From: Paraphysomonas bandaiensis
Lineage: Eukaryota > Protista > Chrysophyceae
DNA length: 64,000 nt
Direction: 5' to 3'
NCBI GenBank assembly: GCA_965644295.1
Contig: CBFFRP010000360.1
Coordinates: forward strand, 108,595-172,594
This document shows positions 1 through 64,000 of this stretch, piece by piece; the first letter of the stretch is position 1; each line of letters starts with the position of its first letter. Below the pieces are notes generated by a model. The model worked only from the letters and a program-made list of their open reading frames with translations. It was not told where the DNA came from and searched no databases. A program made the position numbers and the translations under genes.

Positions 1-59
1 TTCAACTGACTTCTAATATATGAACACATACACACACATAGAGTCGAATCTCCCCATAT

Positions 60-1400
60 ATAAACAGAGGAGACAGTAGGGAAGAGTGTCATTGAACTCG
101 ATGGCCACTCGTGACCTGATTGCAATGGAACAATACTCATATTTTCAGTTGAAGAAGCGTCCACAGCTGGTCGTCAGTATGGGAATTATTCTGCCCTTAA
201 GACCCCCACTTCAACTCTTCTCCAACCCCTTGTATATCCTACTATTGTGCATGTTATTGAGGTATCTCTGCATTATTCCGAACGGTAGAGCCGTACTGCA
301 TTGTACGTACATACCTGACTAATATTGTATAGTATGGTTACTATCACACATATATATATATATGCAGAAGACGAAGTGAGAAGTGAGTGTTTCGTATGAA
401 GTGGAAGTGTTTCGATGGATATAAATCTACTTCTATTCTGTGAGGTGGATGATATGAAGGTATCCATATGTGGTGACTGAGATATGAGGCAGAAGGGATT
501 GGGGAACAACAGCCCCGCCGTATGTACAGCGCATACAGAGGTACTGTGTGGTATTATGTGGCTGTACGATCGTAGTACAATTCGTCTGTCAGTATTTTCA
601 CATACACACCTGAAGTGCATGAAGTTTCCAACGACTATGAAGAAGTGAACAGCGCAGTTCACATGCAGCAGAAGTACTCATAAAGAAACTTCAGATACTT
701 TTCACGGAAGTTTCTTAACAATAAATTCTATGATACTTTGATGATAGAGCTGGACATATGCTTGTGTTGGGTATCTTGTCATACACAGCATTAATATCAT
801 GTCAGCTATCATCAAAGTTTCATCATTACACTCCAGTAGTTGACATACAGGCATATTATGGAATGAATGAAAGTGAGATGTGCTGGATATGCGGTTATAT
901 CCCGACTAATCCAATACACATATGACACTTGTGACAATCAATCTGCTCATCGATGTAACCTGATTGTGTGCGCATGTGTTGGCTGATGTTTTGCATTGTT
1001 GATATTATGATCATTATAAACGCTCGAAGGATACTATATACATATTCGTGAAGACAGCATAACATGAGTACTTTGACCTATTCGTGATGAATATATGAAG
1101 CTGCTATCCTGTTCCCACAGTGGACAGTAGTGCAGTGAGCTATTCTGCTCTACAAGTCATACTCTCCACAGCAACTCGACAATTGGACACAATTGGGGGA
1201 TCAGGACCGGCGGCTCTCTTCTACTCTGGGGCCATATACAGATGGTCTCTGTCGACGTACAATGAGTATTTAGTGTAAACAGGTATTCTGTTGCAACAGT
1301 GGCCAGGGGCACAGTGATATATTTTGCTCTCCAAGTTGACAATGTTGGCAATTGGTAAGGGAGGTCAGACTCGCTTCTGGAAATATCCTTTCCCCTGCAG
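60..1400 (+). pseudogene. Degenerate WD40 gene of the Cdc20/Fizzy-related type
   Basis: Fragmentary plus-strand translations (AHTEVLCGIMW; GH...IYFAL; TRFWK) resemble Cdc20/Cdh1 WD repeats but are broken by stops and frameshifts. Confidence 0.35.
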
Positions 1401-1560
1401 ACTAGATCCTATATCCCCATGACTGATGTTAATATGTATGATTTTGCATCTATGATTTCTCTCTCTGTTGCATTAGTATAAACATATAGTTCTTTCTGTC
1501 AATTTACTTCAAGCGTAATAAGTATAATTATGGATTTGTTGTGAAACATCTATTGCTAGC

Positions 1561-2973
1561 CAGGGCTGTGTAACAACTAATTGTCAATTCGTAATTGACG
1601 CAGGTTGTAGTCAATTATAATTGCAAACGTTACTTGCTGTTCCAAGTAATTGCGATATTATTGATACAAGTAGATGTACATTAGCTGCCAACATAACTTA
1701 CACAACCACTGTTATTTCATCCCAGAGGCCACGACATATTAATTCGATCCTTCGTTGCCACCTTGAATTCTTCACGACTGCCTTTTTAAAGCAGCGTTAT
1801 GAATAATAGCAGCATTATTGCCCAGATGACGCTCGACAATCGGGTGTTTTTCGATGACTTCGTCAAGCAATATACAAACGTCGTGGAGGACGAGTTGGTG
1901 TTCATATTCATCCTACAATTCTATTGACACTCATCATCAGTGACATTGTCATCACCATCTTCGACATTGGAAAAAATTCACCACTTTGTTCTCTCAGCAC
2001 AATGTTTTTGCGGAAGAAGCTGCCGAATGTGTACGTTGCCTATTATCATTGTTCTGTAGTGTATTCCAGAGCTAAGGAATAATATACTGTTGGTTACTGG
2101 GAAGAGTCAATAACGAAGTATCTATGGGCTGTCTGCACCACAGGTCCAATGGATGCGTCCGATAACGCAAGGAACATTTATGACTGGACAGAGTGGAAGA
2201 AAACCTTCCATTCACTTTCTGTGAGAATAAATTAAATAGAAGGAAGTCTTGTTTGGGTAAAATGACTGCAAAGACGCGTAAGAAGTATTTAGGACTTTTG
2301 GAGGTGACAGTACGTGAAATCATAAAAGAAATGCTTCCAACTACGTTAATTTGATCTCAGTATAAAAGGTGCTGTATCAAGAATCCAAGGTTTACCAGAT
2401 GCAGTGACTGATATGATTCCTACTCCTCGACAGAATACCGAAATCAATACCCTTGTAAACAACTTGAAAGTTTTTGAAAGCGTTTCCAAGGTGCTTCAAA
2501 CAGTAGGCTCTAGTCAAGTGAATCTCTATGAATGTCGGAACCTTTTTGACGGCTTATTGAGAGACTTCGGGACTACATATCTCCTTTAAAGAAAAGACGT
2601 TCCATTGTTAATGACCCTTAATATGATGCTGTTTCTGAAAAATAATGGACACTTGTGGCCTGATGCATGCATATTTCAATTAATTTTGAATGAATGTGGT
2701 GGTGATCACGTCACCGATGATGGCTCCGATGTTGAGTATGAGGACAGTTGTTGAGTATGAGCAGAAGGTAGTCTTCGCTTGGCAGCGTTAATTATGTGAA
2801 CTTAACGACGGGTACTAAAAATGGAATCTACGCATGCGTTTATTTGCTGAATAATGGTACTAATTTATTGTAATATATTGCAATAGTATTGTTGGGCCGT
2901 TTAAAATTCCATCAATATTAATGGTGAGACGCTATCTAACAATAGTATTGCAATATATCGTTCCCTATCCCTG
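1561..2973 (+). mobile_element. Decayed hAT-like DNA transposon
   Basis: CAGGG at 1561 and CCCTG at 2973 with AT-rich subterminal repeats. Transposase relic 2404-2589 (FESVSKVLQ...NLYECRNLFDGLL) resembles relics at 46836-47072 and 53235-53750. No clean TSD. Confidence 0.6.
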
Positions 2974-3042
2974 TTTGCTATAGTATGCTAGTACAAAATA
3001 AGGAATCTACGCAAGTGTTTAATTGCAAAAGAACGATACTAT

Positions 3043-3308
3043 TTGCTCCATTCTGAGCGCGTACTTAGGTAGAGCCGGGTGGGGATCTAACTAATACTTG
3101 ATTAAGTCCCATATGTTATTTGCTAGCTACCTACTGAACCCAACTAGCTACATCATTATCACACGGTATTTAGCGCTGAATATACAGTGAGAGCCCGAGT
3201 GGGGAAGCGCTGAACTAAGCAATGTGTACATAGGTAGAGGTGCGCGATCGCAGCACTAAACAGCACCCACTAGAGGGCCGCACGCAGTGATTAGTTACGC
3301 TGGCAGTA
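3043..3308. repeat. Dispersed repeat family B, copy 1
   Basis: Block containing CTACTGAACCCAACTAGCTACATC...GTGGGGAAGCGCTGAACTAAGCAATGTGTAC recurs at about 6122-6297 (direct) and about 11473-11671 (inverted). Confidence 0.85.
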
Positions 3309-3707
3309 GTAACTGTGTTCGCTCGAAGATGAGCGATATGATATCATGATACAAAAACGGTGTTTTCATTGCTACAAAAGTGGCAACTTTCCAAAAGTTC
3401 GTATTTTTTCGAATAGTTTATTTCATTATAAAAAGTGGTAGTTTTCTCTCATGCTATGATATGAGGATCATCGTCCACTATACAGTATTCTGTGATCCAG
3501 GAAGTGGACATTCTGGTGTCTGAATATCTCCCCACTTGGCCTTCCTTCGCCTTCTATAGTGTTTCTTCGTACAATGATGGAGCAGCACAGTAGCGTATAG
3601 CGGTATCTATACATAGATATACAGGCATAGAGATCTAAACTCATCTCACTATCTTCCACTGCATCTACACACTATCAGCATATAACACTATCAGTATCAG
3701 TATAGAT

Positions 3708-5648
3708 ATGTCGAATATATCTGATCTTAACGATGATGTGTTGCGTCTCATCATCTCTATGATCCCACACACGGCTGTCCTTCCTGTGGTCATGACTTGC
3801 AAGAGATTTCAAGATACAGTCTACACTGATAAGAGCAGAGAGAGACTTGAGTCACATGCATCTCACTACTGTATGACCAACTCAATGGTCTCATGGGCTC
3901 TGTCTATGGGCTGCCCACACACACTGCTATCATATAGCTGTGCACTGGATGGCAGACTACAGCAGCTCATACATATACATGCCCTTCATACTGATACGAC
4001 CACACAGAGATCACTACACCAATCTGGTTTACGCAATTGTAGCGTTGTATCGGGTATCGAGCTTCAGATGATATGTAGTTTATATAGCCCTACATATCCA
4101 TTGTATTCAGAAACTTGCGTGGCTGCTGCAAAAGGTGGGCACTTGGATATTCTGAAGTGGCTTCGTTCACAGGATCCTCCATGTCCATGGGATGAGGGAA
4201 CTTGCAGTGCAGCTGCTGAAGGTGGTCACTTGGATGTTCTGAAGTGGCTTCGTTCACAGGACCCTCCATGTCCATGGAGTGAATCAACTTGCAGTGCAGC
4301 TGCTGAAGGTGGCCACTTGGATGTTCTGAAGTGGGTTCGTTCACAGGACCCCCCATGTCCATGGTGTGAACGGACTTGCAGTGCAGCTGCAAAATGTGGA
4401 CACTTGGATGTTCTGAAGTGGGTTCGTTCACAGGATCCGCCGTGTCCATGGAGTGAATCAACTTGCAGTGCAGCTGCTGAAGGTGGCCACTTGGATGTTC
4501 TGGTTTGGCTTCGTTCACAGGACCCCCCATGTCCATGGAATGAAAGGGCTTGCAACGCAGCTGCAAGAAGTGAACACTTGGATGTTCTGGTTTGGCTTCG
4601 TTCACAGGACCCCCCATGTTCATGTAATGAAGAAATATGCTACTATGTTGCACAACATGGACAGTTGAATGTTCTGAAGTGGCTTCGTTCACAGGACCCC
4701 CCATGTCCATGGAATGAAAAGGCTTGCAGTGCAGCTGCAAAAGGTGGACACTTGGATGTTCTGAAGTGGCTTCGTTCACAGGATCCGCCATGTCCATGGA
4801 GTGAATCAACTTGCATTGCAGCTGCAGATGGCGAACACATAGACGTTCTTGATTGGCTTCGTTCACAGGACCCCCCATGTCCATGGAATGAAGAAATATG
4901 CTTCAATGCGGCAGAATTTGGACACCTGGATGTTTTGAAGTGGGTTCGTTCACAGGACCCTCCATGCCCATGGGGTGAATATACATGCTTCAATGCTTCT
5001 CTGATGGGACACTTGGATATTCTGAAGTGGGTTCGCTCACAGGACCCTCCATGTCCATGGAATGAAAATACGTGCTTCAATGCTTTGAGGGGTGGACACT
5101 TAGATGTTCTGAAGTGGCTTCGAGCACAGGACCCTCCATGTCCATGGAATGAATGGACTTGTTTTGCTGTTGCAGAAAGAGGTGAGTGGGATGTTCTGAA
5201 ATGGCTTCGTTCACAGGACCCTCCATGTCCATGGAATGAAGAAATATGCTACTATGCTGTACAACACAGTCGTTTGGATGTTTTGGAGTGGCTTCGTTCA
5301 CAAGAACCTCCATGTCCATGGAATGAACGGACATGCATGGCTGCTATTGAAAATAGAGAATGGGAGATTCTTTTATGGCTTCGCTCACGTAATCCTCCAT
5401 GTCCCTGGAATTCAGTAACTTGCGCAGTTGCTGCGGAAGGTGGACACTTGAATGTTCTGAAGTGGCTTCGTTCACAGTGCCCTCCATGTCCATGGGATGA
5501 AGAAACTTGGATTGCTGCTGCAGATGGTGGTCACTTGAATGTTCTTGAGTGGCTTCGTTCACAGGACATTCCACTGTCAAGAGATGGTTGGGATTACTAC
5601 TCACAGGACATTCCACGGTCATGGGATGGGTGGGATTGTCACGCTTAG
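3708..5648 (+). CDS. Intronless F-box-like plus ankyrin-like repeat protein (646 aa)
   Basis: N-terminal LNDDVLRLIISM...VVMTCKRF is F-box-like. It is followed by 16 full 29-aa (87 bp) repeats of W(L/V)RSQDPPCPWxExTCxxAAxGGHLDVLK. Confidence 0.9.
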   Translation: MSNISDLNDDVLRLIISMIPHTAVLPVVMTCKRFQDTVYTDKSRERLESHASHYCMTNSMVSWALSMGCPHTLLSYSCALDGRLQQLIHIHALHTDTTTQRSLHQSGLRNCSVVSGIELQMICSLYSPTYPLYSETCVAAAKGGHLDILKWLRSQDPPCPWDEGTCSAAAEGGHLDVLKWLRSQDPPCPWSESTCSAAAEGGHLDVLKWVRSQDPPCPWCERTCSAAAKCGHLDVLKWVRSQDPPCPWSESTCSAAAEGGHLDVLVWLRSQDPPCPWNERACNAAARSEHLDVLVWLRSQDPPCSCNEEICYYVAQHGQLNVLKWLRSQDPPCPWNEKACSAAAKGGHLDVLKWLRSQDPPCPWSESTCIAAADGEHIDVLDWLRSQDPPCPWNEEICFNAAEFGHLDVLKWVRSQDPPCPWGEYTCFNASLMGHLDILKWVRSQDPPCPWNENTCFNALRGGHLDVLKWLRAQDPPCPWNEWTCFAVAERGEWDVLKWLRSQDPPCPWNEEICYYAVQHSRLDVLEWLRSQEPPCPWNERTCMAAIENREWEILLWLRSRNPPCPWNSVTCAVAAEGGHLNVLKWLRSQCPPCPWDEETWIAAADGGHLNVLEWLRSQDIPLSRDGWDYYSQDIPRSWDGWDCHA

Positions 5649-5785
5649 TGTGAATAGTGGGATGTTTTGAAGTGTTTACGTTCATATGTAACGTATCCCT
5701 TGTTGGACATGCCCTTATTTATCTGCAACGTAACTTTAACTTAGTTCAATTTATGACCAGGTTTACCTAAAATTACCTTGGTTGA

Positions 5786-5947
5786 TTGGTTGCACCTTGG
5801 TGCTTGCGGCGACGCACAAGCAGCTTCTGTTGCGCTAAATAGTAGGATAATAGAATTTGTGCTGATTAGTAGATCTAGCATACCACTAGCCACTATATCG
5901 GAACGAGTTTTTAACGCCTATTGCTAAATAACAAGACTTTCAATATA
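5786..5947 (+). mobile_element. 5'-truncated SINE-like retroposon (family A 3' core)
   Basis: Core GGTTGCACCTTGGTGCTTGCGGCGACGCACAAGCAGC...TTTTAACGCCTATTGCTAAATAACAAGACTTTCAATATA. 12-bp direct repeat TACCTTGGTTGA at 5774-5785 and 5948-5959. Confidence 0.85.
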
Positions 5948-6121
5948 TACCTTGGTTGAATTAATTATTATTTTGAATAACTTTTTTACCAAATTGCTTT
6001 GACCGATATGAATAATATTTCTCTTACTGACAGTCTAGCTCACGATATATTGCATTTGTTGCTGGTAGGTGTGGACACAAAGAGTTGCGCATACGCCTTA
6101 AAAAACTTACTAAAATCTTTC

Positions 6122-6297
6122 TATTTGCTATCTACCTACTGAACCCAACTAGCTACATCATTATCACACGGTGTTTAGCCTGAATATGCAGTGAGAACAC
6201 GAGTGGGGAAGCGCTGAACTAAGCAATGTGTACATAGGTAGAGGTGCGCGGTCGCAGCACTCACTAGAGACTAGAGTGATTAGTTACGCTTTCAGTA
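6122..6297. repeat. Dispersed repeat family B, copy 2
   Basis: Matches 3116-3308 in direct orientation. Confidence 0.85.
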
Positions 6298-6309
6298 TGG
6301 GGCACTACT

Positions 6310-6443
6310 ATATTGACATAATATATATTGCAATATGTTTCAATAGTATTGTTGCGTCGGTTCAAAAGCTCTATCAGTATTATTGGTGGGATGCTAGCTA
6401 GCAATAGTATTGCAATATATCAATATATTGTTCCCTGGCCCTG
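6310..6443. mobile_element. hAT/MITE terminal fragment
   Basis: Ends CAATATATTGTTCCCTGGCCCTG. Similar ends occur at 2973, 11356, about 26830 and 39197. Confidence 0.6.
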
Positions 6444-6915
6444 GTAGATAGCGTCCCATTAATAATTTTGCAATATATTGCGATATAGTAGATATTAGTA
6501 TCAGTATACGCTGAGCTGACTTAACAGTAACAATGTTGAAGTTTCTTTCGTCAGTCGACCTATTATTACTGTGTTGTTCCTTCTTAGCCCTCGAGTATAA
6601 TATGCTATCCTGTTTGCGTAGAATTTTTTTTGACGATGTTGAATGCCATAAACTTTTCGGCATTGTTGAGCTCAAATGACGAGGTTTTATATCCATTGGC
6701 TGGGTATTTATCCTGCGCCCACCATATCCAAGGGTCGGACAAAAAAGTCCTATAATGCTTACGATAATAGAAGTGCATTTCAAAATTTCCATGACTGTTA
6801 TTTACGGCGAGCAGACAGCGTACCATAAAACATACAATCACTCAACACAACGACACAATTAAATATATCTGCTTTTGAAAAGTCTACGACATTACTTTTG
6901 CATTAGAACTGTATC

Positions 6916-7740
6916 TCAACTTCCTGTCTTCGAGCTATGCCCAGTTTCAACAAGTTCTTCGACAATAAAATCAATTCCATCCTACGCACATACATAAAAG
7001 AAGAATTATAGTAGTAGTTGATTAAGTTATACTTGTAATCCTTCTCCAGTTTTGGCAGAGCACGGTACAATAATCCACTGCCTGCAGTCAAGCATGAAAA
7101 CATATAGTCATCATCAGCGATTTCCCGACCTGTCTCTAATCGCATGCAGATTCAATCCAGCAGTCAGTTCGGCAGCACTTAATGCGGACAGTAAGTCCTG
7201 CTTGTTAGCATATATAAGCAGTGGTACACCGGATAGTTTATCCTCTTCGAGCAATTGCTGGAGTTCTATACCGGTCTCTTCCATTCTTCTACGGTCGGCG
7301 CTATCTATAACATATATCTATACCAAATATAATTAACAGTATCGTATGTAATTGATATCAGTACGTACCAATGCATCTGTAGATTCAAAGTAGTTTCTCC
7401 AGTAAGGGCGTATAGTCTTTTGACCTATATAACAATTAACATATACATATATACACATCTATAGAGTTACAGTGATATGTGTATACAGTGATATGTAGTG
7501 TGCTGTATGATATCACTGCACAACACACTCACCTCCCACATCCCATACATTCATTTTTAAATCAGATTGAATAAGAGATTTCACATTGAATCCTTGAGTG
7601 GGAGTGACATGCTGAATATCTTCCGCTGACAGCTTCCTCAGTACGGTTGTTTTACCAGAATTATCCAAACCTAACACAAGAATACGAACCTCTCGATCGC
7701 TTCGTTTAAGTGTTCGTAGTAATCTATCTAGAATACCCAT
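6916..7740 (-). CDS. ARL3: ADP-ribosylation factor-like GTPase 3 (5 exons)
   Basis: [24 protein letters not shown]|[19 protein letters not shown] and [10 protein letters not shown], joined across GT-AG introns. Stop TGA at 6916-6918. Confidence 0.9.
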
Positions 7741-7843
7741 AGTGAGATATAGTTACTAGAGATCACAATAAATGAGACACAGTCAACACATAACACCATC
7801 GAATAATACACACACCATACTACAATGAAACCCCTCCATATAG

Positions 7844-8527
7844 ATACATACATACATACATACATACATACATACATACATACATACATACATACATACA
7901 TACATACATACATACATACATACATACATACATACATACATACATACATACATACATACATACATACATACATACATACATACATACATACATACATACA
8001 TACATACATACATACATACATACATACATACATACATACATACATACATACATACATACATACATACATACATACATACATACATACATACATACATACA
8101 TACATACATACATACATACATACATACATACATACATACATACATACATACATACATACATACATACATACATACATACATACATACATACATACATACA
8201 TACATACATACATACATACATACATACATACATACATACATACATACATACATACATACATACATACATACATACATACATACATACATACATACATACA
8301 TACATACATACATACATACATACATACATACATACATACATACATACATACATACATACATACATACATACATACATACATACATACATACATACATACA
8401 TACATACATACATACATACATACATACATACATACATACATACATACATACATACATACATACATACATACATACATACATACATACATACATACATACA
8501 TACATACATACATACATACATACATAC
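7844..8527. repeat. (TACA)n tetranucleotide array, about 170 units
   Basis: Perfect tandem repeat between the divergent ARL3 and SAM synthetase starts. Confidence 0.99.
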
Positions 8528-8747
8528 CAACAGCAGTACACATACACTGTACACCACAACACAATCGCAGAATACATTATATACATCTGTATTTCAGTTG
8601 GTGTGGCTATTGAAGATATGCTCTGTTGGGGCATGTGTGGCTCTGATGCAATTAGATGCTATCCAACCCTTCCAGATCATTTTATGCACAATCCTTTACA
8701 GCACAGCACAATTCTCTGTCACTGCACACTTATTGAACATCTATACA

Positions 8748-9911
8748 ATGTCTGATATCTTTCTCTTTTCTTCCGAGTCTGTTAACGAGGGACACCCCGA
8801 CAAGATCTGTGATCAGATCTCTGATGCTGTCCTTGATGCTTGCGTTCGTGACGACCCCGCCTCTCGTGTAGCTTGCGAGACTTGCACCAAGACTGGCATG
8901 GTTATGATCTTTGGTGAGATCACTACCTCTGCTACCGTCAACTACGAGCAGGTTATCCGTGAGACTCTTAAGGATATCGGATACGACGATGTTGCTAAGG
9001 GTATGGACTACAGAACCTGCAATGTCATTGTTGCCATTGAGGAACAGTCCCCTGATATTGCCCAGTCTGTTGATAACGTCAAGCTTGAGGACATTGGTGC
9101 TGGTGACCAGGGAATCATGTTTGGATATGCCACTGATGAGACTGAGTCTCTCATGCCCCTTACCCACAACCTTGCTACTTCTCTTGGCTCCCGCCTGACT
9201 GAGGTCCGCAAGACTGGTGTCTGCCCATGGGTTCGCCCAGATGGTAAGACTCAGATCACCTGTGAGTACAAGAACGAGAACGGAAGAATGGTTCCTCAGC
9301 GCGTGCACACTGTTGTCATCTCCACTCAGCACTCTGAGGAGGTCTCCAACGAGGACATCCGCAATGACCTTATGGAGCACGTTATTAAGCACGTCATCCC
9401 TGCCGAGTACCTCGACGAGAAGACCATCTACCACTTGAATCCTTCTGGACGCTTCGTGATTGGTGGTCCTCACGGTGATGCAGGTCTTACCGGCAGAAAG
9501 ATTATTATTGACACATACGGAGGATGGGGAGCTCACGGTGGAGGTGCCTTCTCCGGTAAGGACACCACCAAGGTTGACCGCTCTGCAGCCTATGCTGCTC
9601 GTTGGGTTGCCAAGTCCGTTGTGGCTGCTGGCCTTGCTCACAGATGCCTTGTTCAGCTCTCTTACGGTATTGGCCTTGCCCATCCTTTGTCCATCTTCGT
9701 GGACTCTTATGGCACTGGCATGACCCGCTCTGGCAAGACAGACAACGAAATCGTTGAGATCATCAAGAAGAACTTTGATCTTCGTGCTGGATGCATCATC
9801 CGTGACCTCAACCTTCGTCGTCCTTGCATGAAGAAGACTTCCGCTTACGGCCACTTTGGACGCAATGACCCTGACTTCACCTGGGAGACCGTCAAGGAGC
9901 TTGAAATTTAA
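8748..9911 (+). CDS. MAT: S-adenosylmethionine synthetase (canonical MAT), intronless
   Basis: [26 protein letters not shown] and YGHFGR. True start is likely MSDIFLF at 8748; codon bias is strong. Confidence 0.98.
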
Positions 9912-10461
9912 ATAGCATAGTCCTTATTTTGTCTCTAAGTTAGTGCAGCGGTCAGGAGTGCCGACCTTTAACCATTCTTAGAGTAATGGAATAAAAGGAC
10001 TCGCCATTCTTAGATGTCAATAGTCTTTTCAATAAGTAACTAGCACGAGATGATTATTTTTGAGTCCTAAATTTGCTTCCGGCTAATAATTTTGATGAAT
10101 TTCAATAGATTTACTACGTCAGATTTTTTCATACAATCTCTATTTTCATACAATACAAGAGTAGGTGGTATTTGTTTACCCAATTCACACTTCTCTATCA
10201 TGATACTATTCGACTGAAGTCGTACCATGCATGAAAAGTATCACTTCAACATCTCAAATGAATGTTCACAGGAATATTACACAATCAATCAACATGTATG
10301 ACGTATGTTTTGCTTTTAGTAATACGAAGTGTCAGAGTAACATATCACCAATATAGGCACATTATTCCGCAAGAATATTTTGTCAAACTCTCAACATAAA
10401 TGTGTATGTTAACAGAGGCCTCTACTTAGTACTTAGTAGCACTTACTTCTATTCTTACTCA

Positions 10462-10687
10462 GACACACGAGCAGGGCGAACTCACACACAACATCAAGAA
10501 CGGAAGTGGTTGCACCTTGGTGCTTGCGGCGACGCACAAGCAGCTTCTGTAGCGTTAAATAGTAGGATAATAGAATTTGTGCTGATTAGTTATGGGTAGA
10601 GGCTTACTAGTAGATCTAGTATTCAAGAGCCGCTATATCGGAACGAGTTTTTAACGCCTATTGCTAAATAAAAAGACATTTAATAAA
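10462..10687 (+). mobile_element. SINE-like retroposon, family A core with alternative 5' extension
   Basis: 14-bp TSD TCTATTCTTACTCA at 10448-10461 and 10688-10701. Confidence 0.85.
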
Positions 10688-10849
10688 TCTATTCTTACTC
10701 ATCATATTCATATTATCGGTAACACTATACTCCTTAAGATATCATGGAATCATATCATTTGTAGGTGAACTTCATACAGATTATGTTTCATTTCATTGGT
10801 GGATTATTAATCTGTGGTTTCATTATCGAGAAATGGTCTTCTGAGGTGT

Positions 10850-11100
10850 ATATTGAAAGTCTTGTTATTTAGCAATAGGCGTTAAAAACTCGTGCCAGTA
10901 TAGTGGCTAGTTGAATGCTAGACATACTAGTTAGACCTCTACCCATAACTAATCAGCACAAATTCTATTATCCTACTATTTAACGCTACAGAAGCTGCTT
11001 GTGCGTCGCCGCAAGCACCAAGGTGCGACCACTTCCGTTCTTAATGTTGTTTGTGAGTTTCGCCCTGCTCGTGTGTCTTAGGACTAACTGGCGCGTGTTA
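10850..11100 (-). mobile_element. SINE-like retroposon, inverted copy of 10462-10687
   Basis: Reverse-complement match over about 220 bp. Possible imperfect TSD TGAGGTGT/TGAGGGGT. Confidence 0.8.
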
Positions 11101-11472
11101 TGAGGGGTTATGGTCTATATAGTACGTACATGCAATTCACCATCCGCAATAGCTGAGTTGATCATTCCAGTACGTGATTTTTGTTATGGTGCTGCTGTGT
11201 TGTAATATTATATGAATGATGTATCTTTTTAAAGAAGGAGTTAATCAGGTTGATGTTTATGAGTATGGTTTCATCAACATTTAGTATATGCCATCTAACA
11301 ATTGATGGAACACTATCTAACAATATAGTATTGCAATGTATTTTTCTCTATCCCTGGTATATAGAGTATAGCACGGTTATCACACGCTTTATATACGTGT
11401 ATATCTTTTATATTGATAATCGTACAGCTTATATATATTTTTTAGCATTAGTAGCATCCTTGCATAATATAA

Positions 11473-11671
11473 GTACACATTGCATAGTTCAGTGCTTCCC
11501 CACTCGGGTTCTCACTGTATATTCAGCGCTAAATACCGTGTGATAGTGATGTAGCTAGTTGGGTTCAGTAGGTTGCTAGCAAATAACGTATGGTGCATAA
11601 TCAAGTATTAGTTAGATCCTCACCCGGCCCCCACCCGGATCTACATAAGAACGCGCTCAGAATGGAGCAAT
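11473..11671. repeat. Dispersed repeat family B, inverted copy 3
   Basis: Reverse complement of 3043-3230. Confidence 0.8.
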
Positions 11672-12848
11672 TACTAGTGGGTATTAATGTATGTCATCTA
11701 GATGTTGTTTAACTATTTCACATATACTATAAACTATTGTGATATTATGCATTTATATTCTAAACATATAACTGCTTGTTGCAATTTACAATATTTTATA
11801 ATAATATTTTAATAATGATATCGTAGGAATGGCCTGATAATTCAACTGCTAGGGCAGTATTTTGAAAAGTAGCTCTACGTCTAAAAATAGATTATTTTAG
11901 GAAAATGGAATAGATATGGATGCGGATATAGTTAAATAGCTTGTTGTAGTTGACCTATTCTAGTTAGTGTGGGGAGTTTTGAAGAGTATTGAGTATTTAA
12001 CCATGCTGAGTAGTCCAGAAATATTAAAAAGTGGTTTACAACCCGTTCCTTTATGAGGAAAGTATATTGGTGTCCAATAATAATTAATAAACAATAATAT
12101 TTTCTAGACGTCGTGATACATAGCATAAGCTGATAGCAGATAGAGTATATAGTATAGTGGTGTGAATAATGTTTGTAGTAGTCGCCAGTAGTAGTGTATT
12201 GACGTTTGGTGGTTAAAGAAAAGTTCATTCGTCAGACGGGATAGATTTGTACTCTTTTTGAACTACCAAACCACTTTTACAAAAAAAGTAAATAATTGAA
12301 AGCAAATATAATTGATGCTGGCAAATAATTGCAATTATTATTGTTTTATACATCTCACAAATTAATTGTTGCACAAGTCTGCAAGCTAATAATATATTTT
12401 ATATTTTACATTGTAGTTCAGTATGGAATATATAATATATATGTATCATTTATTCCAAGCTATATATGTTACGAATCAGCGTATCTCCTAAAAATCTTAG
12501 TATTCTGGCTGTTTTAAAATTCCAGGTTAAGGACTTGCGCGGATTAGGATTCAACTACATTCTGAGACATGAATCTATTGTGCTATACATTAAACTATCT
12601 AATATAACGTTTTACAAGATAAATGGATCCCAAACAAATTTGACCATTCTTAGTTACTAGAGAAAGAAAGCCATAAGTAAGGGTTTGATGAAAGCACCTA
12701 TCAAATGGTTACTACAACCAGCAATCATAAGAGCATTTCAGCATCGTAGCAAGCAAATACCAACATACTAACGACCTGTGCTATGAAAACAGGCCAGCTA
12801 CCAAATCTTTACATGTCACATGCAACATTCACGTAGCAAGTAGTGACT

Positions 12849-13649
12849 CTATTTGACGTAGCTGATCTTACGGGTCTTAACAACAGACCAGCGGAATCTC
12901 TTGTAGAAGGCTGTCAATCCAATTGCGACCATGAGTCCGAACATCATCTTCATGCCCGCAAACTTGCGCTGATCATGCTCTGGCTCTGCGGTCCATGCAA
13001 GAAAGGAAGCGACGTCTTTAGCCATCTGGGCCTCGCTTGCAATAGTACCATCCTCATATTCCACCTGTCCATCCTCCAGCTGCTTTGCCATGGAAATCGC
13101 ACCACCAGTAAAGTATGGATTATAGTGCAATCCAGGAAGTAAGTTCTTACCAGCAGGAGGGTCGACATACCCAGTAAGAAGGGCATATATGTAGTTAACA
13201 CCGTCATGACGAGCCTTCACCATGAGAGAAAGATCAGGAGGTAGAGAACCATTGTTGGCAGCACGTCCCTCCTCCTCGTTGCGGTAAGGACCAGGAATAG
13301 TATCTGACAACTTACCAGGTCGCTCAAACATCTCCCCAGTCTCATCAGGTCCGTCAACAATATCATAGCTCTCAGCAATAGCTTTCATCTGTTTCTCCGT
13401 ATGTGTCACACCCACCAATTGACGAAATGATATTTTGTTAATGCTATGACAAGATGCACATATCTGACGGTACACTTGAAAGCCACGACGAATACTCATT
13501 GCATCATAGGAAGAAAGATTTCCTTCAAATGGAAATCCATAACTCCGTGCAGGTATGTGATCATCTGAACAGCTGCTCATACCATCCCATTTACCCATAG
13601 CTACACCCATGCCGCATACTGCAGCAGACACATATGCCCGATTTAGCAT
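12849..13649 (-). CDS. CYC1: Mitochondrial cytochrome c1 (complex III), intronless
   Basis: RRGFQVY, heme motif CASCH, PPDLSL, YNPYF and a C-terminal TM helix. Confidence 0.97.
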   Translation of the reverse strand: MLNRAYVSAAVCGMGVAMGKWDGMSSCSDDHIPARSYGFPFEGNLSSYDAMSIRRGFQVYRQICASCHSINKISFRQLVGVTHTEKQMKAIAESYDIVDGPDETGEMFERPGKLSDTIPGPYRNEEEGRAANNGSLPPDLSLMVKARHDGVNYIYALLTGYVDPPAGKNLLPGLHYNPYFTGGAISMAKQLEDGQVEYEDGTIASEAQMAKDVASFLAWTAEPEHDQRKFAGMKMMFGLMVAIGLTAFYKRFRWSVVKTRKISYVK

Positions 13650-14019
13650 GATTATGCAAATATTTATTGCCCCCTATAGAAATGCGTGTGTCGTATGGTT
13701 GTGATAATATGCCGTGGCTGACATGCAATGGATGGGATGTCTACCATATATATGTACGTACAGGGGGAGGTATGTGTATGTATGTGTATGGGGGGTGTTT
13801 TTGCAACACATAACTTTCCAAACCACTAGAGAAAAAAGATCCAAGAGACACTAAAAGAGAAAACTGAAAATAGTTTCCAGAGAGGAGATGGATATACGTA
13901 TATACAGTAATAGAGAAGGGGGTGTCCAAGATCTAAGAGACAGAAAACTGAAAATAGTTTGGAGCAAATAACGGCTTAGTTGGTATGTTTGAATACTATA
14001 AGAATATACGTACAGCTGC

Positions 14020-14081
14020 TGTATGTATGTATGTATGTATGTATGTATGTATGTATGTATGTATGTATGTATGTATGTATG
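14020..14081. repeat. (TATG)n array, about 15 units
   Basis: Lies between the divergent CYC1 and 14167 gene starts. Confidence 0.97.
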
Positions 14082-14166
14082 CATGTATATATGGACCTGT
14101 TCACTGATATGATCATTAGAACATTAACCATAAGCAAGAAGTGACTCTTAATTATATATCTGGTTA

Positions 14167-15136
14167 ATGGATTCTGAAACTGTAGTAGAATTTGAACCAT
14201 CTGCATATGGATTTGTAAGTGTATACATACATATGCTGCTCTATAACTCGACTATATCACAGCGCAGTATTCGAGCTAGAAGTCGACAAGAGAGACGAGC
14301 TCTGAAAGATAAAGTGGCACTAGAAAAGAATCGCATTAATCAGGTAGATATGAGTAATACTGTTAGTAGTGTGTGTATTATTCATAGTGGTCTGTGTAGC
14401 GTGTCGGACATGCCGCTAAAATGCAACGTGAAAATGCTCCAGAAACTTCTGCCGGCTTAACAACTTGTGTTGATGGCGGGGCTGGGTTTCTTACTGATTC
14501 GGATAGATTTCACTCAGATACGGCAGGCGAAGAGTACCAAAGGCGACAAGAGGTGTTAGCAAAGAAGCAAAGAGCCCTTGAATTTCGACGAAATCAGGCC
14601 AACATCAGAGAGGAAGAAAGATGGAAACGACTAGATGACAAGAAAAAACAAGAAGCGGTGTGTAGCTATACTTATAAGTATTCACTGTAATGCGTTCCTC
14701 TATTTCCAGGAATATTGGGAAAAGGTTCGAGAGGACGGCCGGAAGGCTCTAAAAAATAAGTCTAAAGCTGCCTATGATATAACAACACTTCAATACTATG
14801 GGAATGAAGATGGAGAGGCACAGAAATATGTGGACGATATGGGTATGTCGTGCTTGTTCTGTTGTTGTCATATTGATCTCTATGTGTGTGCGATATGAAT
14901 TGTACGTAATAACGCCTTTTCGTAGTGCGCTATAGAGCTGATATCAGGACGCACCAATTGGTTGTGAAGGGTGATTCCAGGTAATAATTCTGACATCAGT
15001 TATTCCACTACGTATTAACTGTGCTGCATATGTTTTTTTCTGTAGGGTGAATTATAATATTATCAGCGGTGGAGAGAAACATATTCCGTCTTTGCCCGAA
15101 AAACTACCTCAGCAGCCCCCAAACTTTCACAAGTAA
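14167..15136 (+). CDS. Multi-exon coiled-coil hypothetical protein, possibly axonemal
   Basis: Six exons join in frame across short GT-AG introns (MDSETVV...EEERWKR...YDITTLQY...VRYRA...YNIISGG...FHK*). The axonemal assignment is inference only. Confidence 0.75.
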
Positions 15137-15824
15137 GTTGAGAAGTGATGTTTGCATTTGGAAATGCTATATGCGTACTGTATGCTAACCATCACATTCC
15201 TTACCGCCTACTTGAATCATGTAGGAGTTCTGTGGACAAGCGACGCGGCATGTAATTTCGACGTCGCAGAATTACTCGGCGAGAACATGTATTATAGCTG
15301 TTGGACTGTGTTTGCTACACGATTGTTGTGTAATACATAGTATTAGATCCCACCAAGTTGATGTATTAGAAAAGATTTCTCATATCTTATTTCGTTAATA
15401 ATTATACTTTGTGTTTATTTTGTGTCCCCTTCGATCAATAAAGAAGAGAAAAAACAGCAACTATCGCTGCTAGAATGAAACACTTCTATTATATTTGTAA
15501 TCTAGGGTCTAGACATCTAGAATATACTCAATATTTAACCCACAGAGAGAACGGATCGGAATTATGTTAAACTGTATAAGATCTTTGTTACAAATGCAAC
15601 AATTTCGTATTGGCAAATTTTCCAACATTTCATTACATTTCTCACACGGCCCTTATTTCCATTCAGGCCGATATCTAGATATCTAGTAATTACTTAATTC
15701 AAAAGAGGAATAAAACCAGTCACATAAAAAAGGAAGACTACAGGGTCCTAATACAAGTAATAATGATACTACGAGCTTAATTCTTAATACAACTACAGAG
15801 CATTCTATTAGTCGTATCATTCCA

Positions 15825-16736
15825 TTATGTAATGGGGTAGCCAGTGATAGGGTCCAATCCAAGAAAACATAGAAATTCGGTATAATACACCGCCTACAGA
15901 ACTGTCAGATGATTCGTCCACCGAAATTGTAATAGTCACACAATCATACTACTAGTACGTCTGTCTTACCTTAGAGTTACCTAGTAGTGTCTGGAGGTAA
16001 GATTGCAGTCGGTGCTGCCGGCGATCCAAAAATTCCTCTGACATCTGGTTCACAAATGGATTGAACACCTTCCCGGGAAGTTCAGGAAGAGAAGAAAGTA
16101 AATGTCCATCCAGTTGGCCTCTGAGGGCGCGGTCCAGCATGTGGAACTCTGAGTACCGACGATTGACGGATACAGTGCTCCCATCAGGCATTTGAACACT
16201 AATCTGGTAATATATTGCGTACTTTTGTTCTTGCAATCGTGCTACACGTGACGGAATAGAAAGGGTTGTTGGAATAATTTCATTGAAAGCACTAGATGTT
16301 TGACAAGTGAACGGTATCTGCTCTCGATTGTTAATAAAAAATGAATACTTCATAGTCATTAAGTTCTTTTCTCCTGCCACGTGGGCATTGTTATTACCCA
16401 TTTTAAATGATACAGTGAACGGCTGAAGGGCTCCAGGCTCGTAACCAGATGCTTCGAATCTTCCATCCACGATTAGCACCCAGTTACCTATGAAGACGAT
16501 GACATGACCCACACAAAGAATACACGACTATACCTTCTAGAACACTGTGACGGAATACAACTTTATGATTACTTCCTCTTCTTCCCATTGATGAATCATC
16601 ACTATAATACTATTAACAGAGAGTTGTATATAAACACAGTCGTATACATTGTAACATGCCATGAAGAGCTCTTTGTAGTCGTCCCTACTGGCCAATGCTT
16701 CGGTTGAAATATATCACCAACTTCTCCTTGTTCCAT
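15825..16736 (-). CDS. PX (phox homology) domain protein, multi-exon
   Basis: VNRRYSEFHML, LPELPGK and FLDRRQHRLQSYLQ. First exon MEQGEVG at 16736; stop TAA at 15825-15827. Confidence 0.85.
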
Positions 16737-17167
16737 TTGTAGTGAAATTGTAATAGAATTATATGGATCACTCTCTTAATGACTCTATGCACCAGGTGTG
16801 TAGATATATGCATCTGCTGCATGGCATGTTATGACTATACACACACTATATCCATATGCGAGCATCCTCATACTAAATATGCGTACAGCTCTCAGAGTAT
16901 ATACAGGGATTTTTAAACTCTAATGCGAAAATACCTGGTTTTTAAGTTTCGCTCAAGAACTTCTTCTTTGAAAGCCCTTGTCTGGGCTGCACGCTGTACA
17001 CTGCTGGAGGCGGGTGCTAAAAACTGCAGTATAACACCAAAAAAACAGGGTTTTATGCCCCCTAGATATCATATAGAGAATATTCGTCAATGGGATATCC
17101 AGCAGTATCTATCGTAAAGATCCATACATATATCATGCATATACATCTATAGCCACAGCTGTTAGAA

Positions 17168-17511
17168 CTATCTTGTCAATAGCTCAGCTTTCTTGCAATT
17201 AAGCTCGCATTTTTTACTACAAGTGTATGATATATGCTTGCATATCTGCTCGGTATCAACAGGACTATCAAGCCTCGGCCATGGAACAGACCAGCGAACT
17301 ATCTTATGTCTGGCTTATAAGAGACACAGATATTCATAACGTGTACCTACAAGCACATGACTTGTAACTCTGTTTTCTATCTGAGACCAGTGTGCAGTCC
17401 TCCCTTTCAGCAAGTCCTCTATCCTGTGAGATATGATTGCAATATATGGAGAACTCACCCATACTTACGGATTACTTCGATGACGTCGAAATCATTAAGC
17501 AATAGAGACAT
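17168..17511 (-). CDS. Small 3-exon hypothetical protein (about 90 aa)
   Basis: MSLLLNDFDVIEVIRKYG|IEDLLKGR...HVLV|ARHKIVRWSVPWP...AELLTR* stays open when 35-nt and 33-nt GT-AG introns are removed. Confidence 0.45.
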
Positions 17512-17948
17512 GTGTACAACAAGGAAGCATTAGTCGATACCATTCCGATGTGTGTGTTATTACGGTAAAATTATATGGTGACCATACTAACAGGGGTATG
17601 TTTAAATAGTATCCGCAGTTAGGACTGTTATGTGTATACGTACAGGGCTGTCTACTTATCAATTATTACATTACATCGTTTTGGAATTCACTCTCTTAAT
17701 ACGCATTCCAGGTATCGTGTTAAGTGTTGTGTAAGGTGTATTTCATTGTTGGACTTCTAAATACTAGTATATAGTATATCACTCCTTCATTTCGGAATAT
17801 TGTACATCGCTTCGTAATAATGTTGAAAAAAGGCTTAACCCATTAAAAAATGTTAAACTCTCTGTATTTTTCTCGTTTTACAATCACGCTACTTACAATA
17901 ACTTAAGAAAATGTAAAATTATCAGGAATGGTATGTCCACAGCCGTGA

Positions 17949-18698
17949 CTACTGAATAGATATCTGAGCATAGCTCTTGTAGTAACCACTATTGTCTGTT
18001 TCGGACATTTTGAGAAGGTCAATAGTTGTAAGAGATGTTGGTATTGGCTCGAAACACTCAAGTCCATTGTAATCAATTGGGAGTATATGCAAGTTCTTTC
18101 CGTGCTTTCGATCTGCAGATGTCTTAGCTAGTGTGGCATGCGGATTCCAGGAACGTTTCTGTCCCGAGACAATATCAATTATACCTTTCATCTCAAACTT
18201 CTCGCGTATGCAGGCAGTTACGTTCTTGAGTGCATCCAGAGTGTCGTCCTGCATAGGTGAGGCAAATAAAACTCTCGAATTGAACCTTTGAAGCTTATCA
18301 AAATACAGAGTATGAGGGGGAGTTAGTTGACTCAGAATATTATGAACGCTGTCCTGGCATTCAAGAAAAGTAGATACAGCGGCATTAATGTCATTTTCAC
18401 AGTTTAGTTCCATTACGAAACACGTCAGATGCAACTTCATGGCTCGTGTGAGACACTTGCTCAGACGTGGAGAATTAGTTCTCAAATGATTCTGAATGAG
18501 CTCAATATGGTTACGAAATGCATCACCAGGCAGTCTTATTCCCACAAAGAAGTTAGGGATCCCCCTCTTGCTCTGCTGCGGCACTGCACTCTCATTGTAC
18601 TTACTTGATAACGGCTTGCCTGATTGCAAGAGAGATGACAACGACCGTTGCAGCCCTCGTTGATTAGAATGAATATATATGCTTCGTATACTCTGCAT
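17949..18698 (-). CDS. AKAP7-like 2H phosphoesterase
   Basis: PNFFVGIRL and two HxT motifs (KLHLT, NPHAT), ending GYY. The basic, Ser-rich N-terminus may be a targeting peptide. Confidence 0.85.
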   Translation of the reverse strand: MQSIRSIYIHSNQRGLQRSLSSLLQSGKPLSSKYNESAVPQQSKRGIPNFFVGIRLPGDAFRNHIELIQNHLRTNSPRLSKCLTRAMKLHLTCFVMELNCENDINAAVSTFLECQDSVHNILSQLTPPHTLYFDKLQRFNSRVLFASPMQDDTLDALKNVTACIREKFEMKGIIDIVSGQKRSWNPHATLAKTSADRKHGKNLHILPIDYNGLECFEPIPTSLTTIDLLKMSETDNSGYYKSYAQISIQ

Positions 18699-19265
18699 GC
18701 GCACTTATCTGGAAGTAAGATGTAGAGGCATTGCATATATAACACCCCCGCCCTCTGTATGTGGTAAAGTTAGTATCGTCCCATGTATCAGAGCGAGCTA
18801 TACGCTGATCATGACAATGGATTAAACTGCACTATAGATTTACATAAAAAATAGGTGGAAAACCATAAAAACCATGCTTTTTAGGTGCTATCAGGATGAC
18901 AAAAAAACACCTTTTCATTGAAAGTATATACACTGACACGGATAGTCCGCATATTGTACGGGTAGTTTATTGGCAGTTGAGTGCAGGCTGTGCTGTGCAC
19001 ACAGCAGTGTATGATATCACACCCTACTCACTGCAAATCTCTCCCATCACACGGTTCGACTGAAGAATACCATCCCAATGATGAAGGTTACAATAAACGA
19101 TGCATATAAAACCCTGTATAGTATCATTCTAACGGCATTGTTGAAAGTGATAAGCTGTTCGTAGGATCTGATCTCTCATTGAGCGGAATGAGCATATCAG
19201 TTACAGTTCTTAAAGATACATTGCTGCACAACACATCATGAGATATATCATAATATTCGCATACA

Positions 19266-20294
19266 ATGCAAGAAAAAGCAAAGCCATTGCATCCAGAGTC
19301 TCCTAGGACAGTAACCTGTCAAGGAATTGATGATATTGTTGAAACTTCATCATTGTGGCATTTGCGCGACGCCGCGAAAAGAATCTTTCCGCAAACCGAA
19401 AAATCATCCCTTTCTTGTTTCTGTGTCAATGCCGATGAAATAAATCTTTCTAAAGAGGAAAGCGATCTCCTTCATAGCTTTCTACTAAACCACGAGCTCT
19501 CGAAAGTTCTTCGACTCCGGCAGGAGAGTGACAGAAAAATTGCATTGCTAAGTATTTTACTCCAGAGAAAGATTATTCGAGATCAACTAGAATGTTGCAA
19601 CGCCGATTTTGAAATTCAGCGAACTGCGAAAAGCAAACCTTATGTAGTATCGACCATTCGTGAGGTTGGGGAGTGGAATTACAACGTTTCTCATCACGGG
19701 TCGTATGTGGGAATTGTTTCTCACGATAGTGATACAGTGGGAACAGATATCGTGCATGTGAAAGTGCGCAAAGGATGGAAGCTAAGTGCTCAAGAGTATG
19801 TTGATATATTTCATGCTCAATTTACTCCTCTGGAGTTACTTTCAATGAAGCAGAATCCATCTGATTCTGATATATACACCCATTTTTTTGTCAACTGGTC
19901 GTTAAAGGAAGCTTACGTCAAGGGAATCGGGGAAGGGCTGCAGATAGATCTTCAACGAATTCACTTTGATATTTTCTTTAACAATCAAAAGGGGATTAAC
20001 AAAGGCGGAACAGCATGTCTCAAGCTGGATGGTCGAGTTGCTAATGATTGGCGTTTCAGCTTTAGGTGGTTGGACGACACCCACGTCATGTCTGTTGCAC
20101 AAAAACCGAAAAATTCAACAGAATTACCCCCAACATTTCCCCCATCAAATTCAACAAGACCAAGAATAAATACGAACTGTGGAGATAAAAGTAAACTCGA
20201 TGATGAACTATTCACTTGTCCGAAGACACTAAAGGTGGAGGACTTGCTCTGCCCTTTCCAACATCAAAAGTGGGAAGCCTTGTTTCATAACTGA
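19266..20294 (+). CDS. Sfp/AASDHPPT-type 4'-phosphopantetheinyl transferase
   Basis: KPY, YNVSHHG, VGTDIV and WSLKEAYVKGIGEGL. Confidence 0.93.
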   Translation: MQEKAKPLHPESPRTVTCQGIDDIVETSSLWHLRDAAKRIFPQTEKSSLSCFCVNADEINLSKEESDLLHSFLLNHELSKVLRLRQESDRKIALLSILLQRKIIRDQLECCNADFEIQRTAKSKPYVVSTIREVGEWNYNVSHHGSYVGIVSHDSDTVGTDIVHVKVRKGWKLSAQEYVDIFHAQFTPLELLSMKQNPSDSDIYTHFFVNWSLKEAYVKGIGEGLQIDLQRIHFDIFFNNQKGINKGGTACLKLDGRVANDWRFSFRWLDDTHVMSVAQKPKNSTELPPTFPPSNSTRPRINTNCGDKSKLDDELFTCPKTLKVEDLLCPFQHQKWEALFHN

Positions 20295-21044
20295 TACAAG
20301 GATATGGCTATTTCGTAAAGATTGATTTAACAGAGGTGATGGTGGTTATAAGGATCATTGATTTGGATTTCGTTTGATATTTGAACTATATCTATAGGTA
20401 TATTATACTATTGCGTTGCTATGTAGTGTACTAGTACGTTCGAGGTAGTGTTCTAACATTGCCGCCAAATTTTCATGTCATTATTTCTAAAGTTAAATAT
20501 TTTAGCACGTTAGCATTGCACTATTGAATAATTCTATAACTATACCCTTACATTTACTAATGAATTTTCTACTACCATGTGGTATATCACTTATCTATAT
20601 TTGTTGATGTGTTTCTTTAGCTCAAACGATTGTACACATGAAATAATATGCCTACATGTTCATTTGATATTCCTCATATAAAATCAAATAATATTCTACG
20701 AATAATAAATCTTTGCTACACATTATAATTTAGTAGTAAAGAAATTTGTGTGGTTCTCTGTGTTGAATTTTGCTGTTTGTTTGCTGTTTGAAAGCAAATC
20801 AAAAGTTGTAGTTCTAAGATATTAGAATTTTTTCGTTACTTGAAAAATACAGTCGTAATTAACTGTATTATGAAAACTAATATTATGATAGTGATTATAG
20901 TAGTGAAGCTGAAATATATTGACCTTATAAGATCGTGACTACCTTTAAGACCTTATTAAAATGATTGGTAGTTGCGATAACATGAATTTGGCGAACAACA
21001 ATGAATATTACGTGATGTCGATCATAATTTATGATTTAGGCATA

Positions 21045-21185
21045 GACCTGAAGTCAGCAGATGTAAGGTCTATCAACATACTGCTTGATCACTGTTTTTG
21101 CCTTTGAGCGATAGAGCGAAAGTGGTTGCACCTTGGTGCTTGCGGTGACGAACAAGCAACTTTCGCTAAATACTAGTAGAATATG
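21045..21185 (+). repeat. Diverged family A variant
   Basis: CCTGAAGTCAG...GTGGTTGCACCTTGGTGCTTGCGGTGACG; inverted counterpart at about 40195-40330. Confidence 0.7.
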
Positions 21186-21416
21186 AGAATTAAGCACTAG
21201 TTAGTTATATTGTTTTACTACATTAATTCTGAAATGCTAAAAACAATTCATTGCATATTCCAAAGAGCCAATAGAGCTAAAATTCACGTGATATGTACTG
21301 GTCTTCAGTTTTAGATATACATTATTAAAACTGCAATTATCATATACCATTTTATTTGTTCAAAATTAAGTGAGATGTCCAGCACGTGTACACCCAATAC
21401 ACAATCATGTGAGTAC

Positions 21417-24400
21417 TTATGCATTGGACATTTCCATGGCACTGCGCTGAGATCGAGTGCTTCCTCGAGAATCCAATAATGGACTCGATTCGCCTGCGAT
21501 TGATCCACTTGGCGTCCTCGGAGCCTGGGTACGCCACCTATCAACATAATATTACTATATTTTCAGCCAAATTACACTGAATTTTACCTGACACATGTTC
21601 CTATAAGGATAGCAATCACTGCTCCCACAAGGAAGTAGAACCCTATCTTCATGTACCAGCGGGATACGGGGTCTAAAAACGAAGGGGGGCCCAGCTGGAA
21701 CGTAGTTTCATGAGTACCCTGCATTGCTATATCGATTCCGTCCGCCGTCAACCTAATAGCCGCATGCTTTCCATTTTCCTTATACAGTTCTTCATCATAG
21801 AGCTTCAACACATACTTCCCATGGGGAATGCAAACTCTGTGCACATACTGCTTATTACTGAGATATTACGAATTTGACGGAAAGCACCTGTCTGCCTGCT
21901 CATCTGATACTACAAGGGTTCCCGATGCAACAAGTTCCTGTGTGTGCGTCGAAATCAGCTCGTAGTACGCATCGCCGTACCTACGCATCACAAACATATA
22001 TCGATCATCACAACAAGAGAACTGTTTGGCTAATTATACAACACATACCACGAGTAGCCCTTGAAGTCGTCATCTGTGACGTTCGCAAACATGAGCACTT
22101 GCACCAAAGTAGAACCGGAGGGGCATTGATTACACACTTCTTCGGAAGTAATGTAGATATCATCTTGCAACCAAAATGTTGACAGAAACATATTACAATC
22201 TGGGGAAGCCACTCGAATATACTTTACGTTGGCTGTAGACGTCTGCGTAGCTGATGCAAGGTTGTTGATACGTGCAACATAGTGCTGACGAGGTTGTAGA
22301 CACACTGAAAACCTGTCAATACGGTTCGTTTTAGAGTCCTGTCTATCGTGATTAGAAATAAATGTCCTAATGTAAACTGTCTCCCCAATATTTCTATCTG
22401 TAGTTTGACCTTTCGATATCGTGAAAAATACATCGTGCCAGGAGTATCCAACCATCCAGTCCTCGAGTTGAAATCGGATAAGTTTCCCTTTCTGTGCCAC
22501 ACATGAGAGTGTATCATCGTCGTAGTTAATATCTTCAGCTGTAATGCTAACAGTAGACGTTTTCTCCTCCGCCACATATCCAGCTGAGGTGATAACCAGA
22601 CTGTATAGCTGCTCCTCTAGTACGTGTAGCTTCTTACATGTCACGTGTACTGTGTACTCGCCCTTGGGAGCTTTGTGGATAACTACTTTCTCCATTGCAT
22701 TGAACTCATCCCCACGCCTATTGTTTCCATAGAACACTTCGCCAGTGGGAGAGATAATCATGAGATCTAAGTCATTCAAAAGGTTCTTTGCTGCCCACCT
22801 ATACAACTTCAGTGATACAACACACAACAATAGCAGTTTTTACTCACACGACATTAGGAGGATCATTCCATGCCACCGATGCCTTGAGGTCAAAATCATT
22901 ATGTTCAACCACAACAGTATACGTTCTTCGTGTCATCTCAGATATGCCCTCATTGTCAGCAATATAGAGATCATGATCATAGAGGCCAGGAATTGGGAGT
23001 ACATTCTTAAGAATCACTTGACCCCATCCCTGGAAGCGATCTGGAGGCTCCGTCAGATTGCGGGTGGGTAATTGACTGAAGCTAGCTATTGAAAGCGTTT
23101 GCTTCATATCTGTAGCACTGTGTACAAGAATCGCTTTCACTAATGGTGCAGACACAATGTGCTTCACTTCACTGTGCTTGCGATCTACGTGAGGGCAAGA
23201 ACGGTATGTAGAATTACAGAATGATCCCCAATACTCTTCATCCTCCAGATACTGTCTAACCAACAACGCAGTGGAAGCAATTAGAGGAGTAGCCATAGAT
23301 GTGCCACTTGAGATCTGAACATTGCAGCTTTCCTTTCCGTCATTACTGACTCCTGTGCTCATCAGGTTCGTTCCAGGACCAATCACATCAGGTTTGATGA
23401 TGCCATTAAATGCTTGTCCAATACCAGAAAAATACACAATATCATTGTGATTTTCTGCTGATGCACCAACAGTCAGTGCGCTTTTGCTGACTCCGGGAGA
23501 ACCCACACTATCCATACCTAAAGCCCCATCATTCCCTGCGGCAACCACGAATAGAAAATCGGGGTTCTCAAACATGAATTCATCGACATCAAGGGCCTTG
23601 CTAGTGTATGATGTGATGCCACGACAACCCCAAGAGTCAGAATGTACCCGTGCGCCCGCGGCATACGCGGGAGGAAGGGCAATATGATAAAGTGACGGTA
23701 CGAACATTTTGTTATTGGACTGCACGTCAAACATAGTCAGCTTGGCGCCGGTGGAAAGGCCGTTGTACTCTGGAGCCCGTGGGTGTTTCTTCGGATTAAT
23801 GCATTTTCCTACAGAAGCCCCACTGCACCAGGTGCCTACAAAATACTGTTAATTGGCTACAAGCAATACCTGCTAAATGAGCACCATGATCGTATGTTTC
23901 ATCAGGTTCTCCGTCTGCCCAGGCGATGTACTGAATCACCTTTCGCCTGAAGTCCTCTGTGACAGGAGTTGATGCCATGTTACGAGTCGTTCGAGTAGTC
24001 TGCTCGTGGGAGTCATCGATCAAAAAACAGCTCAGATCATCCACACCTGAATACGTAGTGAATAACACAGGATTTACTCAGCAAAAAATTACGGCAGGTA
24101 GTTGCTCTCACCTGAGTCGATCATGCCGAGCACATACCCTTCTCCGTCCATACCGAGATCTGAGTAAGGGGTATCAGTATGGGTACCAGACTGCAACCAC
24201 GCATTCTGATCTGTTGCATTCTCCTTAGTTATATCCACATTAGTGCTGGAGGTTTCCATGAGAGCATAACCCTTGTAGGCCGAGACGTGTGAGACACCAT
24301 CATGTAGAGCAGCAACCGAGGCGACATAGCGCATGCAATGATGGGAAACACCGCCATGGGAAATAATATGCACATGCGACCTAGATCCCACAGACACCTC

Positions 24401-25072
24401 TAGCTTAGAAAAATCACAAGATTCGTCAACTGTGCGCAGATAACGATCGCGTCGGTGGTGCAGAATTTCAGAAGGGAGATTTCGCATTGAAGCGGGGCTA
24501 GTCCAGAAAAATCTTTCCCAATGAGCAACGAGATCTTCAGTATTCAAACGCAACCGCTTCGCATAGGATACTAAGTCTGTTCCTTTCTTAACATGATCTG
24601 ACATCAAACCCATGGAACGAACTCCCACACCCATTGCAACCTCCAACACGTAACTGGAGTCCTCATCAGTGAGAGTATCAATAGAATCATCCAACTTCAG
24701 AGCATGAGGTATGATAGTAAAGTCATAATCAGGATGATAGAGATCATCAAATAGTTCAGTGGGAGTGGTGTTTTTCTTCTCTAAACAGTAACAGACTCGC
24801 TGTTGTTGCCATCCACTGAATACCGGCTGCACAGTCATCTCATATCGCTCTATATGCCTCTCCAAACCACTAGAGATGTGATATGGGCTACATGCGAGGA
24901 TGTGTATGGTTCTTCTCGATGGATTGGAGTGTTCTGCTTGTATATAGTGTGATAGTAGTGAACTAGTGGCTGATTGAGGTCGAAAGGCCATTAATAGATC
25001 CCTGTGACTGGTATCCGCATACTCAGACATGCAGGGGACGGCTAGGAGTAGGAGGGATATGAGAGGGACCAT
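21417..25072 (-). CDS. Membrane-anchored subtilisin-like S8 protease (KP-43/TagC-like), multi-exon
   Basis: Signal peptide; triad motifs IDSG, DHG and SGTSMATP; HSDSWG, AAGNDG and NDLDL; C-terminal TM (IGFYFLVGAVIAILIGTCV); stop TAA at 21417-21419. Confidence 0.92.
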
Positions 25073-25284
25073 GGAAGGGGAGTTGGAAGGTGTGGTGTGT
25101 TGTGGAGTGAGTGTTTATAGATATGATGCGATGTGGTGCACTTGTGTATATATCATGAACGATCTTCATAGAGAACACCACACACATGTACACATACACA
25201 TACATACAGACGCAGACGCAGACAGGAGTACATCACATGTACACATACAGATACAATTACATACATCTGTATACTGTTACGATG

Positions 25285-25924
25285 CATACATACATACATA
25301 CATACATACATACATACATACATACATACATACATACATACATACATACATACATACATACATACATACATACATACATACATACATACATACATACATA
25401 CATACATACATACATACATACATACATACATACATACATACATACATACATACATACATACATACATACATACATACATACATACATACATACATACATA
25501 CATACATACATACATACATACATACATACATACATACATACATACATACATACATACATACATACATACATACATACATACATACATACATACATACATA
25601 CATACATACATACATACATACATACATACATACATACATACATACATACATACATACATACATACATACATACATACATACATACATACATACATACATA
25701 CATACATACATACATACATACATACATACATACATACATACATACATACATACATACATACATACATACATACATACATACATACATACATACATACATA
25801 CATACATACATACATACATACATACATACATACATACATACATACATACATACATACATACATACATACATACATACATACATACATACATACATACATA
25901 CATACATACATACATACATACATA
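25285..25924. repeat. (TACA)n array, about 160 units
   Basis: Perfect tandem repeat about 210 bp upstream of the subtilase start. Confidence 0.99.
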
Positions 25925-25939
25925 GCTACATATGTATAG

Positions 25940-26475
25940 CACTGTCCACTTGATAGCCAAGCCCAATACGCTGTCAGTCAAAGACTACCTACTGCTTCGT
26001 TAGCCACAACATACTTCCTTATGCTCATTCTCTGAGCCATCTCTGGTGATGTTATTATCACAACATTCAAGTGTCGATTAGCTTTCAGAAACAACAGCAT
26101 TGAGATAAAATTTTAGATGCGCTGAACCAGCGTTCACGTGTATTGGAAGTACATTTCTCAAGTCGTCGAGCGACGGTGATATCGGAATTCTGTTGAGCAG
26201 TAGGAATCCACATCCGGTGGCTTTGATTCTTGATGCAGGGTCTTTTATACGCAACCACTTGAGAAGAACCTGAAAGATAGAGGATCATCGGATGACATTA
26301 ATCCTTCCTGGTAGCAGAGTAGTTTGGCCACGTAGCAAGGAAGCATTCTTAATCTGCTTTAACTTCGCTATTATCAGGTCTACTTGTCGAATGAGAGGTC
26401 TTTTGGCTTCGTTAGGTTTCGTCATATCTCTTTGCTACCGATGCGTTCATTGACAGCAACATTTAGTCTGACATA
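25940..26475 (+). ncRNA. Candidate structured ncRNA or H/ACA-like snoRNA cluster
   Basis: GC-richer island without a good ORF. Several plus-strand hairpins with G-U pairs, some followed by ACA+3 nt (26151, 26295, 26459). Confidence 0.35.
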
Positions 26476-27002
26476 AAAGACGATGTAGCATTTAGACGAA
26501 TGATATATGTGAAATATATATTGTATATTGTATTAAGTGAAGTAGTGGTGTACATATATAGAGTACTCCAGAGCGAGCGATATGTAAAAACCAGATAATA
26601 ACATCAAAAAGTAAGCGTTTTCCTTTTTCATCCGGATATATATTTGTTTGTACATGGACTTATATTTATATATTTATCACCCTACAGTTCAGAAACTTTT
26701 CGTATGTAACTATCTAATATTGATTGCAGTATATTATATATTGTGAGTTACTTGAACAGAGAAAATATCAATGGAATATTTGGTCAGTCCACCAACCAAT
26801 ATACTTTACAATATATTGTTCCCTAGCCCTACCACTATGTAATACGTAATACATCTTTTTTCTAATGGAAGAAGTTACACAAAAAAGAATATCTCATCTT
26901 CCAACAAATCATCATCATTAACTCGGTATATTAGCAATTGTTATATACAATTAATATCTAGCCTGACGGCAAAAATATTACGACTGACTACATATATGAC
27001 TG

Positions 27003-30000
27003 CTATCCGCGTATTGTGTCGGCTAACTGCAATTTTCTCATCTCCTCTTCCTCGCGCTCATAATCCATCGCATACTCATCGCTATTCTGCTCGTCATACT
27101 CTCCTCCATCCTCGTCATCGTACTGATCCTCGTCATACTCATCATTGTCATTACCAGCACCACCACAATAATCTTCCCCCATATCCTTGCACCACTCCTG
27201 CGTAGCATATATCTTCTCCTCCAGTTGCGCACGCAGTCGCTCACACTCAAGATTCAGCAACCGCTCGTAATCATCTTCTTCATCAGGAGCTTCATCACCA
27301 CCCTCAGGACCTTCGTCATCACCGCCTTCGTAGTCCTGATCGGATTCGTAGAAATCGTTTTCATACTCTGCCTCATCATAGTTATCCTCTTTCCCATTCC
27401 CATCGCAATCTTCTAGGTAGCCTTCTTCCTGTGCCCTATTACTCTCGTTTACAGAACCTTCTAGTTCTTTCCCCTCGAACATCATACTACGATTCGCGGT
27501 ACCACTTAGATCAGTGTACCTGTCCGTATATTGGTCTGCATATCTGTCAGACACCTTGTATGAATCCACAGCAGTGTACTTTAATGACAGCTCCTCTAAC
27601 TTATCATCTGCAGAATCATTTAACTGAGGTAGCTCTTCATGCGCATGAGATGAACCCTTATTATTAGTGGTATCATCTTCCGCAGCGCCCACTGAACATT
27701 CTTCGTCGCTGTCGTCGTCAAATAAACTCAGTTCATCGGCTTCAGTAGCTAAGCTAGAACGCTGCTTTTTCATCGAAAAGTATGCCGCTACCACATCTTC
27801 CGAGGCACCACCAGGGTCATCACCTGTACAATCAGCCCCCTTTTTACCATCTCCATCCACCTTTTTCTTAATTTTTGCATTCTGTCGCCATGGTTTGCTA
27901 TCCTTATCCATCGCCACTTGACGCTTTGAGGGTGCCACTTCTTCCTGTGGGGCTTGTTTTTTCACTTTCTTCTTTCTTTTCTTCATTTTCGCAGTCACAG
28001 TGACAGCTGCCCGACTGATCCTCTTCGGGCTCGCACCATTAACGACCTTTGTAGGACTACTGGTTTGTGTTGTGTTGATAGGCTCTTTGCGGGGTGTTCC
28101 AGGATCCGATTCGTCAACTTTCAATTTCCGCCGTGCTTTTTCTACCATTGACAATATGGACGACACTTTCCCCACCCTGTCATCACAGAATCGTATCATT
28201 ACAAATATACAGCACATCAACATCAAACGCTTACTTTTTACTTTCTTTCGACTTGTTCGCTGCGACATTGCCAAACGAAGGAAAGGATGGACGGTTCGCA
28301 GCACTTGGTAACGATGCGAGCGACGTCATGGGTTGCAGAAAAGGACTATTTTGCAAAACAGCGGGGACTGGCTTTGTATTCATGACCCCACGACTCGGGT
28401 CTAATGACGGAAGTGTTGGTACGGTGCTCGCTTCTTTCGGTGGTATATCTTCCTCATCATGGACCATGGGAGGCCCATCCGCATTGGTAGCGCTACTGCT
28501 TGACCGTGCTGCACATTTTGATCGCCCACCACTCGAATGACGAGATGAAGTCCTCGATTCCGCGGACAAGACTCGACTGGCGCTGCGACGTATGTCAGGT
28601 AGTTTGTCGAGAGTGACACCGGGTTCATCGTGTGTACCAGGAGCAGGAGGACTAAAGTGGGTATTTGGTGGGATTGAAAGAGACCCTTTACTACTAGTTT
28701 CTGAATCCTTTGTAGACTCGTGTGTTTTCGGGTCATTGTGCCACCCCCAAGTGTCGGCAGCACCTGCTTCCCCGTCACCATGAGGATTGGAGTCATTGAG
28801 TGGGTCCAGTACGTCATCTAAATTCCAGTCAAATCCTGTAGATTGCTTTTCCACCGGCGATTGGCCTAGAAGTCCTGGCGCACTTCCAGTATAATTCTTC
28901 GCATTTCGCGTCAATGACCCTGCTGCATGTGCAGAGTTCGTTTCTTGAGCTCTGTTCTTTGTTTGTTTCTTCGCCTGCTTAATAAGTTCTTTTCGCCTCT
29001 TTATTTGTTGTTTAACCAAACGCGATGCTTTTAATGTAATCTGAGAGAATAGTATTATATGAAGAACTACGCATGTGCACAGATATGAAACAGGATGTAG
29101 TGGCAATTCAATTACCATTTCCATTTCCTTTTTCTTTATTTCTTCTGCCAACGCAGCTCGCTCTTTCTCTTCCTTCTCGGCGGCAATTCGAGCTGCAACA
29201 CGTTTCTTTAGAGCTGCCTCACGCAGAGCCTGTATTTCAGCATATAAGAATTCGACAGATAGAAATCATGATCCTAAAATTCAAACCTGTTGACGTGCTC
29301 TCTCTTTTTCTTTTCTCTCTTTTTCCAGAGCAATAGCCGCCTCCTCTTCCGCTGATAATACTGGCTGCTTCGGTTTTGATTTACAAGACTTCAATTTTTC
29401 CAGGCGCTATACAGAAAGCATAAGTAAAATAGACATATATACTCAGGCGACAACACCATTCTGTGTTCATTCTTCTTCATTTCCTCTACAAGCGCAGCAC
29501 GCACACGATCTTCTTTTTCTGCAGCTACTCGGGATGCAGCACACTTCTGTGATTCTGCTTTTCGCTGTGTCTACAATCATAATTATTAACATTAATTTTA
29601 CACACGGTAGTGCACATTGCACAAATACACTTCACAGAATATATGTATTAACATGAAAAGTAGAGACTAAACCAACCTGAACTTGATATTTTTCTTTCTC
29701 TGCTTCTGTCGAGTTGTTATTCTCTAAGTCACGTTCATCAGAAACGTTATCTACAGAGCCCCCCCTCGCCGTCCGGGGTGTCTTGCCCTTGCTGGTATTT
29801 TTTCCACTCCTTGCACTTGCTAATGAATGCTTTCTTTTCAGCACATCTGCATTGAGTCCACTCAAATCTAATTTAAATGCAGCATTCTTTTTGCGCTGTT
29901 TCTCCAAATTCTGTTCGAATCGAATATCTTCAGCAAACATTAGCTTGAGCTCCATTTTGGCGTTCTCTCTTTCTGCATGCTCTAGTTCTTGCCTCTTCCT

Positions 30001-31733
30001 TTCGGCATGTTTCCGTTTCTCTCTCAATTGGTTTACCACTTTCGCACGCTGCATCTGCTGTGTGACAATGCGTTCCATGAATTCCTTTTTCAGGCCGTCT
30101 TTACGCATTTTTTCTCGTTCGATTGCTTCTCTACGGAGTTTTTCAATCGCCTCTTTGTGTCTCTTGTGCTATGTTTTAGAGTTATAAACAAGTGTGCAAA
30201 ACAAAATTTCACCACTAGATACCTCTTCGATGAGTTTCAGTCGGTTAGCTGCTTCAAGCTTGCGCTTCTCTTCTTGTTGTCTGTGCAGCATCGCCAGTCG
30301 AATAGCTTTCTCTTCATCAGGATCCATTTCATTTCCAATGTTAGTTTTGGATAATTTATCATCATCGCGAGTATCGGCACGGCAAACGGTCGCGTGATTG
30401 TGCAGAGATGGTGATGACTGAGTCACAAACATTCCTTTCCCTTGAGGAGACTGAAATGAGCTGCTGGGTGAATCGTTCCTGCAGGGTGACGAATCCGTCG
30501 AGCTCTGAGGGGCATAATTCATCTTATTCGCTGGATTGTACCACCCATCAGTAAATATTCGCTTGTGGCGATACGAGGGATCGTTAAATTTCAGGTGTCC
30601 ACCTAAGTACCCTCTTGCCAGTCTGTACGACCCTGCCCTGGCCTTTGGACCTCCTCTGCCAGCACGCTTGAGTCTCAAACTTGACATACTCTGACTGTGA
30701 CCCTTGTTGGAGGCTCTGCCGGTCAATTTCTTTTTTTTTGCCGCAGCGATACACAGCGATGCGGTTCGTGTGCCGATATCCAACACTCGAGTCAACATTC
30801 GCGAACTAGCATCTCTCACTATAGCTACATTACTACATGCGAGCTTCTCAATAAGCATCCAGGTCTGTATGGTAGTAAGCTTGATTGCACGTTCACGTGA
30901 TAATTGATAGTATCTTTTATGTGTTGCCTGGGTCAGTTCATCATGCATTGTATAATGTGATACACATATATAGTACTCACCTTTATCGCAAACTTACGGA
31001 TCACGCTGGCCCCCCATGAAGCCGCCATTAAGGCATTCTTATACGCCAAATGCCTGAATTCAATGCCAGTAAATAACTGATTGAAATGTATGTCAATGGT
31101 TTACTTTAAATAGTCTTGTATTATCATAGCCGCTCGTACATTACGGATATGAAGAAAACGACTTACAACACGCTGTACTATGACAGCAGCTTTATACTGT
31201 AAACGATTGATTCTACGGGCTTCTTCACGAGCACGACGGAGTTCCTTTTGTCGTTTAATCTGTAGATATTCCCATACAAATGACTCTATATGATAGAACG
31301 AACTCATAGTTTAATCTCACCTCCGCTAACTTCGCTTCTAATGCAAGAAGTTGTTTAGTATCTTCTTCAATTTCTTTTTGACGTACTTCAATTCGATCTG
31401 GAACATACTTCTTTACAGGATTCACTTGAAGAGATTGGGTAGAATCTTCTGAGCCTTTCTTTTTGGACTTCGTTTTCAGTGAAGTGTGTTTTTTCATTCC
31501 ACCAGACACGCCAGATGTATGAAATCTACCGACATTCCTTTCAGCAAATCTAACACAACAAATCAATTAATCGATAAAAAAAAAACACACTTGAATGATA
31601 TTGAGTGACACAAAAAAATAATCACTCAATTGATATTGAATGATACAACAGTGATTCACCTGAATGACTTCGTATTATTAATCGATGTAAGTGACCTAAC
31701 GGCACTATCTGTGTCGGATCTTAAGCCTAACAT
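27003..31733 (-). CDS. Large multi-exon coiled-coil protein with IQ-like motif and acidic C-terminus
   Basis: Consecutive minus-strand ORFs linked by short introns; AAVIVQRVVSRFL and AAMIIQDYLK; K/E/R-rich coils; D/E/Y-rich tail. The start codon is uncertain. Confidence 0.75.
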
Positions 31734-32508
31734 ATCGACAAATATAATAGATTTCTAACTCCTCTAATTACTCCTCTATTTCAACGCATTCACTCCAAGA
31801 GATGGGATGGAACACACCTTTCCAATCAATTGAATGAATGAGACTGTAAAAACAAGAGATTATTAGTGGGGTATAGTGCTATGGAGTAGATAAGTTTTAA
31901 ATTTCTTTCCTTAAACTCCTACTGCTAATTCCATACAAAATCTCCTACATAGACAGTATGTACAGCAGTATATACATGTATACCAATAGAAAACAGCAAC
32001 AGTTACCCTCAGTATCATCTGTACAGTAATACTGTTGGATACAGAAAAATACGCTTTTCTAGTAAAAATATTGGGAAATATATGAGGGAATGAATATATT
32101 GGAATATTTTCATTACAATAGTGGAATTTTCGAGAAATTTTAGTCAAAGCATATGTTTTGTGTCATATATCCAGATATACACCGCAATACATTTTCGCCA
32201 ACAATAGTGGTGCTGGTGAGTAAATACTTCAGTGACGATTGTTCTTTTCTATTTTTGGAGGGAATATTTGGCGGTGTGTGTGTGTATATATGCGGCTACA
32301 TGTAGTGAGTATAATACATATGTATATGTATGTATGTCCACGACAGTTAACTATGTATATACTCCTATCAACAGCACCTCCCATTAATAGACATCCATCA
32401 TATAGTTTGGGAAACAAGATTAAATTCCTTGTGGTTCTTAGTCTAAGAATCAGCGGGGCTACCAATATACGTCCAGTCACTAGTATTTAGAGTATTTTTG
32501 ATATAGAA

Positions 32509-35500
32509 ATGCCGCAAAAATCTCTTATAGTGTTAAGTGTATTAGTTCTCTGTTTACATCACTCATTCGCCTCTCTGTCGATACATCAGTTATCCCCTCA
32601 TATATCTGAAGCAGGTGAGTGTTATGGAAGTGCTCAGAGATATGTATAACTGTGTATTATCGATTACAGCGTCGTGTACTTCGAACAATGAGTGCGGATT
32701 TGGTGAGTGTCAAGATGGGGAATGTGTTTGTTATGATATGGAACACTACTGGCCATCTGAAGGGTGTAGTACTTATCACGATGCTCCTGAGCTAGAAGAA
32801 GGGCAGTGGTGTACACCCAACGTTAATAATGCGTGGTGTAGTTATCTGGGTACGTGCAATGCCGAGGGTACTGCATGTGAGTGCGACGACGCACCACACC
32901 GACTCTCTCAGGATCGCTGTGCTGTGTTTTACTCTCCACCTCCTCTTGAGGATGATCAATGGTGTAATCCCGACCTTACCAATGCTTGGTGCAGCTACCT
33001 AGGCACATGCAACTCCGATGGCTCGGAGTGTATATGTGTTGAGCAGCCGCACCGCATTTCCGCGGACAGATGCGCGGAATGGCACGACGTTATCCCACCA
33101 ACCTCAGTTCCCACACCTGCTTCTGAAGTCCGCTCTTGTTTACGTGTAGTTGCATACGATCAATTTGGTGACGGGTGGGAAGATATTGCCAAGCTGTATT
33201 ACTGGGGACAATCATACCCTACTGGTCAAGAATTTGATGAACTTTCTGGAACGCTTTCGTTGAATGGTTGCGAGTCTATTGCAACTGTAGAATGCCTTCC
33301 TGTTGCAGAAGGCGTTAACCACGATTATTATTTCTCGTTGCGTGGGTTCGATGATATGACTGAAATTGAATCATTGCCTCAATACTACTGGGATATTCTC
33401 TACAGTGTGCAAGTTGTGGATACCAATGGCACGGTCGTATCTGAAACTCTTGGGGGATTCAATTCAACTATTGTATATCGCTATGATGTTGCATCGGAGG
33501 ACTACTCCCTTGTGTTTGCTCAAAACACGAATGGTGAACCTGTGCTCAACTCTTGTGGCGTGAATGACATATTTCCGGAAGATGTACTTTTACCTGAAAG
33601 TGCGACGTGTGCAGACATCACAGTACAGACTACAGGCACTATCAGTGCTTCAGCTATGAACACTTTGTCGGGAAGATATCGTGCACCGGCTTGGTACATC
33701 ACGGACTCTGTGAGCAAAAACGTCCTGTATGCATATGGCAGCTCTTGGGGTCCTCTACCAGTGACAGTATGTGAGACTTGCCTCGATGATGGCCAGTACA
33801 TCTTCCGCTCCACTGGTGCGTATAACCCAGCAAGTGATGATGTATCGTGGTCATTCTGTGGTGTATCGAGTACCCGTCAGTCGGAGCTACGGTTTGAAAT
33901 TATAAATGGTGAGTGTGTGGTTGACTCTTTGTTAGAACTGAGTGGTGTGTGCGGTTATCTCTATGCCGGCCAATGTGCTGCGAACACTGAATGCAACCTG
34001 GGAACATGTACAGACGGCGAATGTGTCTGTAATGATCCAGTACACTATTGGGCCTCTGAGAACTGCGCTGTGTACCATGAAAGGGTTACATCCTCTCCCA
34101 CACATGCGCCGAGTGTTGCTCCATCGGGATCACCGTCCTCCGGACCCACAGTTTCTCCTACTAGCTCACCAACGGTTCACTTACAGTCCAGTTCACCGAC
34201 ATTTGTTGCAGGTGATCACACATCATCACCTTCTTCCACTCCAACTCACGCACCGACCATGTCACCAACGACGTCTCCGACTCTGGAGCCTGGGACTACA
34301 CATAAACCTACCTCTGTGCCGTCGCTCAGTCCTACTGTGCAGTCGACGAATGAGCCAACCATGTCACCAACGACGTCTCCAACTCTGGAGCCTGGGACTA
34401 CACATAAACCTACCTCTGTGCCGTCGACGAATGAGCCAACCACATCCCCAACCATGTCACCAACGACGTCTCCAACTCTGGTGCCTGGGACTACACATGA
34501 ACCTACCTCTGTGCCGTCGCTCAGTCCTACTGTGCAATCGACGAATGAGCCAACCATATCCCCAACCATGTCACCAACGACGTTTCCAACTCTGGAGCCT
34601 GGGACTACACATAAACCTACCTCTGTGCCGTCGCTCAGTCCTACTGTGCAATCGACGAATGAGCCAACCACATCCCCAACCATGTCACCAACGACGTCTC
34701 CGACTCTGGAGCCTGGGACTACACATAAACCTACCTCTGTGCCGTCGCTCAGTCCTACTGTGCAGTCGACGAATGAGCCCACCACATCCCCAACCATGTC
34801 ACCAACGACGTCTCCAACTCTGGTGCCTGGGACTACACATGAACCTACCTCTGTGCAATCGACGAATGAGCCAACCACATCCCCAACCATGTCACCAACG
34901 ACGTCTCCGACTCTGGAACCTGGGACTACACATAAACCTACCTCTGTGCCGTCGCTCAGTCCTACTGTGCAGTCGACGAATGAGCCCACCACATCCCCAA
35001 CCATGTCACCAACGACGTCTCCGACTCTGGAGCCTGGGACTACACATATACCTACCTCTGTGCCGTCGCTCAGTCCTACTGTGCAGTCGACGAATGAGCC
35101 AACCACATCCCCAACCATGTCACCAACGACGTCTCCGACTCTGGAGCCTGGGACTACACATATACCTACCTCTGTGCCGTCGCCCAGTCCTACTGTGCAA
35201 TCGACGAATGAGCCAACCACATCCCCAACCATGTCACCAACGACGTCTCCAACTCTGGTGCCTGGGACTACACATAAACCTACCTCTGTGCCGTCGCTCA
35301 GTCCTACTGTGCAGTCGACGAATGAGCCAACCACATCCCCAACCATGTCACCAATGACGTCTCCAACTCTGATGCCTGGGACTACACATGAACCTACCTC
35401 TGTACTGTCGCTCAGTCCTACTGTGCAATCGACGAATGAGCCCACCATGTCACCAACGACGTCTCCGACTCTGAAGCCTGGGACCATACATAAACCTACC

Positions 35501-38500
35501 TCTGGACCAACGCATGAGCTGTTTCCAACGATTTCTCCAAGTTCATGTCCTACAGTAGCACCAACCATATCACCTACGGTAGTTTTGTCGTCTTCTCCTT
35601 CACTGGAGCCGGAAATAACTCATATGCCCTCCTCGGCTGCTACCACCACATCTAGCATTCCCACTATCATACCTACATGTAGTCCAACGGTTTTACTCAC
35701 CTATACGCCCTCTCTACTGCCAATTTCTTCTGATACAGCATCCCCAAGTAGTTTTCCATCTGTCTCACCAACTACATTTCCTTCTTCACCGCCAACGGTA
35801 TTTCCCACGTCCTTACCTACGTCGAGGCCCACACTCATACCCGGCACAACACATGCGCCTACCTCTCTTTTCCTAGCGGACGAGAGAGCCTCTCTGTGTG
35901 GGTTCTTGGGCACCACTAACCTAGGTAGCCTTGTTTCTTCTGGGGCGCTCTCTGGTTGGTCATGTGTAGATGAACAGGCGAATCCTTGTATTGGCTGGAC
36001 TGGCATTAGTTGCAACGGGGGACGCATCAGTGGCGTAGATCTATCTGGTATAGGTATTACAGGTACGATTCCCGATTCCATTGGTGGGCTATCTGAGCTG
36101 AGCTATATGGACGTATCGAGGAATTTTTTGGTTGGACCTTTGCCTGAATCTCTGGGTAATTTAACGAAACTGACTAATCTCTTCCTACAAGAGAACAACT
36201 TTGGATCTGTGGAACGCCGTCTGAGTAATGAGAATCCGGAAAGTCGGCGCCGTCTAGAAGATATAGAAAATGACGCCGAAGTAATTGAAAATTTGGTTTC
36301 ACTGTCGTATTTAAATATTGGTGGCAATGGATATACTGGACCTATACCGTCGAGTTTGTGTAGTATCCCTCTTCAGACATTAGTCGTGACTGCAATTAGT
36401 GAGTCGTCGTATTTACCGAATCAGTTTAGTTGTATTGCTTCCTGTCTTGCAGAAAACTCTCAGTTGGTCTTAACTATCCCTGCCGATGTTCCAATATGTG
36501 TAGTAGAGCCCCCTACGAATGCACCTACCATTGCCGCTGGTGCGTTGGCCGGCAACAATGTTTCTCAAAACACGGGTAACACAAGCATAGCCATTACCGT
36601 TGGAACTTGTCTTCTTTTTCTTATGTTTCTCGGTTGCATATTCTGTCGCAATCGAATGCAGCACAAGAAGCACGAGCGCGAGCTTGAATTGGCTGTATCG
36701 CGGGATGTCATTAAGCATGAGAAAGGTTCTGGGGAATTGCATTTGCATCGTTTGGGTAGTATGTCGAGTAGTGACAGCGATGAAGAATCGAATGGGACTA
36801 ACGAATACACCGTCAAATCAGGGACCTCTCGCAGCAAACGCAGACAGGGATACGGCAAGGTTCCATCTATGCCTATTGAGTGGTCGGATAAAGATAACTT
36901 TAAGGGAGAAAAGCCCCATAACGACGATGATTCATTCCCAATTGTGATTGATTTCAGTGACTCCGGCACGAATGATAGGGATGACATTACGGAGGCGATA
37001 TTTGGTCAGAAAAGTGTACAATCACCATCTGGCAACCATAAACGCGGTATTGTCATGCGCACCGATACAAAAGATATTTTTAAGCTTCATGATTCCACTG
37101 ATGATGGTGATGACGATGGAAATACTTCTTGTACTAGGTCTCAACGTGACACGGTTGACATGGCTGCCGGGTCGGGTGACACGTACAGCGGTATGTCAGA
37201 AATTGATATGCAGTCAAGGTCCTCGTACTTTTCAGGTTCTGAATCGCGGAATAGCTATACAGCTACGTCCTACACAGATACTCAGAATTCATATACCACC
37301 GGGTCTTACACAACGGGTACTTATACCACTGGCTCTTACATTGGTAATTCGCTTGGCAGGAGCAGCTATACTTCATATACAGGCTCCGCTAGTACCCCTT
37401 TTGAAAAGCTGGTAACTACCGGTAATACAGGACATATCAGCTCAAAGGAGCCGACACAGACGTCCAATACGTTAGGTGATGGGTTATCTCGCAGTGACGT
37501 AGCAACCAAAGCTCCATCTCACACGAACACCCAGTTATCTCGAGACGCTGAGACAGCAACGTCTTTCACCGGTGACACGTATTCGGCTTCTACTTATGCG
37601 AGTGTTGGTCCATCTCAAGCGGATGATACATGGTTTACTAGCGATACTTTTGCGAGGCAGAGTTACGACTCCAGAGATCCCAGTTATGACTCACGAGATG
37701 GTTATAGTGCATCCTCTTATACCTACACTGATCCCCGCGGTTCGAGGGACAATTATACAGCTTCCTCTTATACAGATACCCGTGATCCAAGGGATAGTGT
37801 GATGTCACAGAGCTCATTGGGAAGCTATACAAGGACGTCATATACAGATACCCGTGATCCAAGGGATAGTGTGATGTCACAGAGCTCATTGGGAAGCTAT
37901 ACAAGGACGTCATACACCGATACCCGTGATCCAAGGGATAGTATGATATCACAGAGCTCAATGGGAAGCTATACAAGGACGTCATATACAGATACCCGTG
38001 ATCCAAGGGATAGTATGATGTCACAGAGCTCAATGGGAAGCTATACAAGGACGTCATACACTGATACCCGTGATCCAAGGGATAGTATGATGTCACAGAG
38101 CTCAATGGGAAGCTATACAAGGACGTCATACACTGATACCCGTGACCCTCGCGGAAGCTATACTTCGCAAAGCTCGGCTGATAGCTACACAAGAGATAGC
38201 TATACAGCCACCTCGTACTCTCAGTCGATTCCGAGTACCTACCCTCACATTGATACTGGGGTGGGGTTCACTTCAAATCCAATGAATCGTCATACGGTAA
38301 TTGGCCAGATGTCTCCTTTCCCTATGGAGCGCACAGAGAATAATGATGCACCTCTGTCGTCTTCACCTGACCAAAGTGCAACACGAAATCCTATGATGCG
38401 TCATACCTATGCTGGGACTACAGCTGCTGCCTCCCATATACCATTCTCCGATCACTCCAGCGGGGCACAGAACCCTGGTCTCCCACCAAGCGGGGCGGTG

Positions 38501-38725
38501 CGCCCAGATGGTGTGACAGCCCCAAGCAACCCCTCTGCAGACGATCAGTTCGACGAGCAGCCAAGAATAGTTGCGCTGCCAGGTCTTCCACCTCGCGTTC
38601 CGCTAACTCGTCAGCAGTCCTCTGATACACGCGATAGTTTCTCGCTTGGCGATATATCTGAGCTCACTGATGATTTCAGGTCGCAATCACCGAGAGGGAA
38701 AAGTGGAAAGCTATTCTACTTGTAA
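32509..38725 (+). CDS. Type I membrane protein: signal peptide, EGF-like Cys repeats, PT-rich mucin repeats, LRRs, TM, S/T/Y-rich cytoplasmic repeats
   Basis: Exon 1 MPQKSLIVLSVLVLCL (32509-32614), intron 32615-32669. Plant-type LRR cap PCIGWTGISC and GTIPDSIGGL; TM IAITVGTCLLFLMFLGCIFC. Confidence 0.9.
34253..35500 (+). repeat. 114-bp (38-aa) coding minisatellite with internal deletions
   Basis: PTMSPTTSPTLEPGTTHKPTSVPSLSPTVQSTNEPTTS units; period seen between ATGs at 34568 and 34682. Confidence 0.95.
37765..38165 (+). repeat. 72-bp (24-aa) coding tandem repeat, about 5.5 copies
   Basis: TDTRDPRDS(V/M)MSQSS(L/M)GSYTRTSY. Confidence 0.95.
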
Positions 38726-39028
38726 CTTGTGGTTTATATAATTCGTTCGTGTCTGGAAGATATGCATTGATATACAAATCCCGCAATGCGATCTGATTAT
38801 TGACGACTATATCACAGCATGTACTGGAATAGCATGTTATAGTTAGTAGTTCAGTAAATGGTAGCCGTGCATATACACCCCGAAGAAGGGGAAACCTATG
38901 AAACAGTGATCTTGTTCATATAATAAACTTAATATTTGTGTGAAGCGTGTTATTAAACGGCACTAATGCACGGAAGTGTTTGCTAGTATAGTTAGAAACG
39001 CTCTTCCACGCACAACTCCACTGAAGTT

Positions 39029-39197
39029 CAGGGCCAGTCAACAATATACTGCCAGCAAAAAATATTAATAATAATATTTTCAAGACCTATAATAATTATT
39101 GAATATGTTGCAATATAATTCGAGACCAAATTTTGCTAATATATTGCCCAATATGCAATATTTATATTGCGATCCAATATATTTTTGACTGGCCCTG
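39029..39197. mobile_element. 169-bp hAT-type MITE
   Basis: TIRs CAGGGCCAGTCAA / TTGACTGGCCCTG; perfect 8-bp TSD CTGAAGTT at 39021-39028 and 39198-39205. Confidence 0.93.
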
Positions 39198-39449
39198 CTG
39201 AAGTTAGGTACACATTAATTGCTACCAACGTTAACAATAATCTTCGTGTTGTAGATAGCAGAGCTAGAGAACAGTATATTGCAACACTATTGTTAGAAAA
39301 CGTCTAATCAATGATACTCCAATACTAGATAATTGTTACAACCAAAATCTTAGGTTATTTAGAATTTAGACCTCTAAATTGATGAAATAAAATTGCAAAT
39401 TCAAGAACTACGTCGTTTTACTATATACTCCAACATACTTCGACATAGT

Positions 39450-39941
39450 CCCTCAACAAAGTCGGACTCGCACCTTTTCGTGGTGTTCTGGGGGATAAGA
39501 ACCGGAGTTATTTCTCTGGGAAACTAACGTGAGCCGCAAACATAGTCAGCAGATTAGATATTCTTCTGCCCACTCATAGCCGAATGCTTGTGTGGTACAA
39601 GGGACACGAATAAGTGTCACTTGTGTAGACGTCTTTGGGCCCTGACGAATGAACAGGCATCCGGGAATGGGTCCACCTGAAGGGTAACCGAGGTATTGGA
39701 CTGCCTGCTGAAGTCAAGCATCTGGGATGTTCACCTTAAGAACTCAGAGCGGAAGTGGTCGCACCTTGGTGCTTGCGGCGACGCACAAGCAGCTTCCGTA
39801 GCGTTAAATAGTAGGATAAAAAAAGTGTGTACTGATTAGTTACAGGTAGAGGTCTAACTAGTTTGTCTAGCATTCATCTAGCTACTAAGTTAGTGCAGGT
39901 TTTTAACGCCTATTGCTAATAATAAAACTCTCAATATAATA
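39450..39941 (+). mobile_element. Apparently full-length SINE-like retroposon (about 490 bp)
   Basis: Starts CCCTCAACAAAG and ends in the family A core plus an AT tail. 10-bp TSD TCGACATAGT at 39440-39449 and 39942-39951. Confidence 0.88.
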
Positions 39942-40194
39942 TCGACATAGTTATATCGACTAAGGAGGCTGCGCACAATACTTGGATAAAAAGGACGATA
40001 CTTCTCCTTTTATGCAATATCGGAAGCTTGTTGTAGATAGTGAGCAGTCATTGCATGACTGGTTATTAGTTATTAATATGGGGCTATATTATCTTGGTGG
40101 CAATATGAGTGTTCTATTGAGCTTTCTTCGAAACAAAATGAATGTCTTATTATCAGCAATATAAGCGATGAAGAGTCAATGCTTAACTTTGATA

Positions 40195-40650
40195 TCTTAC
40201 TATTTAACGCTACGAAAGCTGCTTGTGCGTCACCTCAGCCACCAAGGTGCAACCATTTTCGCTCTATCACTCATAGCAAACGCAGTGAGCAAGCAGAATG
40301 TTGATGTACCTTACATCTTCTGACTTCAGGATTTTTAGTATTTAAGGTGGGCCCATTCCCGGATGCTTAACTTCAGCAAGCAGCCCAATACCCCGGATGC
40401 CCTTGAGGTGGGCCCATTTCCGGATGCCTGTTTATTCGTCAAGGCCCAAAGACGTCTGTACACAAGTGACACTTATTCGTGTCCGTCTTGTACCACACAA
40501 GCATTTGGCTATGATAAAGCAGAACAATATCTGCTGACTACGCATAAAATATATTATATGCAGCTCACGTTAGTTTCCCGGAGAAATATGTCTCCGGTAC
40601 TTATCCCCCAGAATACTACAAAAAGGTGCGAGTTGACTTTGTTGTGGGAC
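40195..40650 (-). mobile_element. Diverged variant of the same retroposon
   Basis: Reverse-complement similarity to 39450-39820, with the 21045-type internal segment. Confidence 0.75.
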
Positions 40651-40788
40651 AAAATGATGATAAAAAACTTGAGCCCATCATATATAAAATATATTAAAAA
40701 TAAACTATTTTGCGTTTGTATTAAATTTATCAACAGTTACCACTATATATAAGGGTAAATTAGTTATTTAACTAATATTGTCAGCTAG

Positions 40789-41100
40789 TAACAAAGTCGG
40801 ACTTGTACCATTTCGTGGTGTTGTGTGGTGGGGGATAAGTACCAGAGATACTTCTCCAGAAAACTAACGTGAGCTGCATACATAGTCAGCAGATATTGTT
40901 CTGTCCTCTCATAGTTAAATGCTTGTCTGGCACAAGGGGTACTAATTAGTGTCACTTGTGTAGAGGCCTTGACGAGTAAACAAGCATCCGGGGTGTTGGG
41001 CTGCCTGCTGAAGTCAAGTATCTGGGAATGGGTCCGCCTCAAGCGCATCCGGGGTATTGGGCTGCCGACTGAAGTCAGGCATCCGGGTTGTTGACCCCTT
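40789..41100 (+). mobile_element. 5' part of the same retroposon with expanded internal GCATCCGGG repeats
   Basis: Matches 39455-39735 and is cut off by a hAT end at about 41114. Confidence 0.75.
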
Positions 41101-41113
41101 ATAGTGTAACATT

Positions 41114-42045
41114 CAGGGACGTGTAACAATTAATTGGCGCAGGTTGTAGTCAATTATAATCGCATATATTACTTACTGTCCCAATTTATTGCATTGCAAT
41201 TAATTGATACTAAACTACGTACGTACATAGCTATACGTTAGCTGCCAGTATAGCTTTCTCAACTGCATTTTTATTTCAGAGGCGATGATTCATGCGCAAA
41301 ATCTTAAGTAGCTCTAAATGCTGAGGTGTCGTACTCTTACGTAAATCTGTCACAACAAATTTTCCTCAACTTTTTTGGTTGTGGGATGCAAGTCCTCCAT
41401 GCAGCGGTATCGAGTTTGCTTGTTAAGGCGTGCTCGCTCCGCTGCCTGTTACAATCAATCTAACGCTCGCTGTGTTGAATTCTGAACATCATCATATTCC
41501 ACATTGAGCAAAAATATTTTAATTTGACCATTTTCCGTCCAGGTATGTGACGCTTCGTTACCACTTTCCATATTCAAGACTAACTTTTGAAATGAAGCAT
41601 TATAAATATTAGAGAATTGTCGCCCAGATGAATACAATGATTGCAGTTTTATCAGCAATTTTGATATTAAAACAATTTTGATGTTAAGAAAGACGACCCA
41701 CTTTCACGAATGATTTAGATCTGTTTCTGCAATTGTCTGACTTTGTGGTAGACGACGTTAATGAAGCTTTCTTTCCAGCAACCATTGAATTAAATAGTCC
41801 GTCTCTCAGTTTCAGAATGAAAACATTCGAACACATATTAGTAGTCCGACAATAAATGAACCTTTAGCTAGCTACATGTAGTTTGTATTGCGTGTGCAGT
41901 ACCCAAAATACGCACGTAAATTAGTGATATTAAAAGTATTTTAATTTTTAATGTATTTTAATTAAATTTTGATCAATTATTGCAATGCCAGTAATTGACA
42001 ATTAATAATAAAAGTAATAGAAAACCGATTAATCGTAATTCAGAC
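41114..42045. mobile_element. Decayed hAT-like element
   Basis: Left end CAGGGACGTGTAACAATTAATTG...GCAGGTTGTAGTCAATTATAAT is homologous to 1561-1700; AATTG-rich right subterminal region. Confidence 0.55.
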
Positions 42046-42413
42046 CTGAAAGTTTAACCCCTTGATGGTTATGTGAGGTTATTCTGTATAGACACTGCGT
42101 AGATATCTTTAAAATCAAGATATCTGCTTGCAATAAGGAGATGATAATACATCGACTACCACAGTACCCAGTTGAGTTGTACCTGAATTAAGTGAATAGA
42201 GTAGTAGTATATCTATCAGCAATATATCAAATATTGAGAGAAAAAAATCGCACCCACATCAGAGCCATTGATTCACAGGAGCACAAAATGTTTATTATTA
42301 TACAACGGAAATTATTATTAAGCTATCTACGGGCAGAACTGTTGCGGCATAATTAAGCAGATTAAAAACTCCTTACAAACCAGTATATTACAGTAAACAT
42401 TAAACAGAACAGA

Positions 42414-42770
42414 CTATGGGCCTGTTCTTGGCTTTTTAAGAGCAACACTGTCTGTGTCCTCTTTACTGTCAGTGTCCCCTTTGCTGGCTGTTACCTGCCT
42501 AGTGACCTCTGCAGATAACATGCAATCACACTCACTCTTCATCTCTTCTAATGCACCAATCAATGATGAGTAGTAACCTCCTTCACGTAATGAGGCCATA
42601 GAGCCGTGATCGTGACGACCTGAGTACTTATATGATAAGTTGGAGCTAGCGGCCTCCTCTGATACACAGTTCGGATCATAAGACACTTGAGACGCCACAG
42701 GCTTAGATATGCAACTGTTCAACTCCGGACAGTTGATTTCAAGAGAGACGAGATGGGTGTTGCTGGACAT
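42414..42770 (-). CDS. Small protein (118 aa), possibly KEOPS subunit GON7-like
   Basis: Intact ORF MSSNTHLV...; helix YYSSLIGALEEMKSECDCML resembles the Gon7 core by eye; NLS-like KKPR tail. Confidence 0.55.
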   Translation of the reverse strand: MSSNTHLVSLEINCPELNSCISKPVASQVSYDPNCVSEEAASSNLSYKYSGRHDHGSMASLREGGYYSSLIGALEEMKSECDCMLSAEVTRQVTASKGDTDSKEDTDSVALKKPRTGP

Positions 42771-42847
42771 GTTGCTCAAATCCCCACTAACACTTAACAC
42801 AATATACATATACATGCATACCCATCCAACCTAACAGCCCATGCATT

Positions 42848-43208
42848 CATACATACATACATACATACATACATACATACATACATACATACATACATAC
42901 ATACATACATACATACATACATACATACATACATACATACATACATACATACATACATACATACATACATACATACATACATACATACATACATACATAC
43001 ATACATACATACATACATACATACATACATACATACATACATACATACATACATACATACATACATACATACATACATACATACATACATACATACATAC
43101 ATACATACATACATACATACATACATACATACATACATACATACATACATACATACATACATACATACATACATACATACATACAGACATACATACAGAC
43201 ATACATAC
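42848..43208. repeat. (TACA)n array, about 90 units
   Basis: Lies between the divergent 42770 and 43417 starts; two variant GACA units at the right end. Confidence 0.99.
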
Positions 43209-43416
43209 GATCTATTCGGGAGGAGGGAACTCATGTGTGGTTCGAAGTAGTATGTCCCTTCGTATCATGTGGGAAGTGCATGTGCGTGTCTGCATATTCT
43301 CACGCCTTCATTGGGGAAATACTTCTACAGGGATTTTATTAATAGATTAAAGCCAATCACAATGAAGTCATTATCACACTATTCATTCTCATCTGTCTCA
43401 TATCTCTATTCTCTTA

Positions 43417-45852
43417 ATGTCTCCATCATATCGTTCAGCTCTTACACAGCCTCGTGCTGTATGTGTGATGCTATCACTCATAGCGGGACTCAGTTGTATG
43501 TTACCTCCGCTATTAGGCATTGGAACCTCTGTACAACCAGAGATCGACGGGCCTCTAAAGCTCCACTGGTCAGCCTTTGAAACGATCCTTCTCGTATCTT
43601 TAGCGGTCACTCTTCCATTAGCTCTTGATAACATACTAGATTATCAATTACCTCTTAGAACGACACTTCCTCGATGGCTTATTGTGTTGTCTCTCGCCCT
43701 CCCTACAGTGCTGGTATATGCTCTTCATGGTTCTGCTATTTATTCCCAGGACCGGCGCAGTATCGGATACAGTGTTATCATGATGCGTGAAACTCTACTT
43801 CGGGGTGCGCTACTGAGCTTCATGATTCATAAGCAGTGTTCAGTCAGATTGATGATCACTATTGGTGGTGTGGGTGTGCTTTCATTTACTGCGTTACAAA
43901 TTCGCTTGTGGATGTGCTATTTCCCACTCGTCATGACTCCGAGTTTGACCCATGTTGCAGATATTTTAACTTCCTCGTCCACTTTAATTGTTACGCATAT
44001 ATTGTATCAAAGATACTTTTCATCACCGAGCTGTAACATTGCATATCATTACGACTCATTTTACGCTTTTCTCTACATAATTAACATGATCATGAAATTT
44101 GGATTGATGCTTATCACACATGACATTGGTTACTTGGGTTTGTCGGATATTTTGATATGCACAGTTGCAACTACGATTCCAGGACGACAGGCACGCCATG
44201 AGAAAGCTGTTGCTGAGGTGCGTTTAATGTAGTCAGTGAATTATCATTATTTTTTGCTGCAGAGTATCATATCATCCAAACGTGACTACGTGAGTTACAT
44301 GTCGCACGAGATACGCACGCCTCTTAATGCTGTGTACATGGGAATACAACTTCTAGCCAAGGAATTCAGAAACCACCTGTCTCCTGATCACGATTTTCAG
44401 AATATTTTATCCGATATTCAAGGCTCGTGTAGAGTGGCTATCGATATATTAAATGAATTTCTTCTAGTGAACAAGCTAGAAGCTGGAACATTGGCACTCG
44501 AAAGACAGCCAGTCGCTGTAGTTGAAATGATAAAAAACGTTGCATCCCCATTCGAAAATCAGGTATATTTTTCTTGTGTGCGTGTTAAAGAAGTTTGTTT
44601 ACACGTTTGTAGGCTCGACTGAAAGGAGTTAACTTTGAGTTCACTGGAGACTGTCATATTGATCCCGTTCTCGCTGAGCTAGATGCCTACAGTGATGTCG
44701 ATATTCGAAAGATTAGTCAGGTGCTTCGTAACTTGATCGCTAATGCATTGAAGTTCACTCCCTCCGGAGGAAGTGTGGACTTGTTCACATGTGTAAAACG
44801 ACGTGCGCCATCGTCACTCCCGATGCGCGGTTCATTTTCATCTACTAGCGTGATTCCAGATCATGGTTACGGTGATAATTACTTTAAGCATGACAATTAC
44901 AGGGCTACTCACAAGTTAATTCCAACTCCTAGCTTAAATATCAATGATTGTATACTTCGCGTTGAAGTGCATGATACTGGGGTTGGAATAGCTGAGGTAT
45001 ATAGACGGTCACATATCGATAAACGCTTATCTTGCCACAGGAAAATAAGAAACGCCTTTTCAAAGAAATTGTCCAGTTCAACGCTGCACAGCTTCAAAAT
45101 GGAGGCGGTTCTGGTCTTGGCTTGTGGAGTAAGATTAGACACAATATAAGTGGGCTTTGTTGTGATGCATCTGTTGTGTAGTTTCGAAGCAAATTGTTGA
45201 TCTTCATGGAGGGGTAATAGGGATGTCTTCTGAATTGGGAAAGGGGTCTGTGTTTTTTTTTGAACTTGATCTCTGTGGTCCCCCCTCGGATTTAGAGGTT
45301 GGTAATGTAACGACAGTGATGACTCCAAGTGATCTAGGCAGCAGTCCTTGTCCCTCACTGAAACGTATTTCCTGCAGTCACGCTAGTGCAGATCTCAGTA
45401 TTCACTCTGTAACCAATACAACTACACGTGCTGACTTAAGAGTTCTCGTTGTCGACGATTCTGCTGTGAATAGGAAGATGGTTTGTCGACTGATGGCATC
45501 GTCAGTACTAGATATCCACCAAGCGGAAAACGGCATTAAAGCTGTAGAGAAAGTCCGAGAATCGCTAACAATATCCACTCCATTTGACCTTATTTTCATG
45601 GATGCCACAATGCCAGAAATGGGTGGTGCTCCAGCTACACGTCTCATCCGAGAAATGGGATTTAAGGGAAAGATTGTGTTCTTAACGGGAAATGCGACTC
45701 CAGAGGATCGGGCAGAGTTTATGAATGCTGGGGCAGATGATGTAATTATAAAGCCATGCACACTCGAACGAATCGATACCATTCTCTCGTCACTAGGTGC
45801 ATTGCACGTTGTTAACGATATACTAATGTGGTAATTTGTTTCGGCAGATTAA
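43417..45852 (+). CDS. Hybrid histidine kinase: multi-TM input, HisKA, HATPase, receiver (multi-exon)
   Basis: SHEIRTPLN; RNLIANALKFT; HDTGVGI; GGSGLGL; GKGSVF; receiver VVDD, IFMD and KP. Confidence 0.95.
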
Positions 45853-46306
45853 AATATCGGTTTTATTTTAGCTGAATCGTCGTGCAACCTGGGACAGTAT
45901 TATTCGTGCTCTGTTTTTGTTTCTCCTTTTAACTATACTTTATCGTTATTGATGAGAATGAATTGCATTGGGCATTTTATTATTCATCACTGCTTTGTAT
46001 TTCGAAGAATATCAATTCTCAAATTGTATAAGTAAAATAGATTATGTGAATCACGGCCGCTCTCTTTGTAATTTAAAATACCAAGTACTGGGCGTAGAAT
46101 TTATGTTGGAAGGCTATATATTTTCAGTTGGAGAGAGTATAATGTTTTTGCCTTGTCTAGACGACACATATTATTCCTAGTTAACTGCTAAATTAATACT
46201 GATCTTACGCCTTCATTGACTTGCCTTCCTACTAATTTAGCCAATGTACACTACCATTGAAATTAACTGGCCATTGAAAGGCTTCTCGATATTTTCATTC
46301 TTTGGA

Positions 46307-46814
46307 TATATATTGAAAGTCTTATTATTAGCAATAGGCGTTAAAAACCTGCACTAACTTAGTAGCTAGATGAATGCTAGACAAACTAGTTAGACCTCTA
46401 CCTGTAACTAATCCGTACACACTTTTTTTATCCTACTATTTAACGCTACGGAAGCTGCTTGTGCGTCGCCGCAAGCACCAAGGTGCAACCACTTCCGTTC
46501 TGAGTCCTTAAGGTGAACATCCCGTATGCTTGACTTCAGCAGGCAGTCCAATACCTTGGTTACCCTTCAGGTGGGCCCTGTCCCGGATGCCCTTGTGGTG
46601 GGCCCATTTCCGGATGCCTGTTTATTCGTCAGGGCCCAAAGACGTCTACACAAGTGACATTTATAGGTGTCTCTTGTACCTTGTACCACACAAGCATTCG
46701 GCTATGAGTGGGCAGAACATTATCTGCTGACTATGCTTGCGGCTCATGTTAGTTTCCCAGAGAGAATCTCTCCCAGAACACCACGAAAAGGTGCGAGTCC
46801 GACTTTGTTGAGGG
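46307..46814 (-). mobile_element. Apparently full-length SINE-like retroposon, inverted copy
   Basis: Same 5' nucleotide as 39450. 12-bp TSD TCATTCTTTGGA at 46295-46306 and 46815-46826. Confidence 0.9.
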
Positions 46815-46835
46815 TCATTCTTTGGAAGATGCTCC

Positions 46836-47568
46836 TTATTCCTTGACAATCGGGTGCCTAATGATGAGTTCGTCAAACAATATGCGAACGTGGTGAAGGT
46901 CGAGATGGTGTTCACCTTCCTTCTGTAATTGTATGGACACTAGTTGAAAAAATTCCAATTCCTCCCGTAATTGCACGAGCTTGGCATGCTCCATTTTACT
47001 TGGTATGAGACTTAACACGTCCGAATCAAACTCGCATGATCGCAAATGATTAGATAGAAACAAGTAGGTCAATCGTGGAAAATGTGGAGCCCCTTTTCCA
47101 TTTCTATTGCAGCCTCTTCGTTATTATAATTTATTTTCTAAAAGAACACTCGTGCAATGACTTCTGGTGCCAGCCTATCGCTCATATCGCTGATTAATTA
47201 AATTAATTTTTGAAAGTCTTATTATTTAGTAATAGGCGTTAAAAATATGCGCCAATGTAGTGGCTAGTTGAATGCTAGACAGAATTAAATTAATTACTAT
47301 GGGAGATAATCCTATGGGTATATATATATATAAAGTCTTTCACCAATCTTCTATTTTTATCCCAAAAAGAATTGGATTTTGCAATAAAACTGCCGTTTTT
47401 TAACAACTTTTTAGCATAAAGAGGTGGTATTTTTATTACAATTAATTGCAATTAATTGACAATTAGTTGAAGATAGCTGGAGTGAATTATAATTGCAATT
47501 ATGATTTGATGTCCCAATTTCAATTATTACAATTTCAGTAATTGACAATTAATTGATACGCAGCCATG
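46836..47568 (-). mobile_element. hAT-like relic with terminal repeat
   Basis: VSIQLQ...LHHVRILFDELI fragment. AATTGACAATTAATTGATACGCAGCCATG at about 47540-47568 is the inverse of the 1561 end. Confidence 0.55.
47209..47282 (-). mobile_element. Severely 5'-truncated family A retroposon (74 bp)
   Basis: 13-bp TSD AATTAAATTAATT at 47196-47208 and 47283-47295. The TSD is low complexity. Confidence 0.7.
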
Positions 47569-48036
47569 CTCGCTATTGTACACTATTAACTCACTTCGAT
47601 TGCACAATATATATATATATATTGCATCACACTGTGAAACTCAACGCAGCTGATCCTCATGGTGTTGAAAACATATTATCTAATATATAGCTATTTGTAG
47701 TTTGCTTCTTGTTAGTGCAACGTGAATAGATATAGATATATATCCCTAATTCAATAGTTACTAATATTGACAAAGGTAAATGGCATATATATCTAAAGAT
47801 TAACGGTAGTATTAGGTCGGTAGGTTGTGAGACTCGCGCGCTTTCGTTTACTACATTTGATACTACATGTGATCTATTGGGTTATTTCTACAGTAAAGGG
47901 GTCCACATTTGGACCACGTAAAAAATAGTTTAAATAACATATCATATTTAACTCGCCACATAGTATAAAACTTTTCCTATTGAATTCTTGATGGAAGCGC
48001 AATATGCTGGCCGCAAAAACCATACATATGGAGTAT

Positions 48037-49128
48037 TTACTTCATTATATCAAGAGTATCTAATAGAAGAGAGGCTTTCAGCTCAGATGAAAATGAAGTC
48101 TTTCTGGCACAAATATTGTGCCATGTAGACTTCGCGTCGTCAATTGTCATACCAAATGGCCACAACTGTTTCTGGTGAATGTCAGTAGCAGCTCGCCACA
48201 GAGCAGTTTCATTGCTCATTACGAAATCTAAAAAGTCGGCAACTTCAGGTGCTAAAAGGGATCGATATGATGGGCGCGCTGAAGAACCATACTGCCTTCG
48301 GTACGCCAAAGCTGTCCCGTGCGAATTGTGGATAGTACAAGACATCAGAAATTGGTCAAGTGATAAGTTGAACTTTAAGGACAAAAGAATGAAGAATGAC
48401 TCTATGCTCTCCATGGTGCCTACAGCTGTAAACAGGTTTTCTAGGCTGTGATTGGCTTCATTCAAAGAATAATGGAGCACTCGACCGTCACCGTGTCCAC
48501 GGTCAGATATTTTCTCTCGAATAGCCCCCAATGCATGCAGATAGGAGTTTGGATTTGTGTAGCCTTTGCTGACAGACATGTATTTGTAAATCAATTTAAT
48601 ATCAGCTAGCGTTAGTGTTGGTATCGTTGAGCTATTTTCCGCTCTACGATACGCTTCAAGTGCTGCAGTCTTGTCGGAATGCTTTGTTCTATTGATTTGC
48701 CGGTATAGTCTGGATTTGAAATATATCATCTGGGACATAAATCTTTCAGGAGGATATCTCATAATTGTGATTCTTTTAAATCTATCAAACGATAAGCCTA
48801 CAATTAATTATAAGGATTGTAATCCCCACCTCTGACCCTTTAATGGAGGACATAACTCGTATGATCTCTGCAGGCCTCTCATCATAACACTCTCAAGATA
48901 GTGATGAGAGAATGGAGCCATACAATGAGAGTGAAATGATATATTTGTATATGAATGATGTAAGAAATCCATCACTGATGCTCCTCCAACTTTATAGAAT
49001 TTCATGAATAGAGGGATATCAGTGACTGCATGATGTCTATTAGAGTATGAGTGGAGTGGAATGGCTCTGTTGATAGAGACTATGACGATGATACAGATGA
49101 CACAGAAGAGAGAGATGAGATATGACAT
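48037..49128 (-). CDS. Golgi-type sulfotransferase family protein (2 exons)
   Basis: N-terminal signal-anchor; PAPS-binding-like FMKFYKVGGAS; ITIMRYPPERFMS. Confidence 0.7.
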
Positions 49129-49322
49129 GAAGGTGGTGTTTATTATGGGTATGAGAAGTATATTGCTGGTTATGTGAATGGTGTGTAGAGAGAGTCATGT
49201 TGATGGTATGATTAATACGCTAATTCACAGATACATACACATATATACATACATACTATAAGATATGACCACCACCTTCAAGAAGAAGAAGAAGAGCGAA
49301 GAAGTGAAGATATGCGTCCACG

Positions 49323-49620
49323 GTATGTATGTATGTATGTATGTATGTATGTATGTATGTATGTATGTATGTATGTATGTATGTATGTATGTATGTATGT
49401 ATGTATGTATGTATGTATGTATGTATGTATGTATGTATGTATGTATGTATGTATGTATGTATGTATGTATGTATGTATGTATGTATGTATGTATGTATGT
49501 ATGTATGTATGTATGTATGTATGTATGTATGTATGTATGTATGTATGTATGTATGTATGTATGTATGTATGTATGTATGTATGTATGTATGTATGTATGT
49601 ATGTATGTATGTATGTATGT
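49323..49620. repeat. (TATG)n array, about 74 units
   Basis: Lies between the divergent sulfotransferase and kinesin starts. Confidence 0.99.
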
Positions 49621-49782
49621 GTCAAGTAGCTGTTACGTGTTCTGCTCATATGAATATGTGTACTATAGCTGCTACTATAGCTACATTATATCTCCACCTA
49701 TAGCTTATATACTCCTAGTGATGGAGTTGTCTCATCAGTCATCATATAGTATATTTCACTCTTATAGTGTATAATTAACGTC

Positions 49783-52360
49783 ATGACAAGAATTCGTGTT
49801 GCTATACGTGTGAAACCTGAGAGTGGCGAAAAACTCAAAGGATTTGGTTTTGAACCCACTAATGATGGTGTGAGATTTGAGTTAACAGCATCTGGAACGA
49901 AGAATGAGTTTAATTTTGATCATGTGTTTGATGAGAGTATATCACAGCATGAGGTCTTCAATACTGCATGTGTACCCATTATACATAATGTTCTTGATGG
50001 GTTTAATGGTACACTGTTTGCTTATGGACAGGTATGGTGTAGTGTGTAGTACTATGTATGATATAACTTTAGATTTACTTGAATGGTAGACAGGAGCTGG
50101 TAAAACACATACAGTTACTGGTCCAGCCTCAGAGGAGTTTGAAGAACGAGGGCTGTGTATGCGTGCTGCGGATTATTTGTTCCGTCGCATTCGCTCTATC
50201 CCTGATTTTGTCTTCACTGTAAAGTTTTCTGTGATTGAGATATACAATGACAACGTAATGGACCTTCTACGTGAATCATTGCACGATTCACCAAAGCTCG
50301 TTATCGTTGATACCCCTGATGGTGTCATAGTACCGGCCTTGTATTTACTGCCGCTAGAGAACGAAGAAGAGGCATATACAAAATTATATGAAGCTAACGT
50401 CAATAGGTGCTGGCTTCTCGTGTTATCTTAGTATGACAGTAGTTTGCATATTATTGTTACCAGTATTTATGCTTCAACACAAACAATATATAGTATCTTA
50501 CTTGCATGTATACTATGATTTATTCGCCTCTGTGAACTTTGTAACCTTTGTGGGCCAGGTCAGTAGCTGAGCACCAGCTCAATCGGCGCTCCAGTCGATC
50601 CCACGTGATATATTCATTCTACTTGACCCGCAGCAAGCAGGTCACTACAGCAGACGGGGTTCAAACGGATACATCAGATGTAGTGCAGAGCAAACTACAC
50701 CTAGTAGATCTGGCTGGATCAGAGAGGATAGAGAAAACTGGTTCGAAAGGAGGGCTTGTCAAAGAAGCGACACATATTAACAAGAGTCTATCATTTCTAG
50801 AACAAGTAGTGTTATCTCTTACTAAGAAAGCGCAACAGGCGCAGATGAATGCCACTGGCACGAGTCAGATTAACAAAAAAGACTTCGTCCCTGCATATCG
50901 ATCCAGTAAGCTCACATATATACTGAAGGCACGAGTGTCGTTATTCTTACCGCTCTTGTTTTGACAAAATGTTTGTAGGACTCCCTTGGTGGTAACTGTA
51001 ACACGTAAGTAGTATGTTGCCCTATTGAGTACTTGTAACATGTTGTGAATTATGCAACTCTATAAAATGAGTACATGCCTTCCGATTAATATATGTTGGT
51101 AGGGTTCTTATTGCATGTGTGTGGCCGCATTGCAATCATCTATGGGAAACTCTGTCGACGCTTCGCTTTGCAACCCGTATGCGATGTATCGAGAATCACC
51201 CTCACAGGAACTCTCTTGTTTCTGGGGCAGGAGCCAATAGTTCAACACGTGCGCTGCAAGTCAAAATCGAATCATTGAAACGTGAGCTTGCCTTGAGAGA
51301 TATGATTGGAGGGTACACACAAGTAACTGGAGATAATACACTTAAGGGACAGGACAGAGGTCAGCTACTGTCCTCTCTCACTAAGGCACAACATCAGCGG
51401 TGTGTCAAGATAGCTTCTCAGTTTGCACTCAACAACGATGACAAGGGTGCACTGGACGTGCGGGCGCTCTGTGAGGTTCAGGCGGTTGCAAGTACCCTCC
51501 GATACGCTCTGTGGGAGGCATGTGAAGGTGATCGTTCTAAAGTCGCTGCTGCGCTAAATGCTGCTGGAGCAAGTAATGAGTTAGAAGACGATGATACCCA
51601 AGTAAATGCTAAACGATTGGTCAGTGTGCAGAGCACCATAACAGAAGTGCCTAATGAAGAGGAAGTAGAGTGCGCGAATGATGACCCGGGTATCAGTGAT
51701 ATTCCTTTATCCCCAGTGCGAAGTAACGGCGAATCTCCTGCTAAGAATTCTCCTGTCAAGTTAGTCGCTTCACCTCCTCCCGTGCCTGTGCATTCACCTC
51801 GAGCTCTTCCGGTTGTAGCAGCTGTGGACCAACCAGCTCATGAGAGCCCTCGTCACGAACGAAATGACCAGAGTGAGTTGGACGCTCCTCGAGGGCACGG
51901 AAATGATGACAGCGAAAACCAAAATGCAGAAGATGCTTTTGGACTCTTTAAGCAAAATGACGGACTAGAGTTGCATGAGAACTATGAAAATATTAAACAA
52001 GGCATAAAAGAAGCCAAGGCCCGTCAGAGAGTACTTGTGAATTTGGTCAATACTCACAAAGCGAGTATTGATGTTAAGACTGACATAATCCAGCAAATCA
52101 ATTCTGTACTGGAGATGGCGGGCGGAGTTGAAACGGAGAACGTTATTGCGGCAGGAGGATTCGAACAGTTAAATCGTGATCTCCAAGAAGCTACTACGGA
52201 CCTCACAAATGCGAAAAACCAATATAAGAAGTCTCGTACAGAATTAATTAGATGCAAAGAGCAAATTGCGGAGCTGACTCTAATGAAACAACAGGCGTTG
52301 AATACGTTAGTTAAAGCTTTTGAGGAGTATACAGCCACGATATCAGCTGATAGTTTGTGA
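49783..52360 (+). CDS. Kinesin-9 family motor (KIF9/KIF6-like), multi-exon
   Basis: FAYGQ|TGAGKT, NRRSSRSH, LVDLAGSER, INKSLSFLEQ and neck LKRELALRD. Confidence 0.93.
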
Positions 52361-52492
52361 GTAAAATTTGTTTAGTATACGTGTTTAAATTTGTACTGCT
52401 TCTATTAGTAGTAGAATATTTATATTTTGGAACTATTGTGCTGTCTATACTGAGATAAGTAAACCTATAATTTCAATATACACTCTATACAC

Positions 52493-53748
52493 CAGGGCCT
52501 GGTAACCATTAGTGGTAATGGCATTAATGGCCATTAATGGTAATGCCATTATAATTGCCGGGACATTTTTAATTAATGCCATTATAATTGCGGGGAACTG
52601 GACTGCCATTAATGGTATCCCATTAATGACATGTACTGCTATATATAGAACTGAGTGTTTTTAAGATAATAGAAGATAGTATCTCCTCTAAACAATATGA
52701 GACAATAATGTTCATGCAACTCTACAGGCACTCTGTGGCAACCTTGTTCACTATCTTCTCAATGCATTCTAGAGTTAGAGAATAGTGTCCTGAGCGATAT
52801 CCATAGCAACGTACCCATATACACAAAAGCTTAAAATAATCATTGAAAATATGCATATTTCGCCTATAAACATTCATAAAAACACTATTTTTCCCCAAAG
52901 TTGAAAGAAGCTACAGTACACAACTCTGTATTTATACCATCCCACATCCAGCATATTAAGCAACGATGATGGCCAAAACAATCGATGGCAGTGTAATTTA
53001 CAGAGTCTTCTTCCGAGTGCATTCAGAGAATCCTCTCAGTGCTCTGTATCTTATTGTTCGTTGTGCAATGATCTCCTTTAACACGATATACAGCGAGGTC
53101 ACGCGAGTTGTGTGAATCATATAGCCAAGAAGGGCACCAAACATGCGGATTTTTCTTGGCGAGAGGAACTCGAAAGAAAGTATCTCCTGCTGCAAGGAAT
53201 TTATTTCGGTGGCTGGAATGGATAGCTATGAACGATGAACCATTTTCTATTGTGGAGAATAAGAATGTTCGGAATGGATAGAACCAGTTTGTACCGAGCC
53301 CGCCAGTTATTTGATATGCTGCTACAAGAATTTCCAGAGCTGCATCTATACCTTTCCCCTAATGCAAGCATTGTTGCCAGTGCAAATTTTGAGAAGGAAA
53401 TGGCTAAAATTCAAGGGAACGACGAAAGAGAGTTGACAGGCAATGAGAGAAGAGCAGTTAGACTTTTGCAACTGGATTCATCCATGGAGGTTTGTGTACC
53501 CGACAGAAATAACGAGGACGAGAGTGAAGGAACTGATTTTGCACAGCGTGTTTTCTGGACAGCGCCGAGGTCACCAAGAGAGCTCTACTTGGTACCTATG
53601 AGTCCAACTACCGCTGCTTGCTTCATATTGAAGCACAATCTAATGTTGTTGAAAGGCTCTTTCTAGTCGTGCAAAGTTGATTATGACACCTAAGCGTAAA
53701 AACATGAATCCATATCGTCTAGAATCGTTGCTATTCCTACGAGCCAAT
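52493..53748 (+). mobile_element. hAT-like transposon left end and transposase relic
   Basis: CAGGGCCTGG end with CCATTAATGG subterminal repeats; RQLFDMLL...LSPNASIV...NFEK; dimerisation-like SRAKLIMTPKR...LESLLFLRANK. Confidence 0.7.
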
Positions 53749-54856
53749 AAATAAGATTTAAGGTTAGTCTTGATATTTAGTAAGGATATACTTGATATCC
53801 TTTTGTCGTCGTTTTGTTTGTTTGTGGACTTCTGCATCTGTTGTATGTGTTCCCACGAGTGCTTGCACTCTGCTGCAATGTGGTTGGATCCATTGCATCT
53901 GAAGCACTTAACTTCGCGCGACTTGTAGCTCTGCTGGACTTGTTGAATTTCTTGTGTTTTGTTGGATTTCGCTGCCCGTTGTGCTTTTGCTTTTTCGATA
54001 GACTGGGGTTAAACGGATGTTTGCCTGTTGAGCTGTAGTTTGCGCTATCCCGTTTGGTTTCCGTGTTTTGTGATAGTAGGGAGCCTACAGTGGAATGCTC
54101 GAATGCTCTCAATCTTCTTATCAGCGTTTTATAATCATCAATTGGGTTCATTTGGAGGTTGATTGCCAGGTCCTTATAGGTCTGGTTCTCATTTGAGACC
54201 ATCCCTTGTCGTATTCTTGAAATGAGGTCTTGTTCAGAGACTTTGTGGCCGTGTGTAGCGAGCTTTAATCGCAATTTTTCGACTTCGTCCAGGAATTGAT
54301 TGATTGTTTGAGCTTGCTTGATTTTGATTGATTGCAGTTGGCCAATGGGGTCGGTTATCGTATCATTTGAGGTCTTGTCTTTGAAATGCTTTTCGATCTC
54401 TGGCCATGCCCTTTTTCCATCTCCTTCAGGGACTGTTTCGATAATACCCTCTGCTTCCTCGTTTTGGCCAATCACCGCGCTGGATAGAAGTGACCATAGG
54501 TAATTGTTGCCCTCCTCGAAATACTGCATATTCTCATCGTAGGCGTTTTTCCTGTATAGGTAGTCTTCTTCTGTTTCTTCCTCCTGACGTATAGGCTCCT
54601 CTGGCTCATCGTTTCTTAGGATGTATACTATCTTGGGCTTACGAAAGAACCAGGCTCTACTTTTCTTCTGCCATTTTGAGAAGTTCTTGGCGTCGAAGGG
54701 TGGCATGGAATCATTCCTCTTGTCCGATGAGTCGGAGTCGGAGTTATCGTAACTGTTAGTCTTAGAACTCATCCGCTGCCAAAATAAGATTTAAGGTTAG
54801 TCTTGATATTTAGTAAGGATATACTTGATATTATTAAAGATAGAGATTGATCGATA
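53749..54856 (-). mobile_element. Internally deleted older copia-like element, gag only
   Basis: Gag ORF 53777-54772 (GDGKRAW; frameshifted CFRCNGSNHIAAEC knuckle). 50-bp direct repeats at 53749-53798 and 54782-54831. PBS-like TGGCAGCGG at 54781-54773. Confidence 0.75.
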
Positions 54857-54861
54857 AGGCC

Positions 54862-57800
54862 TGTCAAGGTTTGACATTATATGAGAAGTATTAACTTAAC
54901 AACAGAAGGTAACTTATACTCAAAGCTGAGAATTATAAATTATAATCAATGTCTCTTATCATTCATCAATATCATGTTGTCTCCACTACCACTCATTTCT
55001 CGTACGACGATCTTACATCGTCACTACAACTTGCATCGTCACAATATTCCGTTTTACCGCTATGTGCTTATCGTCATTCATTCTCACAATACGATTAACA
55101 AGACTACAACTGTATAATACAGTAATTTAAATACCTTATAACTACAGCTTTCAATTGCTCTCATATAGCAGAACTCAACACTCCCTCTCAATTCAAAGCT
55201 GTAGATAGACTCTTCACATCACAAGACATAACTGACGGATACGCAACCACCGAAACCAAACAGGACAAACAGGTGGACGTATGACTCCGACATTTCAGCT
55301 AGTCTCACAGTACAGTCAACTGATCACTTACGTCGTTTGAACGTCTTTTCTCTAATAACCTCAACAGATGATTTTCGATCCTCTCCTAGGCATCTCTTCC
55401 TGTGTTTCTCGAAAGTTACACCACACAACGATTTCGTGAATATGTCTGCTGTCTGATCATCTGTTCCAACGTGGTACAATATGGCAGTGTTAAAGAGGCC
55501 ATCTGGATCTACGTGTTCCCTAACCCAATGGTATTTGATCTCGATGTGTTTTGAACGCTTATGGAACACCGGATTCAATGCTAAGTCACGAGCACTCTGG
55601 CTATCCAAGAAAAATGGTGTGGGTTCGCGTAGACGAAGTCCTAATTCGTCCAACACCCCCCGAAGCCATACCAGTTCTTGCATGCCAGCATACATAGCCT
55701 GATACTCACTTTGCATTGATGACGTTGAAACGGTAGCCTGTAAAATGGACTGCCAGATAAGTGGTCCACCGGCGGCAAATACTATGTATCCAGTCGTAGA
55801 TCGGCGTGACACCACATCGCCAGCCCAGTCTGCATCAGTAAAGATGTGCATGTCGAAGTGCTTACTACTGAACCGAATACCCTTTCGAACTGTACCCCTA
55901 ACGTACTGCAATAGGTACGTCATTAAATAACATGTAGCCCGGGTAGGCTTAGATGCATGTCTAGATAACAAACCAACTGCATATGCAATATCAGGGCGAG
56001 TATTCATAGATAGATATAACATGGCACCCAGTAGGCTGCGATAAGGATAATTATCTACTCCCTCTTTCTCCTCAGGTGTGAGATCGCTGTCTGCTTGATT
56101 AATTCTGTCCATTGCATCGAGGGGTAGCGGCGACTTTCGGATTTTTGATGAGGGACCGAGGAAATCAGCGAATTTGAGAAGAATCAGTCTTCTCCTCCAA
56201 CTGCTCTCTACCAGCAGTTACTAAGGCTCTATAAGCCACGATCAAACCTTTCCGAACCACGACTCTCGTAGTCCTAAACAGGAAACCCTCATCGGTATGG
56301 TAAGATCCAATCAAATGGTTGAACTCTTCAACCTGTCGAGCCTGGGGATCATGTTTAACTAACGCAGCCTCCAGCTCCTCGAAATACTCCTTCTCTCTGG
56401 GGGGAATGCTTTCGTCGAATAACACATGTATTGACACAACTTCGGACTCTCCTAGCCATATTCTGTATCCCCTCTTCTTTTTGGAGAGACCTAAAAAATA
56501 TCCAATCTGCGATTTGCCTTGCCAATTTTTTCGACGATCACCCCTGGGAGTCTTCACATAAGCTTTACACCCCCATCGACGCAAACTGGATAAATCTGGA
56601 ACAGAACCCCCAGGTACACACTCCATGGGAGACATCCATCCGCGATAGGTCCGAGTGGGCATCATGCGAATAATTTCAGATGCATATACGTAGGCATCTC
56701 ACCAGAATGGAACTGGGAATCCAGCATCTGACAGCATTGCAAGAGTTATCTCTCCCGCGGTTCGAAAGCGTCTCTCAGACACGCCATTCATCTCAGGTGA
56801 GTCTGTAGAGCTCCACGTAATTGAGGCGCCAAACTTGCTGTGAAGATACTCCTGAATAGACTTATCAATGAGTTCGGCTCCCCCGTCGGCATGATACACA
56901 GATAGTCGATGAACTCCTGGATACTTGGGTAGAAGAACCTCGACCCAATTCCTAATGTGCTCCAACACTTCACTTGCGGTCCGAGTTTTCAACGGAAACT
57001 CCCAGCATTCCTTGGTGGCCACATCTGTCAACGCTAATACATACCGGTATCCCTGTCGAGAAGGACAATTGAAATATACTCCTATATCGACAGTTACTTT
57101 TTCCAGAAACCTTGTCGCCTGTAGCTCTTCATCACTCTTCCCAGGAAACGAGATTCTGGTAATCTTCGACTTTGCACAGGCTTTGCAGATACCCTTGGTT
57201 TTCTGAAGACTCTTCTTACTCAGATGAGATCTGTTGAGGCCACTCCCTGTGAACAACCGATGTTTGAAAGCTTCTAATAGCTTGCGCTTGCTGACATGCC
57301 CGCATCGCTTGTGAAGCAATTCCAGAGGGTCTTCATTTGTTTTATCCGATAGATGTACTTCTGCAGCTAAACTCGTCAAGTCAGGTAACTCCAACAAGTC
57401 CTTTAGATCAACGAAGGGCATTCCATTATCTGAATACCTAGCTTCAAGAACAACTTCTGCATTATCCAATCGCACTATTTTTGGGGTCTCTAGCAGCTGA
57501 AGTCCATATCCAAGCGTACGAAGCATCCCTCCCGAACAAATATTCTTGACTGAGTCGGGGCATACCTTTAATTTTGTCCAGTCACCATAGTTGCCTGAGC
57601 CAGTATATCGTAAGCTGGATCCCGCTTTGGTTGTCTGAATGGTCCCTTCGTCTGCAACAAATGTCTGTAGAATATCACTGTTCTTGATGATGAAGAGTTG
57701 TTTCGACGCGCAGCTGTCTAGAAATACAATGTCTTCAGAAGTATGCAGCACCTCATCTGCAACATTCACTTCTAAGTTACTCGATTCATCATATAGCAAC

Positions 57801-59224
57801 ATGTGCACAGAATCATCCTCTTGCTCCTCTCTTTGAAGATAACGATTCCAGTCCGAGCTCTTTTTGATGGGCCTTTCCATCGTACCGTTTTTTTCGGAAA
57901 AAAGTCGTTTTTTGTTAACAGAATCCTCCGCTTTCCTTGTTTTTCGAACTTGAGCTCGATGTCTGCATTCATGAGCTCGATGTCCAGATACGCCACACAC
58001 AAAACATCCATCATCATCAGCGCCATTCTTTGACTTACTTCTTTTGGATTCTGCTTGTTGGCTTCGATGCTTGTTTTTACCATTGCGCTTCATTTGGGAG
58101 ATCTTCAGATCTTTCTTCTTCATCCAGCAGTTCTTCTGCGTGTGACCTCGTTTTCCACATTTAGAGTATGAGCATGTTACCTCTTGATCAGAAGAATTCC
58201 AATGTACTTCCGGTGCAGAAGACTCCTGTGGTAGACCCTTTGCCTGGTCGAAGCGCCTACAAATGGTGATCATCTCATTAAATGAAATATCACCTTTCAG
58301 GTAGATGTTTGTGTACAGCTGCTCCAGATCCTTCCTCGTTTCCAGCGCAGTCTGCAGCTTCGTTTTTTTGGATACGTCAGTTGGCGGCTCACCAAGTTCC
58401 GTCATTTTTTGGACAATTCCGTTCAGTCGATCAATGGCTGTACACACCAGCTCACCCTGTAGAATTCTAAATGACGCAAACTGTTTATTCAGTTCCACCA
58501 ATTCGTACTGGGTTTCCCCACGAAATCTAATAACCAATTTATTTACCAATTCACTTGCTAACATCTCCTTATCAGGATCATCAGGTGGAAGCATGTCCTT
58601 CTCTCGGAAGTATTGATCAACAATCTCAAGCGCCTCCGCAACAGGTTGAACAGCTTCGAAGATGGAACTGATGCAGGTGTCTTTTCTCTCCAACCACTTG
58701 TCGAGGTCTTCCTTATACTTGTTTTTCACAGCTGTGGACGCATTGTCAGCAGGTCGATGCGGTCGCTCTTCCAACCCAAGATGGTTCCGATTCTTTCTCA
58801 TAAGCCAAACTCTCAATCGCTTCGTCCAGTTCACAACACCGAACTGATCGAACTTCGGAAGGTGTTTCCATTCCGAACTACTTGCGGAACTACCGTCTGC
58901 TACCATGTCAAGGTTTGACATTATATGAGAAGTATTAACTTAACAACAGAAGGTAACTTATACTCAAAGCTGAGAATTATAAATTATAATCAATGTCTCT
59001 TATCATTCATCAATATCATGTTGTCTCCACTACCACTCATTTCTCGTACGACGATCTTACATCGTCACTACAACTTGCATCGTCACAATATTCCGTTTTA
59101 CCGCTATGTGCTTATCGTCATTCATTCTCACAATACGATTAACAAGACTACAACTGTATAATACAGTAATTTAAATACCTTATAACTACAGCTTTCAATT
59201 GCTCTCATATAGCAGAACTCAACA
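54862..59224 (-). mobile_element. Ty1/copia LTR retrotransposon, recent, RT-deleted
   Basis: 319-bp TG...CA LTRs at 54862-55180 and 58906-59224; TSD AGGCC; PBS TGGTAGCAGA; PPT TGAGAGGGAG. Gag CCHC, protease FLDSCAS, GAG-pre-integrase, integrase and RNase H (TDADWAG, RSKHIEIKYH) are present. Confidence 0.97.
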
Positions 59225-59560
59225 AGGCCTAATAGTATAATAGCAAGACACGTTTGAACAGAGCGTTAGCACCACACATGTGCGTATCTTGTACAGTCGC
59301 GATATCATGTATAGTTTGGTAATTATTCAGTCTATTTGGTATTTCATTGTATACGTGTGTTGTATTCACGCGTTCAGGGATATATGTGAATCAATGACTC
59401 CTAATACCAATTACATGTGTGCGTTTGTTCTACATGTGTACTACACGACTAAAAACAAAGAAACGCATGGAAGAATAAAACCAAGAATATCAATATTATT
59501 ATATTATCATGCATCAAATATAATAGCGCATTGGTTAGAGTATGCCATTGAGTGCAAGGA

Positions 59561-59604
59561 GCTTTATCGGTTATTGATAGAAGTGTCAACAACGTCATTC
59601 AAGC
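59561..59604 (-). promoter_or_regulatory. SECIS-like element in the SelW 3' UTR
   Basis: Minus strand GCTT-GA-ATGAC-GTTGTTGA-CACTTCTA-TCAATAAC-CGAT-A-AAGC: AUGA/GA quartet, 8-bp upper helix and a short lower helix. Confidence 0.7.
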
Positions 59605-59656
59605 GACTATGAACACCACAGCAGCACTGCCAACTACGCCACTACCATTTGATAGC

Positions 59657-60140
59657 TTAAGCCTCGAGGGCCTCTCGGATTTTATCGGCCACTCGCATCT
59701 TTTCCTCCATCGATTCGCAACGGCCCTGAAAGCAAATATAAAGAGTTACAATACGAGAAGCCAGAACTTTCAATGCATCTGACCTGACCACCCTGCTTGG
59801 AATGTATTAATTCACCAGTGCTTAGGATAGTAACTTCAAAGTTTCCGGTCGTACCAGGATCTGCACACAAGTTTAGTAAGTAAATGACAGTCTTCCTTCA
59901 TATCGACATACCTCTCAACTCAACAACCTCAACTTCATCAGGAAACTCTTCCTGGATAAAGGCGGCCAGCTGACGGCTATATAATCACAATTATAATTAT
60001 AAGGTGATATATGTATATCCCCACCTGAACCGCCCATAGCCTCATCCGCCACAATACTGAATCTGTTACCATAAACTATTACAAGGAACTATGCATCTGT
60101 ATTACCTTACCTGCACTTGAAGTTTCTTATCAGCTGACAT
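59657..60140 (-). CDS. SELENOW: Selenoprotein W (Rdx family), 92 aa, 5 exons, Sec TGA at 60044-60042
   Basis: Exons 60140-60111, 60062-60025, 59976-59912, 59860-59784 and 59725-59657 give MSADKKLQVQIQYCGGUGYGRFSRQLAAFIQEEFPDEVEVVELRDPGTTGNFEVTILSTGELIHSKQGGQGRCESMEEKMRVADKIREALEA. Confidence 0.93.
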
Positions 60141-60736
60141 ATTGCAATAGGATTGAATGTGTAATAAACTCTGTGTGTTTAATTTAATGAAATTATGCAA
60201 TCTTTTCTATGAAAACACTGCACTGCATGTGATGCAAGCAAAGAATTCCACACATATATACACGCATATATGACTTTATACTTGATCGTATGCGCGACTG
60301 TACAAGATCGCAATCGTTATACCCCAATTAAAAAAACAATCCCCTAAAACTGACGAAGAAAAATAGAAGAACTTTCTCCAAGTTCTGCTGTATGCTGATG
60401 GGAATTTCTATGTACGTGTGGTTATGTACAGTATGTATGGACTGCATATGTGAAACTCTGTGGGTTTTTTCCTCATCTAGAAACCCCACCTGTGAAAGGA
60501 AATGTTTCACATATGCCTCGAATACGGACAAATGTATAGTAGATAATCATATTCGATGCATATGTGAAACATTTGCTTTCACAGAAAAATCGGCACTTTT
60601 ATATGAGGAAACTACAACTTTATAGGGAAATAGCCACTTTATTAGTTGTAAAACACTGTTAGAATACTCTACTATTCTCCTTGAACGTCATATCCGTTAG
60701 TGGCATATATCAATATTCGACCATACTTACTGCAAA

Positions 60737-61653
60737 CATGAGTGAGACAGATTCAGACAGGGAGGAAGCGTTGCCTAAATGGTGAAGAGGAAGTGGCCGT
60801 ATACGCCGACAGCCGGTTGTGTCTGTTGACTCCAATGCTGATAATATATCTGACTATAAGAAGAATCGAACAAAAGCAGGAATGAAAGCAGCATACAAGA
60901 AAAAAGTTGGCCATATTATAGCGTGGTGTATAACAGCGTACCCTGAAGCTCTGATGATGATGAAAATTTGAAGATTCCATTCCCGAAAGACATCTCTCTT
61001 GAGTACTTCGGCCATCTGTTCACACCGGCTCACGAAGGAGCGAAAGAGGGAAGCTAAGGGCCCCAGATGACATTCCAGAAAGTGAACCTGACCCCCCTAG
61101 TAGATCCCACGTTAAGGGATATAGAAGCCCTATTGTCTACTTATATACCTTAAGAAATATGAAGCTGGACGTGGATGTAGTCTTAGACTTAGAACTAAGA
61201 CAGGCGATAGATGGCTATGAGAAAGACATCAATGAACTGAAGAAGAAAGGACTCATGAAACCAGAAGAGGGTAAAAGTCCGTTAAAAATGAATGGCTATA
61301 AAATTTTAGCGACGAATATGATGTTGATGGTTCCCTGTGCTATTGCAGGCAGTTGGTCCTATATCTTGTTCATGTGGGCATATTTTGTACTGATGTGGAA
61401 TATAATGAGTAGATCTGATTCAGTAGCTTGATTGATCTTTGAATATTTTGACTGGAGAGGTGATGCAATGCTTGTTCAAGAGCAAGGAGACACAAACTGG
61501 ACAAAAAAGACTACTAATGAAACATTCTATACTGCGCTGGATATAATTGTGAATCATGTCGTAAGTGTTCATAAGTTAAAGCAGATGGATACAGTTTCGT
61601 ACGGTAGCTTGTACAATGCAATCTGCAAGAAGTTGAAATGTGTATGGAATTGA
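60737..61653 (+). mobile_element. Decayed Crypton-like (tyrosine recombinase) element
   Basis: EGKSPLKMNGY...YFVLMWNIMSRSDSV*...FDWRGDAML resembles stramenopile Crypton YR proteins; stops and deletions present. Confidence 0.6.
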
Positions 61654-62208
61654 TAAATGTCACTTCTTTAAATTTAAGCAGTAGAAATCAAACTATTGAC
61701 AAACAGCTCTATAAGGCTGACAAATATGTATATATGTTGTCCGTAGATATGTTATAACATTATGTGATATACGATATACTTACATCTACATCGGCACCTT
61801 CATCTTGATGAAGGATTAGTAGGCAGCTCTACATTACAGTGTCTGATAAACACTGATAGTAATATATGATATAAGTTGTAAGTAAGTGGATACGTATGCT
61901 ATAGCATTATGTAATATACGATATACATCCATCTCTTATCTACGACAGCACCTTCATCTTGATGAATGATATATGTAAACCTCAGTCATATTTACAGGAC
62001 ACAGCAGGTCATTACGAATGATAGTATTAGGAGCCATATGGTCGACAGTATCGTCACTGGTTGGGTCGTAAGAGGCGTCCCTATACCACATACATATACT
62101 CTCACTACTTCTTAATTAACTCATCCACACTCTCATATTACTCATATGTTATCCTTATAGAGGAAGTCCTCATATGGACGATCACCACCAGCTCCACTAA
62201 CAACAGCG

Positions 62209-63973
62209 TCACAGTCCTCTAGTGGATAGATATGCTTCCACAGCACCATTAATGCAGATACACCACCCCCTAGGCAGACACTTGCGCAAATGCAGCGTAC
62301 ACTCACTCTTGCTGAGACGATGTGGGTTAATCATGCCTCCCATATGGTAGGGGGCATTGTCCAATACTAGTATGCAAGGGGTACGAGGATACTTTCTCTT
62401 CCATGTTGGAACAAAACAACAGTTAATCCATTTCTGAAACGACTCGAAATTCATGGCAGTGTGGTAGTCTCCTGATTTTGTATAGAGGAAGGACCACAAC
62501 GTCGACCATAATTTACCTTTTTCATTCTCTAATTGCCAACGAATTGCACCATCAGAAGTTATTGCATCGACAATTATCAAACGATCTCCCTTAGACGACT
62601 TTGTTCCTTGCCGTGTCACTCCTTTGGGTCCTATGCCAGTCTTCCTGCTATGATATCTCCACACCCATGTCTCATCCATGTATGCAATGCAGGCACTCCC
62701 TTGTTTTTCCTTTTTAATTGCATCTGTAGAGACGCTAATGTTAATACACACCATAACAAGTAATAAATGTTACGGTATCACAGCACATACATCATCATCG
62801 GTTTTTGTATATAAAATAACATAATTTCTTCAACAATAACGTACCACTATACAACAGCATAAATCGTCGGATTTGCAGTGTTATTTTTACTGAAGTAGTG
62901 TTATACGGAATGACACCATTAACATAATCAAAGTCAAAACACATTCGTTTTCGTAAAGCGGTGTATATGACACTTTGATGTCAAATTGGTTCTCGAGATA
63001 CCGATGCAGGTCCGCATATGTATGCCTTACACCAACCCGCAATTCATTCATAATGTAGTCATGACATGAAATAAGCATCTCTTTCTGAATTTTCATGTGC
63101 TCATAAACATAGGCCTTGCTGCCTGTACCTCGAGTTGGTGCTATACTGCACGGGGTACAGTACACTTCTTGACCATTTGTGTCATACTCCTGAATGATAT
63201 GTCTAACAGTCGTGTCGCCCATCTGTAATGCGTCAGCAGTAAATTTAATGGCTGCGGTGTGATTGCTTGCTCTCTTCTTCATAATAACATTAGAATAGAT
63301 GCGTAAGACATTAACAACATCATCGAATGATGCCAATTGGCCCTGAGGTCGACATAGCTCCTCCCGAATGGCAACAGCCCTGTCTCTGAAGTCACACTGA
63401 ACTTCTGCTTTTTCCTCCACCACCTCAGGGTCTTCTTGGACTAATTCTTCCTCTATCCCTACTGGACGTCGCCTTGCACGTAATTCTCTTTTCTCTCTAT
63501 TCTTCCTGCCCTTTTGACCGTGCATTGTATCCACTGCAGACCTCTTTCCACGGGATGATTTTCTGACAGATTTTGATCTCTTGTTAATCGCCATGTTTGA
63601 AACAAGCAGGCCCTTAAATAAAAATACCCAACGTGAGATTGTCACCAGTGATGTTGCGATACTTACCACAAAATATGGAGTTCGTTTGAGGTGAAATGCA
63701 AAATATATATTTTGCACGCCACCGGACCTCGAAAATTTTGGGACCACTGTGTTGGCATCATTCTAATATTGGACATAGAGTATGAATGAGATATCTTAAG
63801 CATGCAAATGGAAGCCTGTGACCTGAGTGACAGTGTCAAGTCGGTTTGGAAGGGTGTGTGGGTGCAGTCGTGGTGAAATTGAGAGATTTCCTGAAATATT
63901 ATCAAACTCAATAACTGAAAAAAACGTAACTGTCGACCGTTTTTTGAGCAGTTAGTTATGGGTGAACGAACTG
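62209..63973 (-). mobile_element. IS630/Tc1-mariner-like transposase relic
   Basis: HTH-like ORF from 63594; YMDETW, RLIIVDAI, GDYH and VLDNAPYH. Candidate TIR TA|CAGTTCGTTCACC at 63973; the other end was not found. Confidence 0.75.
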
Positions 63974-64000
63974 TAGTTTTTTTTAAAAATAATATAAAAC

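Follow-up and report, generated by a model that had tools for sequence, protein, structure and literature searches.

An expressed five-exon selenoprotein W gene followed by a compact, AAR-less candidate SECIS hairpin in a Paraphysomonas bandaiensis genome

An apical AAR motif and a long helix II count as universal traits of eukaryotic SECIS elements, and the standard finders are built around them; in animals, the AAR and a fixed helix II length are needed. Canonical eukaryotic elements (forms 1 and 2, RF00031) reside in the 3′ UTR and possess an AUGA/GA kink-turn (K-turn) core, helices I and II, and an A or G before the AUGA. Above the tandem of G.A pairs they have a non-Watson-Crick pair and then a purine-pyrimidine pair, features identified as SBP2 determinants in mammalian SECIS elements (PMC1874613). 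Lineage-specific signatures surround the constant core in Ostreococcus, with a G before the core and a long mini-stem, and in Dictyostelium, with UGUA before the core and U-U after it (PMC2375036). The SECISearch pattern, NTGA-N10-13-AA/CC-N15-39-GA, accepts CC in place of AA (PMC2375036). The literature that we searched contained no description of a compact or AAR-less SECIS in diatoms. As for the protein considered here, known SELENOW (Rdx, PF10262, 2NPB) is about 90 amino acids long and has an N-terminal CxxU, in which U is encoded by UGA, as well as GxFEV and hSK motifs; it is among the most widely distributed algal selenoproteins (PMC7539508). A SECIS-first survey in 2007 reported 16 selenoproteins in Thalassiosira, and a homology survey in 2020 gave 20–44 selenoprotein genes per diatom (PMC7539508).

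We analyzed a 64-kb stretch of DNA (the window, ~40% G+C) from a 62.5 Mb assembly of 669 contigs, a genome that also contains at least seven silicon-transporter loci. A preliminary description of the window had proposed five exons with GT-AG introns, spliced to a protein of 92 amino acids with CGG-TGA-GY, GxFEV and LIHSK. The sequence bears this out on the minus strand: scripted splicing of the five exons yields a 279-nt coding sequence (92 amino acids plus TAA) starting with the ATG at 60140, and the four introns, each GT..AG, are 48, 48, 51 and 58 nt long. Of 24 public runs, which are marine, 22 contain the stretch wholly or in part; eight are recorded as RNA, and four were compared here, namely a marine metatranscriptome (X1), two runs from the source organism (X2 and X3) and a DNA run (X20). 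The gene and its transcript are laid out as follows, in window coordinates.

60111–60140, minus strand: SelW exon 1, with the ATG at 60140 and 10 codons; junction 60111/60062 in X1 and X3 RNA contigs
60025–60062, minus strand: SelW exon 2, encoding the C-G-G-U redox motif; sequence and RNA contigs
60042–60044, minus strand: in-frame TGA, predicted to encode Sec (codon 17), ~286 nt of mRNA 5′ of the putative SECIS core; beyond it the frame runs on at 55–58% identity to metagenomic SelW genes with a TGA in this position
59912–59976, minus strand: SelW exon 3; junctions 60025/59976 and 59912/59860 in X1, X2 and X3
59784–59860, minus strand: SelW exon 4, encoding GNFEV ... LIHSK; RNA contigs
59657–59725, minus strand: coding part of SelW exon 5, with the stop codon TAA at 59659–59657; sequence and RNA contigs
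59476–59656, minus strand: SelW 3′ UTR, 181 nt; poly(A) at ~59476 in X1, X2 and X3 contigs

All four junctions were present in spliced RNA contigs from X1, X2 and X3, with gaps of 58, 51, 48 and 48 nt bounded by CT..AC on the plus strand, and the X20 DNA contig was unspliced and colinear with the genome across 59345–60400. On the 5′ side, an RNA contig extends to at least 60163. On the 3′ side, the transcript contigs of X1, X2 and X3 stop at 59476 and continue with 17–22 untemplated T residues (plus strand), representing the poly(A) tail; the poly(A) site shared by three RNA runs thus sets the length of the 3′ UTR at 181 nt.

The surroundings of the gene also carry other features. The SelW poly(A) site is directly followed by a 740-aa ORF of a Ty1/copia-type retroelement (56699–58921, minus strand), which shows weak similarity to gag, zinc-knuckle and integrase. 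The segment 59000–59420 is a high-copy repeat: its word depth is hundreds of times that of its flanks, and DNA as well as RNA runs contain many contigs with variants of it. It is probably the LTR of the Ty1/copia-type element. Elsewhere in the window we noted an ankyrin-repeat ORF at 3708–5648, a KIF9-like kinesin domain at 51119–52360, and a 2036-aa open frame at 32615–38725 (plus strand) that has PT-repeat and leucine-rich-repeat matches and sits within an island of 53% G+C.

The spliced protein carries IQYCGG-U-GYG, GNFEV and LIHSK, with YCGG-TGA-GYG occupying codons 13–20. We retrieved 83 metagenomic DNA stretches with a degenerate YCGGUGYG pattern, and the TGA of the gene aligned with a TGA in 80 metagenomic SelW loci. 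A tblastn search with the spliced protein, in which Sec was represented by X, returned a SelW group with 47–58% identity over 86–89 amino acids, TGA at the same position and the same C-terminal ...ALEA. The best match, the metagenomic contig L074 (55% identity, E 2e-27), has TGA in the same CGGU motif; its piece after Sec scored 23.2 bits against Pfam Rdx PF10262 (cut-off 22.6), and the only match of this piece among solved structures (PDB) was mouse selenoprotein W, 2NPB. Exon 4 of our gene alone scored 16.2 bits against the same family (E 0.012; cut-off 22.6 bits). The small size of the exons kept the gene from being found in six-frame Rdx family scans of the genome. Like SELENOW in length and motifs, the protein differs from mammalian SelW in having CGGU in place of CGAU, and its coding region is split over five small exons. 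We conclude that the gene is a new SelW of the ordinary type, which is already known in algae, and that nothing in the protein is functionally unusual.

Several related loci showed features of their own. Among the metagenome contigs L041, L079, L062, L084, L099 and L110, several carry two to four tandem SelW genes, each with its own CGGU. L074 contains, at 6719–7026 (plus strand), a full-length Rfam match to 5_ureB_sRNA (78.3 bits, cut-off 40), a Helicobacter family that is out of place in this eukaryote-like contig; the match is probably spurious or compositional. The genome itself has a second SelW-like gene (contig C398, ~1490–1960, plus strand) with a CGSU motif and LIHSK. Behind this gene is a SECIS-like element whose internal loop is larger (~4 x 5 nt) and whose top pairs poorly; the covariance models R1 and R2, described below, did not match this element.

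The preliminary description had considered that the genome might lack Sec machinery, in which case its reading would fall. This is not so: the genome encodes a tRNA-Sec (69.6 bits, cut-off 47; classified by ARAGORN as SeC with anticodon TCA) and SepSecS (E 1.6e-126). We also looked for an SBP2 homologue in the genome and found none. A weak L7Ae match on contig C297 was considered as SBP2 and rejected, as it resembles RNase P Rpp38 or NHP2.

The same description had placed an AUGAC/CGAU quartet, closed by an 8-bp helix and an 8-nt loop, about 55 nt after the stop codon. The hairpin is indeed present, 58 nt past the SelW stop and within the 181-nt UTR defined by RNA. Its parts, all on the minus strand, are listed below.

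59555–59610, minus strand: putative SECIS element as delimited by covariance models (R3 leave-one-out 26.2 bits, E 0.003; R2 42.1 bits)
59604–59601 with 59564–59561, minus strand: helix I, GCUU/AAGC, 4 bp
59600–59599, minus strand: unpaired GA before AUGA
59598–59595, minus strand: AUGA, 5′ side of the K-turn core
59594, minus strand: C after AUGA
59593–59586 with 59577–59570, minus strand: helix II, GUUGUUGA/UCAAUAAC, 8 bp with one G-U
59585–59578, minus strand: loop CACUUCUA, 8 nt
59569, minus strand: C before GA
59568–59567, minus strand: GA, 3′ side of the K-turn core
59566–59565, minus strand: UA between GA and helix I

With the canonical SECIS this hairpin shares its 3′ UTR site, the AUGA/GA core, both helices and the purine before AUGA. 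Above the G.A tandem it has a C.C pair and next a G-C pair, in agreement with the SBP2 determinants established for mammalian elements (PMC1874613). Unlike the canonical SECIS, it has no unpaired AAR or CC; its helix II (8 bp plus one mismatch), its loop (8 nt) and its internal loop (4 x 2 nt) all differ from the canonical ones, and C takes the place of the K that the UGAN/KGAW consensus has before the 3′ GA. It is the only AUGA...GA hairpin in the SelW UTR with both flanking helices. RNAfold reproduced the fold, but with a stability not above that of shuffled sequences (z = −0.73).

The 181-nt UTR yielded no match to the SECISearch pattern, so that a canonical SECIS further down, which the preliminary description had named as an outcome that would speak against it, is absent from the transcript ending at 59476. 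The hairpin departs from the pattern in two ways: no unpaired AA or CC stands 10–13 nt from the core (positions 11 and 12 after AUGA are A-C), and the distance from AUGA to GA is 26 nt against a minimum of 27. An Rfam scan of the locus gave no SECIS_1 match even at E ≤ 10 (cut-off 35 bits), and the best SECIS_1 score in the whole genome was 22.6 bits, below that cut-off. We considered this miss as a sign of oddity and dropped it, since SECIS_1 also failed to match in any of 40 SelW and other selenoprotein loci of other organisms, including SECIS elements of canonical appearance in SelW genes of other protists; because all 40 comparison loci were missed, failure of the Rfam model is not diagnostic.

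Other selenoprotein genes of the genome were found by six-frame family scans that reported in-frame TGA codons. The scans yielded five GPx genes, two MsrB genes, SelM, Sep15, a SelT-like gene and the second SelW-like gene mentioned above; a thioredoxin-family scan flagged no TGA. Hairpin scanning and folding revealed one design behind all those genes: helix I, G-R, AUGA, C, helix II, Y, GA, two bases, and the other strand of helix I, with C directly after AUGA in 12 of 13 elements. Since MAFFT applied to all elements misplaced the 3′ GA, we used a seed alignment of six sequences (model R1) and model-based realignment instead. In 128 kb, R1 matched such elements only, five of them outside the seed. 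We then used a leave-one-out model, R3, made from 10 elements of other genes (GPx, MsrB, SelM/Sep15 and SelT) and excluding that of SelW. Searched on both strands of the window with filters off, R3 scored 26.2 bits (E 0.003) at the SelW hairpin, which was the only match in 64 kb with E < 2, the next best reaching 13.6 bits (E 2.1). Thus, the hairpin stands above chance as a motif and not by its folding energy.

To probe specificity we used a sister model, R2, to which the SelW element does contribute. On 100 kb of new loci it matched only three new TGA genes (MsrA on C150, MsrA on C289 and GILT on C234) and gave no match at Cys-form or unrelated loci. In the metagenomic SelW loci (380 kb) it gave nine matches above 15 bits, all located 330–400 nt 3′ of the closest SelW orthologs and on the same strand, and the remaining two matches scored 14.2 bits; the common core of these metagenomic elements is GAUGG-AAUGACGG...CCUGAUA-UCAUC. 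Altogether R2 was checked on ~600 kb of other DNA, with matches only downstream of selenoprotein genes, and its whole-genome search, in which 150 of 15,600 first-look candidates were scored, returned training members only. Across 22 elements, pairing in helices I and II was 89%, compared with 52% when shuffled and 33–52% when slid, figures inflated by an alignment that was fitted to the model, and double changes occurred at all 14 helix pairs. C.Y followed by G-C or G-U was found in 18 of the 22, and SelW has C.C followed by G-C. One MsrA element, on C289 (1941–1994, plus strand), otherwise agrees with the model at 24.4 bits but has a core with AUGG rather than AUGA, a change predicted to disrupt one of the sheared A.G pairs; this could be a variant of the core that is tolerated or a case of mis-registration by the model.

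These data bear on whether the UGA might be a plain stop codon, with the locus decaying or giving rise to a non-coding transcript and the hairpin arising by chance or being an unrelated K-turn. The insignificant folding energy would suit such a view. However, the frame stays open through four spliced exons past the UGA, the identity to many SelW genes with TGA at the same CxxU position is 47–58% over 86–89 amino acids, the mRNA was abundant enough to be assembled from a marine metatranscriptome, and the hairpin fits a model that matches selenoprotein 3′ UTRs only. We regard a plain stop as highly improbable. The hairpin is instead very likely a working SECIS, as judged from its sequence and context.

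The preliminary description had further suspected an unusually short SECIS that standard finders would miss, and had proposed examining the 3′ UTRs of other selenoprotein genes for the short form. The short form proved to be general: 17 elements behind 15 UGA-containing genes from at least eight families have one common core, in which 15–45 nt (median 27) separate AUGA from GA; in nine of the 17, neither the 5′ nor the apical side has an unpaired AA. Helix II is as short as 4–6 bp in GPx C41, SelM C167 and GPx C335, and in MsrA C150 it is a perfect 13-bp helix with a tetraloop and no unpaired AA. The suspicion is supported, with two corrections: the SelW element is of middle size for its genome, being the shortest only among the SelW genes compared, and the Rfam miss proves little. 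Like the Ostreococcus and Dictyostelium elements, those of this genome display a lineage-specific signature around the constant K-turn core: here AUGA is preceded by G-A and followed by C, and Y precedes GA. In those elements and in the CC variants, an apical AA or CC stands at a fixed distance on a long helix II, whereas in this genome the top varies, often being very short, and many elements lack the motif. These comparisons support a compact, AAR-less SECIS type that appears characteristic of this genome.

The compact look could, in principle, be an artefact of minimum-energy folds, the elements being ordinary SECISes with a shifted AAR equivalent, for example the A at position 11, and the lineage in no way special. 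AUGA-N10-AA is present in four elements of the genome (GPx C335a, Sep15 C233, MsrB C19a and C19b), and SelW has A and then C at those positions; moreover, the closest metagenomic SelW orthologs, with 29–45 nt from AUGA to GA, have longer tops that contain AA or AAA. Yet no AA occurs anywhere between AUGA and the loop in MsrA C150, GILT C234, SelT C395, GPx C145 and MsrB C425, and other elements have a helix II of only 4–6 bp. In addition, a crude scan of SelW genes from other lineages showed a clear AUGA-N11-13-AAA, with 31–45 nt from AUGA to GA. We therefore think it rather unlikely, though worth keeping in view, that a displaced AAR accounts for the compact type.

Whether one such hairpin suffices is a separate question. 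Two genes of the genome are followed by tandem SECIS-type hairpins: MsrB on C19, with near-copies 148 nt apart (1332–1397 and 1184–1249, minus strand), and GPx on C335 (1069–1120 and 943–999, minus strand). SelW might accordingly be a real selenoprotein gene whose hairpin is insufficient alone and requires a structure near the UGA, a weak AU-rich AUGA hairpin around 59510, or a longer isoform. Besides the two tandem cases, the shortness of the SelW element, its lack of an AAR and the second ATGA...GA stretch at 59510 are in keeping with this idea. This stretch, which contains the only other ATGA in the SelW UTR, has neither helix I nor the GA-AUGA-C signature, and it was absent from the R3 output even with filters off and E ≤ 10; the poly(A) site is the same in three runs, and most of the selenoprotein genes examined in the genome have a single element. 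Insufficiency of the hairpin thus seems to us to have only a small chance of being correct.

Given these results, we consider it highly probable that the locus is an expressed five-exon SelW gene whose UGA at codon 17 is recoded to Sec by the single K-turn hairpin in the 181-nt UTR. The SelW hairpin is a member of the genome's own SECIS type, consisting of a short helix I, an unpaired G-A, a core of tandem sheared pairs formed by AUGA and GA, a non-Watson-Crick C.Y above the core, a purine-pyrimidine pair and then a variable, short helix II with a loop of unconserved sequence. We infer that an L7Ae protein of the SBP2 type recognizes the core together with the lower part of helix II and, once bound, recruits eEFSec with Sec-tRNA to the ribosome, and that the apical AAR and a fixed length of helix II may be dispensable in this lineage. 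The gene model, its expression, the UTR limits, membership of the hairpin in the motif, covariation of the helices, tRNA-Sec and SepSecS are observations; binding of a protein, dependence on SBP2, insertion of Sec and dispensability of the AAR are inferences. More generally, we suggest tentatively, and at slightly less than an even chance, that the SECIS has here been reduced to the K-turn core, a short helix I and a second helix that may be only 4–8 bp long, the AAR and a fixed distance from core to loop having become dispensable.

The interest of the locus lies in the signal behind the gene, as the whole selenoproteome of this organism apparently relies on a compact, core-only design (17 elements, 15 genes, at least eight families). 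If this is true, the SECIS complex would make a different contact with the ribosome or eEFSec. Confirmation by a reporter would define a minimal eukaryotic SECIS and provide a very small cassette (~45–55 nt) for selenoprotein engineering. SECIS-first searches would then also undercount the selenoproteins of such organisms, which may explain the gap in diatoms between the SECIS-driven count for Thalassiosira and the later, homology-driven ones.
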